NCBI RefSeq assembly: GCF_988243305.1 | Contig: NZ_OZ547136.1 | Strand: one strand, 5' to 3' | DNA length: 64,000 nucleotides | Shown: positions 1 to 64,000 of the stretch, piece after piece | Numbering within the stretch: the stretch's first letter is position 1 | Layout of the letters: the number at the start of each line of letters is the position of its first letter | Notes under the pieces: model-generated | Seen by the model: only the letters and a program-made list of their open reading frames with translations | The model's database searches: none | Told to the model about the DNA's origin: nothing | Translations under genes and position numbers: made by a program

Positions 1-274
1 GCGTGAAATTCAGCACTTCATTGCGGAACTTGCGGACTATCTGGAACTCGAAAACCATATGCCGCGTGCGTTTACTGAAGCGCAAGCCGAAGCCATGGTG
101 ACGATTGTCTTCAGTGCGGGGGCCGAGGCGTTGGACGTCGGCGTCGAACAACGTCGGCAATTAGAAGAGCGACTGGTACTGCAACTGCGAATGATTTCGA
201 AAGGGGCTTATTACTGGTATCGCCGTGAACAAGAGAAAACCGCAATTATTCCGGGAAATGTGAAGGACGAGTAA
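1..274 (+). CDS. fabR: FabR (YijC) TetR-family fatty-acid biosynthesis repressor, 3' end only (start lies upstream of window)
   Basis: Open frame runs from window start to stop at 272-274; C-terminal peptide ...[27 protein letters not shown]; position immediately upstream of yijD/trmA as in K-12. Confidence 0.6.
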
Positions 275-633
275 TGAAACAAGCAAATCAAGATAGAGGT
301 ACGCTGCTGCTGGCGCTGGTGGCTGGCTTATCGATTAATGGTACTTTCGCAGCGCTGTTTAGCTCCATTGTGCCATTTTCTGTATTCCCGATTATTTCCC
401 TGGTGCTGACGGTTTATTGCCTGCATCAACGTTATCTTAATCGCACCATGCCGGTAGGCTTGCCGGGTCTGGCTGCTGCCTGTTTTATTCTCGGCGTACT
501 GCTGTACAGCACGGTAGTTCGTGCGGAGTATCCGGATATCGGCTCTAACTTCTTCCCGGCAGTACTCTCCGTCATTATGGTGTTCTGGATTGGCGCGAAG
601 ATGCGTAACCGTAAGCAGGAAGTTGCTGAGTAA
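274..633 (+). CDS. yijD: Inner-membrane protein YijD (DUF1422), 119 aa
   Basis: ORF track 274..633; hydrophobic multi-TM product; ATGA start/stop overlap with fabR; conserved K-12 position. Confidence 0.75.
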
Positions 634-672
634 TCGGAATCATGCCGGATGCTGATGCATCCGGCATGGGTT

Positions 673-1773
673 TTACTTCGCGGTCAGTAATACGCCGCAC
701 TCCATATGGTGCGTGTAGGGGAACTGATCAAACAGAGCCAGACGTTCAACCTTGTGCGTCTGGCTTAATGTTTCCAGATTCTTGCATAACGTTTCCGGAT
801 TGCAGGAGATATACAGAATACGTGGATACGCCTGCACCATTTTCTCGGTTTCACCGTCCAGACCGCTGCGTGGTGGGTCGACAAAAATGGTTTCGCACTG
901 ATAACTCTTTAAATCGATCCCTTGCAGGCGGTTAAACTCGCGTACGCCATTCATCGCCTGAGTAAATTCTTCTGCCGCCATACGAATAATTTGTACGTTA
1001 TCAATATGGTTAGCGGCAATGTTGTATTGCGCGGCAGCGACCGACGGCTTAGCGATTTCGGTGGCTAATACCCGATCAAAATTGCGCGCCAGTGCTAATG
1101 AAAAGTTACCGTTGCCGCAGTACAGCTCCAGTAAATCGCCTTTTGAGCCTTTGGTTACGTCCAGCGCCCATTCCAGCATCTGAATATTCATCGCCGCGTT
1201 CGGCTGGGTAAAGCTGTTTTCTACCTGACGGTAGATCATCTCTTTCCCTGCGACCGGCAGACGTTCATCGATGTAATCTTGATCCAGCTCGATTTTGGTT
1301 TTCGTTGCCCGACCAATCAGATGCACATTCAGATTCTGCGCTCGCAGTGCATCGCGCAGGGCTTCCGCTTCCTGACGCCACTCATCATCCAGCTTCTTAT
1401 GGTACAGCAGGGAAACCACCGCCTGATTACTCAGCGTGGTGAGGTAATCAATCTGGAACAACTTGTGGCGCAGAACGGGATTATTACGCACACCCGCAAT
1501 CATCGCCGTCATCAACTGGTTGATAAGTTCACTGGCGGCGGGGAAGCTATCCACGCGGATGCGGCTTTTGGTTTGTTGATCGAAAATGATGTGATACAGG
1601 TCATCGCCATCGTGCCAGATGCGGAACTCCGCACGCATCCGGTAATGACTGACCGGCGAGCGAAACACTTCCGGAACCAGGTCAGAAAACGGTGCCATCA
1701 TACTTTGCAAACGTACCACTTTTTCGGCTAACTGCGCTTCATACTGTTCTGTTGGAAGGTGTTCGGGGGTCAT
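673..1773 (-). CDS. trmA: tRNA (uracil54-C5)-methyltransferase TrmA, 366 aa
   Basis: ORF track; product [19 protein letters not shown]... recognised as TrmA; convergent with yijD. Confidence 0.9.
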
Positions 1774-1899
1774 GATGTATCCTGAAAAATTAAAGTACGC
1801 GGCGATTGTAGGGATTGCTCATCAGATGTCCAGATCTTGATGAATTCCTATTTGTGAGCTACGTCTGGACAGTAACTTGTTACAACCTGTAGCATCCAC

Positions 1900-2141
1900 T
1901 TGCCGGTCCTGTGAGTTAATAGGGAATCCAGTGCGAATCTGGAGCTGACGCGCAGCGGTAAGGAAAGGTGCGATGATTGCGTTATGCGGACACTGCCATC
2001 TGGTGGGAAGTCATCATCTCTTAGTATCTTAGATACCCCTCCAAGCCCGAAGACCTGCCGGCTAACGTCGCATCTGGTTCTCATCATCGCGTAATATTGA
2101 TGAAACCTGCGGCATCCTTCTTCTATTGTGGATGCTTTACA
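1900..2141 (+). promoter_or_regulatory. Cobalamin (B12) riboswitch / btuB leader
   Basis: ~240-nt structured 5' leader directly upstream of btuB start; sequence matches the btuB leader as I recall it (e.g. GCCGGTCCTGTGAGTTAATAGGGAATCCAGTGCGAATCTGGAGCTGACGCGCAGCGGTAAGGAAAGGTGCGATGATTGCG, B12-box-like GCCACTG region near RBS); boundaries approximate. Confidence 0.7.
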
Positions 2142-3980
2142 ATGATTAAAAAAGCTTCGCTGCTGACGGCGTGTTCTGTCACAGCCTTTTCTGCTTGGGC
2201 ACAGGATACCAGCCCGGATACTCTCGTCGTTACTGCTAACCGTTTTCAACAGCCTATCAATACTGTTCTGGCTCCGACGGATATTGTCACGCGTGAGGAT
2301 ATCGAACGCTGGCAATCCAGAACCGTTCTGGATGTGATGCGCCGCTTACCTGGTGTTGATGTCGCACAGTATGGCGGTATGGGACAGAGTTCTTCTCTTT
2401 TTATCCGGGGAACCGAATCGAAACACGTTCTGGTGTTAGTTGATGGAATTCCAGTAGCACGCCCTGGTATATCGAATAGCTCAGACATTGACCAGATCCC
2501 AGTCTCGCTGGTCCAGCGTATTGAATATATTCGTGGTCCACGCTCGGCTGTTTATGGCTCTGGTGCGATTGGTGGTGTTGTCAACATCATCACTATGACG
2601 AATGAAGAGCGTTCGCAAATTAACTCCAGTATCGGTTCGAAAGGCTACCAACAGTACGATGGCACATACCGCCAGCGTTTTGGAGATACGGTGGTGACTG
2701 CTGCAGGGGCTTATCAGACGACCAAAGGTTTCAATGTTCAGCCACATTCAAGTTATAGCGGAGATGGCGATCGCGATGGTTATCGTAACAAGCTGTTCTG
2801 GGGGGGAATTGAGCACAAATTTAACGATCAATTTGATGGTTACTTCCGTGGCTACGGTTATGCCAGTAATGCCGATTACGACCAAGGGAACTGGGGATAT
2901 GATGGCGGCAATGATGAGCATCAAAATTACACACAGTCGTGGGATACTGGATTGCGTTTTAATTCGGGAGTCTACTCTTCGCAACTGGTGGTAAATTATC
3001 AGCGCATTAAGGACTACAACTACAGCAGTCTGACTGGGCGTTACGCATCAGGTTATACACTTGATGATATGGAGCAACGTTACATCCAGTGGGGTAACAA
3101 TGTCATTGTTGGGCATGGTGCTATCAGCGCAGGAGCAGACTGGAAACAGGAAAAACTGATGTCTTTTGGCGCTAATGGCACGGATAACTACAAGCGTAAT
3201 AACACTGGGCTTTATCTGACCGGGCAGCAGCAAATTGATAACATCACACTAGAAGCCTCTGGTCGTGAGGATCACGATGGCCAGCTAGGTTGGCATGGCA
3301 CTTGGCAAACGGCAGCAGGGTGGCAGTTTGTTGATGGTTACAAAGTAACGCTTTCCTATGGAACTGGTTTCCTTGCTCCTTCGCTTGGTCAACAATTTGG
3401 CGCAGAGCGGTTTGGTATTGCTTCTAACCCTAACTTGAAACCAGAAGAATCTAAGCAATGGGAGGCAGGATTAGAAGGCTTGACAGGTCCTGTTGACTGG
3501 CGATTGTCGACCTATCGCTACAAAATCCAGAACCTGATCGACTACAACAACAATACCTATTTTAACGTTAAATCCGCGACCATTAAGGGCCTGGAATGGA
3601 CGGGTAATTTCACAACTGGTCCTATCGATCATCGTTTAACGTTGCAGTATGTAGACCCCCGTGATGATGAAACTGATCAACAACTCTATCGCCGTGCAAA
3701 ACAGCAGGTAAAATATGAGTTGAGCGGTGAGGTTTACGAGTTGGGGTGGGATGTCACGTATCAGTACATTGGTGAACGATACGATTACGACTATGACAGT
3801 ACCCGTAAGGTGAAAATGGGAGGACTGAGCGTGTGGGATATCGGACTTTCATATCCGGTCACCTCTCATCTGACAGTTCGTGGTAAAATAGCCAACCTGT
3901 TCGACAAAGATTATGAGACAGTCTATGGCTACCAAACTGCAGGACGGGAATACACCTTGTCTGGCAGCTACACCTTCTGA
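2142..3980 (+). CDS. btuB: TonB-dependent vitamin B12 / colicin E / phage BF23 outer-membrane receptor BtuB, 612 aa (divergent allele, see findings)
   Basis: ORF track 2097..3980, start trimmed to [20 protein letters not shown] signal peptide; TonB box [10 protein letters not shown]; C-terminal ...[12 protein letters not shown] with terminal Phe typical of OM beta-barrels. Confidence 0.9.
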   Translation: [612 protein letters not shown]

Positions 3981-4782
3981 ACCACGTCCCACCGTGCTGG
4001 TGTTTGACTCCGGCGTCGGTGGGTTGTCGGTCTATGACGAGATCCGGCATCTCTTACCGGATCTCCATTACATTTATGCTTTCGATAACGTCGCTTTCCC
4101 GTATGGCGAAAAAAGCGAAGCGTTTATTGTTGAGCGAGTGGTGGCAATTGTCACCGCAGTGCAAAAACGTTATCCCCTTGCGCTGGCTGTGGTTGCTTGC
4201 AACACTGCCAGTACCGTTTCACTTCCTGCCTTACGCGAAAAGTTCGACTTCCCGGTTGTTGGTGTCGTGCCGGCGATTAAACCTGCTGCACGTCTGACGG
4301 CAAATGGCATTGTCGGATTACTGGCAACCCGCGGAACAGTTAAACGTTCTTATACTCATGAGCTGATCGCGCGTTTCGCTAATGAATGCCAGATAGAAAT
4401 GCTGGGCTCGGCAGAGATGGTTGAGTTGGCTGAAGCGAAGCTGCATGGCGAAGATGTTTCTCTGGATGCGCTAAAACGTATCTTGCGTCCGTGGTTAAGA
4501 ATGAAAGAGCCGCCAGATACCGTTGTACTGGGGTGTACCCATTTCCCTCTACTACAAGAAGAACTGTTACAGGTGCTGCCAGAGGGAACCCGGCTGGTGG
4601 ATTCTGGCGCAGCGATTGCTCGCCGAACGGCCTGGCTGTTAGAACATGAAGCCCCGGATGCAAAATCTGCCGATGCGAATATTGCCTTTTGTATGGCAAT
4701 GACGCCAGAAGCTGAACAATTATTGCCCGTTTTACAGCGTTACGGCTTCGAAACGCTCGAAAAACTGGCAGTTTTAGGCTGA
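3925..4782 (+). CDS. murI: Glutamate racemase MurI, 285 aa
   Basis: ORF track 3913..4782, start trimmed to MATKLQDGNT...; overlaps btuB 3' end by 56 nt as in K-12. Confidence 0.9.
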   Translation: MATKLQDGNTPCLAATPSEPRPTVLVFDSGVGGLSVYDEIRHLLPDLHYIYAFDNVAFPYGEKSEAFIVERVVAIVTAVQKRYPLALAVVACNTASTVSLPALREKFDFPVVGVVPAIKPAARLTANGIVGLLATRGTVKRSYTHELIARFANECQIEMLGSAEMVELAEAKLHGEDVSLDALKRILRPWLRMKEPPDTVVLGCTHFPLLQEELLQVLPEGTRLVDSGAAIARRTAWLLEHEAPDAKSADANIAFCMAMTPEAEQLLPVLQRYGFETLEKLAVLG

Positions 4783-4827
4783 TTTGGTTGAATGTTGTGC
4801 GGTCAGAAAATTATTTTAAATTTCCTC

Positions 4828-4855
4828 TTGTCAGGCCGGAATAACTCCCTATAAT
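4828..4855 (+). promoter_or_regulatory. rrnB P1 promoter (-35 TTGTCA, 16-bp spacer, -10 TATAAT) with A/T-rich UP element just upstream
   Basis: Seen in sequence: cctcTTGTCAggccggaataactcccTATAATgcgccacca. Confidence 0.8.
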
Positions 4856-4945
4856 GCGCCACCACTGACACGGAACAACGGCAAACACGCCGCCGGGTGA
4901 GCGGGGTTCTCCTGAGAATCTCAACAGAGAAAAGCAAAAAAATGC

Positions 4946-4973
4946 TTGACTCTGTAGCGGGAAAGCGTATTAT
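4946..4973 (+). promoter_or_regulatory. rrnB P2 promoter (-35 TTGACT, 16-bp spacer, -10 TATTAT)
   Basis: Seen in sequence: TTGACTctgtagcgggaaagcgTATTATgc. Confidence 0.7.
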
Positions 4974-5011
4974 GCACACCCCGCGCCGCTGAGAAAAAGC
5001 GAAGCGGCACT

Positions 5012-5023
5012 GCTCTTTAACAA
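5012..5023 (+). promoter_or_regulatory. rrn leader boxA antitermination element
   Basis: GCTCTTTAACAA motif in 16S leader; identical motif at 46397..46408 in second operon. Confidence 0.6.
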
Positions 5024-5153
5024 TTTATCAGACAATCTGTGTGGGCACTCGAAGATACGGATTCTTAACGTCGCAAGACGAAAATGAATACCAAGTCTCA
5101 AGAGTGAACACGTAATTCATTACGAAGTTTAATTCTTTGAGCATCAAACTTTT

Positions 5154-6695
<1,542 letters not shown>

Positions 6696-6780
6696 CCTTA
6701 AAGAAGCGTTCTTTGAAGTGCTCACACAGATTGTCTGATAGAAAGTGAAAAGCAAGGCGTCTTGCGAAGCAGACTGACAC

Positions 6781-6856
6781 GTCCCCTTCGTCTAGAGGCC
6801 CAGGACACCGCCCTTTCACGGCGGTAACAGGGGTTCGAATCCCCTAGGGGACGCCA
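6781..6856 (+). tRNA. gltT: tRNA-Glu (anticodon UUC) in 16S-23S spacer
   Basis: GTCCCCTTCGTCTAGAGGCCCAGGACACCGCCCTTTCACGGCGGTAACAGGGGTTCGAATCCCCTAGGGGACGCCA, 76 nt. Confidence 0.95.
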
Positions 6857-7049
6857 CTTGCTGGTTTGTGAGTGAAAGTCACCTGCCTTGATATCTCAAA
6901 ACTCATCTTCGGGTGATGTTTGAGATATTTGCTCTTTAAAAATCTGGATCAAGCTGAAAATTGAAACACTGAACAACGAAAGTTGTTCGTGAGTCTCTCA
7001 AATTTTCGCAACACGATGATGAGTCGAAAGAAACATCTTCGGGTTGTGA

Positions 7050-9953
<2,904 letters not shown>

Positions 9954-10045
9954 ACAACGCCGAAGCTGTTTTGGCGGATGAGAGAAGATTTTCAGCCTGA
10001 TACAGATTAAATCAGAACGCAGAAGCGGTCTGATGAAACAGAATT

Positions 10046-10165
10046 TGCCTGGCGGCCTTAGCGCGGTGGTCCCACCTGACCCCATGCCGAACTCAGAAGT
10101 GAAACGCCGTAGCGCCGATGGTAGTGTGGGGTCTCCCCATGCGAGAGTAGGGAACTGCCAGGCAT
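10046..10165 (+). rRNA. rrfB: 5S ribosomal RNA (rrnB operon)
   Basis: TGCCTGGCGGCC...GGGAACTGCCAGGCAT, 120 nt. Confidence 0.95.
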
Positions 10166-10179
10166 CAAATTAAGCAGAA

Positions 10180-10207
10180 GGCCCAGTCGGAAGACTGGGC
10201 CTTTTTG
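10180..10207 (+). terminator. rrnB intrinsic terminator (single hairpin + T-tract)
   Basis: GGCCCAGTC-ggaa-GACTGGGCC followed by TTTTTGCG. Confidence 0.7.
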
Positions 10208-10299
10208 CGTTTCTACAAACTTTCCCTGTCGTCATAACTACAAGCCATCCCCCCACAGATACGGTAAACTAGCCTCGTTTTTGCATCAGGAAAGCAGCT

Positions 10300-11328
10300 A
10301 TGAACCACTCCTTAAAACCCTGGAACACATTTGGCATTGATCATAATGCTCAGCACATTGTATGTGCCGAAGACGAACAACAACTACTCAATGCCTGGCA
10401 GCATGCAACCGCAAAAGGACAATCCGTTCTTATTCTGGGTGAAGGAAGTAATATACTTTTTCTGGAAGACTATCGCGGTACGGTGATCATCAACCGGATC
10501 AAAGGTATCGAAATTCATGATGAACCTGATGCGTGGTATTTACATGTAGGAGCCGGAGAAAACTGGCATCGCCTGGTAAAATACACTTTGCAGGAAGGTA
10601 TGCCTGGTCTGGAAAATCTGGCATTAATTCCTGGTTGTGTCGGCTCATCACCTATCCAGAATATTGGTGCTTATGGCGTAGAATTACAGCGAGTTTGCGC
10701 TTATGTTGATTGTGTTGAACTGGCGACAGGCAAGCAAGTGCGCTTAACTGCCAAAGAGTGCCGTTTTGGCTATCGCGACAGTATTTTTAAACATGAATAC
10801 CAGGATCGCTTCGCCATTGTAGCCGTAGGTCTGCGTCTGCCAAAAGAGTGGCAACCTGTACTAACGTATGGTGACTTAACTCGTCTGGATCCTACAACAA
10901 TAACGCCACAGCAAGTATTTGATGCGGTGTGTCATATGCGCACCACCAAACTTCCTGACCCAAAAGTGAATGGCAATGCCGGTAGTTTCTTCAAAAACCC
11001 TGTTGTATCTGCCGAAACGGCTAAAGCATTACTGGCACAATTTCCAACAGCACCAAATTATCCCCAGGCGGATGGTTCAGTAAAACTGGCAGCAGGTTGG
11101 CTTATCGATCAGTGCCAGCTAAAAGGGATGCAAATGGGTGGGGCTGCGGTGCACCGTCAACAGGCGTTAGTTCTCATTAATGAAGACAATGCAAAAAGCG
11201 AAGATGTGGTGCAACTGGCACACCATGTAAGACAAAAAGTGGGTGAAAAATTTAATGTCTGGCTTGAGCCTGAAGTCCGCTTTATTGGTGCATCAGGTGA
11301 AGTGAGCGCAGTGGAGACGATTTCATGA
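10300..11328 (+). CDS. murB: UDP-N-acetylenolpyruvoylglucosamine reductase MurB, 342 aa
   Basis: ORF track; recognised product; ATGA overlap with birA. Confidence 0.9.
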
Positions 11329-12287
11329 AGGATAACACCGTGCCACTGAAATTGATCGCCCTATTAGCGAACGGTGAATTTCACTCTGGCGAGCAGTTGG
11401 GTGAAACGCTGGGAATGAGCCGGGCGGCTATTAATAAACACATTCAGACACTGCGTGACTGGGGCGTTGATGTCTTTACCGTTCCGGGTAAAGGATACAG
11501 CCTGCCTGAGCCTATCCAGTTACTTAATGCTGAACAGATATTGGGTCAGCTGGATGGCGGTAGTGTAACTGTGCTGCCCGTTATTGACTCCACGAATCAG
11601 TACCTTCTTGATCGTATCGGAGAGCTTAAATCGGGCGATGCCTGTGTTGCAGAATACCAGCAGGCTGGCCGTGGTCGCCGGGGTCGGAAATGGTTTTCGC
11701 CTTTTGGCGCAAACTTATATTTGTCGATGTTCTGGCGTCTGGAACAAGGCCCGGCGGCGGCGATTGGTTTAAGTCTGGTTATCGGTATCGTGATGGCGGA
11801 AGTATTACGCAAGCTGGGTGCAGATAAAGTTCGTGTTAAATGGCCTAATGACCTCTATCTGCAGGATCGCAAGCTGGCAGGCATTCTTGTGGAGCTGACT
11901 GGCAAAACCGGCGATGCGGCGCAAATAGTCATTGGAGCCGGGATCAACATGGCAATGCGTCGTGTTGAAGAGAGTGTCGTTAATCAAGGGTGGATCACGC
12001 TGCAGGAAGCCGGGATCAATCTCGATCGTAATACGTTGGCGGCCATGCTGATACGTGAATTACGCGCGGCGCTGGAACTCTTCGAGCAAGAAGGATTGGC
12101 ACCTTATCTTTCGCGCTGGGAAAAGTTGGATAATTTTATTAATCGCCCAGTGAAACTTATCATTGGTGATAAAGAAATATTTGGCATTTCACGCGGAATA
12201 GACAAACAGGGCGCTTTATTGCTTGAGCAGGATGGAATAATAAAACCCTGGATGGGCGGTGAAATATCCCTGCGTAGTGCGGAATAA
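11325..12287 (+). CDS. birA: Biotin-protein ligase / bio operon repressor BirA, 320 aa
   Basis: ORF track; N-terminal HTH region plus ligase domain with GRGRRGR motif. Confidence 0.9.
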
Positions 12288-12318
12288 TAAGATAGGGGAG
12301 CATTAGCTCCCCTGAAAA

Positions 12319-13269
12319 TTATTTGCGTAGCCTGACCTCTTCTACCGCATGATTAGCACTTTTCGTCAGGATTAAACTGGCGCGCTCGCGAGTAGGTAGA
12401 ATATTTTGCTTTAAGTTCAGCCAGTTGATCTCTTTCCACAACGTCATGGCAGTATTAATCGCTTCTTCTTTAGTTAATTTCGCGTAGTTATGAAAATAGG
12501 AATCCGGGTCTGTAAAAGCCCCTTCGCGGAATTTCAGGAAACGGTTGATATACCACGTCTGAAGTAAGTCTTCCGGTGCATCAACATATATCGAAAAATC
12601 GACAAAATCAGAAACAAATACATGATGTGGATCGTGTGGATAATCCATCCCGCTCTGTAAGACATTTAACCCTTCAAGAATTAAAATATCAGGCTGAACA
12701 ACCGTTTTATCTCCATCCGGGATCACATCATAAATAAGATGCGAGTAAACAGGTGCTGTAACGTTTGGCACGCCGGATTTGAGATCGGAAACAAACTTCA
12801 CCAGGCGATGCATATCATACGATTCCGGAAAGCCTTTCTTCTTCATCAGACCACGTTCTTTCAGTACCTGATTAGGGTGAAGGAAGCCATCAGTCGTGAT
12901 CAGTTCAACACGACGATGTTCCGGCCAACGGCTTAATAGCGCCTGCAATACACGGGCGGTTGTACTTTTCCCCACAGCGACACTACCAGCAATACTGATA
13001 ATGTAAGGAATGCGTTGCCCGTTGGTACCAAGAAACTGTTCCAGAACTGCCTGACGGCGCAGATTCGAGCTTATATAGAAGTTCAGCAAACGTGACAGAG
13101 GTAAATAGATCTCGGCAACTTCTTCTAACGAGAGATCTTCATTAATACCTTTGAGACGGGCGATCTCATCTTCCGATAACGTCATAGGTACGGAATCACG
13201 CAGAGCTGCCCACTGGTTGCGGTCAAACTGTAGGTAAGGCGTCATTAACGTTTGCTCTTTTATACTCAT
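12319..13269 (-). CDS. coaA: Pantothenate kinase CoaA, 316 aa
   Basis: ORF track 12319..13425, start trimmed to internal Met giving [15 protein letters not shown]...; P-loop GSVAVGKST. Confidence 0.85.
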
Positions 13270-13587
13270 AAGCATGTTTCTGGCGGTCATAGCTCTATCG
13301 GCAAAGCGATATTTGCCATGGCGCGTCACAGTTCTGTTGAATGGGTTAATGGGCAGGAGGGTAACACCAGATGGGGAGGAATAATAAGAAAAAATCTCTC
13401 CCAGGAAGCTATCGTTGAAAAGCAATGTGACAGATATTCCATCTGATAAAAAGAATTATGGTTTAGCAGGAGCGCATTGTTGAGCACAATGATGTTGAAA
13501 AAGTGTGCTAATCTGCCCTCCGTTCGGCTGTTTCTTCATCGCGTCGCATAAAATGTGACCAATAAAACAAATTATGCAATTTTTTAG

Positions 13588-13616
13588 TTGCATGAACTCG
13601 CATGTCTCCATAGAAT
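13588..13616 (+). promoter_or_regulatory. thrU-tyrU-glyT-thrT-tufB operon promoter (-35 TTGCAT, 17-bp spacer, -10 TAGAAT)
   Basis: Seen in sequence upstream of first tRNA: agTTGCATgaactcgcatgtctccaTAGAATgcgcg. Confidence 0.6.
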
Positions 13617-13630
13617 GCGCGCTACTTGAT

Positions 13631-13706
<76 letters not shown>

Positions 13707-13714
13707 TCAAGTCC

Positions 13715-13799
<85 letters not shown>

Positions 13800-13915
13800 A
13801 TTTCGGCCACGCGATGGCGTAGCCCGAGACGATAAGTTCGCTTACCGGCTCGAATAAAGAGAGCTTCTCTCGATATTCAGTGCAGAATGAAAATCAGGTA
13901 GCCGAGTTCCAGGAT

Positions 13916-13990
<75 letters not shown>

Positions 13991-13996
13991 AGATGT

Positions 13997-14072
13997 GCTG
14001 ATATAGCTCAGTTGGTAGAGCGCACCCTTGGTAAGGGTGAGGTCGGCAGTTCGAATCTGCCTATCAGCACCA
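13997..14072 (+). tRNA. thrT: tRNA-Thr (anticodon GGU)
   Basis: GCTGATATAGCTCAGTTGGTAGAGCGCACCCTTGGTAAGGGTGAGGTCGGCAGTTCGAATCTGCCTATCAGCACCA. Confidence 0.95.
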
Positions 14073-14150
14073 CTTCTTTTCTCCTCCCTGTTTTTTCCTT
14101 CTGTTTATTGCATTCAACAAGTCGGGCATGTTGCCTGGTTGATGTGGTGA

Positions 14151-15371
<1,221 letters not shown>

Positions 15372-15402
15372 TTGCCGATAACATTTGACGCAATGCGCAC
15401 TA

Positions 15403-15429
15403 AAAGGGCATCATTTGATGCCCTTTTTG
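15403..15429 (+). terminator. tufB intrinsic terminator
   Basis: GGGCATC-attt-GATGCCC followed by TTTTTGC. Confidence 0.65.
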
Positions 15430-15600
15430 CACGCTTTCGTACCAGAACCTGGCTCATCAGTGATTTTCTTTGTCATAATCATTGCTGAGACAGGCTCTGT
15501 TGAGGGCGTATAATCCGAAAAGCTAATACGCGTTTCGATTTGGTTTGCCTCGCGATCGCGGGGTGAAAATGTTTGTAGAATACTTCTGACAGGTTGGTTT

Positions 15601-15984
15601 ATGAGTGCGAATACCGAAGCTCAAGGAAGCGGGCGCGGCCTGGAAGCGATGAAGTGGGTCGTTGTGGTGGCATTGCTCCTGGTAGCGATTGTCGGCAACT
15701 ACCTTTATCGCGACATTATGCTGCCGCTGCGTGCGCTGGCCGTAGTAATTCTGATTGCTGCAGCGGGTGGTGTCGCGCTGTTAACGACAAAAGGTAAAGC
15801 TACCGTTGCTTTTGCCCGTGAAGCGCGTACCGAAGTCCGTAAGGTCATTTGGCCGACTCGCCAGGAAACATTGCACACCACGCTGATTGTGGCTGCGGTT
15901 ACCGCAGTAATGTCACTGATCCTGTGGGGACTGGATGGTATTCTGGTTCGCCTGGTATCCTTTATCACTGGCCTGAGGTTCTGA
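15601..15984 (+). CDS. secE: Preprotein translocase subunit SecE, 127 aa
   Basis: ORF track; three-TM membrane protein; immediately upstream of nusG. Confidence 0.9.
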
Positions 15985-15985
15985 G

Positions 15986-16531
15986 ATGTCTGAAGCTCCT
16001 AAAAAGCGCTGGTACGTCGTTCAGGCGTTTTCCGGTTTTGAAGGCCGCGTAGCAACGTCGCTGCGTGAGCATATCAAATTACACAACATGGAAGATTTGT
16101 TTGGTGAAGTCATGGTACCAACCGAAGAAGTGGTTGAAATCCGTGGCGGTCAGCGTCGCAAAAGCGAACGTAAATTCTTCCCTGGCTACGTCCTCGTTCA
16201 GATGGTGATGAACGACGCGAGCTGGCACCTGGTGCGCAGCGTACCGCGTGTGATGGGCTTCATCGGCGGTACTTCCGATCGTCCTGCACCAATCAGCGAT
16301 AAAGAAGTCGATGCGATTATGAACCGCCTGCAGCAGGTTGGTGATAAGCCGCGTCCGAAAACGCTGTTTGAACCGGGTGAAATGGTCCGTGTTAATGATG
16401 GTCCGTTCGCTGACTTCAACGGTGTTGTTGAAGAAGTGGATTACGAGAAATCTCGTCTGAAAGTGTCTGTTTCTATCTTCGGTCGTGCGACCCCGGTAGA
16501 GCTGGACTTCAGCCAGGTTGAAAAAGCCTAA
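15986..16531 (+). CDS. nusG: Transcription termination/antitermination factor NusG, 181 aa
   Basis: ORF track; [22 protein letters not shown]... Confidence 0.95.
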
Positions 16532-16562
16532 CCCAGCGATCAAAAAAGCGGCGATTTAATCG

Positions 16563-16591
16563 TTGCACAAGGCGCGAGATTGGAATACAAT
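16563..16591 (+). promoter_or_regulatory. Candidate rplKA (L11) promoter (-35 TTGCAC, 17-bp spacer, -10 TACAAT) overlapping the nusG terminator hairpin
   Basis: cgTTGCACaaggcgcgagattggaaTACAATttcgcgccttttgttttt; hairpin GGCGCGA...TCGCGCC followed by T-run. Confidence 0.45.
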
Positions 16592-16626
16592 TTCGCGCCT
16601 TTTGTTTTTATGGGCCTTGCCCGTAA

Positions 16627-17826
<1,200 letters not shown>

Positions 17827-17877
17827 TGCCTTTACGTGGGCGGTGATTTTGTCTACAATCTTACCCCCACGTATAAT

Positions 17878-18238
17878 GCTTAATGCAGACGTATGTCCGA
17901 GATATTCGGGTTGTGGCAAGGCGGCAACTGAGTGAGTCGCCAGGAGCATAGCTAACTATGTGACTGGTGCGAACGAAGGAAGCCAACGCCGCCACAAGCT
18001 GAATAGCGACGGATAGAAAAGATTTGTTCGTTGGAGCCTGGCCTATCCAGGCCTCCGTCGAAGACCGCAGGAGTTTCGCAAGAAACTTAATCCCCTGCGT
18101 AGACGGTGACAGAACGCTAAGATTATTCTTTTATATTCTGGCTTGTTTCTGCTCACCGTAATTAAGACGCTCTCTCCGTTTGGAGGAGTGAAGTGAGTTC
18201 CAGAGATTTTCTCTGGCAAACATCCAGGAGCAAAGCTA
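17878..18238 (+). promoter_or_regulatory. rplJL leader: long untranslated leader, target of L10(L12)4 autogenous translational control; candidate promoter -10 TATAAT at 17872-17877
   Basis: 412-nt untranslated gap between rplA and rplJ identical in length to K-12; established knowledge of L10 leader regulation. Confidence 0.55.
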
Positions 18239-18736
18239 ATGGCTTTAAATCTTCAAGACAAACAAGCGATTGTTGCTGAAGTCAGCGAAGTAGCCAAAGG
18301 CGCGCTGTCTGCAGTAGTTGCGGATTCCCGTGGCGTAACTGTAGATAAAATGACTGAACTGCGTAAAGCAGGTCGCGAAGCTGGCGTATACATGCGTGTT
18401 GTTCGTAACACCCTGCTGCGCCGTGCTGTTGAAGGTACTCCGTTCGAGTGCCTGAAAGACGCGTTTGTTGGTCCGACCCTGATTGCATACTCTATGGAAC
18501 ACCCGGGCGCTGCTGCTCGTCTGTTCAAAGAGTTCGCGAAAGCGAATGCAAAATTTGAGGTCAAAGCCGCTGCCTTTGAAGGTGAGCTGATCCCGGCGTC
18601 TCAGATCGACCGCCTGGCAACTCTGCCGACCTACGAAGAAGCAATTGCACGCCTGATGGCAACCATGAAAGAAGCTTCGGCTGGCAAACTGGTTCGTACT
18701 CTGGCTGCTGTACGCGATGCGAAAGAAGCTGCTTAA
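18239..18736 (+). CDS. rplJ: 50S ribosomal protein L10, 165 aa
   Basis: ORF track; recognised product. Confidence 0.95.
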
Positions 18737-18802
18737 TCGCAGTTATCTTTTTAACGCATTCGCTTACGTATAAACTTATTCTGATATTCAGGAACAATTT
18801 AA

Positions 18803-19168
<366 letters not shown>

Positions 19169-19207
19169 GCCAACCCTTCCGGTTGCAGCCTGAGAAATCA
19201 GGCTGAT

Positions 19208-19240
19208 GGCTGGTGACTTTTTAGTCACCAGCCTTTTTGC
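19208..19240 (+). terminator. rplL-rpoB attenuator (partial intrinsic terminator)
   Basis: GGCTGGTGAC-ttttta-GTCACCAGCC followed by TTTTTGCGC, between rplL and rpoB. Confidence 0.75.
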
Positions 19241-19487
19241 GCTGTAAGGCGCCAGTAGCGTTTCACACTGTTTGACTACTGCTGTGCCTTTCAATGCTTG
19301 TTTCTATCGACGACTTAATATACTGCGACAGGACGTCCGTTCTGTGTAAATCGCAATGAAATGGTTTAAGCGTGATAGCAACAGGCATTGCGGAAAGTGT
19401 TCCATTTTCCGGTCAACAAAATAGTGTTGCACAAACTGTCCGCTCAATGGACAGATGGGTCGACTTGTCAGCGAGCTGAGGAACCCT

Positions 19488-22400
19488 ATGGTTTACTCCT
19501 ATACCGAGAAAAAACGTATTCGTAAGGATTTTGGTAAACGTCCACAAGTTCTGGATGTACCTTATCTCCTTTCTATCCAGCTTGACTCGTTTCAGAAATT
19601 TATCGAGCAAGATCCTGAAGGGCAGTATGGTCTGGAAGCTGCTTTCCGTTCCGTATTCCCGATTCAGAGCTACAGCGGTAATTCCGAGCTGCAATACGTC
19701 AGCTACCGCCTTGGCGAACCGGTGTTTGACGTCCAGGAATGTCAAATCCGTGGCGTGACCTATTCCGCACCGCTGCGCGTTAAACTGCGTCTGGTGATCT
19801 ATGAGCGCGAAGCGCCGGAAGGCACCGTAAAAGACATTAAAGAACAAGAAGTCTACATGGGCGAAATTCCGCTCATGACAGATAACGGTACCTTTGTTAT
19901 CAACGGTACTGAGCGTGTTATCGTTTCCCAGCTGCACCGTAGTCCGGGCGTCTTCTTTGACTCCGACAAAGGTAAAACCCACTCTTCGGGTAAAGTACTG
20001 TATAACGCGCGAATCATCCCTTACCGTGGTTCCTGGCTGGACTTCGAATTCGATCCGAAGGACAACCTGTTCGTACGTATCGACCGTCGCCGTAAACTGC
20101 CTGCGACCATCATTCTGCGCGCCCTGAACTACACCACAGAGCAGATCCTCGACCTGTTCTTTGAAAAAGTTATCTTTGAAATCCGTGATAACAAGCTGCA
20201 GATGGAACTGGTGCCGGAACGCCTGCGTGGTGAAACCGCATCTTTTGACATCGAAGCTAACGGTAAAGTGTACGTAGAAAAAGGCCGCCGTATCACTGCG
20301 CGCCACATTCGCCAGCTGGAAAAAGACGACGTCAAACTGATCGAAGTCCCGGTTGAGTACATCGCAGGTAAAGTGGTTGCTAAAGACTATATTGATGAGT
20401 CTACCGGCGAGCTGATCTGTGCTGCGAACATGGAGCTGAGCCTGGATCTGCTGGCTAAGCTGAGCCAGTCTGGTCACAAGCGTATCGAAACGCTGTTCAC
20501 CAACGATCTGGATCACGGCCCATATATCTCTGAAACCTTACGTGTCGACCCAACTAACGACCGTCTGAGCGCACTGGTAGAAATCTACCGCATGATGCGC
20601 CCTGGCGAGCCGCCGACTCGTGAAGCAGCTGAAAGCCTGTTCGAGAACCTGTTCTTCTCCGAAGACCGTTATGACTTGTCTGCGGTTGGTCGTATGAAGT
20701 TCAACCGTTCTCTGCTGCGCGAAGAAATCGAAGGTTCCGGTATCCTGAGCAAAGACGACATCATTGATGTTATGAAAAAGCTCATTGATATCCGTAACGG
20801 TAAAGGCGAAGTCGATGATATCGACCACCTCGGCAACCGTCGTATCCGTTCCGTTGGCGAAATGGCGGAAAACCAGTTCCGCGTTGGCCTGGTACGTGTA
20901 GAGCGTGCGGTGAAAGAGCGTCTGTCTCTGGGCGATCTGGATACCCTGATGCCTCAGGATATGATCAACGCCAAGCCGATTTCCGCAGCAGTGAAAGAGT
21001 TCTTCGGTTCCAGCCAGCTGTCTCAGTTTATGGACCAGAACAACCCGCTGTCTGAGATTACGCACAAACGTCGTATCTCCGCACTCGGCCCAGGTGGTCT
21101 GACCCGTGAACGTGCAGGCTTCGAAGTTCGAGACGTACACCCGACTCACTACGGTCGCGTATGTCCAATCGAAACCCCTGAAGGTCCGAACATCGGTCTG
21201 ATCAACTCTCTGTCTGTGTACGCACAGACTAACGAATACGGCTTCCTTGAGACTCCGTATCGTAAAGTGACCGACGGTGTTGTAACTGACGAAATTCACT
21301 ACCTGTCTGCTATCGAAGAAGGCAACTACGTTATCGCCCAGGCGAACTCCAACCTGGATGAAGAAGGCCACTTCGTAGAAGACCTGGTAACTTGCCGTAG
21401 CAAAGGCGAATCCAGCTTGTTCAGCCGCGACCAGGTTGACTACATGGACGTATCCACCCAGCAGGTGGTATCTGTCGGTGCGTCCCTGATCCCGTTCCTG
21501 GAACACGATGACGCCAACCGTGCATTGATGGGTGCGAACATGCAACGTCAGGCCGTTCCGACTCTGCGTGCTGATAAGCCGCTGGTTGGTACTGGTATGG
21601 AACGTGCTGTTGCCGTTGACTCCGGTGTAACTGCGGTTGCTAAACGTGGTGGTGTCGTTCAGTACGTGGATGCTTCCCGTATCGTTATCAAAGTTAACGA
21701 AGACGAGATGTATCCGGGTGAAGCAGGTATCGACATCTATAACCTGACCAAATACACCCGTTCTAACCAGAACACCTGTATCAACCAGATGCCGTGTGTG
21801 TCTCTGGGTGAACCGGTAGAACGTGGCGACGTGCTGGCAGATGGTCCGTCTACCGACCTCGGTGAACTGGCGCTGGGTCAGAACATGCGCGTAGCGTTCA
21901 TGCCGTGGAATGGTTACAACTTCGAAGACTCCATCCTCGTATCCGAGCGTGTTGTTCAGGAAGACCGTTTCACCACCATCCACATTCAGGAACTGGCGTG
22001 TGTGTCCCGTGACACCAAGCTGGGGCCGGAAGAGATCACCGCTGACATCCCGAACGTGGGTGAAGCTGCGCTCTCCAAACTGGATGAATCCGGTATCGTT
22101 TACATTGGTGCGGAAGTAACCGGTGGCGACATTCTGGTTGGTAAGGTAACGCCGAAAGGTGAAACTCAGCTGACCCCAGAAGAAAAACTGCTGCGTGCGA
22201 TCTTCGGTGAGAAAGCGTCTGACGTTAAAGACTCTTCTCTGCGCGTACCAAACGGTGTATCCGGTACGGTTATCGACGTTCAGGTCTTTACTCGCGATGG
22301 CGTAGAAAAAGACAAACGTGCGCTGGAAATCGAAGAAATGCAGCTCAAACAGGCGAAGAAAGACCTGTCTGAAGAACTGCAGATCCTCGAAGCGGGTCTG

Positions 22401-23516
22401 TTCAGCCGTATCCGTGCTGTGCTGGTAGCCGGTGGCGTTGAAGCTGAGAAGCTCGACAAACTGCCGCGCGATCGCTGGCTGGAGCTGGGCCTGACCGACG
22501 AAGAGAAACAAAATCAGCTGGAACAGCTGGCTGAGCAGTATGACGAACTGAAACACGAGTTCGAGAAGAAACTCGAAGCGAAACGCCGCAAAATCACCCA
22601 GGGCGACGATCTGGCACCGGGCGTGCTGAAGATTGTTAAGGTATATCTGGCGGTTAAACGCCGTATCCAGCCTGGTGACAAGATGGCAGGTCGTCACGGT
22701 AACAAGGGTGTAATTTCTAAGATCAACCCGATCGAAGATATGCCTTACGATGAAAACGGTACGCCGGTAGACATCGTACTGAACCCGCTGGGCGTACCGT
22801 CTCGTATGAACATCGGTCAGATCCTCGAAACCCACCTGGGTATGGCTGCGAAAGGTATCGGCGACAAGATCAACGCCATGCTGAAACAGCAGCAAGAAGT
22901 CGCGAAACTGCGCGAATTCATCCAGCGTGCGTACGATCTGGGCGCTGACGTTCGTCAGAAAGTTGATCTGAGTACCTTCAGCGATGAAGAAGTTATGCGT
23001 CTGGCTGAAAACCTGCGCAAAGGTATGCCAATCGCAACGCCAGTGTTCGACGGTGCGAAAGAAGCAGAAATTAAAGAGCTGCTGAAACTTGGCGACCTGC
23101 CGACTTCTGGTCAGATCCGCCTGTACGACGGCCGCACTGGTGAACAGTTCGAGCGTCCGGTAACCGTTGGTTACATGTACATGCTGAAACTGAACCACCT
23201 GGTCGACGACAAGATGCACGCGCGTTCCACCGGTTCTTACAGCCTGGTTACTCAGCAGCCGCTGGGTGGTAAGGCACAGTTCGGTGGTCAGCGTTTCGGG
23301 GAGATGGAAGTGTGGGCGCTGGAAGCATACGGCGCAGCATACACCCTGCAGGAAATGCTCACCGTTAAGTCTGATGACGTGAACGGTCGTACTAAGATGT
23401 ATAAAAACATCGTGGACGGCAACCATCAGATGGAGCCGGGCATGCCAGAATCCTTCAACGTATTGTTGAAAGAGATTCGTTCGCTGGGTATCAACATCGA
23501 ACTGGAAGACGAGTAA
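19488..23516 (+). CDS. rpoB: DNA-directed RNA polymerase beta subunit, 1342 aa
   Basis: ORF track 19455..23516, start trimmed to [21 protein letters not shown] (RBS GAGG 8 nt upstream). Confidence 0.95.
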
Positions 23517-23592
23517 TTCTCGCTCAAACAGGTCACTGCTGTCGGGGTAAAACCCGGCAGCGGATTGTGCTAACTCCGACGGGAGCAAATCC

Positions 23593-26500
23593 GTGAAAGA
23601 TTTATTAAAGTTTCTGAAAGCGCAGACTAAAACCGAAGAGTTTGATGCGATCAAAATTGCTCTGGCTTCGCCAGACATGATCCGTTCATGGTCTTTCGGT
23701 GAAGTTAAAAAGCCGGAAACCATCAACTACCGTACGTTCAAACCAGAACGTGACGGCCTTTTCTGCGCCCGTATCTTTGGGCCGGTAAAAGATTACGAGT
23801 GCCTGTGCGGTAAGTACAAGCGCCTGAAACACCGTGGTGTCATCTGTGAGAAGTGCGGCGTTGAAGTGACCCAGACTAAAGTACGCCGTGAGCGTATGGG
23901 CCACATCGAACTGGCTTCCCCGACTGCGCACATCTGGTTCCTGAAATCGCTGCCGTCCCGTATCGGCCTGCTGCTCGATATGCCGCTGCGCGATATCGAA
24001 CGCGTACTGTACTTCGAATCCTATGTGGTTATTGAAGGCGGTATGACCAACCTGGAGCGTCAGCAGATCCTGACTGAAGAGCAGTATCTGGACGCGCTGG
24101 AAGAGTTCGGTGACGAATTCGACGCGAAGATGGGTGCGGAAGCAATCCAGGCTCTGCTGAAGAGCATGGATCTGGAGCAAGAGTGCGAACAGCTGCGTGA
24201 AGAGCTGAACGAAACCAACTCCGAAACTAAGCGTAAAAAGCTGACCAAGCGTATCAAACTGCTGGAAGCGTTCGTTCAGTCTGGTAACAAACCAGAGTGG
24301 ATGATCCTGACCGTTCTGCCGGTACTGCCGCCAGATCTGCGTCCGCTGGTTCCGCTGGATGGTGGTCGTTTCGCGACTTCTGACCTGAACGATCTGTATC
24401 GTCGCGTCATTAACCGTAACAACCGTCTGAAACGTCTGCTGGATCTGGCTGCGCCGGACATCATCGTACGTAACGAAAAACGTATGCTGCAGGAAGCGGT
24501 AGACGCCCTGCTGGATAACGGTCGTCGCGGTCGTGCGATCACCGGTTCTAACAAGCGTCCTCTGAAATCTTTGGCCGACATGATCAAAGGTAAACAGGGT
24601 CGTTTCCGTCAGAACCTGCTCGGTAAGCGTGTTGACTATTCCGGTCGTTCTGTAATCACCGTAGGTCCATACCTGCGTCTGCATCAGTGCGGTCTGCCGA
24701 AGAAAATGGCGCTGGAGCTGTTCAAACCGTTCATCTACGGCAAGCTGGAACTGCGTGGTCTTGCTACCACCATTAAAGCTGCGAAGAAAATGGTTGAGCG
24801 CGAAGAAGCTGTCGTTTGGGATATCCTGGACGAAGTTATCCGCGAACACCCGGTACTGCTGAACCGTGCACCGACTCTGCACCGTCTGGGTATCCAGGCA
24901 TTTGAACCGGTACTGATCGAAGGTAAAGCTATCCAGCTGCACCCGCTGGTTTGTGCGGCATATAACGCCGACTTCGATGGTGACCAGATGGCAGTTCACG
25001 TACCGCTGACGCTGGAAGCCCAGCTGGAAGCGCGTGCGCTGATGATGTCTACCAACAACATCCTGTCCCCGGCGAACGGCGAACCAATCATCGTTCCGTC
25101 TCAGGACGTTGTACTGGGTCTGTACTACATGACCCGTGACTGTGTTAACGCCAAAGGCGAAGGCATGGTGCTGACTGGCCCGAAAGAAGCAGAACGTCTG
25201 TATCGCTCTGGTCTGGCTTCTCTGCATGCGCGCGTTAAAGTGCGTATCACCGAGTATGAAAAAGATGCTAACGGTGAATTAGTAGCGAAAACCAGCCTGA
25301 AAGATACGACTGTTGGCCGTGCCATTCTGTGGATGATTGTACCGAAAGGTCTGCCTTACTCCATCGTCAACCAGGCGCTGGGTAAAAAAGCAATCTCCAA
25401 AATGCTGAACACCTGCTACCGCATTCTCGGTCTGAAACCGACCGTTATTTTTGCGGACCAGATCATGTATACCGGCTTTGCATATGCAGCGCGTTCTGGT
25501 GCATCTGTTGGTATCGATGACATGGTCATCCCGGAGAAGAAACACGAAATCATCTCCGAGGCAGAAGCAGAAGTTGCTGAAATTCAGGAGCAGTTCCAGT
25601 CTGGTCTGGTAACTGCGGGCGAACGCTATAACAAAGTTATCGATATCTGGGCTGCGGCGAACGATCGTGTATCCAAAGCGATGATGGATAACCTGCAAAC
25701 TGAAACCGTTATTAACCGTGACGGTCAGGAAGAGAAGCAGGTTTCCTTCAACAGCATCTACATGATGGCCGACTCCGGTGCGCGTGGTTCTGCGGCACAG
25801 ATTCGTCAGCTTGCTGGTATGCGTGGTCTGATGGCGAAGCCGGATGGCTCCATCATCGAAACGCCAATCACCGCGAACTTCCGTGAAGGTCTGAACGTAC
25901 TCCAGTACTTCATCTCCACCCACGGTGCTCGTAAAGGTCTGGCGGACACCGCACTGAAAACTGCGAACTCCGGTTACCTGACTCGTCGTCTGGTTGACGT
26001 GGCGCAGGACCTGGTGGTTACCGAAGACGATTGTGGTACTCATGAAGGTATCATGATGACTCCGGTTATCGAAGGTGGTGACGTTAAAGAGCCGCTGCGC
26101 GATCGCGTACTGGGTCGTGTAACTGCTGAAGACGTTCTGAAGCCGGGTACTGCTGATATCCTCGTTCCGCGCAACACGCTGCTGCACGAACAGTGGTGTG
26201 ACCTGCTGGAAGAGAACTCTGTCGACGCGGTTAAAGTACGTTCTGTTGTATCTTGTGACACCGACTTTGGTGTATGTGCGCACTGCTACGGTCGTGACCT
26301 GGCGCGTGGCCACATCATCAATAAAGGTGAAGCAATCGGTGTTATCGCGGCACAGTCCATCGGTGAACCGGGTACACAGCTGACCATGCGTACGTTCCAC
26401 ATCGGTGGTGCGGCATCACGTGCGGCTGCTGAATCCAGCATCCAGGTGAAAAACAAAGGTAGCATCAAGCTCAGCAACGTGAAGTCGGTTGTGAACTCCA

Positions 26501-27816
26501 GCGGTAAACTGGTTATCACTTCCCGTAACACCGAACTGAAACTGATCGACGAATTCGGTCGTACCAAAGAAAGCTACAAAGTACCTTACGGTGCGGTACT
26601 GGCGAAAGGCGATGGCGAACAGGTTGCTGGCGGCGAAACCGTTGCAAACTGGGACCCGCACACCATGCCGGTTATCACCGAAGTAAGCGGTTTTGTACGC
26701 TTTACTGACATGATCGACGGTCAGACCATTACGCGTCAGACCGACGAATTGACCGGTCTGTCTTCGCTGGTGGTTCTGGATTCCGCAGAACGTACCGCAG
26801 GTGGTAAAGATCTGCGTCCGGCACTGAAAATCGTTGATGCTCAGGGTAACGACGTTCTGATCCCGGGTACCGATATGCCAGCGCAGTACTTCCTGCCGGG
26901 TAAAGCGATTGTTCAGCTGGAAGATGGCGTACAGATCAGCTCTGGTGACACCCTGGCGCGTATTCCGCAGGAATCCGGCGGTACCAAGGACATCACCGGT
27001 GGTCTGCCGCGCGTTGCGGACCTGTTCGAAGCACGTCGTCCGAAAGAGCCGGCAATCCTGGCTGAAATCAGCGGTATCGTTTCCTTCGGTAAAGAAACCA
27101 AAGGTAAACGTCGTCTGGTTATCACCCCGGTAGACGGTAGCGATCCGTACGAAGAGATGATTCCGAAATGGCGTCAGCTCAACGTGTTCGAAGGTGAACG
27201 TGTAGAACGTGGTGACGTAATTTCCGACGGTCCGGAAGCGCCGCACGACATTCTGCGTCTGCGTGGTGTTCATGCTGTTACTCGTTACATCGTTAACGAA
27301 GTACAGGACGTATACCGTCTGCAGGGCGTTAAGATTAACGATAAACACATCGAAGTTATCGTTCGTCAGATGCTGCGTAAAGCTACCATCGTTAACGCGG
27401 GCAGCTCCGACTTCCTGGAAGGCGAACAGGTTGAATACTCTCGCGTCAAGATCGCAAACCGCGAACTGGAAGCGAACGGCAAAGTGGGTGCAACTTACTC
27501 CCGCGATCTGCTGGGTATCACCAAAGCGTCTCTGGCAACCGAGTCCTTCATCTCCGCGGCATCGTTCCAGGAGACCACTCGCGTGCTGACCGAAGCAGCC
27601 GTTGCGGGCAAACGCGACGAACTGCGCGGCCTGAAAGAGAACGTTATCGTGGGTCGTCTGATCCCGGCAGGTACTGGTTACGCGTACCACCAGGATCGTA
27701 TGCGTCGCCGTGCTGCGGGTGAAGCTCCGGCTGCACCGCAGGTGACTGCAGAAGACGCATCTGCCAGCCTGGCAGAACTGCTGAACGCAGGTCTGGGCGG
27801 TTCTGATAACGAGTAA
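23593..27816 (+). CDS. rpoC: DNA-directed RNA polymerase beta' subunit, 1407 aa (GTG start)
   Basis: ORF track; [77 protein letters not shown]...; catalytic NADFDGD motif. Confidence 0.95.
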
Positions 27817-27837
27817 TCGTTAATCCGCAAATAACGT

Positions 27838-27867
27838 AAAAACCCGCTTCGGCGGGTTTTTTTATGG
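27838..27867 (+). terminator. rpoC intrinsic terminator
   Basis: AACCCGC-ttcg-GCGGGTT followed by TTTTTTAT. Confidence 0.8.
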
Positions 27868-28028
27868 GGGTAGTTTAGGGAAAGAGCATTTGTCAGAATA
27901 TTTAATGAATTTCTGGATACTCATAATCAATGTAGAGATGACTAATATCCTGAAACTGACTGAACTAATTGAGTCAAGCTCGGCAAGAATTCGATACTAT
28001 TCCTGTGTGACTTTCTTAAGGAACGATA

Positions 28029-28568
28029 ATGAAACAGGAAGTGGAGAAGTGGCGACCTTTTGGACATCCGGATGGTGATATTCGTGATTTATCATTTCTT
28101 GATGCTCATCAGGCTGTCTACGTTCAGCATCATGAGGGCAAAGAGCCTTTAGAGTATCGCTTCTGGGTTACCTACTCTCTTCACTGCTTCACAAAAGATT
28201 ATGAACATCAGACTAACGAAGAAAAACAATCGTTAATGTACCACGCGCCTAAAGAATCTCGTCCCTTCTGCCAGCACCGTTATAACTTAGCGCGCATACA
28301 CTTAAAAAGAACCATTTTGGCGCTGCCAGAAAGCAACGTTATTCATGCTGGGTATGGTAGCTATGCCGTGATTGAAGTGGATTTAAACGGAGGAGACAAG
28401 GCATTTTACTTTGTTGCGTTCAGGGCTTTCAGGGAAAAGAAAAAACTTCGTTTGCATGTAACTAGCGCTTATCCCATTTCTGAAAAACAGAAAGGTAAAT
28501 CAGTGAAATTTTTCACCATTGCCTACAACTTATTGAGAAATAAGCAGCTTCCTCAGCCCTCAAAATAA
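28029..28568 (+). CDS. yjaZ: YjaZ (HtrC) stationary-phase / heat-shock associated protein, 179 aa
   Basis: ORF track; conserved K-12 position after rpoC; AT-rich upstream region. Confidence 0.75.
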   Translation: MKQEVEKWRPFGHPDGDIRDLSFLDAHQAVYVQHHEGKEPLEYRFWVTYSLHCFTKDYEHQTNEEKQSLMYHAPKESRPFCQHRYNLARIHLKRTILALPESNVIHAGYGSYAVIEVDLNGGDKAFYFVAFRAFREKKKLRLHVTSAYPISEKQKGKSVKFFTIAYNLLRNKQLPQPSK

Positions 28569-28569
28569 C

Positions 28570-28730
28570 AAAACCCACCTTAAGGTGGGTTTCGCCAGAG
28601 AATTATCTCTGGTATTCAGAACGCCATTACCGGACTTTGCCTTGACCTTGCGATAATCGCAGGTTGCGGGATGTCTGAATTTCTTCAGTCTGCTGCATCC
28701 TGGAAGATGAGAACATGTGTTCTTATTTTC
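28570..28730 (-). ncRNA. sroH: Possible SroH small RNA (recalled from K-12 annotation of the yjaZ-thiH spacer)
   Basis: Recollection only of K-12 sRNA annotation in this spacer; minus-strand hairpin AAACCCACC-ttaa-GGTGGGTTT followed by T-rich run at 28570-28596 would fit its terminator. Not verifiable from sequence alone. Confidence 0.25.
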
Positions 28731-28977
28731 GTCTCTATCATAGTTGAGTATTTACTCTCTTACAATCAGATCTCTTTCATTGCTCAACAGGCGATGGCTT
28801 CAGACTTTGCATTACGGAATTTTTAAGAAAGGCAGGGCGAAACGAGGAAGAAGCTTTTCGCCCTGGACAACATTCCTGCTGACGGCACTACCATAAAAAA
28901 ACACAACGCTTTCAACAACCTTGCGTTTTTCATCTTCCGTAGCGGCTCGGAATAAATTTACGTTCTTACATTCTGTC

Positions 28978-30111
28978 TCATGGCCTTTGCGAGGCGCGTC
29001 CCAGATAGCTGTCCCAGTCTTTCCATACCGGCTGCAAACCCTGAGCAGTTAACGCGGCAGCAACCGCTTCCGGTCTGCGACCGTCGTGCGGTGAGAACTG
29101 TTCCAGCTCGGGGTGATTGTCGGCATAGCCACCTGGCTGCGTTTTCGAAAAAGCGCTGACGTTATTAATTGCCAGCGGAATCACGCGATCGCGAAACCAC
29201 GGTGATTCCCGCGTGGAGAGTGACAGTTCAATCTCCGGTGCAAGCAGCCGGAAGGCGCAGATGGTTTGCACTAACTGGCGTTCATCCATAATCGACGCAG
29301 GCTCAATGCCGCCAGTACATGGACGCAGGCGTGGGAAGGAGACAGAGTAGCGGCTTTGCCAGTAATGCTGTTGCAGCCATAGCAAATGTTCTGCAACCAT
29401 ATAGCAGTCAACGCGCCAGCTGTCGGAAAGGCCAATTAGCGCGCCGAGGCCTATCTTATCAATCCCCGCACGGCCCAGCCGATCCGGCGTTTCCAGCCGC
29501 CAGAAGAAGTCCTGTTTTTTGCCTTTCAGATGGTGGCGGGCATAAGTCGCCTCGTGATATGTCTCCTGATAAACCATCACGCCATCCAGACCAAGTTGCT
29601 TTAACTCGGCGTATTCCGTCTCCGCCAGCGGCTGTACTTCCATCTGTAGTGAAGAGAACTGTTCACGCAGGGCAGGGAGATGACGACGAAAGTAATTCAT
29701 CCCCACTTTCGCCTGATGTTCACCAGTGACTAAAAGCAGATGTTCAAAGCCCATCTCCCGTATAGCGGCGCTTTCCCTGGCAATATCCGCTTCATCCAGC
29801 GTTTTGCGCTTGATGCGGTTGCTCATAGAGAATCCGCAGTACGTACAGTCGTTAGCGCAAAGATTGGAAAGATAAAGCGGGACGTAGAAGCTGACGACGT
29901 TGCCAAATCGCTGACGGGTCAGACGCTGCGCCCGTTGGGCCAGTGGTTCCAGATAGCCACTGGCGGCTGGCGATAACAGCGCCATCATATCGTCGCGGGT
30001 GAGTTGCGAGACATTTAGCGCCCGCTCTACGTCAGCAGCCGTTTTGCCGTTGATACGCAGGCGGATGTCGTCCCAGTCCAGTTGTCGCCAGCGATCGCTG
30101 AAGGTTTTCAT
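28978..30111 (-). CDS. thiH: 2-iminoacetate synthase ThiH (radical SAM), 377 aa
   Basis: ORF track; CxxxCxxC radical-SAM cysteine motif ([10 protein letters not shown]). Confidence 0.9.
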
Positions 30112-30878
30112 GCCGATGCCTCCAGAAATCCGGTCAGCGGGCTGGTGGCATGAGCAAAATGACTGCGGCTGCCCGGTCCGGACTGCCGTGCCAGCAGGCC
30201 TGCTTCTACTGCCAGACGAAATGCCTTCGCCATGTTGACGGGATCGTCCGCGACGGCAATCGCCGTATTCACTAACACCGCGTCGGCCCCCATTTCCAGC
30301 GCCTGCGCGGCATGGCTGGGAACGCCGATGCCAGCATCGACAACCACCGGAACCGTGGCCTGCTGGATAATAATCTCCAGCATGGCGCGGGTTTCCAGTC
30401 CCTGATTCGAGCCAATCGGCGCGCCGAGCGGCATCACCGCTGCACAGCCGACTTCTTCCAGACGTTTACACAATACCGGATCGGCCCCGCAGTAAGGCAG
30501 CACGACAAATCCCTGTTGTACCAGCGTTTCGGCGGCTTTCAGGGTTTCGATGGGATCGGGCAACAGCCAGCGGGCGTCAGGGTGAATCTCTAATTTTAGC
30601 CAGTTTGTGCCTAATGCTTCACGTGCCAGATGGGCGGCGAAAATGGCTTCTTCCGCTGTTTTCGCCCCGGAAGTATTCGGCAGCAGGGTCACACCCGCCG
30701 CGATAAGCGGTTCGAGGATAGCGTCGTTGTGCTGGCGCAAGTCGACACGTTTCATCGCCAGCGTCACCAGCTGGCTGCCGGAAGCGCGGATCGCCTCCAC
30801 CATCAGTTGTGAAGAAGCGAATTTCCCGGTGCCGGTAAACAGATGTGAATCAAACGTTTTGTCCGCAATACGTAACAT
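30108..30878 (-). CDS. thiG: Thiazole synthase ThiG, 256 aa
   Basis: ORF track 30108..31136, start trimmed to [20 protein letters not shown]...; overlaps thiH by 4 nt. Confidence 0.85.
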
Positions 30879-30879
30879 C

Positions 30880-31080
30880 TCAACCCCCTGCAATAACCTG
30901 AAAAAGCAGGATCTGGTCGCCATCCTGCACGATATGTTGCGCCCATTGATCACGCGGGACGATTTGCTGATTAATCGCCAGAGCCGCGCCCGCTTGTCGT
31001 TGGTCGAGTTGCTCCAGTAGTTCGTGAACAGTTTGCCCGGCGGCGCACTGCATCGGTTGATCGTTAAACAGGATCTGCAT
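30880..31080 (-). CDS. thiS: Sulfur-carrier protein ThiS, 66 aa
   Basis: ORF track 30880..31107 trimmed to [11 protein letters not shown]...; C-terminal Gly-Gly. Confidence 0.85.
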
Positions 31081-31819
31081 TGCTTCCTCCGCATACCGGG
31101 CAACCACTGGCGCGGCGCAACGCCAGGCTGCGCCACTGGCTAGACTTACCGTCGAACAGTCGGAGTTCTCCCGCAGGCGTCTCTATACCGCTTAATAACT
31201 TAATGGCTTCCAGTGCCTGCAAAGTGCCCATAACCCCGACCACCGGGCCAACCACGCCCGCCGTGCGGCAGTTGCGTTCTGGCTCCTGGTTATCTGGCCA
31301 CAGGCAGCGGTAACACCCCTGCTCCCAGGGCGGCGTCAGTACCATCAACTGACCGCCAAATCCGACCGCGCTGGCGGTGATAAGCGGTGTGTTGAGTGCC
31401 ACGCAGGCGGCATTAATCTCCTGGCGAGTCGCCATATTGTCGGTACAGTCGAGCACCACATCGGCTTGTGCAACCGCATCTTTTAACGCCTCACCCGTTA
31501 ACCGTTGTTGTAATGCTGTCAGTTGAATATCGGGATTCAACTGTGTCAGTCGCTGATGGCTGACCTGCGATTTCGGGCGATCGATATCTTCAGTGGTAAA
31601 GAGGATTTGTCGTTGCAGATTGCTTAAATGCACATCGTCGTCATCTGCCAGTACCAGCGTCCCGACGCCAGCGCCCGCCAGGTATAGCGCAGCAGGTGTA
31701 CCCAGCCCGCCAAGACCGATAATCAGCACCTGGCTGTCGAGCAGTTTTTGCTGCCCGTCAAGAGCGATATCGTCGAGCAGGATTTGGCGGCTATAACGCA
31801 TAAAGTCACGGTCATTCAT
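31064..31819 (-). CDS. thiF: ThiS adenylyltransferase ThiF, 251 aa
   Basis: ORF track 31064..31912 trimmed to [15 protein letters not shown]...; GxGxxG nucleotide-binding motif (GLGGLG). Confidence 0.85.
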
Positions 31820-32446
31820 CGCCAACTCCTGCAATTTCCAGCAACTGTGCCGTTGCCAAACGCCAGTCTGCGGCTTGAGTAATGGCGCTGACAACGGCGA
31901 TACTGCCGACACCCGTCGCCATTACCGCTGGCGCGCGCGGCAGACTGATACCGCCAATCGCCACGGTGGGATAATCCGCCAGGCGCTCAACATGCCGTGC
32001 CAGCTGTTCCAGCCCCTGCGGTGCAGAAGGCATCTGTTTGGTTTGCGTCGGGAACACATGTCCCAGCGCGATATAAGAAGGACGTGCTGCCAGCGCGACG
32101 TCGATTTCCATATCATCATGTGTCGAAACGCCCAGCCGCAGACCAGCCGCGCGGATGGCGCTGAGATCGGTGGCTTGCAAATCTTCCTGCCCCAGATGGA
32201 CGCCATATGCCTGATGCTTGATCGCCAGCCGCCAGTAATCGTTGATAAACAATCGCGCGTTATAGCGGCGGCCCAGCGCAATTGCCGCCACGACATCGGC
32301 TTCCACCTCTTCATCGCGCCGATCTTTGATGCGTAGCTGGAGAGTACGCACGCCTGCATCCAACAGACGTTCGATCCACTGTACGCTGTCCACCACCGGG
32401 TACAGTCCTAAACGAAAAGGTACAGGAGGAAAATCAGGCTGATACA

Positions 32447-32447
<1 letters not shown>
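31812..32447 (-). CDS. thiE: Thiamine-phosphate synthase ThiE, 211 aa
   Basis: ORF track 31812..32450 trimmed by one Met; overlaps thiF start. Confidence 0.85.
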
Positions 32448-34345
<1,898 letters not shown>

Positions 34346-34379
34346 TCATTCCAAAAAGTTAAGGACGTGGCTTGTCAGA

Positions 34380-34515
34380 CGACGGATGAAGCAAGAGACG
34401 ATCGCCGCAAAGGCGATGCGATAGCAGATTAACTCTTGTTCCCTTCGCAGGTATTAGCCTGATCAGGTTCCGCGGATCCCGAATAAACGGTCTCAGCCAG
34501 TTAAGGCACTCCGAC
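34380..34515 (-). promoter_or_regulatory. TPP riboswitch (thi-box) in thiC leader
   Basis: Minus-strand leader upstream of thiC contains conserved CUGAGA (plus-strand TCTCAG at ~34491) within ...GGGAUCCGCGGAACCUGAUCAGGCUAAUACCUGCGAAGGGAACAAG; boundaries approximate. Confidence 0.7.
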
Positions 34516-34575
34516 AAGAAATTAGCCCCCACAAACGGGGCGTTGAATGTAAATTACGCGTTAACAGCGCAGAAC

Positions 34576-35052
34576 TCAAGCAGGATGTTTGACGCGGGCG
34601 GCGTCAAGCACCAGCAGAATCAGCTTATCTTCCAGCACAAAGCGCGCTTCCAGCGCCTCGCCGATGTCAGATAAAACCTGTTGAAACTCAAGGTAATTAT
34701 CATGATCGATGGCGGTTTCCAGGCTGGAATCGTAGTAATCCATAATCTGTTGGGTATTGGCTTCGAGTTGCGGCCAAATCTTCGCGGCGCGCGCGAGTTG
34801 CCCGTTGCCTTCCAGCTTATGAAGAATGCGCTCATAAATACTGAAATGCCCGGCAGACAAGTAATCGACCAGGCTCTGACAAAAATCATCAAGGGCTTTT
34901 TCGTTTAGCCTCATGTACGATTCTTTGCCAGGCTTAATGCCAACCAGATTGTAGTAAGCCACGAGCAGATGCTTACGTACATGTAGCCAGCGATCAACCA
35001 GTTTGTTACTTCCTCTGACGCGCTCCGTCAGGTTATCGAGCTGGTTAAGCAT
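34576..35052 (-). CDS. rsd: Rsd, regulator of sigma D (anti-sigma70), 158 aa
   Basis: ORF track; recognised product. Confidence 0.9.
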   Translation of the reverse strand: MLNQLDNLTERVRGSNKLVDRWLHVRKHLLVAYYNLVGIKPGKESYMRLNEKALDDFCQSLVDYLSAGHFSIYERILHKLEGNGQLARAAKIWPQLEANTQQIMDYYDSSLETAIDHDNYLEFQQVLSDIGEALEARFVLEDKLILLVLDAARVKHPA

Positions 35053-35146
35053 GATTGACTCCGCAAGTTTGTATTCAAAAACTGCTCAGTGAGAAATGTA
35101 AAAACCATGTTAAACATGCCAGTGATGCAAAGGTAGTGCAAGAGCT

Positions 35147-35920
35147 ATGGATCGTATAATTGAAAAATTAGATCACGGCTGGTGGGTCGTCAGCCATGAA
35201 CAAAAATTATGGTTGCCGAAGGGAGAATTGCCATATGGCGAAGCGGCAAATTTCGATCTTGTGGGTCAGCGCGCACTACAAATCGGCGAATGGCAGGGGG
35301 AACCTGTTTGGTTAATACAACAGCAGCGTCGTCACGATATGGGGTCGGTACGTCAGGTCATTGATCTCGATGTTGGGCTGTTTCAACTGGCCGGACGTGG
35401 CGTGCAACTGGCGGAGTTTTACCGATCGCATAAATACTGTGGTTACTGCGGGCATGAAATGTATCCAAGCAAAACCGAATGGGCGATGCTGTGCAGCCAT
35501 TGCCGTGAGCGTTACTACCCGCAAATCGCCCCCTGCATTATTGTTGCCATCCGTCGCGATGATTCGATCCTCCTTGCCCAGCATACCCGCCATCGCAACG
35601 GTGTCCATACGGTACTTGCCGGATTCGTCGAAGTGGGCGAAACCCTCGAGCAGGCGGTCGCGCGGGAAGTGATGGAAGAGAGCGGAATTAAAGTTAAAAA
35701 CTTGCGTTATGTGACTTCCCAGCCGTGGCCGTTTCCTCAGTCTTTAATGACCGCGTTTATGGCGGAATATGACAGCGGCGAGATCGTTATCGACCCGAAA
35801 GAATTGCTCGAGGCGAACTGGTATCGCTATGACGATTTGCCGTTACTCCCGCCGCCCGGCACCGTAGCGCGCCGTCTGATAGAAGATACGGTGGCGATGT
35901 GTCGGGCAGAGTATGAGTGA
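35147..35920 (+). CDS. nudC: NADH pyrophosphatase NudC (Nudix), 257 aa
   Basis: ORF track; Nudix box [22 protein letters not shown]; zinc-binding Cys pairs. Confidence 0.9.
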
Positions 35921-35959
35921 TGATACACTGACCGCCTGACGCACTAAGGAACAGCCAAA

Positions 35960-37024
35960 ATGACCGAACTTAAAAACGATCGTTATCTGCGGGCGCTGCT
36001 GCGCCAGCCCGTTGATGTCACTCCAGTATGGATGATGCGCCAGGCGGGTCGCTATCTACCGGAATATAAAGCCACGCGCGCCCAGGCGGGCGATTTTATG
36101 TCGCTGTGCAAAAACGCCGAGCTGGCGTGCGAAGTGACTTTGCAACCGCTGCGCCGCTACCCGCTGGATGCGGCGATCCTCTTTTCCGATATCCTCACCG
36201 TGCCGGACGCGATGGGGTTAGGGCTCTATTTTGAAGCCGGAGAAGGTCCGCGTTTTACCTCGCCAGTCACCTGCAAAGCTGACGTCGATAAACTGCCAAT
36301 TCCGGACCCGGAAGATGAGCTGGGTTACGTGATGAACGTGGTGCGTACCATTCGTCGCGAACTGAAAGGCGAAGTGCCGCTGATTGGTTTTTCCGGCAGC
36401 CCGTGGACGCTGGCGACCTACATGGTGGAAGGCGGCAGCAGCAAAGCGTTCACCGTGATCAAAAAAATGATGTATGCCGATCCGCAGGCGCTGCACGCTC
36501 TGCTCGATAAACTGGCGAAAAGCGTCACTCTGTATCTGAATGCGCAGATTAAAGCCGGTGCTCAGGCAGTGATGATTTTCGACACCTGGGGCGGTGTGCT
36601 TACCGGGCGCGATTATCAACAGTTCTCGCTCTATTACATGCATAAAATTGTTGATGGTTTACTGCGTGAAAACGACGGTCGCCGCGTACCGGTCACGCTG
36701 TTTACCAAAGGCGGCGGACAGTGGCTGGAAGCGATGGCAGAAACCGGTTGCGATGCGCTGGGCCTCGACTGGACAACGGACATCGCCGATGCGCGCCGCC
36801 GCGTGGGCAATAAAGTCGCGTTGCAGGGCAATATGGATCCGTCGATGCTGTACGCGCCGCCAGCCCGCATTGAAGAAGAAGTAGCGACTATACTTGCAGG
36901 TTTCGGTCACGGTGAAGGTCATGTCTTTAACCTTGGTCACGGCATTCATCAGGATGTGCCGCCAGAACATGCTGGCGTGTTTGTGGAGGCAGTGCATCGG
37001 TTATCTGAACAGTATCACCGCTAA
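35960..37024 (+). CDS. hemE: Uroporphyrinogen decarboxylase HemE, 354 aa
   Basis: ORF track; [36 protein letters not shown]... Confidence 0.9.
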
Positions 37025-37025
37025 G

Positions 37026-37167
37026 AGCCTGGTCCATCAGGCTATTTTATTTGCCATTTTGAGGCCGGACAGCGCGGAAAAACCGGAGCGTACACGTAGT
37101 ACGTGAGGATTTTGAGCACTGCCCGGCCTCAAACTGCCTTCAACAATTACGCCTGGTGGACCAGGCT
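37026..37167. mobile_element. 142-bp MITE-like palindromic element: 17-bp terminal inverted repeats (AGCCTGGTCCAYCAGGC) flanked by 5-bp direct repeats CTAAG (37021-37025 and 37168-37172)
   Basis: Seen in sequence: left end AGCCTGGTCCATCAGGC, reverse complement of right end AGCCTGGTCCACCAGGC (16/17); internal 11-bp perfect inverted repeat TTTGAGGCCGG / CCGGCCTCAAA and central palindrome CACGTA-G-TACGTG; no coding capacity. Confidence 0.55.
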
Positions 37168-37180
37168 CTAAGGAGCGATT

Positions 37181-37852
37181 ATGGATCTCGCGTCATTACG
37201 CGCTCAACAAATTGAACTGGCTTCTTCTGTGATCCGCGAGGATCGACTCGATAAAGATCCGCCGGATCTGATCGCCGGAGCCGATGTCGGGTTTGAGCAG
37301 GGCGGAGAAGTGACGCGAGCGGCGATGGTGCTGCTGAAATACCCCTCGCTTGAGCTGGTGGAGTATAAAGTGGCCCGCATCGCCACCACCATGCCTTACA
37401 TTCCAGGTTTTCTCTCCTTCCGCGAATATCCTGCGCTGCTGGCAGCGTGGGAGATGCTGTCGCAAAAGCCGGATTTAGTGTTTGTCGATGGTCACGGGAT
37501 CTCGCATCCTCGCCGTCTTGGCGTCGCCAGCCACTTTGGTTTGCTGGTGGATGTGCCAACGATAGGCGTGGCGAAAAAACGGCTCTGCGGTAAATTCGAA
37601 CCGCTCTCCAGTGAACCGGGCGCGCTGGCACCGCTGATGGATAAAGGCGAGCAGCTGGCCTGGGTCTGGCGCAGCAAAGCGCGCTGTAACCCGTTGTTTA
37701 TCGCTACCGGCCATCGGGTCAGCGTAGACAGCGCGCTGGCGTGGGTACAACGCTGCATGAAAGGCTATCGTCTGCCGGAGCCAACGCGCTGGGCGGACGC
37801 GGTGGCCTCGGAACGTCCGGCGTTCGTGCGCTATACAGCAAATCAGCCCTAA
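37181..37852 (+). CDS. nfi: Endonuclease V (deoxyinosine 3' endonuclease), 223 aa
   Basis: ORF track; recognised product; RBS AAGGAG 7 nt upstream. Confidence 0.9.
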
Positions 37853-37894
37853 TTCAGGTAAACTGCGGATAATTTCCGTATTTGAGAACTCAAC

Positions 37895-38485
37895 ATGTTA
37901 CAAAACCCAATTCATCTGCGTCTGGAGCGCCTGGAAAGCTGGCAGCACGTCACTTTTATGGCCTGCTTATGCGAACGCATGTACCCTAATTACGCCGTAT
38001 TCTGTCAGCAAACTGGTTTTGGTGATGGGCAGATTTACCGCCGCATTCTCGATCTCATCTGGGAAACGCTGACCGTCAAAGACGCAAAAGTAAATTTCGA
38101 CAGCCAACTGGAGAAATTTGAAGAAGCGATTCCTTCAGCCGACGATTTCGATCTGTACGGCGTTTATCCGGCAATCGATGCATGCGTGGCGTTAAGTGAA
38201 CTGGTCCATTCGCGTTTGAGTGGTGAAACGCTCGAACACGCGGTGGAAGTGAGTAAGACCTCCATCACGACCGTTGCGATGCTGGAAATGACTCAGGCTG
38301 GTCGCGAAATGAGCGATGAAGAGCTCAAAGAAAACCCAGCTGTAGAGCAAGAATGGGACATTCAGTGGGAAATATTCCGACTTTTAGCTGAGTGCGAAGA
38401 ACGCGATATCGAGCTGATAAAAGGCCTTAGGGCAGACCTGCGTGAGGCGGGCGAGAGCAATATTGGTATAATTTTTCAGCAATAA
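37895..38485 (+). CDS. yjaG: YjaG (DUF416), 196 aa
   Basis: ORF track; conserved K-12 position. Confidence 0.8.
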   Translation: MLQNPIHLRLERLESWQHVTFMACLCERMYPNYAVFCQQTGFGDGQIYRRILDLIWETLTVKDAKVNFDSQLEKFEEAIPSADDFDLYGVYPAIDACVALSELVHSRLSGETLEHAVEVSKTSITTVAMLEMTQAGREMSDEELKENPAVEQEWDIQWEIFRLLAECEERDIELIKGLRADLREAGESNIGIIFQQ

Positions 38486-38671
38486 GACCAGAAAACGTGA
38501 TTTAACGCCTGATTTGTCGTACCTGGAGTCTTCCCTTTCGCCCCCCGTCTGGTCTACATTTGGGGGGCGAAAAAAAGTGGCTATCGGTGCGTGTATGCAG
38601 GAGAGTGCTATTCTGGCATTTCCGTCGCACTCGATGCTTAGCAAGCGATAAACACATTGTAAGGATAACTT

Positions 38672-38944
38672 ATGAACAAGACTCAACTGATTGATGTAAT
38701 TGCAGAGAAAGCAGAACTGTCCAAAACCCAGGCTAAAGCTGCTCTGGAGTCCACTCTGGCTGCAATTACTGAGTCTCTGAAAGAAGGCGATGCTGTACAA
38801 CTGGTTGGTTTCGGTACCTTCAAAGTGAACCACCGCGCTGAGCGTACTGGCCGCAACCCGCAGACCGGTAAAGAAATCAAAATTGCCGCAGCTAACGTGC
38901 CGGCATTTGTTTCTGGCAAGGCACTGAAAGACGCAGTTAAGTAA
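38672..38944 (+). CDS. hupA: DNA-binding protein HU-alpha, 90 aa
   Basis: ORF track; [90 protein letters not shown]. Confidence 0.95.
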
Positions 38945-38950
38945 GATTGC

Positions 38951-39652
38951 GTGGCAGTGAACAGTTTTAACGAAGGGGTGGTTTCACCCCTTTTGTCTTT
39001 CTGGCGTCGATCATTGATGCTGGCAGGCGCTCTGTTTCTCACTGCCTGTAGTCACAACTCTTCACTTCCTCCCTTTACCGCCAGTGGATTTGCTGAAGAC
39101 CAGGGCGCGGTACGCATCTGGCGAAAAGACAGCGGCGATAATGTGCATCTGCTTGCCGTGTTTAGCCCGTGGCGCAGTGGCGATACCACAACGCGAGAGT
39201 ATCGCTGGCAGGGCGATAACCTCACGCTCATCAATATCAATGTTTACAGCAAACCGCCGGTGAACATTCGCGCGCGTTTTGACGATCGCGGCGATCTGAG
39301 CTTTATGCAACGTGAATCCGATGGGGAAAAGCAGCAGCTTTCTAACGACCAAATCGATTTATACCGTTATCGTGCTGATCAGATCCGCCAGATTAGCGAT
39401 GCCTTACGTCAGGGGAGAGTCGTGCTGCGCCAGGGGCGCTGGCATGCGATGGAGCAGACTGTGACCACCTGCGAAGGGCAAACCATTAAACCTGATTTAG
39501 ATTCGCAGGCGATAGCGCATATCGAGCGCCGCCAGAGCCGCTCTTCTGTTGATGTCAGCGTGGCATGGCTGGAAGCGCCCGAAGGTTCGCAATTACTGTT
39601 GGTGGCAAACTCTGATTTCTGTCGCTGGCAACCCAACGAGAAAACGTTCTGA
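38951..39652 (+). CDS. yjaH: YjaH (DUF1481) putative lipoprotein, 233 aa (start uncertain; GTG at 38957 also possible)
   Basis: ORF track; lipobox-like LFLTAC near N-terminus. Confidence 0.75.
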   Translation: MAVNSFNEGVVSPLLSFWRRSLMLAGALFLTACSHNSSLPPFTASGFAEDQGAVRIWRKDSGDNVHLLAVFSPWRSGDTTTREYRWQGDNLTLININVYSKPPVNIRARFDDRGDLSFMQRESDGEKQQLSNDQIDLYRYRADQIRQISDALRQGRVVLRQGRWHAMEQTVTTCEGQTIKPDLDSQAIAHIERRQSRSSVDVSVAWLEAPEGSQLLLVANSDFCRWQPNEKTF

Positions 39653-39653
39653 T

Positions 39654-40079
39654 TTACCAGTGGCCCATACCCATATGACCGCCACCACCGCAGCCGCCGT
39701 AGCCCATGCCCATTCCGGCTCCGCGCGGAATACCCGCTTCAGCCATCGCAATATCCCGTTTCACCCGTAACTCATCTAACGACTGACGCAAAGCCTCCAT
39801 CTCTTTGGCGACCGCGTTAATTTTGCTGCTATCCGGTGGGTTCGCGGCTAACAGGGCATTGTATTCATAACGCTTCGTCACCAGTTGCTGTTGCAGTGCG
39901 CTGCTTTGAGCGTAAAAGTCATTATGGATTTTCTGCCACGCTGTTTGTTGTTCGCTGGTCAAGGGCGCGGCATTTTGTTGCCACATCCCGTGTCCGCCGT
40001 GAGCAAATACAGATGTCGATCCCATCGCCATTGCTGAAAGCGCCATCATCACCAGGGCAATTTTCGTGTTCCGTTTCAT
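39654..40079 (-). CDS. zraP: Zinc-resistance-associated periplasmic protein ZraP, 141 aa
   Basis: ORF track 39654..40220 trimmed to MKRNTKIALVMMALSAMAMG signal peptide; Gly/His/Met-rich C-terminus GMGMGYGGCGGGGHMGMGHW. Confidence 0.85.
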   Translation of the reverse strand: MKRNTKIALVMMALSAMAMGSTSVFAHGGHGMWQQNAAPLTSEQQTAWQKIHNDFYAQSSALQQQLVTKRYEYNALLAANPPDSSKINAVAKEMEALRQSLDELRVKRDIAMAEAGIPRGAGMGMGYGGCGGGGHMGMGHW

Positions 40080-40113
40080 GGTTAATCCTCCAGTGGTTGT
40101 CTTACTTTGGGTA

Positions 40114-40131
40114 TTGCATCTTTCGTGCCAA
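40114..40131 (-). promoter_or_regulatory. sigma54 promoter for zraP (-24 TGGCACG / -12 TGCA)
   Basis: Minus strand reads TTGGCACGAAAGATGCAA (GG-N10-GC spacing). Confidence 0.7.
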
Positions 40132-40172
40132 CAACGAAACGCTGATATGACGGGTAATCTGGCATGATAAAC

Positions 40173-40218
40173 GAGTAAAAATGACTCGCCTGTTGTGGGT
40201 AGCGAGTCATTTTTACTC
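40173..40218. promoter_or_regulatory. ZraR (sigma54 enhancer-binding protein) sites: two perfect 17-bp inverted repeats GAGTAAAAATGACTCGC / GCGAGTCATTTTTACTC
   Basis: Seen in sequence at 40173-40189 and 40202-40218, centred between the divergent sigma54 promoters. Confidence 0.7.
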
Positions 40219-40268
40219 ATTGAAACTTAAGTCTTTGTGTTACAGCGCAGGGTAAGCGCTGCTAAAAG

Positions 40269-40285
40269 ATGGCATGATTTCTGCT
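40269..40285 (+). promoter_or_regulatory. sigma54 promoter for zraSR (-24 TGGCATG / -12 TGCT)
   Basis: aTGGCATGatttcTGCTg with GG-N10-GC spacing. Confidence 0.6.
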
Positions 40286-40325
40286 GTCAAAAAGGGATGA
40301 ACAGGCAAAGAAGAAGATACGTTTT

Positions 40326-41714
40326 ATGCAACGTTCAAAAGACACCTTAGCCAAATGGTTAAGCGCGATCCTCCCCGTGGTCATTGTTGGGCTGGTGGGA
40401 ATGTTTGCGGTAACGGTGATTCGTGATTATGGGCGGGCAAGTGAGGCTGACCGTCAGGCATTACTGGAAAAAGGTAATGTGCTCATTCGCGCTCTGGAGT
40501 CAGGAAGCCGCGTAGGGATGGGGATGCGAATGCACCATGTGCAGCAACAGGCGCTTCTGGAAGAGATGGCAGGCCAGCCTGGGGTGTTGTGGTTTGCGGT
40601 CACCGATGCGCAGGGCATCATCATTCTTCACAGTAACCCCGAAATGGTCGGGCGTGCACTCTATTCTCCTGATGAAATGCAGCAGTTAAAGCCAGAGGAA
40701 AACTCCCGCTGGAGACTGCTTGAGGATGCAGAAAAAACGCCTGCGCTTGAGGTCTATCGTTTGTTCCAGCCAATGTCATTGCCCTGGCGGCATGGTATGC
40801 ACAATATGCCGCGCTGTAACGGCAAAGCTGTGCCACAGGCAGAAGCACAACAGGCTATTTTCATCGCCGTTGACGCCAGCGATCTGGTTGCAACCCAGAG
40901 TGGGGAAAAGCGCAATACCCTGATTATCCTCTTCGCCCTGGCGACGGTCTTGCTGGCAAGCGTGTTGTCATTCTTCTGGTATCGTCGCTATCTGCGCTCG
41001 CGCCAGTTGTTGCAAGATGAAATGAAGCGCAAAGAGAAGCTGGTGGCGCTGGGGCATCTTGCGGCAGGTGTTGCCCACGAAATCCGTAACCCACTTTCCT
41101 CGATTAAAGGGCTGGCGAAATACTTTGCCGAACGCGCGCCAGCCGGGGGAGAAGCGCATCAACTGGCGCAGGTGATGGCGAAAGAAGCCGACCGTTTAAA
41201 CCGCGTGGTAAGCGAGTTGCTGGAACTGGTTAAGCCAACGCATCTGGCTTTGCAGGCGGTGGATCTCAACACGCTGATTAACCACTCATTACAGCTGGTA
41301 AGCCAGGATGCAAACAGCCGGGAGATCCAGTTACGCTTTACTGCCAACGACGCGTTGCCGGAAATTCAGGCCGACCCGGACAGGCTGACTCAGGTCCTGT
41401 TGAATCTCTATCTCAATGCTATTCAGGCGATTGGTCAGCATGGCGTGATTAGCGTGACGGCCAGCGAAAGCGGCGCGGGCGTGAAAATCAGCGTTACCGA
41501 CAGCGGTAAGGGAATTGCGGCAGATCAGCTTGAAGCCATCTTCACCCCGTACTTCACCACCAAAGCCGAAGGCACCGGACTGGGGCTGGCGGTCGTGCAT
41601 AATATTGTTGAACAACACGGTGGTACAATTCAGGTCGCAAGCCAGGAGGGAAAAGGCGCAACGTTCACCCTCTGGCTTCCGGTCAATATTACGCGTAAGG
41701 ACCCACAAGGATGA
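40326..41714 (+). CDS. zraS: Sensor histidine kinase ZraS (HydH), 462 aa as called here
   Basis: ORF track; H-box AHEIRNPLSSI, G-boxes DSGKGI / GTGLGLAV; in-frame ATA-CGT-TTT precedes the ATG (see findings). Confidence 0.85.
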   Translation: MQRSKDTLAKWLSAILPVVIVGLVGMFAVTVIRDYGRASEADRQALLEKGNVLIRALESGSRVGMGMRMHHVQQQALLEEMAGQPGVLWFAVTDAQGIIILHSNPEMVGRALYSPDEMQQLKPEENSRWRLLEDAEKTPALEVYRLFQPMSLPWRHGMHNMPRCNGKAVPQAEAQQAIFIAVDASDLVATQSGEKRNTLIILFALATVLLASVLSFFWYRRYLRSRQLLQDEMKRKEKLVALGHLAAGVAHEIRNPLSSIKGLAKYFAERAPAGGEAHQLAQVMAKEADRLNRVVSELLELVKPTHLALQAVDLNTLINHSLQLVSQDANSREIQLRFTANDALPEIQADPDRLTQVLLNLYLNAIQAIGQHGVISVTASESGAGVKISVTDSGKGIAADQLEAIFTPYFTTKAEGTGLGLAVVHNIVEQHGGTIQVASQEGKGATFTLWLPVNITRKDPQG

Positions 41715-43036
41715 CGCACGATAATATCGATATTCTGGTGGTGGATGATGACATTAGCCACTGCACTATTTTGCAGGCTTTGCTGCGCGGCTGGGGCTAT
41801 AACGTCGCGCTGGCGAACAGCGGGCGACAGGCGCTGGAGCAGGTGCGGGAACAGGTTTTTGATCTTGTGCTTTGCGATGTGCGAATGGCAGAGATGGATG
41901 GCATCGCCACGCTCAAAGAGATCAAAGCGTTAAATCCGGCAATTCCGGTACTGATTATGACCGCGTACTCCAGCGTCGAGACGGCGGTAGAGGCGTTGAA
42001 AACCGGGGCGCTGGATTATCTCATCAAGCCGCTGGATTTCGATAACCTGCAGGCGACGCTGGAAAAGGCGCTCGCACATACGCACAGTGTTGACGCTGAA
42101 ACGCCTGCGGTGTCTGCCAGCCAGTTCAGTATGGTCGGTAAAAGCCCGGCGATGCAACACCTGCTCAGTGAAATCGCCCTCGTCGCGCCATCGGAAGCCA
42201 CGGTGCTGATCCACGGCGATTCCGGCACCGGTAAAGAGCTGGTCGCCAGGGCGATTCACGCCAGTAGCGCACGGAGTGAAAAACCACTGGTAACGCTCAA
42301 CTGTGCGGCACTCAACGAATCCTTGCTGGAATCTGAATTGTTCGGTCACGAAAAAGGGGCGTTTACCGGAGCCGACAAACGGCGGGAAGGGCGCTTTGTT
42401 GAGGCGGACGGCGGCACGCTGTTTCTCGATGAAATTGGCGATATCTCGCCGATGATGCAGGTTCGTCTGCTGCGTGCGATTCAGGAGCGCGAAGTTCAGC
42501 GTGTCGGCAGCAACCAGACCATCTCGGTTGATGTCCGGCTGATTGCGGCGACTCATCGCGATCTTGCCGCAGAGGTGAATGCCGGGCGTTTTCGCCAGGA
42601 TCTCTACTATCGCCTGAACGTGGTGGCGATTGAAGTTCCGTCGCTGCGTCAGCGGCGGGAAGATATTCCTCTGCTGGCAAACCATTTTCTTCAGCGCTTT
42701 GCCGAGCGTAATCGCAAGGCGGTAAAAGGTTTTACGCCCCAGGCGATGGATCTGCTGATTCACTACGACTGGCCGGGAAATATTCGTGAACTGGAAAACG
42801 CGGTGGAACGGGCGGTGGTGCTGCTGACCGGGGAATATATTTCCGAACGCGAGCTGCCGCTGGCGATTGCGAGTACGCCGATCCCGCTGGTACAAAGTCA
42901 GGATATTCAGCCGCTGGTGGAAGTCGAAAAAGAGGTGATTCTTGCGGCACTGGAGAAAACGGGCGGCAACAAAACCGAAGCCGCCCGTCAGTTAGGGATC
43001 ACGCGCAAAACGCTCTTGGCAAAACTGTCGCGTTAG
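41711..43036 (+). CDS. zraR: sigma54-dependent response regulator ZraR (HydG), 441 aa
   Basis: ORF track; receiver domain, AAA+ GAFTGA motif (EKGAFTGA), C-terminal HTH; ATGA overlap with zraS. Confidence 0.9.
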
Positions 43037-44322
43037 TTCTGCTCGCGTTCGATAGCGCGCCAGCCGATATCTTTCCGGCAGAAGCAGTCGTCCCAATGGA
43101 TATCGGTCATTAAGGCATAAGCGCGTTTCTGCGCTTCTGCCACAGTATGACCCAGCGCGGTGACGCACAGTACGCGCCCGCCGCTGGTCACTACCTGCTC
43201 GTCATCCGCCAGTTTCGTGCCCGCGTGGAACACTTTGCCGTCAGACACTTCTTCCAGCGGCAGGCCGTGGATCACATCGCCGGTGCGGTAATCGCCCGGA
43301 TATCCACCCGCAGCCATCACCACGCCGAGAGAAGCGCGTTCATCCCACTCGGACGTTTTCTCGTCAAGCGTACCTTCACAGGCTGCCAGGCAGAGCTCAA
43401 CCAGATCGGACTTCATGCGCAGCATAATCGGCTGGGTTTCCGGATCGCCAAAGCGGCAGTTAAATTCGATAACCTTCGGATTGCCCTGTTTGTCGATCAT
43501 CAGGCCCGCGTAGAGAAAACCAGTGTAGGTGTTGCCTTCCGCTGCCATACCTTTCACGGTTGGCCAGATGATACGTTCCATGGTGCGCTGATGAACCCCA
43601 TCGGTCACCACTGGCGCAGGGGAGTAAGCCCCCATCCCGCCGGTGTTCGGTCCGGTATCTTTATCACCTACGCGTTTGTGGTCCTGACTGGTGGCCATCG
43701 GCAGCACATGCTCGCCGTCCACCATCACGATAAAGCTCGCTTCTTCGCCGTCGAGGAACTCTTCGATAACAATGCGATGACCCGCATCGCCAAAAGCGTT
43801 GCCCGCCAGCATATCGTGAACAGCCGCTTCGGCTTCTTCCAGCGTCATCGCGACGATAACGCCTTTACCCGCTGCCAGACCGTCAGCTTTAATGACGATC
43901 GGCGCGCCTTTCTCACGCAGATACGCCAGCGCAGGTTCTACCTCGGTGAAGTTCTGGTATTCCGCCGTAGGGATCTGATGGCGGGCCAGGAAATCCTTGG
44001 TAAACGCTTTCGAGCCTTCCAGCTGCGCGGCACCTGCGGTTGGGCCGAAGATTTTCAGCCCGGCGGCGCGGAAGGTATCCACCACGCCTTTCACCAGCGG
44101 CGCTTCCGGGCCGACGATGGTTAGATCGATCTTTTCGTTTTGCGCGAAATCCAGCAGCGCCGGGATATCGGTTACGCCGATAGCGACGTTTTGCAGTGCA
44201 GGCTCCAGCGCAGTGCCTGCGTTACCCGGAGCAACAAAAACAGTTTCAACCAGCGGCGACTGGGCCGCTTTCCAGGCCAGCGCGTGCTCGCGCCCGCCGT
44301 TACCAATCACTAATACTTTCAT
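43033..44322 (-). CDS. purD: Phosphoribosylamine-glycine ligase PurD, 429 aa
   Basis: ORF track; recognised product. Confidence 0.9.
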   Translation of the reverse strand: MKVLVIGNGGREHALAWKAAQSPLVETVFVAPGNAGTALEPALQNVAIGVTDIPALLDFAQNEKIDLTIVGPEAPLVKGVVDTFRAAGLKIFGPTAGAAQLEGSKAFTKDFLARHQIPTAEYQNFTEVEPALAYLREKGAPIVIKADGLAAGKGVIVAMTLEEAEAAVHDMLAGNAFGDAGHRIVIEEFLDGEEASFIVMVDGEHVLPMATSQDHKRVGDKDTGPNTGGMGAYSPAPVVTDGVHQRTMERIIWPTVKGMAAEGNTYTGFLYAGLMIDKQGNPKVIEFNCRFGDPETQPIMLRMKSDLVELCLAACEGTLDEKTSEWDERASLGVVMAAGGYPGDYRTGDVIHGLPLEEVSDGKVFHAGTKLADDEQVVTSGGRVLCVTALGHTVAEAQKRAYALMTDIHWDDCFCRKDIGWRAIEREQN

Positions 44323-44333
44323 CTATTGCTCCA

Positions 44334-45923
44334 TTAATGGCGGAAGTGGCGCATGTCGGTGAAGAGCATTGCAATACCGTGCTCGTCGGCGGCGGCAATC
44401 ACTTCGTCATCACGGATAGAACCGCCAGGCTGGATTACGCAGGTCACGCCCGCAGCGGCGGCGGCATCAATACCGTCGCGGAACGGGAAGAACGCGTCAG
44501 AAGCCATCGAGGAACCTTTCACTTCCAGACCTTCATCGGCAGCTTTAATACCGGCGATTTTTGCGGAGTACACGCGGCTCATCTGGCCCGCGCCAATCCC
44601 GATGGTCATATTGTTTTTGGCATAGACGATAGCATTGGATTTCACGAACTTCGCCACTTTCCAGCAGAACAGCGCATCACGCAGTTCCTGTTCGGTCGGC
44701 TGACGTTTGGTGACGACGCGCAGTTCTTCTGCACCGACCATCCCCAGGTCTCGATCCTGAACCAGCAGACCGCCGTTCACGCGTTTGAAATCAAGGCCCG
44801 GAACACGCTCGCCCCACTGACCGCAGGTCAGGACGCGCACGTTCTGTTTGGCGGCGGTGATTTTCAGGGCTTCTTCGCTGGCGGATGGCGCAATGATCAC
44901 TTCAACAAACTGACGAGAAATGATGGCCTGTGCGGTTTCCGCATCCAGCTCGCGGTTAAAGGCAATGATGCCGCCGAATGCGGAGGTCGGGTCGGTTTTG
45001 TACGCGCGATCGTAAGCATCAAGAATGGAATGGCCGATAGCCACGCCGCAAGGGTTGGCGTGCTTCACAATCACACATGCCGGCTCGGCGAACTCTTTCA
45101 CGCACTCCAGCGCCGCATCGGTGTCGGCGATGTTGTTATAAGAGAGGGCTTTACCCTGAACCTGGGTTGCGGTAGCAACGGAGGCTTCTTTCACATTCTC
45201 TTCTATATAGAAGGCAGCCTGCTGGTGGCTGTTCTCGCCGTAACGCATATCCTGCTTCTTAATGAAGTTCAGGTTCAGCGTGCGTGGGAAGCGACCGGCG
45301 GCTTCTTTGCTTTCACCGTGGTAAGCCGGAACCATGCTGCCGAAGTAGTTGGCAATCATGCTGTCGTAGGCGGCGGTGTGTTCGAAGGCTTTGATGGCGA
45401 GGTCGAAACGGGTTGCAAGCGTCAGCGATCCTTCGTTGGCATCCATCTCTTTAATAATGGCGTCGTAGTCGCTGCTCTTCACCACGATGGCGACATCTTT
45501 ATGGTTCTTGGCGGCGGAGCGCACCATCGTTGGGCCGCCGATATCGATGTTCTCAACCGCATCTTCCAGCGAGCATCCTTCACGGGCAACGGTCTGGGCG
45601 AACGGATACAGGTTAACAACCACCATATCGATAGGCTGGATCTGGTGTTCTTCCATAATGGCATCGTCCTGGCCGCGACGGCCCAGAATGCCACCATGTA
45701 CTTTCGGATGCAGGGTCTTCACGCGTCCATCCATCATCTCCGGGAAACCGGTGTAATCGGAAACTTCGGTTACCGGCAGACCTTTTTCTGCTAACAGACG
45801 GGCTGTGCCCCCTGTAGACAGCAGCTCCACACCGCGTGCGGAAAGTGCCTGGGCGAATTCGACGATACCGGCTTTGTCAGAAACACTGAGCAGAGCGCGG
45901 CGGACTGGACGACGTTGTTGCAT
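44334..45923 (-). CDS. purH: Bifunctional AICAR transformylase / IMP cyclohydrolase PurH, 529 aa
   Basis: ORF track; recognised product. Confidence 0.9.
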
Positions 45924-46030
45924 GGTAAATCCCCTGGATTTGACTATTACAGAGAGCGTTAGCTGAATTTTTCGCGAAAAACTCAGCTAACGCCCCTAAC
46001 GGGGCATCCTTATTTTTCGTCCGCATTGTA

Positions 46031-46046
46031 ACGAAAACGTTTGCGC
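46031..46046 (-). promoter_or_regulatory. PurR operator (PUR box) of purHD
   Basis: Minus strand reads GCGCAAACGTTTTCGT, matching PUR-box consensus aCGCAAACGTTTTCnT, ~110 bp upstream of purH start. Confidence 0.65.
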
Positions 46047-46217
46047 AACGCTCGCGAATTTTTCTCTTTCAATGGTGATCACAATTTTGGCAGTGTTTAC
46101 CGTGGGAAAAATACAGAAATTACATTGATGATTGTGGATAACTCTGTGCGTAAAAAGGTATAAAGCGGGGTTTTGCTGGGGAATGCAGCAGTCAGTCATT
46201 TTTCTGCAATTTTTCTA

Positions 46218-46245
46218 TTGCGGCCTGCGGAGAACTCCCTATAAT
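46218..46245 (+). promoter_or_regulatory. rrnE P1 promoter (-35 TTGCGG, 16-bp spacer, -10 TATAAT)
   Basis: ctaTTGCGGcctgcggagaactcccTATAATgcgcc. Confidence 0.7.
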
Positions 46246-46326
46246 GCGCCTCCATCGACACGGCGGATGTGAATCACTTCACACAAACAGCCGGTTCGGT
46301 TGAAGAGAAAAATCCTGAAATTCAGG

Positions 46327-46354
46327 GTTGACTCTGAAAGAGGAAAGCGTAGTA
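46327..46354 (+). promoter_or_regulatory. rrnE P2 promoter (-35 TTGACT, 16-bp spacer, -10 TAGTAT)
   Basis: ggTTGACTctgaaagaggaaagcgTAGTATacgcc. Confidence 0.6.
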
Positions 46355-46539
46355 TACGCCACCTCGCGACAGTGAGCTGAAAGCCGCGTCGCAACTGCTC
46401 TTTAACAATTTATCAGACAATCTGTGTGGGCACTCGAAGATACGGATTCTTGACGTCGCAAGACGAAAAATGAATACCAAGTCTCAAGAGTGAACACGTA
46501 ATTCATTACGAAGTTTAATTCTTTGAGCATCAAACTTTT

Positions 46540-48081
<1,542 letters not shown>

Positions 48082-48166
48082 CCTTAAAGAAGCGTTCTTT
48101 GAAGTGCTCACACAGATTGTCTGATAGAAAGTGAAAAGCAAGGCGTCTTGCGAAGCAGACTGACAC

Positions 48167-48242
48167 GTCCCCTTCGTCTAGAGGCCCAGGACACCGCCCT
48201 TTCACGGCGGTAACAGGGGTTCGAATCCCCTAGGGGACGCCA
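48167..48242 (+). tRNA. gltV: tRNA-Glu (anticodon UUC) in 16S-23S spacer
   Basis: Identical 76-nt sequence to gltT. Confidence 0.95.
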
Positions 48243-48435
48243 CTTGCTGGTTTGTGAGTGAAAGTCACCTGCCTTAATATCTCAAAACTCATCTTCGGGT
48301 GATGTTTGAGATATTTGCTCTTTAAAAATCTGGATCAAGCTGAAAATTGAAACACTGAACAACGAAAGTTGTTCGTGAGTCTCTCAAATTTTCGCAACAC
48401 GATGATGAATCGAAAGAAACATCTTCGGGTTGTGA

Positions 48436-51339
<2,904 letters not shown>

Positions 51340-51431
51340 ACAACGCCGAAGCTGTTTTGGCGGATGAGAGAAGATTTTCAGCCTGATACAGATTAAATCA
51401 GAACGCAGAAGCGGTCTGATGAAACAGAATT

Positions 51432-51551
51432 TGCCTGGCGGCCGTAGCGCGGTGGTCCCACCTGACCCCATGCCGAACTCAGAAGTGAAACGCCGTAGCG
51501 CCGATGGTAGTGTGGGGTCTCCCCATGCGAGAGTAGGGAACTGCCAGGCAT
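51432..51551 (+). rRNA. rrfE: 5S ribosomal RNA (rrnE operon)
   Basis: TGCCTGGCGGCC...GGGAACTGCCAGGCAT, 120 nt. Confidence 0.95.
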
Positions 51552-51565
51552 CAAATTAAGCGAAA

Positions 51566-51591
51566 GGCCATCCGTCAGGATGGCCTTTTTG
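51566..51591 (+). terminator. rrnE intrinsic terminator
   Basis: GGCCATCC-gtca-GGATGGCC followed by TTTTTGCG. Confidence 0.75.
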
Positions 51592-51607
51592 CGTTGGTGA
51601 AAAAAAT

Positions 51608-51643
51608 GCCGGGTGCGACGCTGGCGCGTCTTCTCCAGCCTGG
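51608..51643. repeat. REP-like (repetitive extragenic palindrome) sequence
   Basis: GCCGGGTGCGACGCTGGCGCGTCTTCTCCAGCCTGG resembles the E. coli REP family (GCCKGATGCGRCG...RCGYCTTATCMGGCCTAC) with mismatches. Confidence 0.45.
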
Positions 51644-51663
51644 GCAGGCACGGCAGGGGCAGC

Positions 51664-52107
51664 TTATTCCCCCACATACGCCAGATTCAGCAACGGATAC
51701 GGTTTCCCCAAATCGTCCACCTCAGAGCGTCCCGTAACCTTAAAACCCATCTTCTTATAGAACCCAACAGCCTGCTTATTTTGCTCATTAACATTGGTTG
51801 TCAGTTCCGGTGCCATCGAGAGCGCATGTTCCACCAGCATCCGACCCACGCCGCAGCCGCGCACATCAGGATCGATAAACAGCGCATCCATATGCTGCCC
51901 ACTTAACAACATAAACCCAACCGGCCGATCCCGCTCATTAACCGCGACCCACAACGGCGCTTCCGGCAGGAAGGAACGAACTAGCTCCTCCAGCTCGGCC
52001 CGATACTCTGCTGATAAAAAATCGTGAGTGGCATCGACAGAACGACACCAAATCGCAACCAGTTCCTCCCCTTCCTCATGCCGTGAGCGGCGAATACTAA
52101 TAACCAT
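51664..52107 (-). CDS. yjaB: GNAT-family N-acetyltransferase YjaB, 147 aa
   Basis: ORF track; acetyl-CoA binding region RGCGVGRMLVEHAL. Confidence 0.85.
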   Translation of the reverse strand: MVISIRRSRHEEGEELVAIWCRSVDATHDFLSAEYRAELEELVRSFLPEAPLWVAVNERDRPVGFMLLSGQHMDALFIDPDVRGCGVGRMLVEHALSMAPELTTNVNEQNKQAVGFYKKMGFKVTGRSEVDDLGKPYPLLNLAYVGE

Positions 52108-52212
52108 TTTCTCTCCTTTTAGTCATTCTTATATTCTAACGTAGTCTTTTCCTTGAAACTTTCTCACCTTCAACATGCAGGCTCGACATTGGCAAATTTT
52201 CTGGTTATCTTC

Positions 52213-52244
52213 AGCTATCTGGATGTCTAAACGTATAAGCGTAT
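52213..52244 (+). promoter_or_regulatory. MetJ operator (tandem met boxes) in metA promoter
   Basis: Tandem 8-bp repeats AGCTATCT GGATGTCT AAACGTAT AAGCGTAT resembling met-box consensus AGACGTCT. Confidence 0.55.
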
Positions 52245-52263
52245 GTAGTGAGGTAATCAGGTT

Positions 52264-53193
52264 ATGCCGATTCGTGTGCCGGACGAGCTACCCGCCGTCA
52301 ATTTCTTGCGTGAAGAAAACGTTTTTGTGATGACAACTTCTCGTGCGTCTGGTCAGGAAATTCGTCCACTTAAGGTTCTGATCCTTAACTTGATGCCGAA
52401 GAAGATTGAAACTGAAAATCAGTTTCTGCGCCTGCTTTCAAACTCACCTTTGCAGGTCGATATTCAGCTGTTGCGCATCGATTCCCGCGAATCGCGCAAC
52501 ACGCCCGCAGAGCATCTGAACAATTTCTACTGTAACTTTGAAGATATTCAGGAACAAAACTTTGACGGTCTGATAGTTACCGGCGCGCCGCTGGGCCTGG
52601 TGGAGTTTAATGATGTCGCTTACTGGCCGCAGATCAAACAGGTGCTGGAGTGGTCGAAAGATCACGTCACCTCGACGCTGTTTGTCTGCTGGGCGGTACA
52701 GGCCGCGCTAAATATCCTCTACGGCATTCCTAAGCAAACTCGCACCGACAAACTCTCTGGCGTTTACGAGCATCATATTCTCCATCCTCATGCGCTTCTG
52801 ACGCGTGGCTTTGATGATTCATTCCTGGCACCACATTCGCGCTATGCTGACTTTCCGGCAGCGTTGATTCGTGATTACACCGATCTGGAAATTCTGGCAG
52901 AGACGGAAGAAGGGGATGCATATCTGTTTGCCAGCAAAGATAAGCGAATTGCCTTTGTGACGGGCCATCCCGAATATGATGCGCAAACGCTGGCGCAGGA
53001 ATATTTCCGCGATGTGGAAGCCGGACTAGACCCGGAAGTACCGTATAACTATTTCCCGCACAATGATCCGCAAAACAAACCGCGAGCGAGCTGGCGTAGT
53101 CACGGTAATTTGCTGTTTACCAACTGGCTCAACTATTACGTCTACCAGATCACGCCATATGATCTACGGCACATGAATCCAACGCTGGATTAA
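52264..53193 (+). CDS. metA: Homoserine O-succinyltransferase MetA, 309 aa
   Basis: ORF track; [28 protein letters not shown]... Confidence 0.9.
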
Positions 53194-53336
53194 TCTTCTG
53201 TGATAGTCGATCGTTAAGCGATTCAGCACCTTACCTCAGGCACCTTCGGGTGCCTTTTTTATTTCCGAAACGCACCTCAGCAGGTGAATAAATTTTATTC
53301 ATATTGTTATCAATAAGTTACCAAGTATTTTTAATT

Positions 53337-53378
53337 AAAATGGAAATTGTTTTTGATTTTGCATTTTAAATGAGTAGT
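53337..53378 (+). promoter_or_regulatory. aceBAK promoter region with IclR operator
   Basis: AAATGGAAATTGTTTTTGATTTTGCATTTTAAATGAG, AT-rich palindromic TGGAAAT-type IclR box upstream of aceB. Confidence 0.5.
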
Positions 53379-53461
53379 CTTAGTTGTGCTGAACGAAAAG
53401 CGCACAACGATCCTTCGTTCACAGTGGGGAAGTTTTCGGATCCATGACGAGGAGCTGCACG

Positions 53462-55063
53462 ATGACTGAACAGGCAACAACAACCGATGAATTGGCTTTC
53501 ACAAGGCCGTATGGCGAGCAGGAGAAGCATATTCTTACTGCCGAAGCGGTAGAATTTCTGACTGAGCTGGTGACGCATTTTACGCCACAACGCAATAAAC
53601 TTCTGGCAGCGCGCATTCAGCAGCAGCAGGATATCGATAACGGAACGTTGCCTGATTTTATTTCGGAAACAGCTTCCATTCGTGATGCTGACTGGAAAAT
53701 TCGCGGGATTCCTGCGGACTTAGAAGATCGTCGGGTAGAGATTACCGGCCCGGTTGAGCGCAAGATGGTGATCAACGCGCTCAACGCCAATGTGAAAGTC
53801 TTTATGGCCGATTTCGAAGATTCACTGGCACCAGACTGGAACAAAGTGATCGACGGGCAAATTAACCTGCGCGATGCGGTTAACGGCACCATCAGCTATA
53901 CCAATGAAGCAGGCAAAATTTATCAGCTCAAGCCCAATCCAGCGGTGTTGATTTGTCGGGTACGCGGTCTGCACTTGCCGGAAAAACATGTCACCTGGCG
54001 CGGCGAAGCAATTCCTGGCAGCCTGTTTGATTTTGCGCTCTATTTCTTCCACAACTACCAGGCTCTGTTAGCAAAAGGCAGCGGTCCCTATTTCTATCTG
54101 CCGAAAACCCAGTCCTGGCAGGAAGCGGCCTGGTGGAGCGAAGTCTTCAGCTATGCAGAAGATCGCTTTAATCTGCCGCGCGGCACCATCAAGGCGACGT
54201 TGCTGATTGAAACGCTGCCCGCCGTGTTCCAGATGGATGAAATCCTTCACGCGCTGCGTGACCATATTGTTGGTCTGAACTGCGGTCGTTGGGATTACAT
54301 CTTCAGCTATATCAAAACGTTGAAAAACTATCCCGATCGCGTCCTGCCAGACAGACAGGCAGTGACGATGGATAAACCGTTCCTTAATGCCTACTCACGC
54401 CTGCTGATTAAAACCTGCCATAAACGCGGTGCTTTTGCTATGGGCGGCATGGCAGCGTTTATTCCGAGCAAAGATGAAGACCGTAATAACCAGGTGCTCA
54501 ACAAAGTAAAAGCGGATAAAGCGCTGGAAGCCAATAACGGTCACGATGGCACATGGATCGCTCACCCAGGCCTTGCGGATACGGCAATGGCGGTATTCAA
54601 CGACATTCTCGGCTCCCGTAAAAATCAGCTTGAAGTGATGCGCGAACAAGACGCGCCGATTACTGCCGATCAGCTGCTGGCACCTTGTGATGGTGAACGC
54701 ACCGAAGAAGGTATGCGCGCCAACATTCGCGTGGCTGTGCAGTACATCGAAGCATGGATCTCCGGCAACGGCTGCGTGCCGATTTATGGCCTGATGGAAG
54801 ATGCGGCGACGGCTGAAATTTCCCGTACCTCGATCTGGCAGTGGATCCATCATCAAAAAACGTTGAGCAATGGCAAACCGGTGACCAAAGCCTTGTTCCG
54901 CCAGATGCTGGGCGAAGAGATGAAAGTCATTGCCAGCGAACTGGGCGAAGAACGTTTCTCCCAGGGGCGTTTTGACGATGCCGCACGCTTGATGGAACAG
55001 ATTACCACTTCCGATGAGTTAATAGATTTCCTGACCCTGCCAGGCTACCGCCTGTTAGCGTAA
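53462..55063 (+). CDS. aceB: Malate synthase A, 533 aa
   Basis: ORF track 53444..55063 trimmed to [22 protein letters not shown]... Confidence 0.9.
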
Positions 55064-55092
55064 ACCACCACATAACTATGGAGCATCTGCAC

Positions 55093-56397
55093 ATGAAAAC
55101 CCGTACACAACAAATTGAAGAATTACAGAAAGAGTGGACTCAACCGCGTTGGGAAGGCATTACTCGCCCGTACAGCGCGGAAGATGTGGTGAAATTACGC
55201 GGTTCAGTCAATCCTGAATGCACGCTGGCGCAACTGGGCGCGGCGAAAATGTGGCGTCTGCTGCACGGCGAGTCGAAAAAAGGCTACATCAACAGCCTCG
55301 GTGCACTGACTGGCGGTCAGGCGCTGCAACAGGCGAAAGCGGGTATTGAAGCAGTCTATCTGTCGGGATGGCAGGTAGCGGCGGACGCTAACCTGGCGGC
55401 CAGCATGTATCCGGATCAGTCGCTCTATCCGGCAAACTCGGTGCCAGCGGTGGTGGAGCGGATCAACAATACCTTCCGCCGTGCGGATCAGATCCAATGG
55501 TCCGCGGGCATTGAGCCGGGCGATCCGCGCTATGTCGATTACTTCCTGCCGATCGTTGCTGATGCGGAAGCCGGTTTTGGCGGTGTCCTGAATGCCTTTG
55601 AACTGATGAAAGCGATGATTGAAGCCGGTGCAGCGGCAGTTCACTTCGAAGATCAGCTGGCATCAGTGAAGAAATGTGGTCACATGGGCGGCAAAGTGCT
55701 GGTGCCAACTCAGGAAGCTATTCAGAAACTGGTCGCGGCGCGTCTGGCAGCTGACGTGACGGGCGTTCCAACCCTGCTGGTTGCTCGAACCGATGCCGAT
55801 GCGGCGGATCTGATTACCTCCGATTGCGACCCGTATGACAGCGAATTTATTACCGGCGAGCGTACCAGCGAAGGCTTCTTCCGTACTCATGCGGGCATTG
55901 AGCAAGCGATCAGCCGTGGCCTGGCGTATGCGCCATATGCTGACCTGGTATGGTGTGAAACCTCCACGCCAGACCTGGAACTGGCGCATCGCTTTGCACA
56001 AGCCATCCACGCGAAATATCCGGGCAAACTGCTGGCTTATAACTGCTCGCCGTCGTTCAACTGGCAGAAAAACCTCGACGACAAAACTATTGCCAGCTTC
56101 CAGCAGCAGCTGTCGGATATGGGCTACAAGTTCCAGTTCATCACCCTGGCAGGCATCCACAGCATGTGGTTCAACATGTTCGACCTGGCAAACGCCTATG
56201 CCCAGGGCGAAGGTATGAAGCACTATGTTGAGAAAGTGCAGCAACCGGAATTCGCCGCCGCGAAAGATGGTTACACCTTCGTTTCTCACCAGCAGGAAGT
56301 GGGTACAGGTTATTTCGATAAAGTGACGACCATTATTCAGGGCGGTACGTCTTCAGTCACCGCGCTGACCGGCTCCACCGAAGAATCGCAGTTCTAA
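55093..56397 (+). CDS. aceA: Isocitrate lyase, 434 aa
   Basis: ORF track 55078..56397 trimmed to [15 protein letters not shown]...; catalytic KKCGHMGGK motif. Confidence 0.9.
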
Positions 56398-56436
56398 CAA
56401 CCAACGCCCCTTTCCGTAAGGCGAGGGGCGAATTAA

Positions 56437-60337
<3,901 letters not shown>

Positions 60338-60653
60338 TTAAATATCTCATTGTTTATTGATGTCTTGAATTTTAACTATCAGAACAGTGAAAAAATTTAA
60401 TATGATTACAAGTAAAGAAATATCATAAATCGCTCAATCTCATAATGCAGCCGTAAAAGTTTCGGTGGAATGAGATCTTGCGATTTTGTTAATAATTAAG
60501 TGGTTTGATGTTTAAAAATAATACTGAGTTAATAAAAGTGTGTGAAGTGTATGACATTAAGTTATTTTGGCGTCAATGCGATTAACAGACACCCTTATTC
60601 TATTGCCACTCAGGTATGATGGGCAGAATATTGCCTCTGCCCGCCAGAAAAAG

Positions 60654-61478
60654 TCAGCGCATTCCACCGTACGCCAGCGTCACTTCCTTCGCCGCTTTAA
60701 TCACCATCGCGCCAAACTCGGTCACACGGTCATCGGTAATACGTGAAATCGGTCCGGAAATAGAAATTGCGGCAAACGGTTCACGGTGCTCATCGAAAAT
60801 ACACGCTGCAAGGCAACGTAGCCCCAGCGCATGTTCCTCATCGTCAAATGAATAACCCCGTTTGCGCGTTTGGGCGAGATCTTCTTTTAAATGCACAGGA
60901 GACACCAGCGTCGCGTGGGTATAGGCATGTAAGCCTTTGCGATGCAGTAACTTCGTCACCTGCTCTTCACTTAATTGGGCTAAAAAGGCTTTACCCGCAC
61001 CGGAAGCGTGCATCGGTAATTTACCGCCGATAGGCGCGGACATTCGCATCAGGTGGGTACACTGTACCTGGTCGATAATAATCGCTTCATGATCGCTTTG
61101 ATCAAGCACCGCCATATTGACCGTTTCGCCAGACTCTTCCATTAGATTGCGCAGGATAGGGTGAACAATTGCTAACAAATTACGGCTCTGGAGAAAGCTG
61201 CTGCCGACCATAAAGGCATGTGCGCCGATTGCCCAGTGTCCCAGTTCGCCAACCTGACGCACGAAACCCTGCTGTTGCATCGTGGTTAGCAGGCGGTGGG
61301 TCGTGGAATTGGGTAACCCGGCTTGTTGCGCCAGCTCCGTGAGTGCCACACTGCCATTGGATTCGGCAATCCACTCCAGTAATTTCAGGCCACGCGTTAA
61401 AGACTGAACCTGTCCAGTCGCTGGTGCGGTGGCAACGGCGGGTTTTCTGCCGCGTTTCGCGGGAATGGGTGCGACCAT
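60654..61478 (-). CDS. iclR: IclR transcriptional repressor of aceBAK, 274 aa
   Basis: ORF track 60654..61517 trimmed to MVAPIPAKRGRKPAVATAPATGQVQSLTRGLKLLEWIAES... Confidence 0.9.
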   Translation of the reverse strand: MVAPIPAKRGRKPAVATAPATGQVQSLTRGLKLLEWIAESNGSVALTELAQQAGLPNSTTHRLLTTMQQQGFVRQVGELGHWAIGAHAFMVGSSFLQSRNLLAIVHPILRNLMEESGETVNMAVLDQSDHEAIIIDQVQCTHLMRMSAPIGGKLPMHASGAGKAFLAQLSEEQVTKLLHRKGLHAYTHATLVSPVHLKEDLAQTRKRGYSFDDEEHALGLRCLAACIFDEHREPFAAISISGPISRITDDRVTEFGAMVIKAAKEVTLAYGGMR

Positions 61479-61677
61479 GACAGTCTCCTTTTTCTGTATC
61501 GTGGAAATCATTTTCATTTTTATTGTTAGCTAATGCAATAGTTGCTGAACTGATCCGATGAGTTAATGTTGAACAAATCTCATGTTGCGTGGTGGTCGCT
61601 TTTACCACAGATGCGTTTATGCCAGTATGGTTTGTTGAATTTTTATTAAATCTGGGTTGAGCGTGTCGGGAGCAAGT

Positions 61678-64000
<2,323 letters not shown>

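Follow-up and report, generated by a model that had tools for sequence, protein, structure and literature searches.

A rare and very old btuB core allele between conserved gene ends in Escherichia coli

Why would a gene at a fixed chromosomal locus of E. coli match its K-12 counterpart at both ends and share only about half of its residues with it in between? The question is raised by btuB in a 64,000-nt stretch of E. coli DNA (referred to here as the window, with "window class" denoting the type of btuB allele found in it). An initial annotation had described the gene as a mosaic and proposed that a foreign allele had replaced the core of the receptor by homologous recombination. We compared the locus with K-12, with complete E. 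coli genomes and with related genera, and asked how the divergent interior may have arisen and how it may have reached its present position.

A divergent btuB core between conserved ends

The locus has the same organization as that of K-12 BtuB (P06129; 1NQE, 1NQH, 1UJW, 2YSU), with trmA, a cobalamin riboswitch, btuB and murI in the same order, and the riboswitch in the leader upstream of the window gene is intact (RF00174; Table 1). The two proteins belong to the same length class and contain the same plug and 22-strand barrel Pfam domains (PF07715 for the plug and PF00593 for the TonB-dependent beta-barrel, precomputed on proteins with interiors 100% identical to that in the window). The window protein scored above the cut-offs of both the NCBIfam BtuB equivalog NF007926 (1052.6 versus 836 bits) and TIGR01779 (672.8 versus 599.7 bits), with the full length covered in each case, and among solved structures it matched E. 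coli BtuB best (1NQE/3RGM; full-length alignment, E ~1e-212). The gene at the btuB position of E. coli NY1601, where the region is 100% identical to the window, is annotated WP_000591383.1. In the TonB box, DTLVVTA, the D, V, V, T and A are invariant across classes and the T and L positions between D and V are conservatively substituted. The calcium ligands considered for the calcium-dependent B12 site are those reportedly listed by Chimento et al. 2003. R14, D316, D193, D195, Y229, D230 and D241 (numbered as in mature K-12 BtuB) show little or no variation across all classes, and the window protein has N in place of D179 and D in place of Q191. R14 and D316 form the plug-barrel ionic lock (PMC11658791). 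On these scores and alignments, the window protein reads as a true BtuB in which most of the functional residues that we checked are kept.

Table 1. Features of the trmA-btuB-murI region, in coordinates of the window
Feature	Coordinates	Strand	Basis
trmA, upstream flank control	673..1773	-	366-aa ORF
Cobalamin riboswitch, btuB leader	1887..2076	+	Rfam RF00174, 88.8 bits (gathering score 31.5), full-length match
btuB CDS	2142..3980	+	ORF, 612 aa plus stop
Conserved 5' end: signal peptide and TonB box [10 protein letters not shown]	2142..2246	+	E. coli type; protein identical to K-12
Divergent cassette: remaining plug, barrel strands 1-20 with loops	2247..3851	+	K-12 comparison
Conserved 3' end: last two strands, C-terminal YTF, stop	3852..3980	+	E. 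coli class comparison
murI (glutamate racemase), downstream flank control	3925..4782	+	ORF; start mapped from annotated NY1601

Protein alignment with K-12 MG1655 BtuB placed the divergence in codons 36-570, where identity is 50.4% (273/542 columns; 56.5% over the full length) and the DNA is 45-76% identical, whereas the two proteins do not differ in residues 1-35 or in the last 42 residues, 571-612 ([12 protein letters not shown]...SGSYTF). The first divergent base, at 2247 (Q36 versus E36), lies directly after the TonB box, and the last divergent run ends at 3851, which leaves 73 nt before murI starts at 3925. Identity to K-12, taken in 100-nt windows, was 96-100% up to 2199, fell to 0.43-0.76 (as a fraction) at 2300-3843, and returned to 0.94-1.00 from 3844 onward. 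Positions 1-49,790 outside the block are 98.4% identical to K-12, with no other 500-nt window below 92%; trmA (97.7% nt, 99.7% aa, dS 0.106), the leader (1774-2141; 99.2%) and murI (98.1% nt) are all of K-12 type, and both the 368-nt trmA-btuB spacer and the 56-nt overlap of the murI start with the end of btuB have the K-12 length. The initial annotation was accurate in its description of K-12-like ends, sharp boundaries and a strictly local block, in its K-12 peptide, in its estimate of "about half identical" and in its intergenic lengths. Identity to K-12 across the barrel is thus not uniformly above 95%, and neither trmA nor murI approaches the divergence of the interior.

Divergence from K-12 is distributed over the whole core, with protein identity of 66% in the plug, 50% in the strands and 34% in the loops, as assigned from a low-confidence AlphaFold2 model (26-sequence alignment, mean pLDDT 53) of which the strand positions alone were used, as a rough topology. 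The predicted extracellular loops, at ~34% identity, also appear to carry indels in L2, L3, L7, L8 and L10. With a mean pLDDT of 53, the model did not have the quality needed to search for related folds or to map the surface, and it was dropped for those purposes.

The DNA of the conserved 5' end is 96-99% identical to that of all E. coli classes and 74-82% identical to that of Citrobacter, Lelliottia and Huaxiibacter, and its SNPs track the strain background and not the allele. The 3' end shows 0 or 1 difference among all E. coli classes and is 94-97% identical at the nucleotide level to that of Citrobacter, Lelliottia and Huaxiibacter, in which the body of murI is 78-80% identical. Its third codon positions are conserved as well (17-20/24 upstream of murI and 18/18 in the overlap). 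A search for direct or inverted repeats around the block yielded no meaningful ones, and the neighboring genes are trmA and murI, so that transposition or site-specific recombination of a mobile cassette is not supported.

Classes of btuB core in E. coli and neighboring genera

Among 5,426 complete E. coli genomes, a set with biased sampling, the interior was of the K-12 class (at least 95% nucleotide identity) in 4,950 and of the window class in 89 (1.6%), always at the same locus; of these 89, 88 were at least 99% identical to the window and one was 91% identical. The remaining divergent interiors included the O78-3 class (~282 genomes) and a class 75% identical to K-12 (~85 genomes). E. coli therefore carries at least four deeply diverged btuB core classes. 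Synonymous differences between the window interior and those of K-12 and of the O78-3 class are saturated (pS 0.80), while flank dS is ~0.1. Within the window class, dN/dS is 0.02-0.07, and purifying selection acts on it.

Carriers of the window class span several chromosomal backgrounds. Those designated UPEC132, STEC299 and O170:H18 have flank SNPs in common with the B2 strain ABU 83972, and these reach to ~20 bp from both junctions. Between carriers, dS is 0.023 in the interior and 0.09-0.14 in the flanks; diversity this low would also be expected had the cassette reached E. coli fairly recently from a relative that is not sampled here and then spread. A sub-variant of the class in E. coli EC42405 has a dS of 0.41, indicating that the window class has depth inside Escherichia.

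The same architecture recurs in other genera. In Salmonella, the 614-aa and 618-aa types of BtuB have flanks that are 98-100% identical and interiors that are 36-71% identical, with the same boundaries as in E. coli, and pairs of genomes within Lelliottia, Franconibacter and Enterobacter share 91-97% of TrmA residues versus 50-52% of BtuB interior residues. A 627-aa record labeled 'Salmonella Saintpaul' was considered as a third Salmonella class and set aside, as its flanks are only ~80% identical to Salmonella and it is probably mis-assigned. The same classes thus segregate within E. coli, Salmonella, Lelliottia, Franconibacter and Enterobacter, and they separated long before these genera did.

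The window interior protein is closer to that of Yersinia aldovae (61%) than to that of K-12 (51%), and in a tree of interiors, extracted from btuB loci by coordinates, the window class, Yersinia and Serratia form a group to which the K-12 class is external. Together with the saturated pS of 0.80 set against a flank dS of ~0.1, this placement shows that the allele classes predate the species that carry them. Homologues of the window class in other genera are 77-93% identical, and within the class the order E. coli, Citrobacter, Lelliottia/Huaxiibacter, Klebsiella/Phytobacter is roughly that expected from the species tree. The closest counterparts of the E. coli classes each lie in a different neighboring genus, so that simple shared descent would need classes to have been lost differentially, or some transfer to have taken place as well. 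Some transfer between genera probably occurred.

Origin and persistence of the divergent core

The window btuB is a rare and very old allele, and K-12 cannot be assumed to represent the native type from which it departed, because the relation of the K-12 class to the common 614-aa type of Salmonella is equivalent (86% protein identity and dS 2.2, with flank dS of 1.4-1.5). In our judgment, the window most probably carries a minority-class btuB, predicted to be functional, that belongs to a long-lived multi-allelic polymorphism whose cassette has been moved by homologous recombination.

The best explanation for movement of the block is homologous recombination within the conserved ends, because the B2-type SNPs extend almost to the junctions and no flanking repeats were found; this part of the earlier proposal stands. 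The btuB core would behave as a cassette in which crossovers are impossible, since alleles share just 45-75% identity, and exchange would instead be confined to the conserved sequence at either end, namely the leader with the signal peptide and TonB box upstream and the final ~130 nt, which overlap murI, downstream. Flanks within a species would thus be kept uniform right up to the cassette, which would produce sharp boundaries at the same positions again and again, and the same recombination would let the cassette move between phylogroups. Many phages and the E-group colicins dock on BtuB, and a receptor of a rare type may escape those adapted to the common type while B12 import is kept; such negative frequency-dependent selection would allow the classes to persist. 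Selection by phages and colicins is plausible, and we infer that long-term balancing selection on whole alleles fits the data better than fast local amino acid change. The divergence of the plug and strands reflects the age of the alleles and is no specific sign of receptor-driven selection. A more general version of this reading is tentative, and we hold it at somewhat less than even: the btuB core may comprise several very old allelic lineages that are spread over the Enterobacteriaceae, predate the split from the Yersinia lineage and are kept by negative frequency-dependent selection from phages and colicins, with the nearly invariant last ~130 nt serving as a shared anchor for exchange of whole receptor cores between strains and even between genera.

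Alternatively, the cassette could have entered E. coli by an older introgression from an unsampled lineage at about the distance of Citrobacter, and then have spread across phylogroups by recombination because it was neutral or mildly advantageous, without long-term balancing selection. The low interior dS among carriers relative to their flanks, the low frequency of the class and the different genus nearest to each E. coli class would all be expected from such a history, although low internal diversity is also expected of a rare balanced allele. Against it, Salmonella shows the deep split at the same boundaries, Lelliottia, Franconibacter and Enterobacter show it as well, and at least four classes coexist in E. 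coli; chance alone would hardly produce such a pattern where the locus is neutral. We regard this alternative as unlikely, though it is the strongest competitor of a long-lived polymorphism.

Considerably less probable is that the replacement proposed in the initial annotation was a recent import, with a core from Citrobacter or another enterobacterium taking the place of a K-12-type core in a recent ancestor of the strain. E. coli-type sequence bounds the block, and the nearest interiors outside E. coli are, at the protein level, those of C. amalonaticus (93%), C. rodentium (92%) and C. sedlakii (91%), whose BtuB proteins are of the window's allelic class, have 612 aa and are encoded in the same synteny; their 5' end DNA is of Citrobacter type, whereas that of the window is of E. 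coli type. At the nucleotide level, however, the window interior is only 81-82.5% identical to the C. amalonaticus and C. sedlakii genes (dS 1.7-2.0, dN 0.037-0.045), and the flanks of the same genomes are about as far from the window (trmA dS 1.0-1.1, murI dS 2.0-2.1). Synonymous divergence of the cassette from Citrobacter thus equals or exceeds that of the flanks between the genera, and the cassette is no closer to Citrobacter than trmA and murI are. GC3 differs too, at 0.46 in the window interior versus 0.61-0.66 in the Citrobacter homologues. GC3 was discarded as a general marker of foreign origin, since the interior lies below the window mean of 0.58 (sd 0.08) and near murI (0.47; the K-12 class has 0.51); it argues against a Citrobacter origin only. 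The occurrence of the allele in 88 genomes with differing flank haplotypes and the EC42405 sub-variant also speak against a recent arrival, which is contradicted for every donor sampled.

The remaining two explanations fare worse still. Rapid divergence in place within E. coli, from K-12-like sequence and driven by strong positive selection for changes at the receptor surface, would agree with the exposed loops being the least conserved part (34%, with indels); but the buried plug and the strands are heavily diverged too, synonymous sites are saturated next to flanks with a dS of ~0.1, the window class is present in other genera, and dN/dS within it is low. The diversifying selection invoked earlier, understood as fast local amino acid change, fails on the same grounds, and we consider divergence in place very improbable. 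Assembly chimerism or contamination of the source genome can be given practically no weight, as nothing was found in its favor, a 3-kb region is 100% identical in the independent complete genome NY1601, and the cassette is at least 99% identical, at the same locus and with the reading frame intact, in 88 complete genomes.

Relation to known systems and significance

Several other surface proteins of E. coli show allelic polymorphism, among them those encoded by ompC, fhuA and fliC. The ompA alleles of E. coli are a further case of surface-receptor polymorphism (PMC9560509), and btuB resembles polymorphisms of this type in that all involve core genes at fixed loci, with discrete, divergent alleles distributed independently of phylogeny, whose products are targets of phages and bacteriocins. 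btuB is unlike them in that differences between its classes run through the entire plug and barrel and are not limited to a few loops, and in that the split is deeper than the family, has the same boundaries in Salmonella and recurs within several other genera. BtuB has been described as a 'segmentally variable gene', with a variable barrel and an N-terminal hatch and extreme C-terminus that are conserved among homologues, and phage and colicin pressure was proposed as the cause (PMC387263); that study concerned homologues between species, without discrete classes within a species, shared boundaries or frequencies. In the literature that we searched, we found no account of allele classes, mosaicism or positive selection at btuB, and one paper terms BtuB a 'conserved' receptor. 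Reports of btuB homologues on pathogenicity islands were set aside as irrelevant to the allele classes.

Binding of E colicins and of phage BF23 has been demonstrated for K-12-type BtuB only. The cryo-EM paper on ColE9 and BtuB gives no list of contact residues by which conservation at the colicin interface could be scored. Sensitivity of Yersinia to phage phiR2-01 correlates with small differences in BtuB loops (PMC8624392). C. rodentium, with a BtuB interior 92% identical to that of the window, was resistant to colicins E1, E2, E5 and E7 (PMC10924462), a circumstantial observation, since its envelope also differs in factors other than BtuB. A screen of E. coli phages found BtuB to be the commonest outer-membrane receptor, used by 41 phages (bioRxiv 10.64898/2026.04.02.716166).

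BtuB is among the most used phage receptors of E. coli, as well as the docking site of E-group colicins, and nearly all that is known of these interactions comes from the K-12 protein. If the more general reading is correct, K-12 BtuB, the sole type studied structurally and functionally, would be one of several receptor 'serotypes', and ~9% of E. coli may be invisible to phages and colicins characterized on K-12. Should cores with only ~50% identity to that of K-12 be carried by ~9% of E. coli and by much of Salmonella, host-range prediction, phage cocktails and colicin antimicrobials that assume a 'conserved BtuB' would miss such strains, and typing of the btuB class from genome sequence would be a cheap additional predictor. 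The locus would also provide a clean bacterial case of old alleles maintained between fixed recombination boundaries in several genera, and in a housekeeping gene.

The divergent block and its setting

The trmA, leader, btuB and murI segment (Table) has the same arrangement and spacing in K-12 MG1655. The window protein scores above the cut-offs of both curated BtuB equivalog models (NF007926, 1052.6 bits vs 836; TIGR01779, 672.8 vs 599.7), solved E. coli BtuB chains align with it end to end, and the same product is already annotated as BtuB in public genomes (WP_000591383.1).

Table. Features of the btuB locus and other departures from K-12 in the window
Feature	Position	Strand	Remarks
trmA	673-1773	minus	
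btuB leader, 368 nt	riboswitch 1887-2076		full-length cobalamin riboswitch (RF00174, 88.8 bits)
btuB, 612 aa	2142-3980		ORF
Divergent block of btuB	2247-3851		first and last differences from K-12 at single-base resolution
murI	annotated start 3925		overlaps final 56 nt of btuB
Break in K-12 alignment	6760-6781		16S-tRNA spacer of rrn operon
Break in K-12 alignment	10153-10204		just downstream of 5S gene
Segment absent from K-12	37025-37168		between hemE and nfi, ~143 nt
Low-identity stretch	40501-41000		92% to K-12
Low-identity stretch	43501-44000		94% to K-12

Identity to MG1655 in 100-nt windows is 96-100% up to 2199, 0.43-0.76 at 2300-3843 and 0.94-1.00 from 3844, and at the protein level residues 1-35 and 571-612 are those of K-12 while the interior is 50.4% identical. 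Outside the block, the first 49.8 kb are 98.4% identical to K-12 and contain no other 500-nt window below 92%, indicating that the divergence is local, as the initial annotation had claimed.

The two low-identity stretches, which correspond to the zraS and purD region by collinearity with K-12, are mild beside btuB. The two alignment breaks reflect length differences of ~85-170 nt from K-12. The segment between hemE and nfi has ends that are inverted repeats of each other (GAGCCTGGTCCATCAGGC ... GCCTGGTGGACCAGGCTC) and resembles a small intergenic repeat element.

Diverged btuB classes in E. coli and other genera

The window btuB is one of several established alleles in E. coli. In a biased sample of 5,426 complete E. 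coli genomes, 4,950 carry a K-12-class interior (at least 95% nucleotide identity to that of K-12), 89 carry the window class (88 with at least 99% identity, and EC42405 with 91.3%), ~282 carry a 627-aa class typified by E. coli O78 strain 3 (O78-3 class, ~69% nucleotide identity to the window interior along the full length), and ~85 carry a class whose interior is 75% identical to K-12 in nucleotides over its whole length (for example E. coli 2020N21-246-1, hit H167); alleles outside the K-12 class make up ~8.6% of this biased sample. The 75% class is probably the source of the E. coli proteins that show 79-85% identity to K-12 BtuB. In the O78-3 btuB (locus L002, 2843-4726), the interior shares 72% protein identity with that of the window and 51% with that of K-12; the closest matches to this class, at 84-88%, come from the C. 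freundii complex and from certain records labelled Salmonella. The conserved ends, and essentially the boundaries too, are common to all three aligned classes (window, K-12 and O78-3). In E. coli EC416 (NZ_AP027404.1 312230-314912, hit H131), an ISApl1 insertion splits a K-12-class btuB, a natural receptor knock-out.

The same split recurs in other genera. In Salmonella enterica, the 614-aa type (L069, btuB 2501-4345) and the 618-aa type (L070, 2501-4357) are both well represented in the protein collection. Between them identity is 98-100% in the flanks and 36-71% in the interior, the drop running from ~100 nt inside btuB to ~130 nt short of the stop codon, with boundaries as in E. coli. BtuB interiors and TrmA are, respectively, 52% and 97% identical between Lelliottia sp. 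and L. nimipressuralis, 52% and 96% between Franconibacter pulveris and F. helveticus, and 50% and 91% between Enterobacter kpr-6 and E. soli. One record labelled Salmonella enterica serovar Saintpaul (GCA_016412205.1, L071) has flanking genes only ~75-90% identical to both Salmonella loci; it is probably mislabelled, with Citrobacter a possible source of the sequence.

Judged from sequence divergence, the classes are anciently split. Synonymous differences between them amount to a proportion of 0.80, so that synonymous sites are saturated and no distance can be computed; flank dS among E. coli is ~0.07-0.18. Identity between window and K-12 BtuB is 66% in the plug, 50% in barrel strands, 45% in periplasmic turns and 34%, with indels, in extracellular loops, an approximate partition that takes its strand positions from a low-confidence model. 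The window interior shares 61% of its residues with Yersinia aldovae BtuB but just 51% with K-12 BtuB. Neighbour joining of the interiors puts the window class in a group with Yersinia and Serratia, and the K-12 class branches outside this group with Enterobacter, Trabulsiella, Silvania and others.

Origin and movement of the cassette

The closest proteins to the window interior outside E. coli are those of C. amalonaticus (93%), C. rodentium (92%) and C. sedlakii (91%), followed by Huaxiibacter, Lelliottia and Leclercia (87-88%). Against C. amalonaticus and C. sedlakii, the interior is 81-82.5% identical in nucleotides (dS 1.7-2.0, dN 0.037-0.045), trmA 84-86% (dS 1.0-1.1) and murI 78-80% (dS 2.0-2.1), indicating that the interior is as distant as ordinary orthologous genes; its GC3 is 0.46 vs 0.61-0.66 in the Citrobacter homologues. 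No recent donor was present among the sampled non-E. coli btuB genes, of which the best reached that same 81-82.5%. The K-12 class stands in the same relation to the common 614-aa Salmonella type (interior 86% in amino acids, dS 2.2; flank dS 1.4-1.5), and these comparisons give no ground for treating one class as native and the other as foreign. The initial annotation had found the block consistent with homologous replacement by a foreign allele; recombination remains the simplest mechanism, but a recent foreign import does not fit a Citrobacter dS similar to that of the flanks.

Three carriers of the window class (UPEC132, STEC299 and O170:H18) share the flank SNPs of B2 strain ABU 83972 to ~20 bp from both junctions, and ABU 83972 itself holds a K-12-class core; the flank haplotype of the window and of NT1F10 differs from theirs. 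Among carriers, dS is 0.023 in the interior, 0.14 in trmA and 0.09 in murI, indicating that the cassette moved between backgrounds later than those backgrounds diverged. EC42405 (bovine, France; L007, 2086-3924) holds a sub-variant with an interior dS of 0.41 vs 0.14-0.18 in the flanks and a 3′ junction a few bases earlier than in the window, which suggests a second, older lineage of the window class within Escherichia.

A search for repeats bounding the block found none. Homologous recombination whose crossovers fall in the conserved ends would be the simplest mechanism, the 45-75% identity inside the block barring crossovers there. The final ~126 nt of btuB (within 3852-3980) are nearly invariant across Enterobacteriaceae genera and all classes: E. 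coli and Citrobacter are 94-97% identical here vs 78-80% in the murI body, and third codon positions are conserved at 18/18 sites in the murI overlap and 17-20/24 in the 73 nt upstream (Citrobacter, Lelliottia, Enterobacter and others). Synonymous sites are conserved without dual coding at 3852-3924, which may carry signals for murI expression, and the 3′ end could act as an anchor for recombination, even across genera. At the 5′ end (signal peptide and TonB box), the protein is conserved between genera but the DNA is not; within E. coli all classes share a uniform 5′ end, which would follow if within-species recombination homogenises the flank up to the cassette.

Function and persistence of the classes

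Within the window class dN/dS is 0.02-0.07, indicating purifying selection. The TonB box, R14-D316, D193, D195, Y229, D230 and D241 are invariant or nearly so across the all-class alignment, and the last five, which we take to be calcium and B12-site residues of BtuB (Chimento et al. 2003), sit in otherwise variable loops. R14-D316 is the plug-barrel lock (PMC11658791). Window BtuB carries two substitutions, D179 to N and Q191 to D, and we infer that it still imports B12.

In a large screen, more phages (41) used BtuB than any other outer-membrane receptor (bioRxiv 10.64898/2026.04.02.716166), and in Yersinia, sensitivity to a T5-like phage tracks small differences in one BtuB loop (PMC8624392). 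One study found C. rodentium, whose core is 92% identical to that of the window, to resist colicins E1, E2, E5 and E7 (PMC10924462), although many other factors could account for this resistance. A rare receptor class that escaped common phages and colicins with transport kept would be favoured when rare, and this advantage would keep old btuB classes in being. Under the main alternative, the window class came in by an older introgression whose source lineage is unsampled, and its later spread involved no balancing selection; low diversity within the class is compatible with both scenarios.

Surface receptors are already known to show allelic polymorphism. Variability of the BtuB barrel among homologues was noted in an older paper (PMC387263), and a recent paper terms BtuB a conserved receptor. 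Our literature search, in a limited library, found no description of discrete within-species btuB classes, of their shared boundaries or of their recurrence across genera, and an earlier description elsewhere is possible. The main practical bearing of the btuB classes is on host-range prediction for phages and colicins.

Follow-up and report, generated by a model that had tools for sequence, protein, structure and literature searches.

A single-hairpin end of the rrnB operon is a common natural variant in Escherichia coli

Main

In the 64,000-nt stretch of Escherichia coli DNA analysed here (the window), the rrnB ribosomal RNA operon ends in one terminator hairpin that is followed directly by murB. 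We put the probability at roughly 85% that this interval (10166-10299) is the normal rrnB 3' end of an E. coli lineage without the rrB module. The single-hairpin rrnB end is a common natural variant of E. coli, an ordinary allele and not an oddity. K-12 has tandem terminators, T1 and T2, because a 168-nt cassette sits between its 5S gene and a T2-type hairpin, and the window has a single terminator because its strain is without this rrB insert.

The extra K-12 DNA is the published rrB tRNA-linked repeat/RrB sRNA gene (PMC8144298). In that work (Stenum et al. 2021) rrA, rrB and rrF are "tRNA-linked repeats", a family for which it cites Egan & Landy 1978 and Rudd 1999, and each ends in 18-19 nt that copy the 3' end of the RNA gene before it. 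Read-through of T1 produces them, processing yields sRNAs with in vitro binding to Hfq and CsrA, and the repeats are conserved among enterobacterial genera; in K-12 the element is present at rrnA, rrnB and rrnD (PMC8144298). The window allele is already represented in databases, and its difference from K-12, being explained by a published element, is already known.

Results

The operon is identified as rrnB because the next ORFs are murB and birA. The features used below are, by position in the window:

5154-10163, + strand: rRNA operon, 16S-tRNA-23S-5S (Rfam)
5154-6695 (16S), 6781-6853 (tRNA) and 7050-9953 (23S), + strand: upstream genes of rrnB (Rfam operon search)
10046-10165, + strand: rrfB, mature 5S rRNA of 120 nt and last gene of rrnB (sequence and alignment to K-12 rrfB)
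10166-10173, + strand: 5S trailer CAAATTAA, AU-rich and single-stranded (unpaired in the fold)
10174-10208, + strand: intrinsic terminator hairpin (fold, inverted repeat, covariation)
10202-10212, + strand: terminator U-tract TTTTTGCGTTT (sequence; same as the K-12 rrnB T2 tail)
10213-10299, + strand: rrnB-specific spacer, presumed murB promoter, leader and ribosome-binding site (conservation across Enterobacteriaceae)
10300-11328, + strand: murB (UDP-N-acetylenolpyruvoylglucosamine reductase), first gene past the terminator (ORF list; RefSeq annotation of matching genomes)
11325-12287: birA, next after murB (ORF list)
46540-48081 (16S), 48436-51339 (23S) and 51432-51551 (5S): rrnE operon (Rfam)
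51552-51596, + strand: single rrnE terminator with a T2-type stem (Rfam operon, sequence, fold)

The rrfB gene scores 93.2 bits against Rfam RF00001 (10048-10163), and the ends of the mature 5S were set from the sequence together with an alignment to annotated K-12 rrfB. From the 5S end at 10165 to the murB start at 10300 the interval is 134 nt, exactly as an earlier reading made from the letters alone (the sequence-only reading) had it. The interval has no Rfam match, even at E <= 1, and the only ORFs overlapping it are tiny mechanical ones.

Three side observations concern the operon and its surroundings. At 10057-10058 within rrfB the window has GGCGGCCTTAGC where K-12 rrfB has GGCGGCAGTAGC, and these two variable 5S positions read CG, AC, TT, AA or TG across Enterobacteriaceae species. 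Inside murB, at 10391-10401, 11 nt match the 5S tail perfectly in inverted orientation (ATGCCTGGCAG vs CTGCCAGGCAT at 10155-10165), which is probably a chance match. The Rfam 'StyR-44' matches (~124 bits) at 6934-7042 and 48320-48428 fall in the 16S-23S spacers directly upstream of 23S and are a regular component of the 23S leader in the operon.

The interval holds one inverted repeat, with arms at 10178-10188 and 10193-10203, and an inverted-repeat and sequence search of 10166-10299 finds neither a second hairpin nor a second copy of the 5S tail. The single hairpin with a GGAA loop and a T-tract that the sequence-only reading described after rrfB is thus what the search returns. Its GC core, GGCCCAGTC-GGAA-GACTGGGCC at 10180-10201 and followed by T5GCGT3, consists of a 9-bp stem (10180-10188 with 10193-10201) that includes seven G-C pairs and encloses the GGAA loop (10189-10192). 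A-U and G-U pairs that GCAGAA (10174-10179) forms with the first letters of the T-run lengthen the stem. The RNA folds at -26.8 kcal/mol, compared with -11.6 +/- 2.7 kcal/mol for 200 shuffles, none of which is as good (z = -5.6), and the core alone reaches -18.8 kcal/mol in the window, -15.8 in T1 and -14.7 in T2. Two defining features of an intrinsic terminator are therefore present, a stable GC-rich RNA hairpin and a U-rich tract (UUUUUGCGUUU, 10202-10212) directly 3' of the stem.

The stem is also kept among natural alleles. Among 12 distinct alleles, pairing is kept in 98.6% of cells and three pairs show compensatory double changes, and 3 of 500 shuffles do as well; the set is small and its sequences are related to each other, and we read this covariation as supportive rather than as a probability. 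Changes that keep the stem include A-U to G-C in E. albertii, C-G to U-A in E. whittamii and A-U to G-U in O157:H7. A simple consensus promoter/terminator scan of 9800-10800 did not flag the terminator, likely because four T's of the tail are taken up by the A/U pairs that lengthen the stem. We rejected this null as evidence against a terminator, given that fold, inverted repeat and covariation are all clear.

The window hairpin has the anatomy of a strong intrinsic (Rho-independent) terminator. The T1 stem and the T2 tail are experimentally established terminators, and termination activity of the window hairpin is predicted from its near-identity to both. CAAAT follows the 5S end in every E. 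coli terminator allele compared; RNase E processes the 9S precursor of 5S, and the CAAAT trailer would be the 3' RNase E processing segment of that precursor.

Downstream of the hairpin, upstream sequences of murB from ~35 species show a block, ACAAGCC...ATACGGTAAACTA...TTTTTGCATCAGGAAAGC..ATG (also written …GCATCAGGAAAGC…ATG), that is conserved across Enterobacteriaceae. The last ~87 nt before murB presumably hold the murB promoter, leader and ribosome-binding site, and at the threshold of the scan no sigma-70 consensus match is found in 9800-10800. As a separate observation, Escherichia sp. MOD1-EC7003 (1-421) has unrelated, apparently coding DNA instead of an rrn terminator upstream of the conserved murB leader, and the rrnB-murB junction seems disrupted or rearranged on this short contig.

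In K-12 MG1655 the distance from rrfB to murB is 300 nt, compared with 134 nt in the window, and the alignment of the two has one net gap of 166 nt, the very shortfall that the sequence-only reading had given. It had also described K-12 as having tandem T1 and T2 terminators separated by a partial 5S-like repeat, about 300 bp in total, and K-12 indeed has the tandem and an 18-nt repeat of the 5S tail within its 300 nt; an identical single hairpin at K-12 rrnB, which would have undone the contrast, is not there. The hybrid look holds up in numbers as well. The left flank of the window hairpin matches K-12 T2 at 14/14 positions and T1 at 10/14, the right flank matches T2 at 20/20 and T1 at 8/20, and the stem-loop matches rrnB T1 at 20/22, rrnA T1 at 21/22 and T2 at 11/22.

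The K-12 unit from the 5S end to the second AACTGCCAGGCAT copy is 168 nt long at rrnB, rrnA and rrnD, the three copies differing from one another at 1-6 positions. The net difference from the window is 166 and not 168 because the window hairpin is 2 nt longer than T2. Each module starts from the T1 hairpin, continues with the conserved RNA (RrB) and includes the 18-nt 5S-tail repeat (AACTGCCAGGCATCAAAT); 18-nt direct repeats, 168 nt apart in K-12, bound it. This direct reading of K-12 rrnA, rrnB and rrnD agrees with PMC8144298. Rfam has no family for the K-12 T1-T2 spacer, even at E <= 1. The window rrnB locus carries AACTGCCAGGCAT once, as opposed to twice in K-12, the RrB core (three stem-loops, GGATTTGAACGTTGCGAAGCAACGGCCCGGAGG...) has no match anywhere in the 64-kb window with up to 3 mismatches allowed, and two tandem hairpins after 5S are absent, there being a single inverted repeat in 10166-10299.

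We counted both arrangements among 5,426 complete E. coli genomes, as the sequence-only reading had proposed. The window hairpin with the rrnB-specific flank, taken as a BLAST-type match with >=80% coverage, occurs in 2,124 genomes (~39%), and strains with a single T1-like hairpin include O157:H7, CFT073, UTI89 and ST131. The K-12-type tandem (module end, T2 and rrnB flank) occurs in 2,521, including K-12 and O111:H8. Subtracting both from the 5,394 genomes with an rrnB-murB junction leaves ~750 with neither form, at least some of which, such as A21005-2, have a single T2-type hairpin; single T2-type alleles have no count of their own, as BLAST joins two pieces in long-form genomes, and a share of ~10% is suggested by sampling. 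Phylogroups of named strains follow general knowledge of those strains and not a tree. The closest relatives of the window over 3.3 kb are NY1601 (100%), GF60 and the MS 69-1 / ST2747 group, and FDAARGOS_943 has a 281-nt match that is 100% identical.

The module itself is present somewhere in 3,977 of the 5,426 genomes, leaving 1,449 without a copy at megablast sensitivity, and at rrnD in 3,250. It is found only at rrnD in O157:H7 and in three copies in K-12, and rrA, rrB and rrF are polymorphic at all three loci. In some genomes there are up to 10 places with a module. The within-species distribution of rrA/rrB/rrF is not described in PMC8144298, nor did we find it in the literature searched, and polymorphism of the rrnB 3' end is not mentioned in PMC6735719 or PMC5179076.

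For outgroups we used a MurB-anchored scan with one genome per species, giving 80 Enterobacteriaceae loci (Salmonella and E. fergusonii lie outside these), mostly on draft contigs broken at the rrn operon; 43 of the 80 reach a complete 5S end. Among these 43 informative loci, 41 have no second 5S-tail copy before murB, and the median distance from 5S to ATG is 144 nt. E. albertii, E. whittamii and other Escherichia species have no module between 5S and murB. Most outgroup loci have a T2-type core. A T1-type core in T2-type context is found in E. albertii (GGCCCGGTC-GAAA-GACCGGGCC) and E. whittamii (GGCTCAGTC-GAAA-GACTGAGCC), and also in Phytobacter massiliensis, Citrobacter amalonaticus ku-bf3, Enterobacteriaceae RIT691 and Kosakonia oryzendophytica.

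In Kluyvera genomosp. 3 and Citrobacter portucalensis, murB does have a module ahead of it. The 5S tail occurs twice in Enterobacter sp. CC120223-11, which also has a hairpin of the T1 type, with the RrB-core pattern unmatched, and a module is possible on the partial contig of C. gillenii. The Kluyvera rrB copy differs from K-12 rrB at 5 of 168 positions, at a MurB identity of ~79%, which is in line with the published conservation of the element and reflects either very strong constraint or recent transfer. Since the module precedes murB in Kluyvera, Citrobacter and one Enterobacter, gains and losses are recurrent. By parsimony the single hairpin is probably ancestral at Escherichia rrnB and the K-12 tandem derived, and module loss in the window lineage could also have occurred.

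The terminators of other operons carry the same building blocks. Hairpin cores are of two types, CAGTC-GRAA-GACTG (T1-like) and ATCC-NNNN-GGAT (T2-like). GGCT-CAGTC is found in every rrB-module T1 sampled, and GGCC-CAGTC in every stand-alone hairpin sampled except those of PK8275, E. whittamii and Enterobacter sp. BIGb0383. The same hairpin and left flank as at window rrnB end rrnA in strains M1 and A31 and rrnE in PSS-07. Downstream of it, M1 rrnA and PSS-07 rrnE have ~75 nt in common, including a REP-like element, before their locus-specific flanks begin. The only difference between the window and PSS-07 at rrnE is a patch that comprises the hairpin and ~35 nt after it, and the rrB of O111:H8 has 5 differences from O157 rrF vs 12 from K-12 rrB. 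The hairpins common to rrnA and rrnE, the rrnE patch and the likeness of O111:H8 rrB to O157 rrF point to exchange among rrn operons.

The window rrnE terminator has the stem GGCCATCC-GTCA-GGATGGCC (51566-51585), followed by T5GCG, and folds at -24.5 kcal/mol. Several observations on this locus are given for the record. Its GTCA loop is the exact reverse complement of the TGAC in K-12 T2 and rrnG, which looks like a loop inversion within the palindrome; Escherichia sp. ESNIH1 also has a GTCA loop, before murB. PSS-07 rrnE has a T1-like core where the window has the T2-type. The gene next after rrnE in K-12, yjaA, is absent at 51600-52107 of the window. A minus-strand ORF of 147 aa (51664-52107) comes first after rrnE, located where PSS-07 has yjaB, and a REP-like element lies between it and the rrnE terminator.

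Discussion

The simplest account of 10166-10299 is an rrnB 3' end that has no rrB module. Transcription of the operon would stop at one Rho-independent terminator, with a 9-bp GC stem, a GGAA tetraloop, an A/U extension and U5GCGU3, and this hairpin would at the same time provide the 5S precursor with its 3' end. Homologous exchange (gene conversion), with the identical 5S gene as its anchor, may carry hairpin cores and the rrB cassette from one rrn operon to another, a mechanism that we infer from the patterns of likeness between operons. The window allele is one common combination of core and flanks.

The hybrid look could itself be taken as the scar of a deletion, in which T1 and T2 of a K-12-type T1-rrB-T2 ancestor recombined, removing 166 bp and leaving a chimeric hairpin. 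Such an event would give the T1-like stem-loop (20-21/22), the T2 right flank (20/20) and a size difference of exactly one module, and patchwork alleles do exist, given that the stand-alone hairpin of PK8275 carries T1's GGCT in T2 context. However, a single crossover keeps the T1 left flank (CAAATAAAACGAAAGGCT), and the window has that of T2 (14/14 vs 10/14), so that this origin needs two exchanges within ~22 nt. The window also has GGCC where every module T1 sampled has GGCT, other strains have an identical hairpin and left flank at the end of rrnA or rrnE, and ahead of murB the same hairpin is found in E. albertii, Phytobacter massiliensis, Citrobacter amalonaticus and Kosakonia oryzendophytica. 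We hold recombination between T1 and T2 to be highly improbable. The sequence-only reading had offered it beside an unduplicated ancestral state; the latter is favoured by the 41 of 43 outgroup loci that lack a second 5S tail, and the former goes unsupported, given the T2 left flank and the GGCC.

Loss of the module in two steps is very unlikely, although each step has a parallel. Slippage at, or recombination between, the 18-nt direct repeats that bound the module would delete it and leave 5S followed directly by T2, as is seen with K-12-type downstream flanks in A21005-2 and others, and conversion of the T2 core to a T1-like one from another rrn operon would be a core swap at a fixed locus of the kind seen at rrnE between the window and PSS-07. 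It invokes two events where none is required, however, and the outgroup Escherichia are already single-hairpin, E. albertii with a T1-like core. The downstream-flank haplotype of the window (CAAACTTTCCC...CATAACTAC) moreover differs from that of K-12 and A21005-2. As for an assembly or sequencing artefact, the repeated 5S tail could have collapsed and the module been lost, assembly errors being typical of such a setting, with an 18-nt repeat flanking the module and a multi-copy rRNA operon beside it. Yet the same contiguous arrangement stands in 2,124 independently finished genomes, collapse of a K-12-type end would give a T2 stem, from which the window stem differs, and NY1601 (3.3 kb) and FDAARGOS_943 (281 nt) match at 100% identity. 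The chance of an artefact is negligible, and we regard it as effectively refuted by the genome counts, the stem type and the identical matches.

With the interval read as a normal rrnB end lacking the rrB module, the biological importance at large is little, and the one by-product of mild novelty is how the presence and absence of the rrA/rrB/rrF modules is distributed over the species. The textbook T1-T2 tandem of rrnB, together with the vector part taken from it, belongs to K-12-like strains and not to E. coli as a species, and anyone annotating or designing primers across rrnB-murB should allow for a length polymorphism of 166 bp. Many clinical lineages lack the RrA/B/F sRNAs known from K-12 at one or all of the loci, which bears on claims of conserved function. 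It is conceivable, if on balance unlikely, that the copy number of the RrA/RrB/RrF genes, co-transcribed with rRNA and coupled to growth rate, is a lineage-structured polymorphism of E. coli through which single-terminator strains might differ from K-12; if true, the difference might lie in CsrA/Hfq titration and in rrn read-through to murB-birA.

Among known terminators, rrnB T1 is a widely used terminator part. The stem-loops of K-12 rrnB, rrnA and rrnD T1 match that of the window at 20-21 of 22 positions with a GNRA-type loop in both, and T1 and the window hairpin both stand directly after the CAAAT of the 5S trailer. T1 differs from the window in its U-G pair (GGCT) and in flanks that form a long perfect palindrome (AAAACGAAAGG...CCTTTCGTTTT). 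Position is shared with K-12 rrnB T2, which sits, as do the near-identical single rrnG terminator and the second rrnA hairpin, at the same place relative to the 5S tail as the window hairpin. T2 and the window also have in common the left flank CAAATTAAGCAGAA (14/14), the tail with downstream sequence TTTTTGCGTTTCTACAAACT (20/20) and an A/U-extended stem, whereas their stem cores differ, being GGCC-CAGTC-GGAA-GACTG-GGCC (9 bp) in the window and GGCC-ATCC-TGAC-GGAT-GGCC (8 bp) in T2. Of the published work, PMC3643576 covers only the efficiency of the K-12 rrnB and rrnD T1 terminators. In K-12, T1 is partly read through and is followed by the RrB sequence (PMC8144298), whereas only murB lies behind the window hairpin. 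The insertion point of the rrA/rrB/rrF repeats is exactly the window junction after the 5S tail, and the window represents the empty site.

Follow-up and report, generated by a model that had tools for sequence, protein, structure and literature searches.

What separates hemE from nfi in this E. coli genome, and how did it come to lie there? The region belongs to a 64-kb stretch of DNA, referred to as the window, in which the open reading frames and the annotation of matching genomes identify the E. coli nudC-hemE-nfi-yjaG-hupA cluster. The hemE reading frame ends at 37024 and the nfi ATG starts at 37181, which leaves a spacer of 156 bp, as the initial annotation stated. In MG1655, the same junction reads caccgcTAAggagtgattATG, a 9-nt spacer with a single TAA, and this agrees with the K-12 junction described in the initial annotation.

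The initial annotation explained the difference by a palindromic, transposon-like unit filling the spacer. We located its 17-bp terminal inverted repeats, which match at 16 of 17 positions, as well as the perfect inner 11-bp inverted repeat and the central palindrome, all at the coordinates originally proposed (Table 1). No open reading frame lies inside the 144 bp of the element, in line with the suggested lack of coding capacity. Separately, we notice a 70-aa open reading frame (36894–37106) that starts in an alternative hemE frame and covers the first 82 bp of the element.

Table 1. Features of the hemE-nfi spacer (positions in the window) and family copies in MG1655 (positions in MG1655)
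Feature	Position	Strand	Remarks
hemE stop TAA, left copy of the 3-bp target-site duplication	37022-37024	+	end of the ORF; single TAA at the K-12 empty site; family-wide TWA
144-bp palindromic MITE-like element, GAGCC…GGCTC, RSA-like family, 'B form' (core inverted)	37025-37168	.	
Left terminal inverted repeat AGCCTGGTCCATCAGGC	37026-37042	+	aligned with 112 family ends
Small palindrome AGCCTG…CAGGCT made by the left terminal repeat	37026-37043		
Terminator-like motif: terminal-repeat hairpin (-9.3 kcal/mol), then ATTTTATTTG	37026-37053	+	directly 3' of the hemE stop
Perfect 11-bp inner inverted repeat, left arm TTTGAGGCCGG	37058-37068	+	presumed crossover site of the core inversion
54-bp core	37069-37122	.	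between the 11-bp inner repeat arms
Central palindrome CGTAC-ACGTA-GTACG	37089-37103	+	tip of the long hairpin
Perfect 11-bp inner inverted repeat, right arm CCGGCCTCAAA	37123-37133	+	
Right terminal inverted repeat GCCTGGTGGACCAGGCT	37151-37167	+	
TAA target-site duplication, right copy	37169-37171	+	
nfi Shine-Dalgarno AAGGAG	37170-37175	+	from the duplicated TAA and the original flank; nfi ATG at 37181
Family copies in MG1655	192639-192772; 1007684-1007822; 1798989-1799128; 2543645-2543783; 2689523-2689663		

Copies in E. coli and other Enterobacterales

A megablast search with the 142-bp unit found the element in 314 of 5426 complete E. coli genomes (~6%), and every inspected match lies between hemE and nfi. 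The window strain is outside this set; its nearest 8-kb match there is 99.1% identical. The site is also filled in Escherichia sp. MOD1-EC7003, a member of a cryptic lineage, in which the core of the element has the normal polarity. CFSAN018748 provides an exact empty site, matching at 100% a synthetic query in which the window flanks are joined via one TAAG. This query is contiguous in typical E. coli strains as well.

Searching with distant blastn revealed copies of 70–75% identity in 5425 of the 5426 genomes, at a median of 6 places. The loci in E. coli include ucpA-cysP, pheM-pheS, qseG-glrK (also given as qseE-qseG), pyrH-frr and ycbX-rlmL, and the ucpA-cysP site is filled in 1387/5426 genomes. 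At glnA-glnL a copy is present in some strains only (993/5426 filled). In MG1655, nhmmer with a profile built from E. coli copies located five copies (E 1e-42 to 1e-45; 134–141 nt in profile coordinates), and none of the five is annotated in the MG1655 records. No further family copy was found within the 64-kb window.

Outside E. coli, one genome per species of Enterobacterales was scanned with a conserved 18-mer; the counts refer to the matches listed and are lower bounds. Citrobacter amalonaticus and Enterobacter sp. JUb54 carry at least 10 copies each and Serratia symbiotica at least 12. Among the matches listed, copies also occur in Pantoea, Erwinia, Cedecea, Yersinia, Pectobacterium, Photorhabdus, Xenorhabdus, Kluyvera, Raoultella and Salmonella arizonae. 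The initial annotation proposed a search for further copies of the spacer element, and these are found in E. coli and across Enterobacterales. It also named the observation that would speak against insertion, namely the same spacer in all E. coli with no empty site and no other copies. We found instead empty sites in K-12 and CFSAN018748, together with many family copies.

Two candidate identities were considered and rejected. The C. amalonaticus copy L072, whose flank TAAGGAGCGAT is alike, is not a hemE-nfi orthologue, since its flanking ORFs resemble entC and entE, with the translations judged by eye. A permissive Rfam scan gave the Xanthomonas sX9 model as the best match (30.6 bits, against a gathering score of 44), along with miRNA-hairpin models, all of which we took as chance hairpin matches.

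A known repeat family is the likely identity. An early K-12 GenBank record lists six RSA repeats of 150/151 bp, set apart from BoxC (56 bp) and from IRU/ERIC (127 bp, 19 copies in K-12) (PMC5172473). According to a title cited in PMC3751351, RSA corresponds to BEE95, the 'dispersed enterobacterial intergenic elements'. S. Typhimurium is reported to have 19 RSA-like repeats, labeled 'RSA-like/SPED' (PMC5604773). Our search located five K-12 copies of 134–141 nt against the six RSA of 150/151 bp in that record, and the sixth was not found. The K-12 records examined contain no RSA feature.

Because copy number, length and distribution fit, the family most likely corresponds to the RSA (BEE95) repeats, an assignment made from these three properties rather than from a reference RSA sequence. 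The spacer element would then belong to an already known group of low-copy enterobacterial repeats, one which the initial annotation did not consider; we regard this as most likely. The literature that we found on RSA, BEE95 or SPED amounts to one entry in a table, the title of a cited work and the announcement of a genome, and it says almost nothing on origin or role.

Insertion at a TWA target, and gain or loss of copies

In order to define the boundaries of the element, we compared both ends of 56 copies (112 ends), each read from outside to inside; 47 of these copies have distinct flanks. The end consensus is Y-T-W-A-G-A-G-C-C-T-R-T-C-C-C-A-T-Y-A-G-G-C, in other words Y-TWA followed by GAGCCTRTCCCATYAGGC, and GAGCCTRTCCCATYAGGC is present at both ends of the 56 copies. 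In 37 copies the left and right flanks have the same middle base of TWA, and in 3 they differ. All three bp of the duplication match in 25/47 copies, compared with 14.8 ± 2.6 after shuffling (maximum 23 in 2000 shuffles). The G adjoining TWA is conserved at both ends (40/47 and 39/47), whereas the position outside TWA is merely Y-biased. For this reason, we assign the G to the element terminus and the outer position to target preference, with neither of them duplicated.

The true target duplication is the 3-bp TWA, here the TAA of the hemE stop codon, and G 37025 and C 37168 are the element termini. This revises two details of the initial annotation. The CTAAG repeats that had been taken as a 5-bp target duplication are indeed present at 37021–37025 and 37168–37172, but only the inner TAA is duplicated, and the repeat appears to be 5 bp long because the target was C-TAA-G. 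Likewise, the family-wide end comparison places the ends of the unit, formerly 142 bp (37026–37167), 1 bp further on each side, which gives 144 bp. The idea that the duplication regenerates the nfi Shine-Dalgarno is retained; AAGGAG is intact and is formed by the right TAA and the original flank. Of 39 copies, 6 are placed exactly on a stop codon that ends an ORF of 100 codons or more.

As a side observation, one such stop-codon copy in C. amalonaticus lies between apparent entC and entE, with the same TAAGGAGCGAT junction.

Terminal inverted repeats, a target duplication, small size, multiple non-coding copies, and filled and empty sites at hemE-nfi, ucpA-cysP and glnA-glnL are all found, as for a MITE. 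These properties uphold the proposal of a non-autonomous transposable element inside the hemE-nfi operon. At glnA-glnL, comparison of the filled and empty junctions gave no clean duplication, and the locus was therefore left out of the target-duplication evidence.

In about 1 Mb of family-bearing loci, we found no autonomous partner whose termini match those of the element. The search gave just two orphan terminus-like matches, of which the perfect one (L132) turned out to be a truncated copy of the family adjoining an ERIC-like repeat. IS1237, a member of the IS5 family (IS427/IS1031 groups), has inverted repeats beginning with GAG and duplicates TTA/TAA (PMC2516522), and canonical Harbinger elements produce 3-bp duplications (PMC12730594). 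Since no partner was found, we infer only from the TWA duplication and the GAG termini that an IS5-family DDE transposase of the IS427/IS1031 type may mobilize the element in trans. We propose that the element is a non-autonomous transposon with terminal inverted repeats at its ends and that it inserts at Y-TWA-R, duplicating TWA. At the hemE TAA, such an insertion keeps the stop codon on the left, and on the right the second TAA together with GGAG restores the ribosome-binding site of nfi.

The ucpA-cysP locus gives a further view of empty sites. O157 has a clean empty site there (…GTC-TTA-TTCC…). In CB6886, a 13-bp remnant joins the two extreme ends of the element, which fits a deletion between a 6-bp direct repeat. 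Judging from these alignments, family copies are both gained and lost within E. coli, because hemE-nfi, ucpA-cysP and glnA-glnL are polymorphic and a deletion remnant exists at ucpA-cysP.

At hemE-nfi itself, the polymorphism may have arisen in either direction. The element might be ancestral at this site in Escherichia, and precise deletions between the direct repeats on either side might have removed it from most E. coli. Such a history is supported by the filled site of MOD1-EC7003, by the ~1% difference among filled haplotypes, and by an empty strain that is nearly identical to a filled one across nfi-yjaG (3 differences in 1.2 kb); moreover, the ucpA-cysP remnant indicates that deletions between short direct repeats do remove copies of the family. 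However, the family-wide TWA duplication indicates that copies arise by insertion, the empty site is the exact pre-insertion sequence with one TAA, and ~94% of E. coli are empty, so we consider ancestral presence followed by widespread loss to be unlikely. Insertion at the hemE stop remains our preferred reading.

The hairpin and hemE-nfi expression

Folding the RNA of positions 37000–37195 gave -89.2 kcal/mol (z = -7.75), and none of 200 shuffled sequences folded as well. The DNA fold behaves in the same way (z = -8.4, 0/200 shuffles as stable). The palindromy of the spacer is far beyond chance. RNAalifold with default settings did not recover the long hairpin from 58 copies, and for this reason pairs were counted on the fold of the consensus sequence. 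On this fold, the long hairpin is kept over 58 distinct copies, with standard pairs in 88.6% of pair cells against ~32% in slid controls, and double changes affecting both sides occur at 24/50 hairpin pairs. Each terminus of the element is a small palindrome itself, and the T-rich block ATTTTATTTG following the left-end palindrome is more conserved than any other part of the family. The Shine-Dalgarno AAGGAG is located at the base of the long stem.

In the transcript, the element adds a hairpin of ~144 nt between hemE and nfi and abolishes the tight 9-nt stop/start spacing. One may ask whether it has been recruited as a regulatory RNA structure, acting as a terminator/attenuator or as an RNase III/E site that uncouples nfi from hemE, and is kept by selection. 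The hairpin is very stable, a small hairpin with a U-tract directly follows the hemE stop, compensatory changes maintain the hairpin across the family, and ERIC and Correia palindromic repeats in mRNAs are processed and alter transcript stability. The compensatory changes may, however, also reflect subfamily master copies, and ~94% of E. coli manage without the hemE-nfi element. Meanwhile, the family copies lie in both orientations relative to transcription (three in the same direction, three opposite, and one between divergent genes) and inside operons that need read-through, such as qseE-qseG-glrR and pheMST. These placements speak against a strong polar effect of the copies.

The one experimental analogue, at glnA, points the same way. 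When the O111-type glnA 3'UTR (230 nt, versus 85 nt in the 'O157 type') was swapped into K-12, an sRNA was made and processed, with negligible changes in the levels of GlnA and NtrC (PMC9731577). The glnA-glnL copy of the family matches the O111-type 3'UTR by length, as the aligned difference between filled and empty sites is 145 bp. We also considered the 'REP insertion' of K-12 GlnZ as a family copy and rejected it; the K-12 glnZ region has no family match, and it is the O111-type 3'UTR that has the copy.

Taken with the orientations and the read-through operons, the glnA swap makes selection for a regulatory role at hemE-nfi quite improbable. Because this analogue had negligible effect, the hemE-nfi insertion is probably near-neutral, and any effect on nfi is probably small. 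We picture the element as most likely a near-neutral selfish insertion, which would at most lead to some termination or processing of the transcript between the two genes.

The inverted core and relation to known repeats

Aligning the window copy with other hemE-nfi carriers gave an identity of only 87.5%, because its 54-bp core is inverted between the perfect 11-bp repeats. The core is the exact reverse complement of the common-form core in the carriers checked (7/2 and GMF065), and the outer arms are identical. We compared a normal and a core-flipped profile over ~100 family sites, and only the window-type copy prefers the flipped one (142 vs 88 bits). Every other site favors the normal polarity by 12–63 bits, except for one fragmentary match, which is a tie. 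The polarity of the core is marked by conserved G·U positions in the inner stem, and the hemE-nfi transcript of the window has A·C mismatches in their place. The hairpin energy is -89.2 kcal/mol for the flipped form of the window and -92.8 kcal/mol for the common form.

The flipped form is present in the window and in 2/5426 genomes (CFIAFB20140388 and GF60). These three sequences share one haplotype block of ~2.5 kb (~35.8–38.4 kb in the window) with 0–4 mutual differences, compared with 12–28 differences per 1.2 kb between this block and the common-form haplotypes. An assembly artefact was rejected as the source of the flipped core, given that two independent complete genomes have the same form as the window.

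Since the flipped form is confined to one haplotype, these comparisons point to a single inversion event rather than a reversible switch. The core would have been inverted later than the insertion, on this one haplotype, through recombination or replication template-switching between the 11-bp arms, that is, by a hairpin-loop inversion. A programmed reversible DNA switch (inverton) toggling RNA or DNA structure would account for the perfect inverted repeats bounding the segment and for the natural occurrence of both orientations, but it is hardly credible given the single flipped haplotype, the opposite polarity of the ~100 other family copies (one fragmentary match being a tie), the absence of a recombinase among the neighbors nudC, hemE, nfi, yjaG and hupA, and the length of the arms, as 11 bp is within the range for spontaneous RecA-independent inversions. 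We know of no description of a core micro-inversion in RSA repeats.

We consider it probable, overall, that an RSA-like MITE copy inserted at the hemE stop, that its core was later inverted once, and that the insertion is near-neutral. The hemE-nfi element is a curiosity and no new biological system. It does show, together with ucpA-cysP and glnA-glnL, that copies come and go within one species. For annotation, one element family can explain the regions of variable length at hemE-nfi, at ucpA-cysP and in the glnA 3'UTR of E. coli. E. coli annotations have included RSA repeats since the 1990s, and the end comparison and the hemE-nfi site supply their transposon signature, namely GAG inverted repeats and a TWA duplication. 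With its flipped core, the window copy also illustrates a naturally occurring micro-inversion between inverted repeats of 11 bp.

More generally, and tentatively, RSA-type repeats could be still-dynamic MITEs of the IS5/Harbinger type. Their Y-TWA-R target would often be a TAA stop beside a Shine-Dalgarno (TAAGGAG), so that entry into an operon spares both genes. Their cores may flip and trade G·U for A·C, which could alter strand-specific RNA processing.

Among known systems, hairpin-loop micro-inversions resemble the window copy in that short perfect inverted repeats in a stem-loop-forming sequence enclose a loop or core that has been inverted exactly. Here the change lies inside a bacterial MITE, and the hairpin-loop mechanism is the one that we infer. 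ERIC/IRU and Correia (CREE) elements are small palindromic repeats of enterobacteria and neisseriae, bounded by terminal inverted repeats, intergenic or intercistronic, and co-transcribed into long RNA hairpins. Their sequences appear unrelated to the spacer element, for which Rfam gave sub-threshold chance matches only, and ERIC departs from RSA in length and copy number (127 bp and 19 copies in K-12, versus 150/151 bp and 6 copies). MITEs of the IS5 family (IS427/IS1031, with PIF/Harbinger-Tourist as eukaryotic relatives) resemble the element in the 3-bp TWA (TAA/TTA) duplication and in the GAG termini; no transposase-bearing relative with these termini was found, and an IS5 derivation is suggested by those two resemblances.

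A further resemblance is to RSA of K-12, which is likewise palindromic and intergenic, ~140–150 bp long, present in some six copies in each E. coli genome, and found in other enterobacteria including Salmonella. The window copy is homologous to the K-12 copies at ucpA-cysP, pheM-pheS, qseG-glrK, pyrH-frr and ycbX-rlmL. It differs from them in the inverted polarity of its 54-bp core and in its locus, at which K-12 has an empty site.

Haplotype and polymorphism of the family copies in E. coli

The region of the window from 34000 to 40100 is a recombination mosaic. Its 35.8-38.4 kb block is common to the window and two complete genomes with the same flipped-core form of the hemE-nfi copy, CFIAFB20140388 and GF60, with 0-4 differences; on either side of this block, the window differs from both genomes at 14-25 sites per ~1.7 kb.

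The ucpA-cysP site is polymorphic for the family copy, being filled in 1387 of the 5426 complete E. coli genomes, and O157:H7 displays a clean empty site. In strain CB6886, a remnant of 13 bp (TTGAACCCGGTTC) links the element's outermost ends to each other, which is consistent with a deletion between a direct repeat of 6 bp.

In the glnA 3'UTR, a family copy is present in 993/5426 genomes. Comparison of the filled and empty junctions at glnA-glnL revealed no clean 3-bp duplication. Based on its length (230 nt vs 85 nt), the copy-bearing 3'UTR is the 'O111-type' GlnZ region of PMC9731577; that paper gives a different account of the region, describing an insertion of 98 nt that carries AGGUUCAAA repeats. 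The GlnZ of K-12 carries no family copy.

Family copies compared
Copy	Locus	Further loci	Remark
K-12 ucpA-cysP	L004:2497-2635	L143, L144	
glnA-glnL, strain W2-5	L006:1494-1632	L145	
~200-bp subfamily	L071:11242-11440, L014:4325-4514	L075, L077, L069, L033	
Citrobacter amalonaticus	L072:1485-1626		at TAA stop of entC-like ORF

Copies and matches in assemblies of other species

A subfamily of ~200 bp in Citrobacter and Pectobacterium is longer than the other family copies, with an extra ~60-bp module (…CACAAAACCCGGCAGCGTTTTGAACGCC…GGGTGAGCGTAGCGAAT) located within its core. In Serratia symbiotica (L132:500-700), we notice that the right end of a truncated family copy adjoins a sequence ending …GCTTCAAGTATGACGGGTAT, which resembles an ERIC end; the copy and this ERIC-like repeat appear nested or adjacent.

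A 234-bp contig of Methylobacterium mesophilicum NBRC 15688 (L053) scores 146.5 bits against the family profile over model positions 3-140, identical in score and span to the K-12 ucpA-cysP copy. This contig is probably E. coli contamination of the assembly.

Insertion at stop codons

Of 39 family copies, 6 sit on the stop codons of long ORFs. The insertion point of the C. amalonaticus copy coincides exactly with the TAA stop of an entC-like ORF, and the Shine-Dalgarno sequence of an entE-like ORF directly follows (TTAAGGAGCGATGATG); both ORFs were identified by eye from their translations. A stop-codon/Shine-Dalgarno junction of this type is also seen between hemE and nfi in the window.

What the first reader, a model, noticed from the sequence alone, without database searches (positions are those of the whole stretch)
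40080..40325. zraP-zraSR divergent control region is intact; zraS has ATA where an upstream start would be
The 246-bp spacer has back-to-back sigma54 promoters (minus strand TTGGCACGAAAGATGCAA for zraP; plus strand TGGCATGATTTCTGCT for zraS) bracketing two perfect 17-bp inverted repeats (GAGTAAAAATGACTCGC / GCGAGTCATTTTTACTC), the expected enhancer sites for ZraR. Immediately upstream of the zraS ATG at 40326 the in-frame sequence is ATA-CGT-TTT; I recall K-12 ZraS beginning MRFMQRSKD, so this strain may have a point change (ATG to ATA) that moves initiation three codons downstream.
Basis: partly seen in the sequence, partly recalled or inferred. Interest (0 to 1): 0.25.

Follow-up and report, generated by a model that had tools for sequence, protein, structure and literature searches.

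The report
zraP–zraSR control region, ATA start variant
This is the well-known zinc/envelope-stress switch between the E. coli genes zraP and zraSR, fully intact, and the ATG-to-ATA change in front of zraS is a real but ordinary lineage polymorphism (about 5% of complete E. coli genomes) that most likely just shortens the sensor kinase by three residues.

Summary
Window 40080-40325 is the 246-bp zraP/zraSR spacer. It holds two divergent sigma54 promoters (40131-40114 minus strand; 40270-40285 plus strand). Between them lie two dyad sites, GAGT-N7-ACTC, each inside a 17-mer (40173-40189, 40202-40218).

These four blocks are the conserved parts of a spacer otherwise only 65% identical across nine genera. 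Their spacing is nearly fixed. Published K-12 work places sigma54 and ZraR there.

Codon 40317-40319 is ATA where K-12, ST131 and O157:H7 have ATG. It is not strain-specific: 274 of 5,426 complete E. coli genomes carry ATA and 5,072 carry ATG.

Across 48 enterobacterial species, zraS has an in-frame start at the upstream position, at the downstream one, or at both (13/14/21), and never at neither. So the ATG at 40326 is very probably a competent start, giving a 462-aa ZraS.

Whether initiation "moves" depends on which ATG K-12 uses, and that is unmeasured. Neither ATG has a Shine-Dalgarno sequence in Escherichia. RefSeq annotates the ATA itself as the start, probably because its ZraS model includes the three extra residues.

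The control region is already known, and the interest is low.

The parts
39654..40079 (-). zraP coding sequence (141 aa plus stop), a periplasmic zinc-binding chaperone and accessory protein
   Evidence: ORF. NCBIfam equivalog ZraP, 271 bits against a cut-off of 200. 139/141 identical to K-12.
40086..40091 (-). Shine-Dalgarno sequence GGAGGA of zraP, 6 nt before its ATG
   Evidence: Read directly from the sequence. It contrasts with zraS, which has no Shine-Dalgarno sequence.
40114..40131 (-). Sigma54 promoter of zraP, TTGGCACGAAAGATGCAA. GG is at 40129/28 and GC at 40117/16. The inferred start of transcription is near 40104, 25 nt before the ATG.
   Evidence: Sequence. The TGCATCTTCCGTGCCA block is conserved in 47 of 48 species. 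The K-12 ChIP-seq peak and motif TTGGCACGGAAGATGCA lie 25 nt from the gene (PMC4591121).
40173..40189 (.). Enhancer site 1 (presumed ZraR dimer site): GAGTAAAAATGACTC dyad inside the 17-mer GAGTAAAAATGACTCGC
   Evidence: Nearly invariant across 9 genera. ZraR binds this spacer in K-12 by gSELEX and ChIP-exo (PMC8249747; PMC7657598).
40202..40218 (.). Enhancer site 2: GAGTCATTTTTACTC dyad inside GCGAGTCATTTTTACTC. Its centre is 31 bp (three helical turns) from the centre of site 1.
   Evidence: Centre-to-centre distance is 31-33 bp in all 48 species.
40270..40285 (+). Sigma54 promoter of zraSR, TGGCATGATTTCTGCT. GG is at 40271/72 and GC at 40283/84. The inferred start of transcription is near 40296.
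   Evidence: Identical or within one base in 47 of 48 species. The K-12 ChIP-seq motif ATGGCATGATTTCTGCT lies 21 nt from the annotated start.
40317..40319 (+). ATA at the position of the K-12 annotated zraS start codon (ATG in 5,072 genomes, ATA in 274)
   Evidence: RefSeq annotates this ATA as the start in 6 of 6 genomes checked.
40326..41714 (+). zraS from the first canonical start (462 aa plus stop), a sensor histidine kinase
   Evidence: NCBIfam equivalog ZraS, 837 bits against a cut-off of 479; residues 1-461 match profile positions 4-459 of 460. HisKA and HATPase_c domains. 96% identical to K-12.
41711..43036 (+). zraR, a sigma54-dependent response regulator. Its ATG overlaps the zraS stop codon (ATGA).
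   Evidence: NCBIfam equivalog ZraR, 994 bits against a cut-off of 760. Response_reg, Sigma54_activat and HTH_8 domains. 435/441 identical to K-12.

Best explanation
This is the ordinary, functional zraP-zraSR divergent control region of E. coli.

How it works. Phosphorylated ZraR binds the two dyad sites. Their centres are 31 bp apart, so they lie on the same face of the helix. ZraR assembles there into an AAA+ oligomer and, by DNA looping, activates RNA polymerase-sigma54 closed complexes at both promoters. One drives zraP leftwards, starting near 40104. The other drives zraSR rightwards, starting near 40296. This gives zinc- and envelope-stress-induced chaperone synthesis and positive autoregulation of the sensor and regulator.

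The start codon. The zraS message carries two in-frame start positions 9 nt apart. In this lineage the upstream one is ATA, so ZraS is made almost entirely from the ATG at 40326. The product is 462 aa and begins MQRSKDT. Compared with the K-12 annotation it lacks only Met-Arg-Phe from the short cytoplasmic tail before the first membrane helix.

Shown and inferred. Shown here: the sequence elements, their conservation and spacing, the allele frequencies, and the cross-species pattern of start codons. Taken from K-12 literature: sigma54 and ZraR binding. Inferred: the transcription start points, use of ATG 40326, and the absence of a functional consequence.
For: - Identity of the locus: synteny yjaH-zraP/zraSR-purD, equivalog-level matches and 96-99% identity to K-12.
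- Promoters and enhancer: conserved blocks in a 65%-identical spacer.
- Fixed distances: enhancer 2 to the zraS -12 element 71-73 bp in 47 of 48 species; site to site 31-33 bp in all 48.
- K-12 experiments: sigma54 ChIP-seq, and ZraR gSELEX and ChIP-exo on this spacer.
- The ATA is real and inherited. The exact 35-mer occurs in 274 genomes. It sits on intact zraS genes in unrelated sequence types that share protein WP_024166544.1.
- The downstream ATG is a competent start. 14 of 48 species have only that start, and in the C. freundii group a good Shine-Dalgarno sequence (AAGGGAGA, -8.4 kcal/mol) lies 4 nt before it. E. albertii lost the upstream ATG independently through a 1-nt deletion. No species lacks both starts.
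- ATG->ATA at the upstream position arose independently in C. amalonaticus (L015) and Phytobacter ursingii (L035), each time with a downstream ATG present.
- AUA supports only about 1-2% (0.02-3%) of AUG initiation in E. coli (bioRxiv 10.1101/063800).
Against: - No direct measurement of the ZraS N-terminus exists for any strain.
- In Escherichia neither start has a usable Shine-Dalgarno sequence: the best pairing is -2.5 kcal/mol.
- In the predicted fold of the 5' end of the message, the upstream codon sits in a loop (probability unpaired 0.87-0.98) while ATG 40326 is partly paired (0.33-0.36). Output from ATG 40326 could therefore be lower than from the K-12 upstream ATG, so a quantitative effect on ZraS, and through the overlapping stop/start on ZraR, is not excluded.
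- In Klebsiella, Kluyvera, Trabulsiella and Phytobacter the Shine-Dalgarno sequence serves the upstream position, which suggests that position is ancestral.
Confidence: 0.8

Rival explanations
1. The downstream ATG (40326 here) is the true zraS start in all E. coli, K-12 included. The K-12 'MRF' extension is then an annotation artefact, and the ATG/ATA difference is a neutral change in the 5' untranslated region, so nothing moves.
For: - The purine-rich run GAAGAAG ends directly at the upstream ATG (spacing 0) but lies 8-9 nt before the downstream ATG.
- Two independent Escherichia lineages lost the upstream ATG: E. coli ATA and E. albertii by deletion.
- No Escherichia locus examined lacks the downstream ATG.
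- The three intervening codons vary freely between genera.
Against: - GAAGAAG pairs only weakly with the anti-Shine-Dalgarno sequence (-1.9 kcal/mol).
- 93% of E. coli genomes keep the upstream ATG.
- 13 of 48 species have only the upstream position, with a well-placed Shine-Dalgarno sequence.
- The upstream codon is the more accessible one in the predicted fold.
Confidence: 0.3
2. The ATA itself is the initiation codon, as RefSeq annotates. It would give a 465-aa ZraS at a low rate, comparable to the AUU starts of infC and pcnB.
For: - PGAP places the start at the ATA in 6 of 6 ATA-allele genomes.
- ATA is an allowed start in translation table 11.
- AUA gives measurable initiation.
- The codon is unpaired in the predicted fold.
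Against: - AUA reaches only about 1-2% of AUG, and no Shine-Dalgarno sequence compensates.
- An AUG lies 9 nt downstream in frame.
- The annotation is explained by the NCBIfam ZraS profile, which includes three extra N-terminal positions: the 462-aa form aligns from profile position 4.
Confidence: 0.08
3. The ATA is a loss-of-function start-codon mutation, and zraS is decaying or strongly down-tuned in this lineage.
For: - The upstream start is the ancestral, Shine-Dalgarno-served position in several genera.
- ATG 40326 is partly paired and lacks a Shine-Dalgarno sequence.
- zraR is translationally overlapped with zraS.
Against: - The 462-codon ORF is intact, with all kinase motifs and 96% identity to K-12.
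- The same full-length protein is kept in different sequence types.
- None of the 6 ATA-allele genomes checked carries a pseudogene flag.
- The allele has spread by recombination onto another zraS background, in O169:H41.
Confidence: 0.07

Closest known systems
E. coli K-12 zraP-zraSR (formerly hydHG) intergenic region (Leonhartsberger et al. 2001, J Mol Biol 307:93, cited from the reference lists of PMC4987338 and PMC7657598; the paper itself could not be read)
   Same: Same locus and synteny. Same two sigma54 promoters, two dyad sites and spacing. 246-bp spacer measured to the downstream ATG. 13 single-base differences from K-12 in 246 bp.
   Different: ATA instead of ATG at the annotated zraS start. 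One base differs inside the zraP promoter spacer (GAAAG against GGAAG). Two bases differ between the dyads.
glnAp2 with its two NtrC enhancer sites (own knowledge of the NtrC system)
   Same: A sigma54 promoter activated from two dyad sites about three helical turns apart, roughly 70-120 bp upstream. The activator is a receiver-AAA+-Fis-type HTH response regulator. ZraR scores 462 bits on the NtrC model.
   Different: Here one enhancer pair serves two divergent promoters. The regulator is ZraR and the signal is zinc or envelope stress.
Non-AUG initiation at infC and pcnB (AUU) (own knowledge)
   Same: A near-cognate AUN codon at an annotated start.
   Different: Those codons are conserved and have a regulatory role (IF3 autoregulation for infC). 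Here ATA is a minority allele with an in-frame AUG 9 nt downstream, so non-AUG initiation is not needed.
Salmonella zraP/zraSR (PMC4987338)
   Same: Divergent sigma54 promoters controlled by ZraR. The same four conserved blocks (S. enterica arizonae and diarizonae).
   Different: GTG at the upstream start position. The zraP promoter lies 11 bp further from the enhancer than in Escherichia.

Membership tests
Sigma54 (RpoN) dependent promoter | GG and GC doublets exactly 10 bp apart within TGGCAC-N5-TTGCW | tested here: met
   zraS promoter TGGCATGATTTCTGCT at 40270-40285. zraP promoter TTGGCACGAAAGATGCA at 40131-40115 on the minus strand.
Sigma54 (RpoN) dependent promoter | Conservation of the -24/-12 block in orthologous regions | tested here: met
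   Both blocks are present, exact or within 1-3 mismatches, in 47 of 48 enterobacterial species.
Sigma54 (RpoN) dependent promoter | Physical binding of sigma54 holoenzyme and dependence on an activator ATPase | not testable with these tools
   Shown for the K-12 orthologue by ChIP-seq (PMC4591121). Not measured for this strain.
Enhancer (upstream activating sequence) for a sigma54 activator | Dyad-symmetric sites more than about 70 bp upstream of the promoter, phased on one helical face | tested here: met
   GAGT-N7-ACTC occurs twice with centres 31 bp apart. The centres lie 63 and 73 bp from the two -12 elements.
Enhancer (upstream activating sequence) for a sigma54 activator | A cognate activator with a sigma54-interaction AAA+ domain and a DNA-binding HTH encoded nearby | tested here: met
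   ZraR has Response_reg, Sigma54_activat (247 bits) and HTH_8 domains, and a GAFTGA loop is visible in its sequence.
Enhancer (upstream activating sequence) for a sigma54 activator | Direct binding of the activator to these sites | not testable with these tools
   K-12: gSELEX found 81 of 86 clones from this spacer (PMC8249747), and ChIP-exo found peaks there (PMC7657598). The resolution to the two dyads rests on conservation.
zraPSR orthologue | Equivalog-level protein matches and conserved neighbourhood | tested here: met
   ZraS 837/479 bits, ZraR 994/760 bits and ZraP 271/200 bits (score/cut-off). Gene order yjaH-zraP/zraS-zraR-purD.
Functional non-AUG (AUA) start codon | No canonical in-frame start nearby, and conservation of the non-AUG codon | tested here: not met
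   An ATG lies 9 nt downstream in frame. ATA is in 5% of genomes and ATG in 93%.
Functional non-AUG (AUA) start codon | Protein N-terminus mapped to that codon | not testable with these tools
   No zraS entry in the held supplements of two start-site studies, and none held for a third.

The most novel reading that the evidence does not exclude
zraS may be an example of start-site redundancy with turnover. Two in-frame starts 9 nt apart have been lost alternately several times in Enterobacteriaceae, but never both.

In Escherichia neither start has a Shine-Dalgarno sequence. There the message is predicted to begin one base before a further AUG (40297), which is out of frame in E. coli and in frame with zraS in E. 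albertii. Ribosome loading on that 5'-proximal AUG, or the choice between the two starts, could set the ZraS and ZraR dosage. The ATA allele would then be a cis-acting down-tuning of the envelope-stress sensor in the ST38/ST405-type lineage.
Probability: 0.1. Interest if true: 0.35.

Novelty: already known. Interest (0 to 1): 0.1.

Why it matters
It matters little for biology. The region is a textbook sigma54 divergent promoter pair, and it is intact.

The practical points are about annotation.
- About 5% of complete E. coli genomes carry an ATA where the reference start lies.
- RefSeq propagates the 465-aa model onto that ATA. In those genomes the deposited protein begins with a residue that is probably never made.
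- Anyone building zraS fusions, deletions or biosensors in ST38/ST405-type strains should use the ATG at the position of 40326.

The cross-species pattern (upstream start only, downstream start only, or both, never neither) is a clean small example of start-codon turnover.

Tried and rejected
- Sigma70 and terminator scan of 39500-40600: nothing found. This fits purely sigma54 control.
- The third TGGCATGAT at 40160-40168, a direct repeat of the zraS -24 element, was considered as a third sigma54 site. It was rejected because no GC lies at the -12 distance and it is not conserved outside E. coli (E. albertii reads TGTTGCGGC).
- Sequencing error as the source of the ATA: rejected, since the exact 35-mer occurs in 274 genomes.
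- Shigella as the source of the window's private SNPs: no sign of it. The gene order is the standard E. coli btuB-rrnB-rpoBC-thi-zra-pur-rrnE-ace region and no large insertions were seen.
- Compensatory changes near ATG 40326 on the ATA haplotype: none evident. The linked SNPs at 40290 and 40301 are shared with E. whittamii, which keeps ATG.
- Direct evidence for the ZraS N-terminus: no relevant paper for 'zraS' plus 'start codon'. No zraS entry in the held supplements of the INRI-seq and TRAINSPOTTER papers, and no supplements held for the Ribo-RET preprint.
- Leonhartsberger et al. 2001 could not be read.
- My first regular expression for the minus-strand promoter was wrong and was corrected.

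Full report
**What is there**

Reading 39500-40700 and the ORF list gives the following layout.
- zraP lies on the minus strand at 39654-40079. A strong GGAGGA Shine-Dalgarno sequence lies 6 nt before its ATG.
- A 246-bp spacer follows (40080-40325).
- Then comes an ORF whose first canonical start is ATG 40326 (462 aa, zraS).
- zraR follows at 41711-43036. Its ATG overlaps the zraS stop codon.
- purD converges on the minus strand.

NCBIfam places the three proteins in the ZraS, ZraR and ZraP equivalog families, well above the cut-offs. Pfam shows HisKA and HATPase_c in ZraS, and Response_reg, Sigma54_activat and HTH_8 in ZraR. Identity to K-12 is 96% for ZraS, 435/441 for ZraR and 139/141 for ZraP.

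The window as a whole is the usual E. coli btuB-rrnB-rpoBC-thi-zra-pur-rrnE-metA-aceBAK region.

All of them are present.
- The minus-strand motif TTGGCACGAAAGATGCAA runs from 40131 to 40114.
- The plus-strand motif TGGCATGATTTCTGCT is at 40270-40285.
- The two 17-mers are at 40173-40189 and 40202-40218. They extend to 20-nt arms, 95% complementary.
- Each 17-mer contains its own dyad, GAGT-N7-ACTC. These are the only two matches to that pattern in 64 kb.

Pattern counts alone are weak evidence: 0.41 and 0.58 matches are expected by chance.

Conservation is decisive. I fetched zraS loci from one genome per species and aligned 12 spacers from nine genera. Mean column identity is 65%. The long runs of invariant or near-invariant columns fall on the two promoters, the two dyads and the zraP start.

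**The geometry is constrained**

| Distance | Value | Where |
|---|---|---|
| Dyad centre to dyad centre | 31-33 bp | all 48 species |
| Dyad 2 centre to the zraS -12 element | 71-73 bp | 47 of 48 species |
| zraP -12 element to dyad 1 centre | 73-76 bp | every non-Escherichia genus |
| zraP -12 element to dyad 1 centre | 62-63 bp | all Escherichia |

The last difference is 11 bp, one helical turn, so it keeps the phasing.

**Link to experiments**

- In K-12, sigma54 ChIP-seq peaks carry the motifs TTGGCACGGAAGATGCA (zraP) and ATGGCATGATTTCTGCT (zraS). The listed distances to the genes are 25 and 21 nt (PMC4591121).
- Those distances equal what I get by placing +1 twelve bases after the -12 C. 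That gives about 40104 for zraP and about 40296 for zraS.
- ZraR bound this spacer as its single high-affinity target in genomic SELEX (81 of 86 clones; PMC8249747).
- ZraR also gave ChIP-exo peaks upstream of zraP and zraSR (PMC7657598).

The mechanism is therefore the established one: phospho-ZraR on two phased dyads activates two divergent sigma54 promoters by looping. For this strain it is inferred from near-identity of the elements with K-12. The only change inside an element is one base in the non-critical spacer of the zraP promoter, and two more bases differ between the dyads.

**The ATA**

K-12, ST131 and O157:H7 read ATG-CGT-TTT-ATG where the window reads ATA-CGT-TTT-ATG. K-12 ZraS is annotated from the upstream ATG (MRFMQRSKD, 465 aa).

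To count alleles I used a 35-mer centred on the variable base with megablast. Its 28-base exact word must cover that base.
- The ATA form occurs in 274 of 5,426 complete genomes.
- The ATG form occurs in 5,072.

Carriers include strains labelled ST38, 405, O102:H6 and ST2747. By my own knowledge ST38 and ST405 are phylogroup D. The absence of yjaA from the window fits that.

The allele sits on one 5' haplotype. It has also been recombined onto the other major zraS background, in an O169:H41 strain. The nearest complete genome is 99.6% identical over 4.2 kb.

**Which codon is used?**

On the message from the zraS promoter, only 40317 (ATA) and 40326 (ATG) are candidate starts. The in-frame stop at 40275-40277 lies upstream of the transcription start.

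AUA gives about 1-2% (0.02-3%) of AUG initiation in E. coli (bioRxiv 10.1101/063800).

Start states across 48 enterobacterial species:

| Canonical start present | Species |
|---|---|
| At both positions | 21 |
| Upstream position only | 13 |
| Downstream position only | 14 |
| Neither | 0 |

- Kluyvera, Kosakonia and K. pneumoniae are upstream-only. Their downstream codon is ATA, TTA or AAA, and a good Shine-Dalgarno sequence lies 4-5 nt before the upstream ATG.
- The C. freundii group, C. sedlakii and E. albertii are downstream-only. The C. freundii group has AAGGGAGA 4 nt before that ATG.
- ATG->ATA at the upstream position also arose in C. amalonaticus L015 and Phytobacter ursingii L035.
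- E. albertii lost the upstream ATG through a 1-nt deletion.

The downstream ATG is therefore a proven-by-comparison start, and the two positions are redundant. The most likely product here is a 462-aa ZraS. The three lost residues (Met-Arg-Phe) belong to the short cytoplasmic tail before the first membrane helix. Arg, Lys and Lys remain, so the topology should hold; this last point is an inference.

**What stays open**

In Escherichia neither start has a real Shine-Dalgarno sequence. The best anti-Shine-Dalgarno pairing is -2.5 kcal/mol. The GAAGAAG run pairs at only -1.9, directly abuts the upstream codon, and lies 8-9 nt before the downstream one.

In the predicted fold of the first 90 nt of the message, the upstream codon is in a loop (probability unpaired 0.87-0.98). 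The downstream ATG is partly paired (0.33-0.36).

So I cannot tell which ATG K-12 uses. I also cannot tell whether the ATA allele lowers the output of ZraS and of the translationally overlapped ZraR. No start-site or N-terminal data for zraS were found.

**Annotation**

RefSeq places the zraS start on the ATA itself in all six ATA-allele genomes I opened. One protein accession is shared by several sequence types.

The NCBIfam ZraS profile includes the three extra N-terminal positions: the 462-aa form aligns from profile position 4. That probably drives this choice. I regard it as an annotation convention rather than evidence that AUA is used.

**Verdict**

The allele is lineage-wide, not strain-specific. 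And the word 'moves' rests on an unverified K-12 start. The control region is already known and intact, and the polymorphism is ordinary. Interest is low.

Noticed in passing
window 40317-40319; loci L002, L078-L082: RefSeq/PGAP annotates the ATA itself as the zraS start codon in 6 of 6 ATA-allele genomes (for example WP_024166544.1, 465 aa, shared by ST38, '405', C1 and CFSAN061763). The NCBIfam ZraS profile includes the three extra residues: the 462-aa form aligns from profile position 4 of 460.
   Followed up: yes
window about 40440-40920 (ZraS residues about 40-198); L083, L084, L080: E. coli carries two deeply divergent alleles of the ZraS periplasmic sensor domain. One is the K-12/window type (465/462 aa). 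The other is the ST131/O157 type (458 aa, with two small deletions). The membrane and cytoplasmic parts are about 99% identical. An O169:H41 genome is a recombinant: ATA-type 5' end joined to the ST131-type sensor domain, with the breakpoint near 40402-40412.
   Followed up: partly
window 40132-40172, compared with L009-L052: All Escherichia loci have the zraP promoter 11 bp (one helical turn) closer to enhancer site 1 than every other genus (62-63 against 73-76 bp). The other distances in the spacer are fixed to within 1-2 bp across 47 of 48 species.
   Followed up: partly
window 40297-40350 (+); L005 1474-1503: The predicted zraS transcript starts one base before an AUG (40297). In E. coli this opens a 17-codon out-of-frame ORF (MNRQRRRYVLCNVQKTP*) that overlaps both zraS starts. 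In E. albertii the same AUG is in frame with zraS (MTKQRADRFMQRPKD...), because of the 1-nt deletion that removed the upstream ATG. It is conserved in Escherichia only. A possible 5'-proximal AUG effect was not tested.
   Followed up: partly
L005-L052, positions -9 and 0 relative to the zraS start: Start-codon turnover. Of 48 species, 21 have a canonical start at both in-frame positions, 13 only upstream, 14 only downstream and none at neither. G->A changes giving ATA occur at either position in several independent lineages.
   Followed up: yes
window 40160-40168: TGGCATGAT is an exact direct repeat of the -24 half of the zraS promoter, 110 bp upstream of it and just left of enhancer site 1. 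It has no -12 GC and is not conserved outside E. coli, so it is probably chance.
   Followed up: yes
window 40082-40210 (-): A 42-aa ORF spans enhancer site 1 and the zraP promoter. It is annotated as 'hypothetical protein' (WP_001522128.1) in some RefSeq genomes. It lies upstream of the zraP transcription start and is very likely spurious.
   Followed up: no
window 40009, 39792-39794, 40401: Substitutions not seen in the genomes compared. ZraP A24V lies at -3 of the presumed signal-peptidase site. ZraP N96A needs a two-base change. ZraS Leu->Met lies in the first membrane helix. The nearest complete E. coli genome (ST2747) is only 99.6% identical over 4.2 kb.
   Followed up: partly
window 51549-51664; 58151-60337 (-): yjaA is absent. 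Only about 115 bp separate the 5S rRNA of the downstream rRNA operon (rrnE by position in K-12) from yjaB. A 728-aa ORF, which I assign to arpA from its position next to aceK, is present. This fits the yjaA-negative, arpA-positive marker pattern expected for phylogroup D-like strains.
   Followed up: partly

What the first reader, a model, noticed from the sequence alone, without database searches (positions are those of the whole stretch)
43033..43036. Convergent stop-codon sharing between zraR and purD
The tetranucleotide TTAG at 43033-43036 encodes the purD stop (TAA on the minus strand, 43033-43035) and the zraR stop (TAG on the plus strand, 43034-43036), with no intergenic DNA. Neither gene has room for its own terminator, so transcripts must extend into the antisense of the partner, giving potential mutual transcriptional interference between zinc-stress and purine-biosynthesis units.
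Basis: seen in the sequence. Interest (0 to 1): 0.2.

Follow-up and report, generated by a model that had tools for sequence, protein, structure and literature searches.

The report
zraR–purD four-base stop-codon overlap
Two E. coli genes that face each other end on the same four bases, which is an ordinary and already annotated arrangement; the one added point is that the purine operon appears to keep its transcription stop signal inside the coding sequence of its neighbour.

Summary
Window 43033-43036 is TTAG. It holds the zraR stop (TAG, + strand) and the purD stop (TAA, - strand). Both ORFs match their curated family models end to end.

It is not new. K-12 RefSeq annotates the same 4-nt overlap. 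The junction is present in 5420 of 5426 complete E. coli genomes. YTAR tetramers are the documented modal class of convergent overlaps, and zraR-purD is listed in a 2025 catalogue of E. coli excludons.

Comparison of about 90 loci shows that zraP-zraSR sits as a cassette in the old yjaH/purD spacer. In relatives without zra, that spacer carries a strong terminator hairpin.

"No room for a terminator" is only half right. At 45-81 nt past the purD stop, inside zraR codons 415-426, the - strand has an 8-9 bp GC stem followed by a U tract. Its stem codons are invariant at synonymous sites in all 12 orthologues tested (P about 7e-6). This is probably the purHD intrinsic terminator.

zraSR has no such element. 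Published bicyclomycin data place a Rho termination region about 266 nt into antisense purD.

Transcripts therefore overlap over a bounded stretch. Regulatory interference between the two units remains untested. Interest is low.

The parts
41711..43036 (+). zraR CDS (441 aa, sigma-54-dependent response regulator), stop TAG at 43034-43036
   Evidence: ORF list. NF007689 ZraR equivalog, 994 bits, 1-441 of 441. Annotated as zraR in E. coli RefSeq records.
43033..44322 (-). purD CDS (429 aa, phosphoribosylamine-glycine ligase), stop TAA, the reverse complement of 43033-43035. It is the last gene of purHD.
   Evidence: ORF list. TIGR00877, 628 bits, 1-425 of 425. purH lies upstream at 44334-45923.
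43033..43036 (.). TTAG, the 4-nt tail-to-tail overlap that holds both stop codons
   Evidence: Sequence. Identical in K-12. TTAG is present in 13 of 13 zra-bearing loci from Escherichia, Citrobacter, Kluyvera, Klebsiella, Phytobacter and Kosakonia.
42952..42988 (-). Candidate intrinsic terminator of purHD embedded in zraR codons 415-426 ([12 protein letters not shown]). The 5' arm is 42988-42980, the loop 42979-42968, the 3' arm 42967-42959 and the U tract 42958-42952 (UUUCUCC).
   Evidence: Custom hairpin plus T-tail scan. RNAfold gives -22.7 kcal/mol, z = -2.3. Stem and U tract are kept in all orthologues. The five 4-fold stem codons are all codon-invariant, against 12 of 107 such columns in the whole gene, P = 7.5e-6. 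No mapped RNA 3' end was found.
43137..43302 (+). Zone where zraSR transcripts run antisense to purD and are ended by Rho. A C-rich, G-poor stretch spans 43137-43254. Window 43302 corresponds to K-12 4204911.
   Evidence: C/G profile. PMC7815308 supplementary file 2: at 4204911 (+), 'antisense purD', read counts without BCM are 74 upstream and 17 downstream, and with BCM 172 and 169; Rho score 4.28, P = 5.7e-8. The coordinate transfer assumes collinearity; purD is 1290 nt in both.
39650..39656 (.). The other end of the zra cassette. The yjaH stop TGA (39650-39652, +) and the zraP stop TAA (reverse complement of 39654-39656) are separated by 1 nt.
   Evidence: Sequence. K-12 annotation. The yjaH/zraP gap is 1-12 nt in seven other genera or species.

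Best explanation
The TTAG is a genuine but ordinary 4-nt tail-to-tail overlap. It most likely results from genome compaction and is not a regulatory device.

In Enterobacterales without zra, purD faces yjaH across a 33-106 nt spacer that carries a strong, often bidirectional, terminator hairpin. In Escherichia, Citrobacter, Kluyvera, Klebsiella, Phytobacter and Kosakonia, the zraP-zraSR cassette occupies that spacer. Both of its ends abut the neighbours with essentially no DNA left: 1-12 nt at yjaH/zraP and -4 nt at zraR/purD. YTAR is the tightest packing that leaves both proteins unchanged, because it places a stop codon on each strand.

Termination has moved into the partner's coding sequence, and the two sides differ.

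(a) purHD transcripts most likely end at an intrinsic terminator written into zraR codons 415-426. On the - strand this is an 8-9 bp GC stem followed by UUUUCUCC, 45-81 nt after the purD stop. It is maintained by selection at synonymous sites. This step is inferred from sequence and conservation.

(b) zraSR transcripts have no such element. They run antisense into purD until Rho stops them around +266 nt. This step is shown in published bicyclomycin data for K-12.

The sense/antisense overlap is therefore real but limited to roughly 80 nt plus about 270 nt. Any interference would mainly be zraSR acting on the purD 3' end, and that is inferred, not shown.
For: The overlap and gene ends are real.

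The junction is present in 5420 of 5426 complete E. coli genomes.

Cassette history: 29 zra-less species have yjaG-hupA-yjaH facing purD, whereas zra-bearing species have yjaH, zraP, zraS and zraR facing purD. All 19 ancestral spacers that I folded form hairpins of -15 to -43 kcal/mol, several flanked by A and T runs.

Hairpin: found by scan. It folds at -22.7 kcal/mol with z = -2.3. Stems are unchanged in 13 loci, while the loop codon T422 takes all four synonymous forms. Five of the 12 codon-invariant 4-fold columns of the whole gene are the stem codons, P = 7.5e-6. Only the - strand has a U tract after the stem. purD shows no comparable synonymous constraint near its 3' end.

Rho: PMC7815308 supplementary file 2 has an entry at 4204911 (+), and a C-rich, G-poor region lies upstream of it. 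That study reported no Rho region on the - strand within zraR or zraS.

Generality: PMC2174442.
Against: No mapped RNA 3' end supports the embedded terminator. The curated Term-seq lists of PMC7815308 have nothing at K-12 42045xx-42046xx and no entry naming zraR. That dataset listed a primary end for only one (purN) of six other purine genes queried (purN, purK, purC, purL, purA, guaA), so this absence is weak evidence.

The loop is 12 nt, longer than typical, and the E. coli U tract is interrupted (UUUUCUCC).

The general consensus scan found no excess of terminator-like sites (10 found against 8.2 +/- 3.2 in shuffles).

The 13 sequences are not phylogenetically independent.

The direction of the cassette event (gain or loss) is inferred from outgroups only.

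Salmonella was not sampled.
Confidence: 0.75

Rival explanations
1. The overlap is a selected excludon. Convergent transcription makes zinc-stress signalling (zraSR) and purine synthesis (purHD) repress each other through RNA polymerase collision and RNase III cleavage of the sense/antisense duplex.
For: With no intergenic DNA, transcripts must overlap. zraR-purD is listed among MG1655 convergent excludons found in at least 50% of 58 transcriptomes. TTAG and the adjacency are conserved across at least six genera.
Against: The excludon list rests on read coverage only, and any pair with overlapping CDSs qualifies automatically. Termination signals limit the overlap: a hairpin about 80 nt into zraR and Rho at about +266 in purD. 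The same tightness at the other cassette end, yjaH/zraP, points to general compaction. K. aerogenes has an 11-nt overlap instead, and rare E. coli stop-loss alleles exist, so the exact geometry is not fixed. I found no expression data showing reciprocity.
Confidence: 0.12
2. The conserved hairpin in zraR codons 417-426 is not a terminator. It would serve another role, such as structure in the zraSR mRNA or a DNA-level signal, and purHD would be ended by Rho like zraSR.
For: The + strand RNA can also fold the stem (-20.1 kcal/mol). No purHD 3' end has been mapped at the site. C-rich, G-poor stretches that could load Rho lie at +41-138 and +161-278 on the - strand.
Against: Only the - strand has a U tract directly after the stem. 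On the + strand the hairpin lies 48 nt before the zraR stop, so it cannot terminate or protect a complete zraR message. GGT and GCT would keep G-U pairs in the + strand RNA and are common codons, yet they never occur in 13 sequences. One of the two stem variants seen (CGT to CGC in L004) keeps a G-U pair only on the - strand; the other (CGG in Kosakonia) pairs on neither strand. No bicyclomycin-sensitive region was reported on the - strand, although one was detected on the weakly expressed + strand.
Confidence: 0.25
3. The overlap is an annotation artefact, and one of the two proteins actually ends elsewhere.
For: None beyond the general fact that ORF ends can be miscalled.
Against: Stop codons are unambiguous, unlike start codons. 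Both proteins match curated equivalog models to their last positions. Of 238 ZraR cluster representatives, 233 end at the same ...AK[LI][SL]R. PurD tails of the same length occur in zra-less species.
Confidence: 0.01

Closest known systems
Four-nucleotide convergent (tail-to-tail) gene overlaps, YTAR class (Lillo and Krakauer 2007, PMC2174442)
   Same: The two CDSs converge and share CTAA, TTAA, CTAG or TTAG, so each strand reads a stop. This is the commonest convergent overlap length. E. coli has dozens of convergent overlaps.
   Different: Nothing differs at the level of the overlap itself. This is a plain member of the class.
Convergent excludons (overlapping 3' transcripts of neighbouring genes; ExcludonFinder, PMC12288877)
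   Same: The transcripts of the two units necessarily overlap, and the pair is in the published MG1655 list.
   Different: Reciprocal expression and RNase III dependence, which give an excludon its function, have not been shown for this pair. The overlap is bounded by a probable intrinsic terminator on one side and by Rho on the other.
Rho-independent terminators located inside the coding sequence of a convergent partner (noted for 23 of 116 E. coli genes in convergent overlaps, PMC2174442)
   Same: A GC-rich hairpin plus U tract for one gene is encoded within the other gene's ORF.
   Different: Here the element is shown to be under synonymous-site constraint across genera, and it lies in the codons of the helix-turn-helix region (PF02954 HTH_8 domain listed for ZraR). 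Whether it is one of the previously predicted cases could not be checked.
Bidirectional intrinsic terminators between convergent genes (Ju et al. 2019; recalled from memory, paper not held in the library)
   Same: zra-less relatives have exactly this between yjaH and purD, for example GCAAAAGGGGGCACCTGGTGCCCCCTTTTC in Pantoea L022.
   Different: In the window the element is unidirectional. The U tract is on the purHD strand only, and the zraSR strand relies on Rho.

Membership tests
4-nt convergent gene overlap (YTAR class) | Two protein-coding genes on opposite strands with their 3' ends facing | tested here: met
   ZraR and PurD equivalog matches on opposite strands.
4-nt convergent gene overlap (YTAR class) | Exactly four shared bases of the form YTAR that contain both stop codons | tested here: met
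   TTAG at 43033-43036 holds TAG (+) and TAA (-).
4-nt convergent gene overlap (YTAR class) | Both ORF ends are the natural protein ends, not miscalls | tested here: met
   Model coverage reaches the last positions. The ends are conserved in orthologues.
Convergent excludon | Overlapping transcripts from the two units detected in vivo | not testable with these tools
   Literature only: listed in PMC12288877 Table 1, and + strand reads run antisense to purD in PMC7815308.
Convergent excludon | Mutually exclusive or reciprocal expression of the two units | not tested
   No expression data were available, and literature searches found none.
Convergent excludon | RNase III processing of the sense/antisense duplex | not tested
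   No data.
Intrinsic (Rho-independent) terminator, for purHD | Stable GC-rich hairpin downstream of the last stop codon of the operon | tested here: met
   An 8-9 bp stem, -18 to -20 kcal/mol for the hairpin alone, at +45 to +74 after the purD stop.
Intrinsic (Rho-independent) terminator, for purHD | U-rich tract immediately 3' of the stem | tested here: met
   UUUUCUCC in E. coli and UUUUUUC in Kluyvera and Citrobacter. The T score is 3.5-4.2 and the d score is positive, using a formula recalled from memory.
Intrinsic (Rho-independent) terminator, for purHD | Short loop (usually 3-8 nt) | tested here: not met
   The loop is 12 nt with a possible 2-bp inner helix. This is why the standard scan missed it. 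A short loop is typical, not strictly defining.
Intrinsic (Rho-independent) terminator, for purHD | RNA 3' ends map to the U tract, independently of Rho | tested here: inconclusive
   PMC7815308 lists no 3' end there. That dataset lists a primary end for only one (purN) of six other purine genes queried. Other datasets were not held or had no entry.
Rho-dependent terminator, for zraSR | Read-through increases when Rho is inhibited | not testable with these tools
   Literature: Rho score 4.28, P = 5.7e-8 at K-12 4204911 (+).
Rho-dependent terminator, for zraSR | Untranslated, C-rich and G-poor RNA upstream of the termination zone | tested here: met
   C/G ratio of 1.55-1.82 at +101 to +218 after the zraR stop.
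Bidirectional intrinsic terminator | One hairpin flanked by an A tract and a U tract, so that it terminates both convergent units | tested here: not met
   On the + strand the stem is followed by CAGUUAGGG, with no U tract. The feature is met in the yjaH/purD spacers of zra-less relatives.

The most novel reading that the evidence does not exclude
The purHD terminator is encoded within the codons of ZraR's C-terminal DNA-binding region. Gly-Gly as GGCGGC is the reverse complement of Ala-Ala as GCCGCC. The element has been held by purifying selection at synonymous sites since the zra cassette replaced the ancestral intergenic terminator. This gives an asymmetric pair: intrinsic termination for purHD and Rho termination for zraSR. 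In such a pair only zraSR induction could send antisense RNA over purD.
Probability: 0.5. Interest if true: 0.3.

Novelty: already known. Interest (0 to 1): 0.13.

Why it matters
The overlap itself matters little. It is in the reference annotation, belongs to the commonest class of convergent overlaps, and has already been catalogued as a transcript-overlap pair.

The modest added value is a clear example of how a gene cassette that removes an intergenic terminator is accommodated. One neighbour's terminator is re-encoded inside the newcomer's ORF and constrains its synonymous sites. The newcomer itself is left to Rho.

This is relevant to people who recode or refactor E. coli genes, because synonymous changes in zraR codons 417-426 could alter the 3' end of purHD. 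It is also relevant to interpreting synonymous-site conservation.

Tried and rejected
1. The general promoter/terminator scan of 40000-46500 found 10 terminator-like sites against 8.2 +/- 3.2 in shuffles. It showed no enrichment and missed the embedded hairpin because its loop limit is 8 nt.

2. The + strand candidates at +321 (-8.2 kcal/mol) and +622 after the zraR stop are weak and were not pursued.

3. Rfam gave no hit at E <= 1 in 42300-43700.

4. I searched for mapped purHD or zraSR 3' ends.
- PMC7815308 gave only the Rho region at 4204911 (+).
- Dar and Sorek 2018, Conway 2014 and ExcludonFinder have no supplements held.
- Yan 2018 and the Nanopore preprint have no purD or zraR entry.
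- Ju 2019, Peters 2012 and Lalanne 2018 are not held.

5. A literature search for 'purHD' plus 'terminator' returned nothing relevant.

6. I tested whether the insertion shortened PurD and so created the shared stop. This is rejected. PurD tails of the same length (AIEREQN, AIAREQQ) occur in zra-less Mangrovibacter and Superficieibacter.

7. The first ZraR homologue search returned only Escherichia. A second search from the Kluyvera protein was needed to reach other genera. Salmonella was never sampled.

8. A similar synonymous-constraint scan of purD found no cluster near its 3' end.

Full report
**1. Observation**

Window 43030-43039 reads gcgTTAGttc. The + strand ORF 41711..43036 ends in TAG at 43034-43036. 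The - strand ORF 43033..44322 ends in TAA, the reverse complement of 43033-43035.

The + ORF is ZraR (NF007689 equivalog, 994 bits, 1-441 of 441). The - ORF is PurD (TIGR00877, 628 bits, 1-425 of 425). ZraS lies upstream of zraR and PurH upstream of purD. The ends are therefore natural protein ends.

The window is E. coli. A 1.1-kb probe across the junction matches 5420 of 5426 complete genomes, best at 99.5%. A 121-nt probe gives the same count, with at least 95% identity in 5416.

**2. Already annotated and of a known class**

K-12 RefSeq has zraR at 4203320-4204645 and purD at complement 4204642-4205931. The junction is base-for-base the same as in the window.

Lillo and Krakauer (PMC2174442) describe the discontinuity at overlap length 4 for convergent genes. 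They name CTAA, TTAA, CTAG and TTAG as the tetramers that end two genes on opposite strands.
- Of 1890 convergent overlaps in 58 genomes, 1218 are 5 nt or longer.
- E. coli had 58 convergent overlaps.
- 23 of the 116 genes involved had a predicted Rho-independent terminator, necessarily inside the partner's ORF.

ExcludonFinder (PMC12288877) lists zraR-purD, and also yjaH-zraP, among 165 convergent excludons of MG1655. Its criterion is read coverage only.

In the 50 kb of K-12 around the site, the convergent junctions have spacers of 39, 28, 1, 1 and -4 nt. The overlap is therefore real but is not more than the genome's ordinary compaction produces.

**3. How the junction arose (inference from comparison)**

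A scan of species-representative genomes with PurD gave 80 loci.
- zraR is convergent to purD in E. coli, E. albertii, Kluyvera genomosp. 1 and Citrobacter werkmanii.
- In 29 other Enterobacterales the neighbour is yjaH, in the order yjaG-hupA-yjaH facing purD-purH. These include Enterobacter, Leclercia, Pseudocitrobacter, Cedecea, Pantoea, Erwinia, Yersinia, Serratia, Rahnella and Providencia.

Seven further ZraR orthologues all show yjaH, zraP, zraS and zraR facing purD-purH. They come from Klebsiella grimontii, K. aerogenes, Phytobacter diazotrophicus, Kosakonia arachidis, Kluyvera intermedia, a contig labelled E. hormaechei, and an unclassified Enterobacteriaceae.

zraP-zraSR is thus a cassette lying in the former yjaH/purD spacer. 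Both of its ends are tight.
- The yjaH/zraP gap is 1 nt in the window and 1-12 nt elsewhere.
- zraR/purD overlap by 4 nt everywhere except K. aerogenes, where a different PurD tail gives 11 nt.

The 19 ancestral yjaH/purD spacers that I folded (33-106 nt) all contain a strong hairpin (-15 to -43 kcal/mol). Several are flanked by A and T runs in the form of a bidirectional terminator, for example GCAAAAGGGGGCACCTGGTGCCCCCTTTTC. That element is absent from zra-bearing genomes.

PurD was not truncated by the event, because tails of the same length occur in zra-less species.

**4. Where the transcripts end**

*purHD (- strand).* The consensus scan found no excess of terminators. A scan allowing longer loops found this element on the - strand at window 42988-42952, which is +45 to +81 after the purD stop: ACGGGCGGC-uucgguuuuguu-GCCGCCCGU followed by UUUCUCC.
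- It folds at -22.7 kcal/mol, z = -2.3.
- It lies in zraR codons 415-426 ([12 protein letters not shown]).
- The stem exists because Gly-Gly is written GGCGGC and Ala-Ala GCCGCC.
- Stem and U tract are present in all 13 zra-bearing loci. Kluyvera and Citrobacter have UUUUUUC.

*Conservation test.* The hairpin was defined on the window alone and then tested on orthologues.
- Among 12 full-length zraR genes there are 107 columns with a conserved Gly, Ala, Thr, Pro or Val.
- Only 12 of these columns are codon-invariant.
- Five of those 12 are T417 ACG, G418 GGC, G419 GGC, A424 GCC and A425 GCC. The hypergeometric P is 7.5e-6.
- The loop codon T422 takes all four synonymous forms.
- Each synonymous stem site pairs with a non-synonymous site, so compensatory changes are impossible and invariance is the expected signature.
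- GGT and GCT would preserve G-U pairs in the + strand RNA but not in the - strand RNA, and they never occur. One of the two stem variants seen (CGT to CGC in L004) preserves a G-U pair only on the - strand; the other (CGG in Kosakonia) pairs on neither strand.
- Only the - strand has a U tract after the stem.

I therefore read the element as the purHD intrinsic terminator, with probability about 0.6. No mapped 3' end supports it. PMC7815308 lists none at K-12 42045xx-42046xx and has no entry naming zraR. However, that dataset lists a primary end for only one (purN) of six other purine genes queried.

*zraSR (+ strand).* There is no credible hairpin plus U tract within 600 nt of the zraR stop. 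purD shows no cluster of synonymous constraint near its 3' end: 12 of 162 columns are invariant, none after codon 379.

PMC7815308 supplementary file 2 (DirectRNA-seq with and without bicyclomycin) reports a Rho termination region at 4204911 (+), classed 'antisense purD'.
- Read counts without BCM are 74 upstream and 17 downstream. With BCM they are 172 and 169.
- The Rho score is 4.28 and P = 5.7e-8.
- The position is 266 nt past the zraR stop, which corresponds to window about 43302.
- A C-rich, G-poor stretch lies at +101 to +218.

The same table has a stronger region at 4201402 (+), antisense to zraP and 141 nt past the yjaH stop (score 17.2).

**5. Interpretation**

purHD very probably has one inside zraR.

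The expected duplex-forming region is bounded: about 80 nt of the zraR 3' end and about 270 nt of the purD 3' end. It is also asymmetric. Functional interference is possible, mainly zraSR induction acting on purD, but nothing I could find demonstrates it.

Three observations favour compaction over a selected regulatory design:
- the same tightness at the other cassette end;
- the 11-nt variant in K. aerogenes;
- rare E. coli stop-loss alleles of 456 and 469 aa.

**6. Verdict**

The feature is already known and ordinary. The embedded, synonymously constrained terminator is a small addition of a known kind. Interest is low.

**Limits**
- The 13 junction sequences are not independent.
- Salmonella was not sampled.
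- The d-score formula is recalled from memory.
- The comparison with bidirectional terminators (Ju et al. 2019) rests on my own knowledge, because the paper was not held.

Noticed in passing
window 39650-39656: The yjaH stop (TGA) and the zraP stop (TAA on the - strand) are separated by a single base, so the other end of the zra cassette is as tight as the zraR/purD end. PMC7815308 reports a strong Rho termination region at K-12 4201402 (+), 141 nt past the yjaH stop and antisense to zraP (score 17.2).
   Followed up: partly
window 40317-40328: The position corresponding to the zraS start annotated in K-12 and NRZ14408 (zraS 1398 nt) reads ATA in the window. The first in-frame start codon is the ATG at 40326, so ZraS here would be 3 residues shorter (462 aa).
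   Followed up: no
window 40114-40130 (- strand) and 40270-40285 (+ strand): Sigma-54-type -24/-12 elements are visible by eye in the zraP/zraS divergent intergenic region: TGGCACGAAAGATGCAA facing zraP and TGGCATGATTTCTGCT facing zraS. This fits the sigma-54 dependence of the system. No scan was run.
   Followed up: no
window 43033-43036 and orthologous loci L002-L006, L030, L083-L089: All four YTAR tetramers would be synonymous here (CGY Arg for ZraR, AAY Asn for PurD). Yet TTAG and the last ZraR codon CGT are invariant in 13 of 13 sequences, although about 89% of 4-fold sites vary. One possibility is that the more highly expressed purD keeps the preferred TAA stop and AAC codon, which leaves zraR with the rare TAG. 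This is unexplained and untested.
   Followed up: partly
L084 3822-3832 (Klebsiella aerogenes): purD is called at 431 aa with tail ...AREKTNG and a TGA stop inside the last zraR codons. This gives an 11-nt overlap instead of 4.
   Followed up: partly
L003 3844-3846 (Escherichia albertii NBRC 107761): zraR matches in two tblastn pieces (residues 1-262 and 263-441) offset by one base. This means a frameshift or a draft-assembly error. Other E. albertii ZraR proteins in the database are intact at 441 aa.
   Followed up: no
ZraR protein clusters P0004-P0061 (E. coli): Many in-frame length variants of ZraR circulate in E. coli. A 437-aa allele lacking 4 residues near position 40 is seen on 88 and 188 contigs. 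There are also short tandem duplications (DYLIKPL x2, LIH x2, an 18-aa repeat). Five singleton stop-loss alleles (TAG to CAG, TAY, TGG or TCG) extend ZraR by 15 or 28 residues into antisense purD.
   Followed up: partly
L010, L016, L021 (downstream of purD): In Phytobacter massiliensis, Pluralibacter gergoviae and Klebsiella sp. BIGb0407, the gene convergent to purD is neither yjaH nor zraR. Unrelated ORFs lie 33-91 nt away, so the purD 3' flank is a recurrent rearrangement or insertion point. Their functions were not determined.
   Followed up: no
L008, L014, L017 (yjaH/purD spacers): Some ancestral spacers carry REP-like palindromes (for example GCCGGATAAGCGTTAGCGTAATCCGGC) in addition to, or in place of, a simple terminator hairpin.
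   Followed up: no

Follow-up and report, generated by a model that had tools for sequence, protein, structure and literature searches.

The junction between the rRNA operon rrnE and yjaB in the window, by which we mean the whole 64-kb stretch of DNA analysed here, lacks yjaA and is almost certainly an ordinary allele of E. coli, slightly more frequent than its yjaA-carrying counterpart and part of a polymorphism that is already known. The 112 bp between the 5S gene and yjaB represent the common yjaA-null haplotype made up of a 5S trailer, a T2-type terminator, a linker, a decayed REP copy and a short tail, in which the yjaA ORF and its 3' spacer appear to have been replaced by a REP-containing stretch. 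We tentatively propose that the presence and absence of yjaA form an old two-haplotype system that predates E. coli and has been passed between lineages and species by recombination, rather than a clade-marking deletion, and that the yjaA+ haplotype of Escherichia may be a Superficieibacter-like import.

yjaA is absent between rrfE and yjaB

The window carries a complete rRNA operon, with the 16S gene at 46540-48081, a tRNA gene, the 23S gene at 48436-51339 and the 5S gene, rrfE, with which rrnE ends (51432-51551, plus strand). The 5S gene matched K-12 rrfE at 119 of 120 positions by BLAST and the Rfam model RF00001 (5S_rRNA) at 92.8 bits. Beyond it lies an intact yjaB on the minus strand (51664-52107), encoding a GNAT acetyltransferase of 147 aa that scored 277.8 bits to the equivalog NCBIfam model PRK10514 and has E as its last residue where K-12 has A, and then metA (52264-53193, plus strand). 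The gap between rrfE and yjaB, 51552-51663, is exactly 112 bp and comprises the whole intergenic region; this length, given in a preliminary description of the window, was reproduced from the BLAST end of the 5S gene and the yjaB ORF.

In the annotation of K-12 MG1655, rrfE occupies 4213040-4213159, yjaA (127 aa) 4213234-4213617 and yjaB 4213680-4214123, and the genes follow one another as rrfE, yjaA, yjaB, metA, aceB, aceA, aceK, arpA, in agreement with the gene order and the 127-codon yjaA on which the preliminary description had relied. The K-12 gap is 520 bp with yjaA inside; a K-12 gap that was also about 110 bp, which the description had named as evidence against its own reading, is therefore not what K-12 has. 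Both downstream spacings are equal in the window and K-12, as had been claimed, at 156 bp for yjaB-metA and 268 bp for metA-aceB, the latter on the assumption that aceB starts at 53462 (the start of the 533-aa K-12 form), and the view that the difference from K-12 is limited to the rrfE-yjaB junction was upheld.

A tblastn search of the 64 kb with six YjaA homologues from six genera gave a best E value of 0.3 and no match in the spacer, and nothing among the ORFs or in the translated sequence of the window resembled the YjaA family (NCBIfam NF041448), to which K-12 YjaA scores 177.4 bits. The primers yjaA.1b and yjaA.2b yielded the expected 211-bp product on K-12, our positive control, and had no sites in the window at up to 4 mismatches. 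With neither an ORF nor a remnant nor a primer site present in the window, the absence of yjaA between rrfE and yjaB, from which the preliminary description had set out, was borne out.

The window in the Clermont scheme

As that description had stated, yjaA serves as a phylogroup marker in the Clermont triplex and quadruplex PCR schemes (PMC4322292, PMC6113867). Using primer sequences from PMC4322292, we typed in silico the loci that lie within the window, a test that had been proposed for the full genome, and found them to be yjaA-negative and arpA-positive with a non-E arpA allele. The AceK.f/ArpA1.r pair produced a 400-bp arpA amplicon (57772-58171, plus strand) with one internal mismatch, and the arpA ORF itself is intact (58151-60337, minus strand; 728 aa). 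The group-E-specific arpA primers had 3'-terminal mismatches in the window, as they also had in K-12, and this test argues only against phylogroup E. The quadruplex profiles are (+ - - -) for A, (+ - - +) for B1 and (+ + - -/+) for D (PMC6113867, PMC4322292). The profile of the window, which is partial with chuA and TspE4.C2 lying outside it, points to phylogroup A, B1 or D and not to B2, C or F; placing the strain in one of these yjaA-negative, arpA-positive groups is routine typing and matters little.

The marker of the triplex (2000), quadruplex (2013) and ClermonTyping (2018) schemes concerns the same locus and the same presence/absence polymorphism as the window, with no difference in kind, and the typing literature that we found scores yjaA as a band. 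The papers returned by a search for yjaA together with yjaB did not cover the structure of the junction. Its anatomy, a T2 terminator and a REP replacement, is added detail on a known marker and no new phenomenon. The orthologue of arpA is labelled "espL4: type III secretion system effector EspL4" in many RefSeq genomes and is called an ankyrin-like regulator in K-12.

Anatomy of the 112-bp spacer

The spacer begins with a 7-nt 5S trailer, CAAATTA (51552-51558, plus strand), which in the alignments contains the final bases common to K-12 before the haplotypes part. Next to it is a candidate intrinsic terminator of rrnE of the rrnB-T2 type (51563-51590, plus strand), recognized by folding and by its likeness to K-12 rrnB T2. 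Its stem is formed by GGCCATCC (51566-51573) and GGATGGCC (51578-51585), which enclose a GTCA loop, with five T immediately downstream (51586-51590), so that an 8-bp stem with 6 GC pairs, a 4-nt loop and a T tract directly behind them provide the sequence features of an intrinsic terminator. The hairpin folded at -23.2 kcal/mol on the plus strand (z = -6.4, with 0 of 200 shuffled sequences folding as well) and at -20.4 kcal/mol on the minus strand (z = -5.3). An AAA run stands upstream of the stem, and it is because of these three A on its 5' side that the minus strand folds nearly as well as the plus strand. A consensus terminator scan called the spacer hairpin on the minus strand only, since on the plus strand the stem was extended through A/T pairs and too few T were left in the tail; direct folding showed the hairpin and its five T to be present on the plus strand despite this miss. 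We infer a role in rrnE termination from the position after the 5S gene and the similarity to K-12 rrnB T2, and the hairpin is a plausible candidate for a two-way terminator that would end rrnE transcription and, on the other strand, probably the convergent yjaB transcript too.

An A-rich linker, GCGTTGGTGAAAAAAAT (51591-51607), which by alignment is conserved in the spacers of yjaA-negative Escherichia, leads to a REP copy, GCCGGGTGCGACGCTGGCGCGTCTTCTCCAGCCTGG (51608-51643), identical by BLAST to the REP consensus at 31 of 34 positions over 51608-51641. The query, GCCGGATGCG...CTTATCCGGCCTAC, about 35 nt long, is the REP consensus; it occurred at 40 or more places per genome in 5425 of 5425 E. 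coli genomes, in unannotated DNA, as befits a genuine repeat family. A consensus search of the window allowing up to 3 mismatches gave no match, the local copy having 5 mismatches over 36 nt. The hairpin of this copy showed z values of +0.31 (plus strand) and -0.94 (minus strand), i.e., no stable stem-loop, and a near-consensus REP at the orthologous site in strain PE15 reached z = -3.65. The window REP is a decayed copy. Thus, both the rrnE terminator hairpin and the degenerate REP-like sequence that the preliminary description had placed in the gap were recovered, the former as a stem-loop with its T tract and the latter as a near match to the consensus whose own stem has decayed. The spacer ends with a 20-nt tail, GCAGGCACGGCAGGGGCAGC (51644-51663), that is conserved in yjaA-negative haplotypes and abuts the yjaB stop codon.

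Like REP/BIME elements, the window copy resembles a highly repeated consensus and is extragenic, lying between convergent transcription units, here flanked by the rrnE terminator and the stop codon of yjaB. It differs from them in being single and decayed, with a stem no better than that of shuffled sequence, and pattern search and BLAST revealed no further copy of the same REP type in the 64 kb. An Rfam search of the spacer at a permissive threshold revealed no known RNA gene, with naRNA4 (25.1 bits; gathering score, 59.5) and RNAI (23.5 bits) both below threshold. naRNA4 is presumably a REP-derived RNA, and a weak match to it would fit a REP-like sequence.

The spacer is not homologous to the yjaA interval of K-12

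In alignments, homology between the window and K-12 ended 7 nt past the 5S gene and resumed within the last codon of yjaB, where the window has ...VGE-TAA and K-12 has ...VGA-TAG. A word-7 BLAST of the spacer against the K-12 interval returned chance 7-mers only, two of which were co-linear (the trailer CAAATTA, and TTTTTGC downstream of the hairpin). A global MAFFT alignment had scattered matches of the 112 bp over the K-12 yjaA ORF, and these were spurious according to the word-7 BLAST. The K-12 hairpin, CCCCGG TCCAT AAGG CCGGGG, differs in sequence from that of the window. No breakpoint microhomology indicative of a mechanism was found between the spacer and the K-12 interval. The preliminary description was thus right to locate the difference at this junction, but a simple excision of yjaA did not hold up, as the entire interval from position 8 after the 5S gene to the last yjaB codon is non-homologous, with another hairpin and with a REP present.

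The yjaA-negative spacers of E. coli variants, Escherichia sp. E1V33 and MOD1-EC7003 aligned as one family. Variants of the null haplotype include LY180 and CFSAN061771, which have diverged linkers or hairpins, and E1V33, like PE15, has a near-consensus REP at the orthologous site. An unannotated spacer match in PE15 was considered as a paralogous source locus and rejected, for it is the rrnE-yjaB site with an extra T1 module. In SCPM-O-B-8794 (NZ_JAATUR010000012.1, labelled E. coli), yjaB-metA shares only about 92% identity with both the window and K-12, and the sequence past the yjaB stop is unrelated to either haplotype. This may represent a third kind of junction, carried by a divergent Escherichia.

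The yjaA-negative junction is the slight majority state in E. coli

Of 5426 complete E. coli genomes, 2832 (52%) lacked K-12 yjaA and 2594 carried it, with a coverage of at least 80% in 2587. The gene was nearly always single-copy (2601 places in the 2594 genomes), and the K-12 junction of 5S, yjaA and yjaB was present in 2586 genomes, i.e., 2586 of the 2587 carriers of full yjaA. The 931-bp junction of the window aligned at 80% or more in 5349 genomes, which, after subtraction of the 2586 with yjaA, leaves about 2763 with the 5S gene directly before yjaB. With a coverage cut-off of 80%, the window-type spacer was detected in 2356 or more E. coli genomes, and it was 100% identical in strains 7/2 and 98224. 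Since yjaA-negative is the slight majority state, this status says little about the strain.

The closest complete genomes among the 5426 were 98.4 to 98.9% identical over 0.9 to 18 kb of the window regions tested, and they include strains 7/2, YDC107 and PCN033 as well as the environmental isolates VCSW7 and LR778147. We take 7/2, YDC107 and PCN033 to belong to phylogroup D, two of the three presumably being ST405. Judged by these identities, the window lineage is an E. coli-level lineage without a representative in the 5426-genome collection. E. coli HH45 carries a divergent yjaA (NZ_CP116411.1, 4488234-4488495), annotated as a hypothetical protein and 89.7% identical over 73% of the gene, which was the sole match in the 80 to 90% identity band among the 2594.

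Probable exchange of the two haplotypes by recombination

Escherichia whittamii Sa2BVA5 (NZ_JACSQI010000001.1; compared with L001, 6091-9624) was compared with K-12 segment by segment. Its identity was 100% in the 5S tail and leader, 99.7% in yjaA, 95.2% in the short yjaA-yjaB spacer, 98.6% in yjaB and 99.4% in the yjaB-metA spacer, and it was 93.2% in metA and 92.4% in aceB. This profile indicates a recent cross-species import of a K-12-like yjaA+ segment into E. whittamii, with a putative breakpoint near the start of metA. PE15, on the other hand, is yjaA-negative, yet its yjaB-metA region is 99.86% identical to that of K-12. Both cases fit a shuffling of haplotypes in which homologous recombination uses the conserved rRNA operon as an anchor. 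Both haplotypes would have spread in this way among Escherichia, with one anchor in the near-identical rRNA operon and the other, across the junction, in yjaB/metA.

A patchy distribution of the yjaA marker among phylogroups would follow from such shuffling, which, if true, explains the homoplasy of the marker in phylotyping. What is scored as yjaA is a full haplotype replacement beside an rRNA operon, movable by recombination even across species, and caution is needed in that yjaA is no clean phylogenetic character.

Other Enterobacterales and the origin of the polymorphism

Phytobacter diazotrophicus and Kosakonia sp. S29 have the order 5S-yjaA-yjaB-metA-aceBA. The same yjaA-yjaB-metA-aceBA order was found in Superficieibacter sp. 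and Salmonella enterica subsp. salamae, whose draft contigs begin inside the 5S gene or a T2-type hairpin. Citrobacter youngae and Pectobacterium versatile are without yjaB and have yjaA directly before metA-aceBA, which suggests that yjaB itself is a variable insert at this junction; the 5S gene of P. versatile lies 130 nt upstream of yjaA, and the C. youngae contig begins in a T2-type hairpin. Such a hairpin precedes yjaA in Kosakonia, Phytobacter, S. salamae and C. youngae, and the hairpin of the K-12 yjaA+ haplotype resembles that of Superficieibacter, not the T2 type of most outgroups. The same yjaA-less layout as in the window, with a T2 hairpin, a linker, one or more REPs of their own type and yjaB, was found in S. 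enterica arizonae and diarizonae and in two Citrobacter species, so the null layout is either old or recurrent. Because the arrangement of an rrn operon, yjaA, a facultative yjaB and metA-aceBA is kept in several genera of Enterobacterales, the absence of yjaA is most simply a derived loss. On the basis of synteny in this handful of genera, from which the direction of the event was inferred, it is probably an old loss that was later shuffled by recombination.

Several other explanations were weighed against a shared, recombining pair of haplotypes. It is very improbable that yjaA was deleted recently, from a K-12-like yjaA+ junction, in the window strain or its close relatives. The limited identity of the nearest complete E. 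coli genomes marks a thinly sampled lineage that could harbour private events, but the identical spacer in unrelated strains, its homologues in at least 2356 genomes and in representatives of other Escherichia species, and the two co-linear 7-mers that are all it has in common with the K-12 interval argue that it is no deletion derivative. The null haplotype is instead an old shared allele and no private deletion of the window strain. We see next to no chance that a mis-join at the repeated rRNA operon removed yjaA from the assembly. rRNA operons are classic assembly breakpoints, and some of the draft contigs that we examined do end there; however, the same junction recurs in thousands of complete genomes, and in the window a unique non-rRNA spacer sequence runs continuously into yjaB. 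A relocation of yjaA to elsewhere in the source genome has an equally negligible probability, given that all but one of the E. coli genomes with full yjaA have it at rrfE-yjaB, nearly always as a single copy.

The remaining explanation, that absence is ancestral in Escherichia and that another enterobacterial genus supplied yjaA, along with a terminator variant, by recombination to A, B2, C and further lineages, so that the window never carried the gene, is doubtful but deserves some weight. The T2-type hairpin that the window shares with Salmonella, Citrobacter, Kosakonia and Phytobacter, set beside the Superficieibacter-like hairpin of K-12, speaks for it, and so does the crossing of the species border by a yjaA+ segment seen in E. 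whittamii. Moreover, E. coli YjaA is nearest to that of Superficieibacter (72% identity, against 63% to Salmonella), while YjaB and MetA are closest to those of Salmonella and Citrobacter, so that the YjaA identity matrix conflicts with the other two. YjaA is, however, a short and fast-evolving protein whose identity matrix is noisy, and the presence of yjaA in the same slot, between an rrn operon and metA-aceBA, in Enterobacterales as distant as Pectobacterium makes its presence ancestral deeper in the tree.

Terminator modules of the rrn operons

The window rrnE hairpin and its flanks (CATCAAATTAAGC..GGCCATCC....GGATGGCCTTTTTGCGTT) match the T2 unit of the T1-T2 array of K-12 rrnB, the hairpin being nearly identical. 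In contrast to that array, the window rrnE has T2 only, and the 169-bp T1 module is absent. This module consists of the T1 hairpin and a remnant of the 5S 3' end. Copies of an 18-nt direct repeat, derived from that 3' end, mark its boundaries, and operons with and without the module therefore seem to differ by repeat-mediated gain or loss. The yjaA-negative strains 405 (L003, 1713-1997) and PE15 (L010, 1340-1636) have the full array of T1, 5S remnant and T2 at rrnE, as in K-12 rrnB.

The rrnB operon of the window, viewed from its 5S gene to the start of murB (10046-10300), has a single hairpin, GGCCCAGTCGGAAGACTGGGCC (10178-10199), and a gap of 134 nt to murB; the K-12 rrnB-murB gap is 300 nt, with T1, the 5S remnant and T2. 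Neither rrn operon of the window thus has the 169-bp module. The hairpin at the window rrnB is the same as the rrnE hairpin of LY180, which suggests an exchange of terminators between operons.
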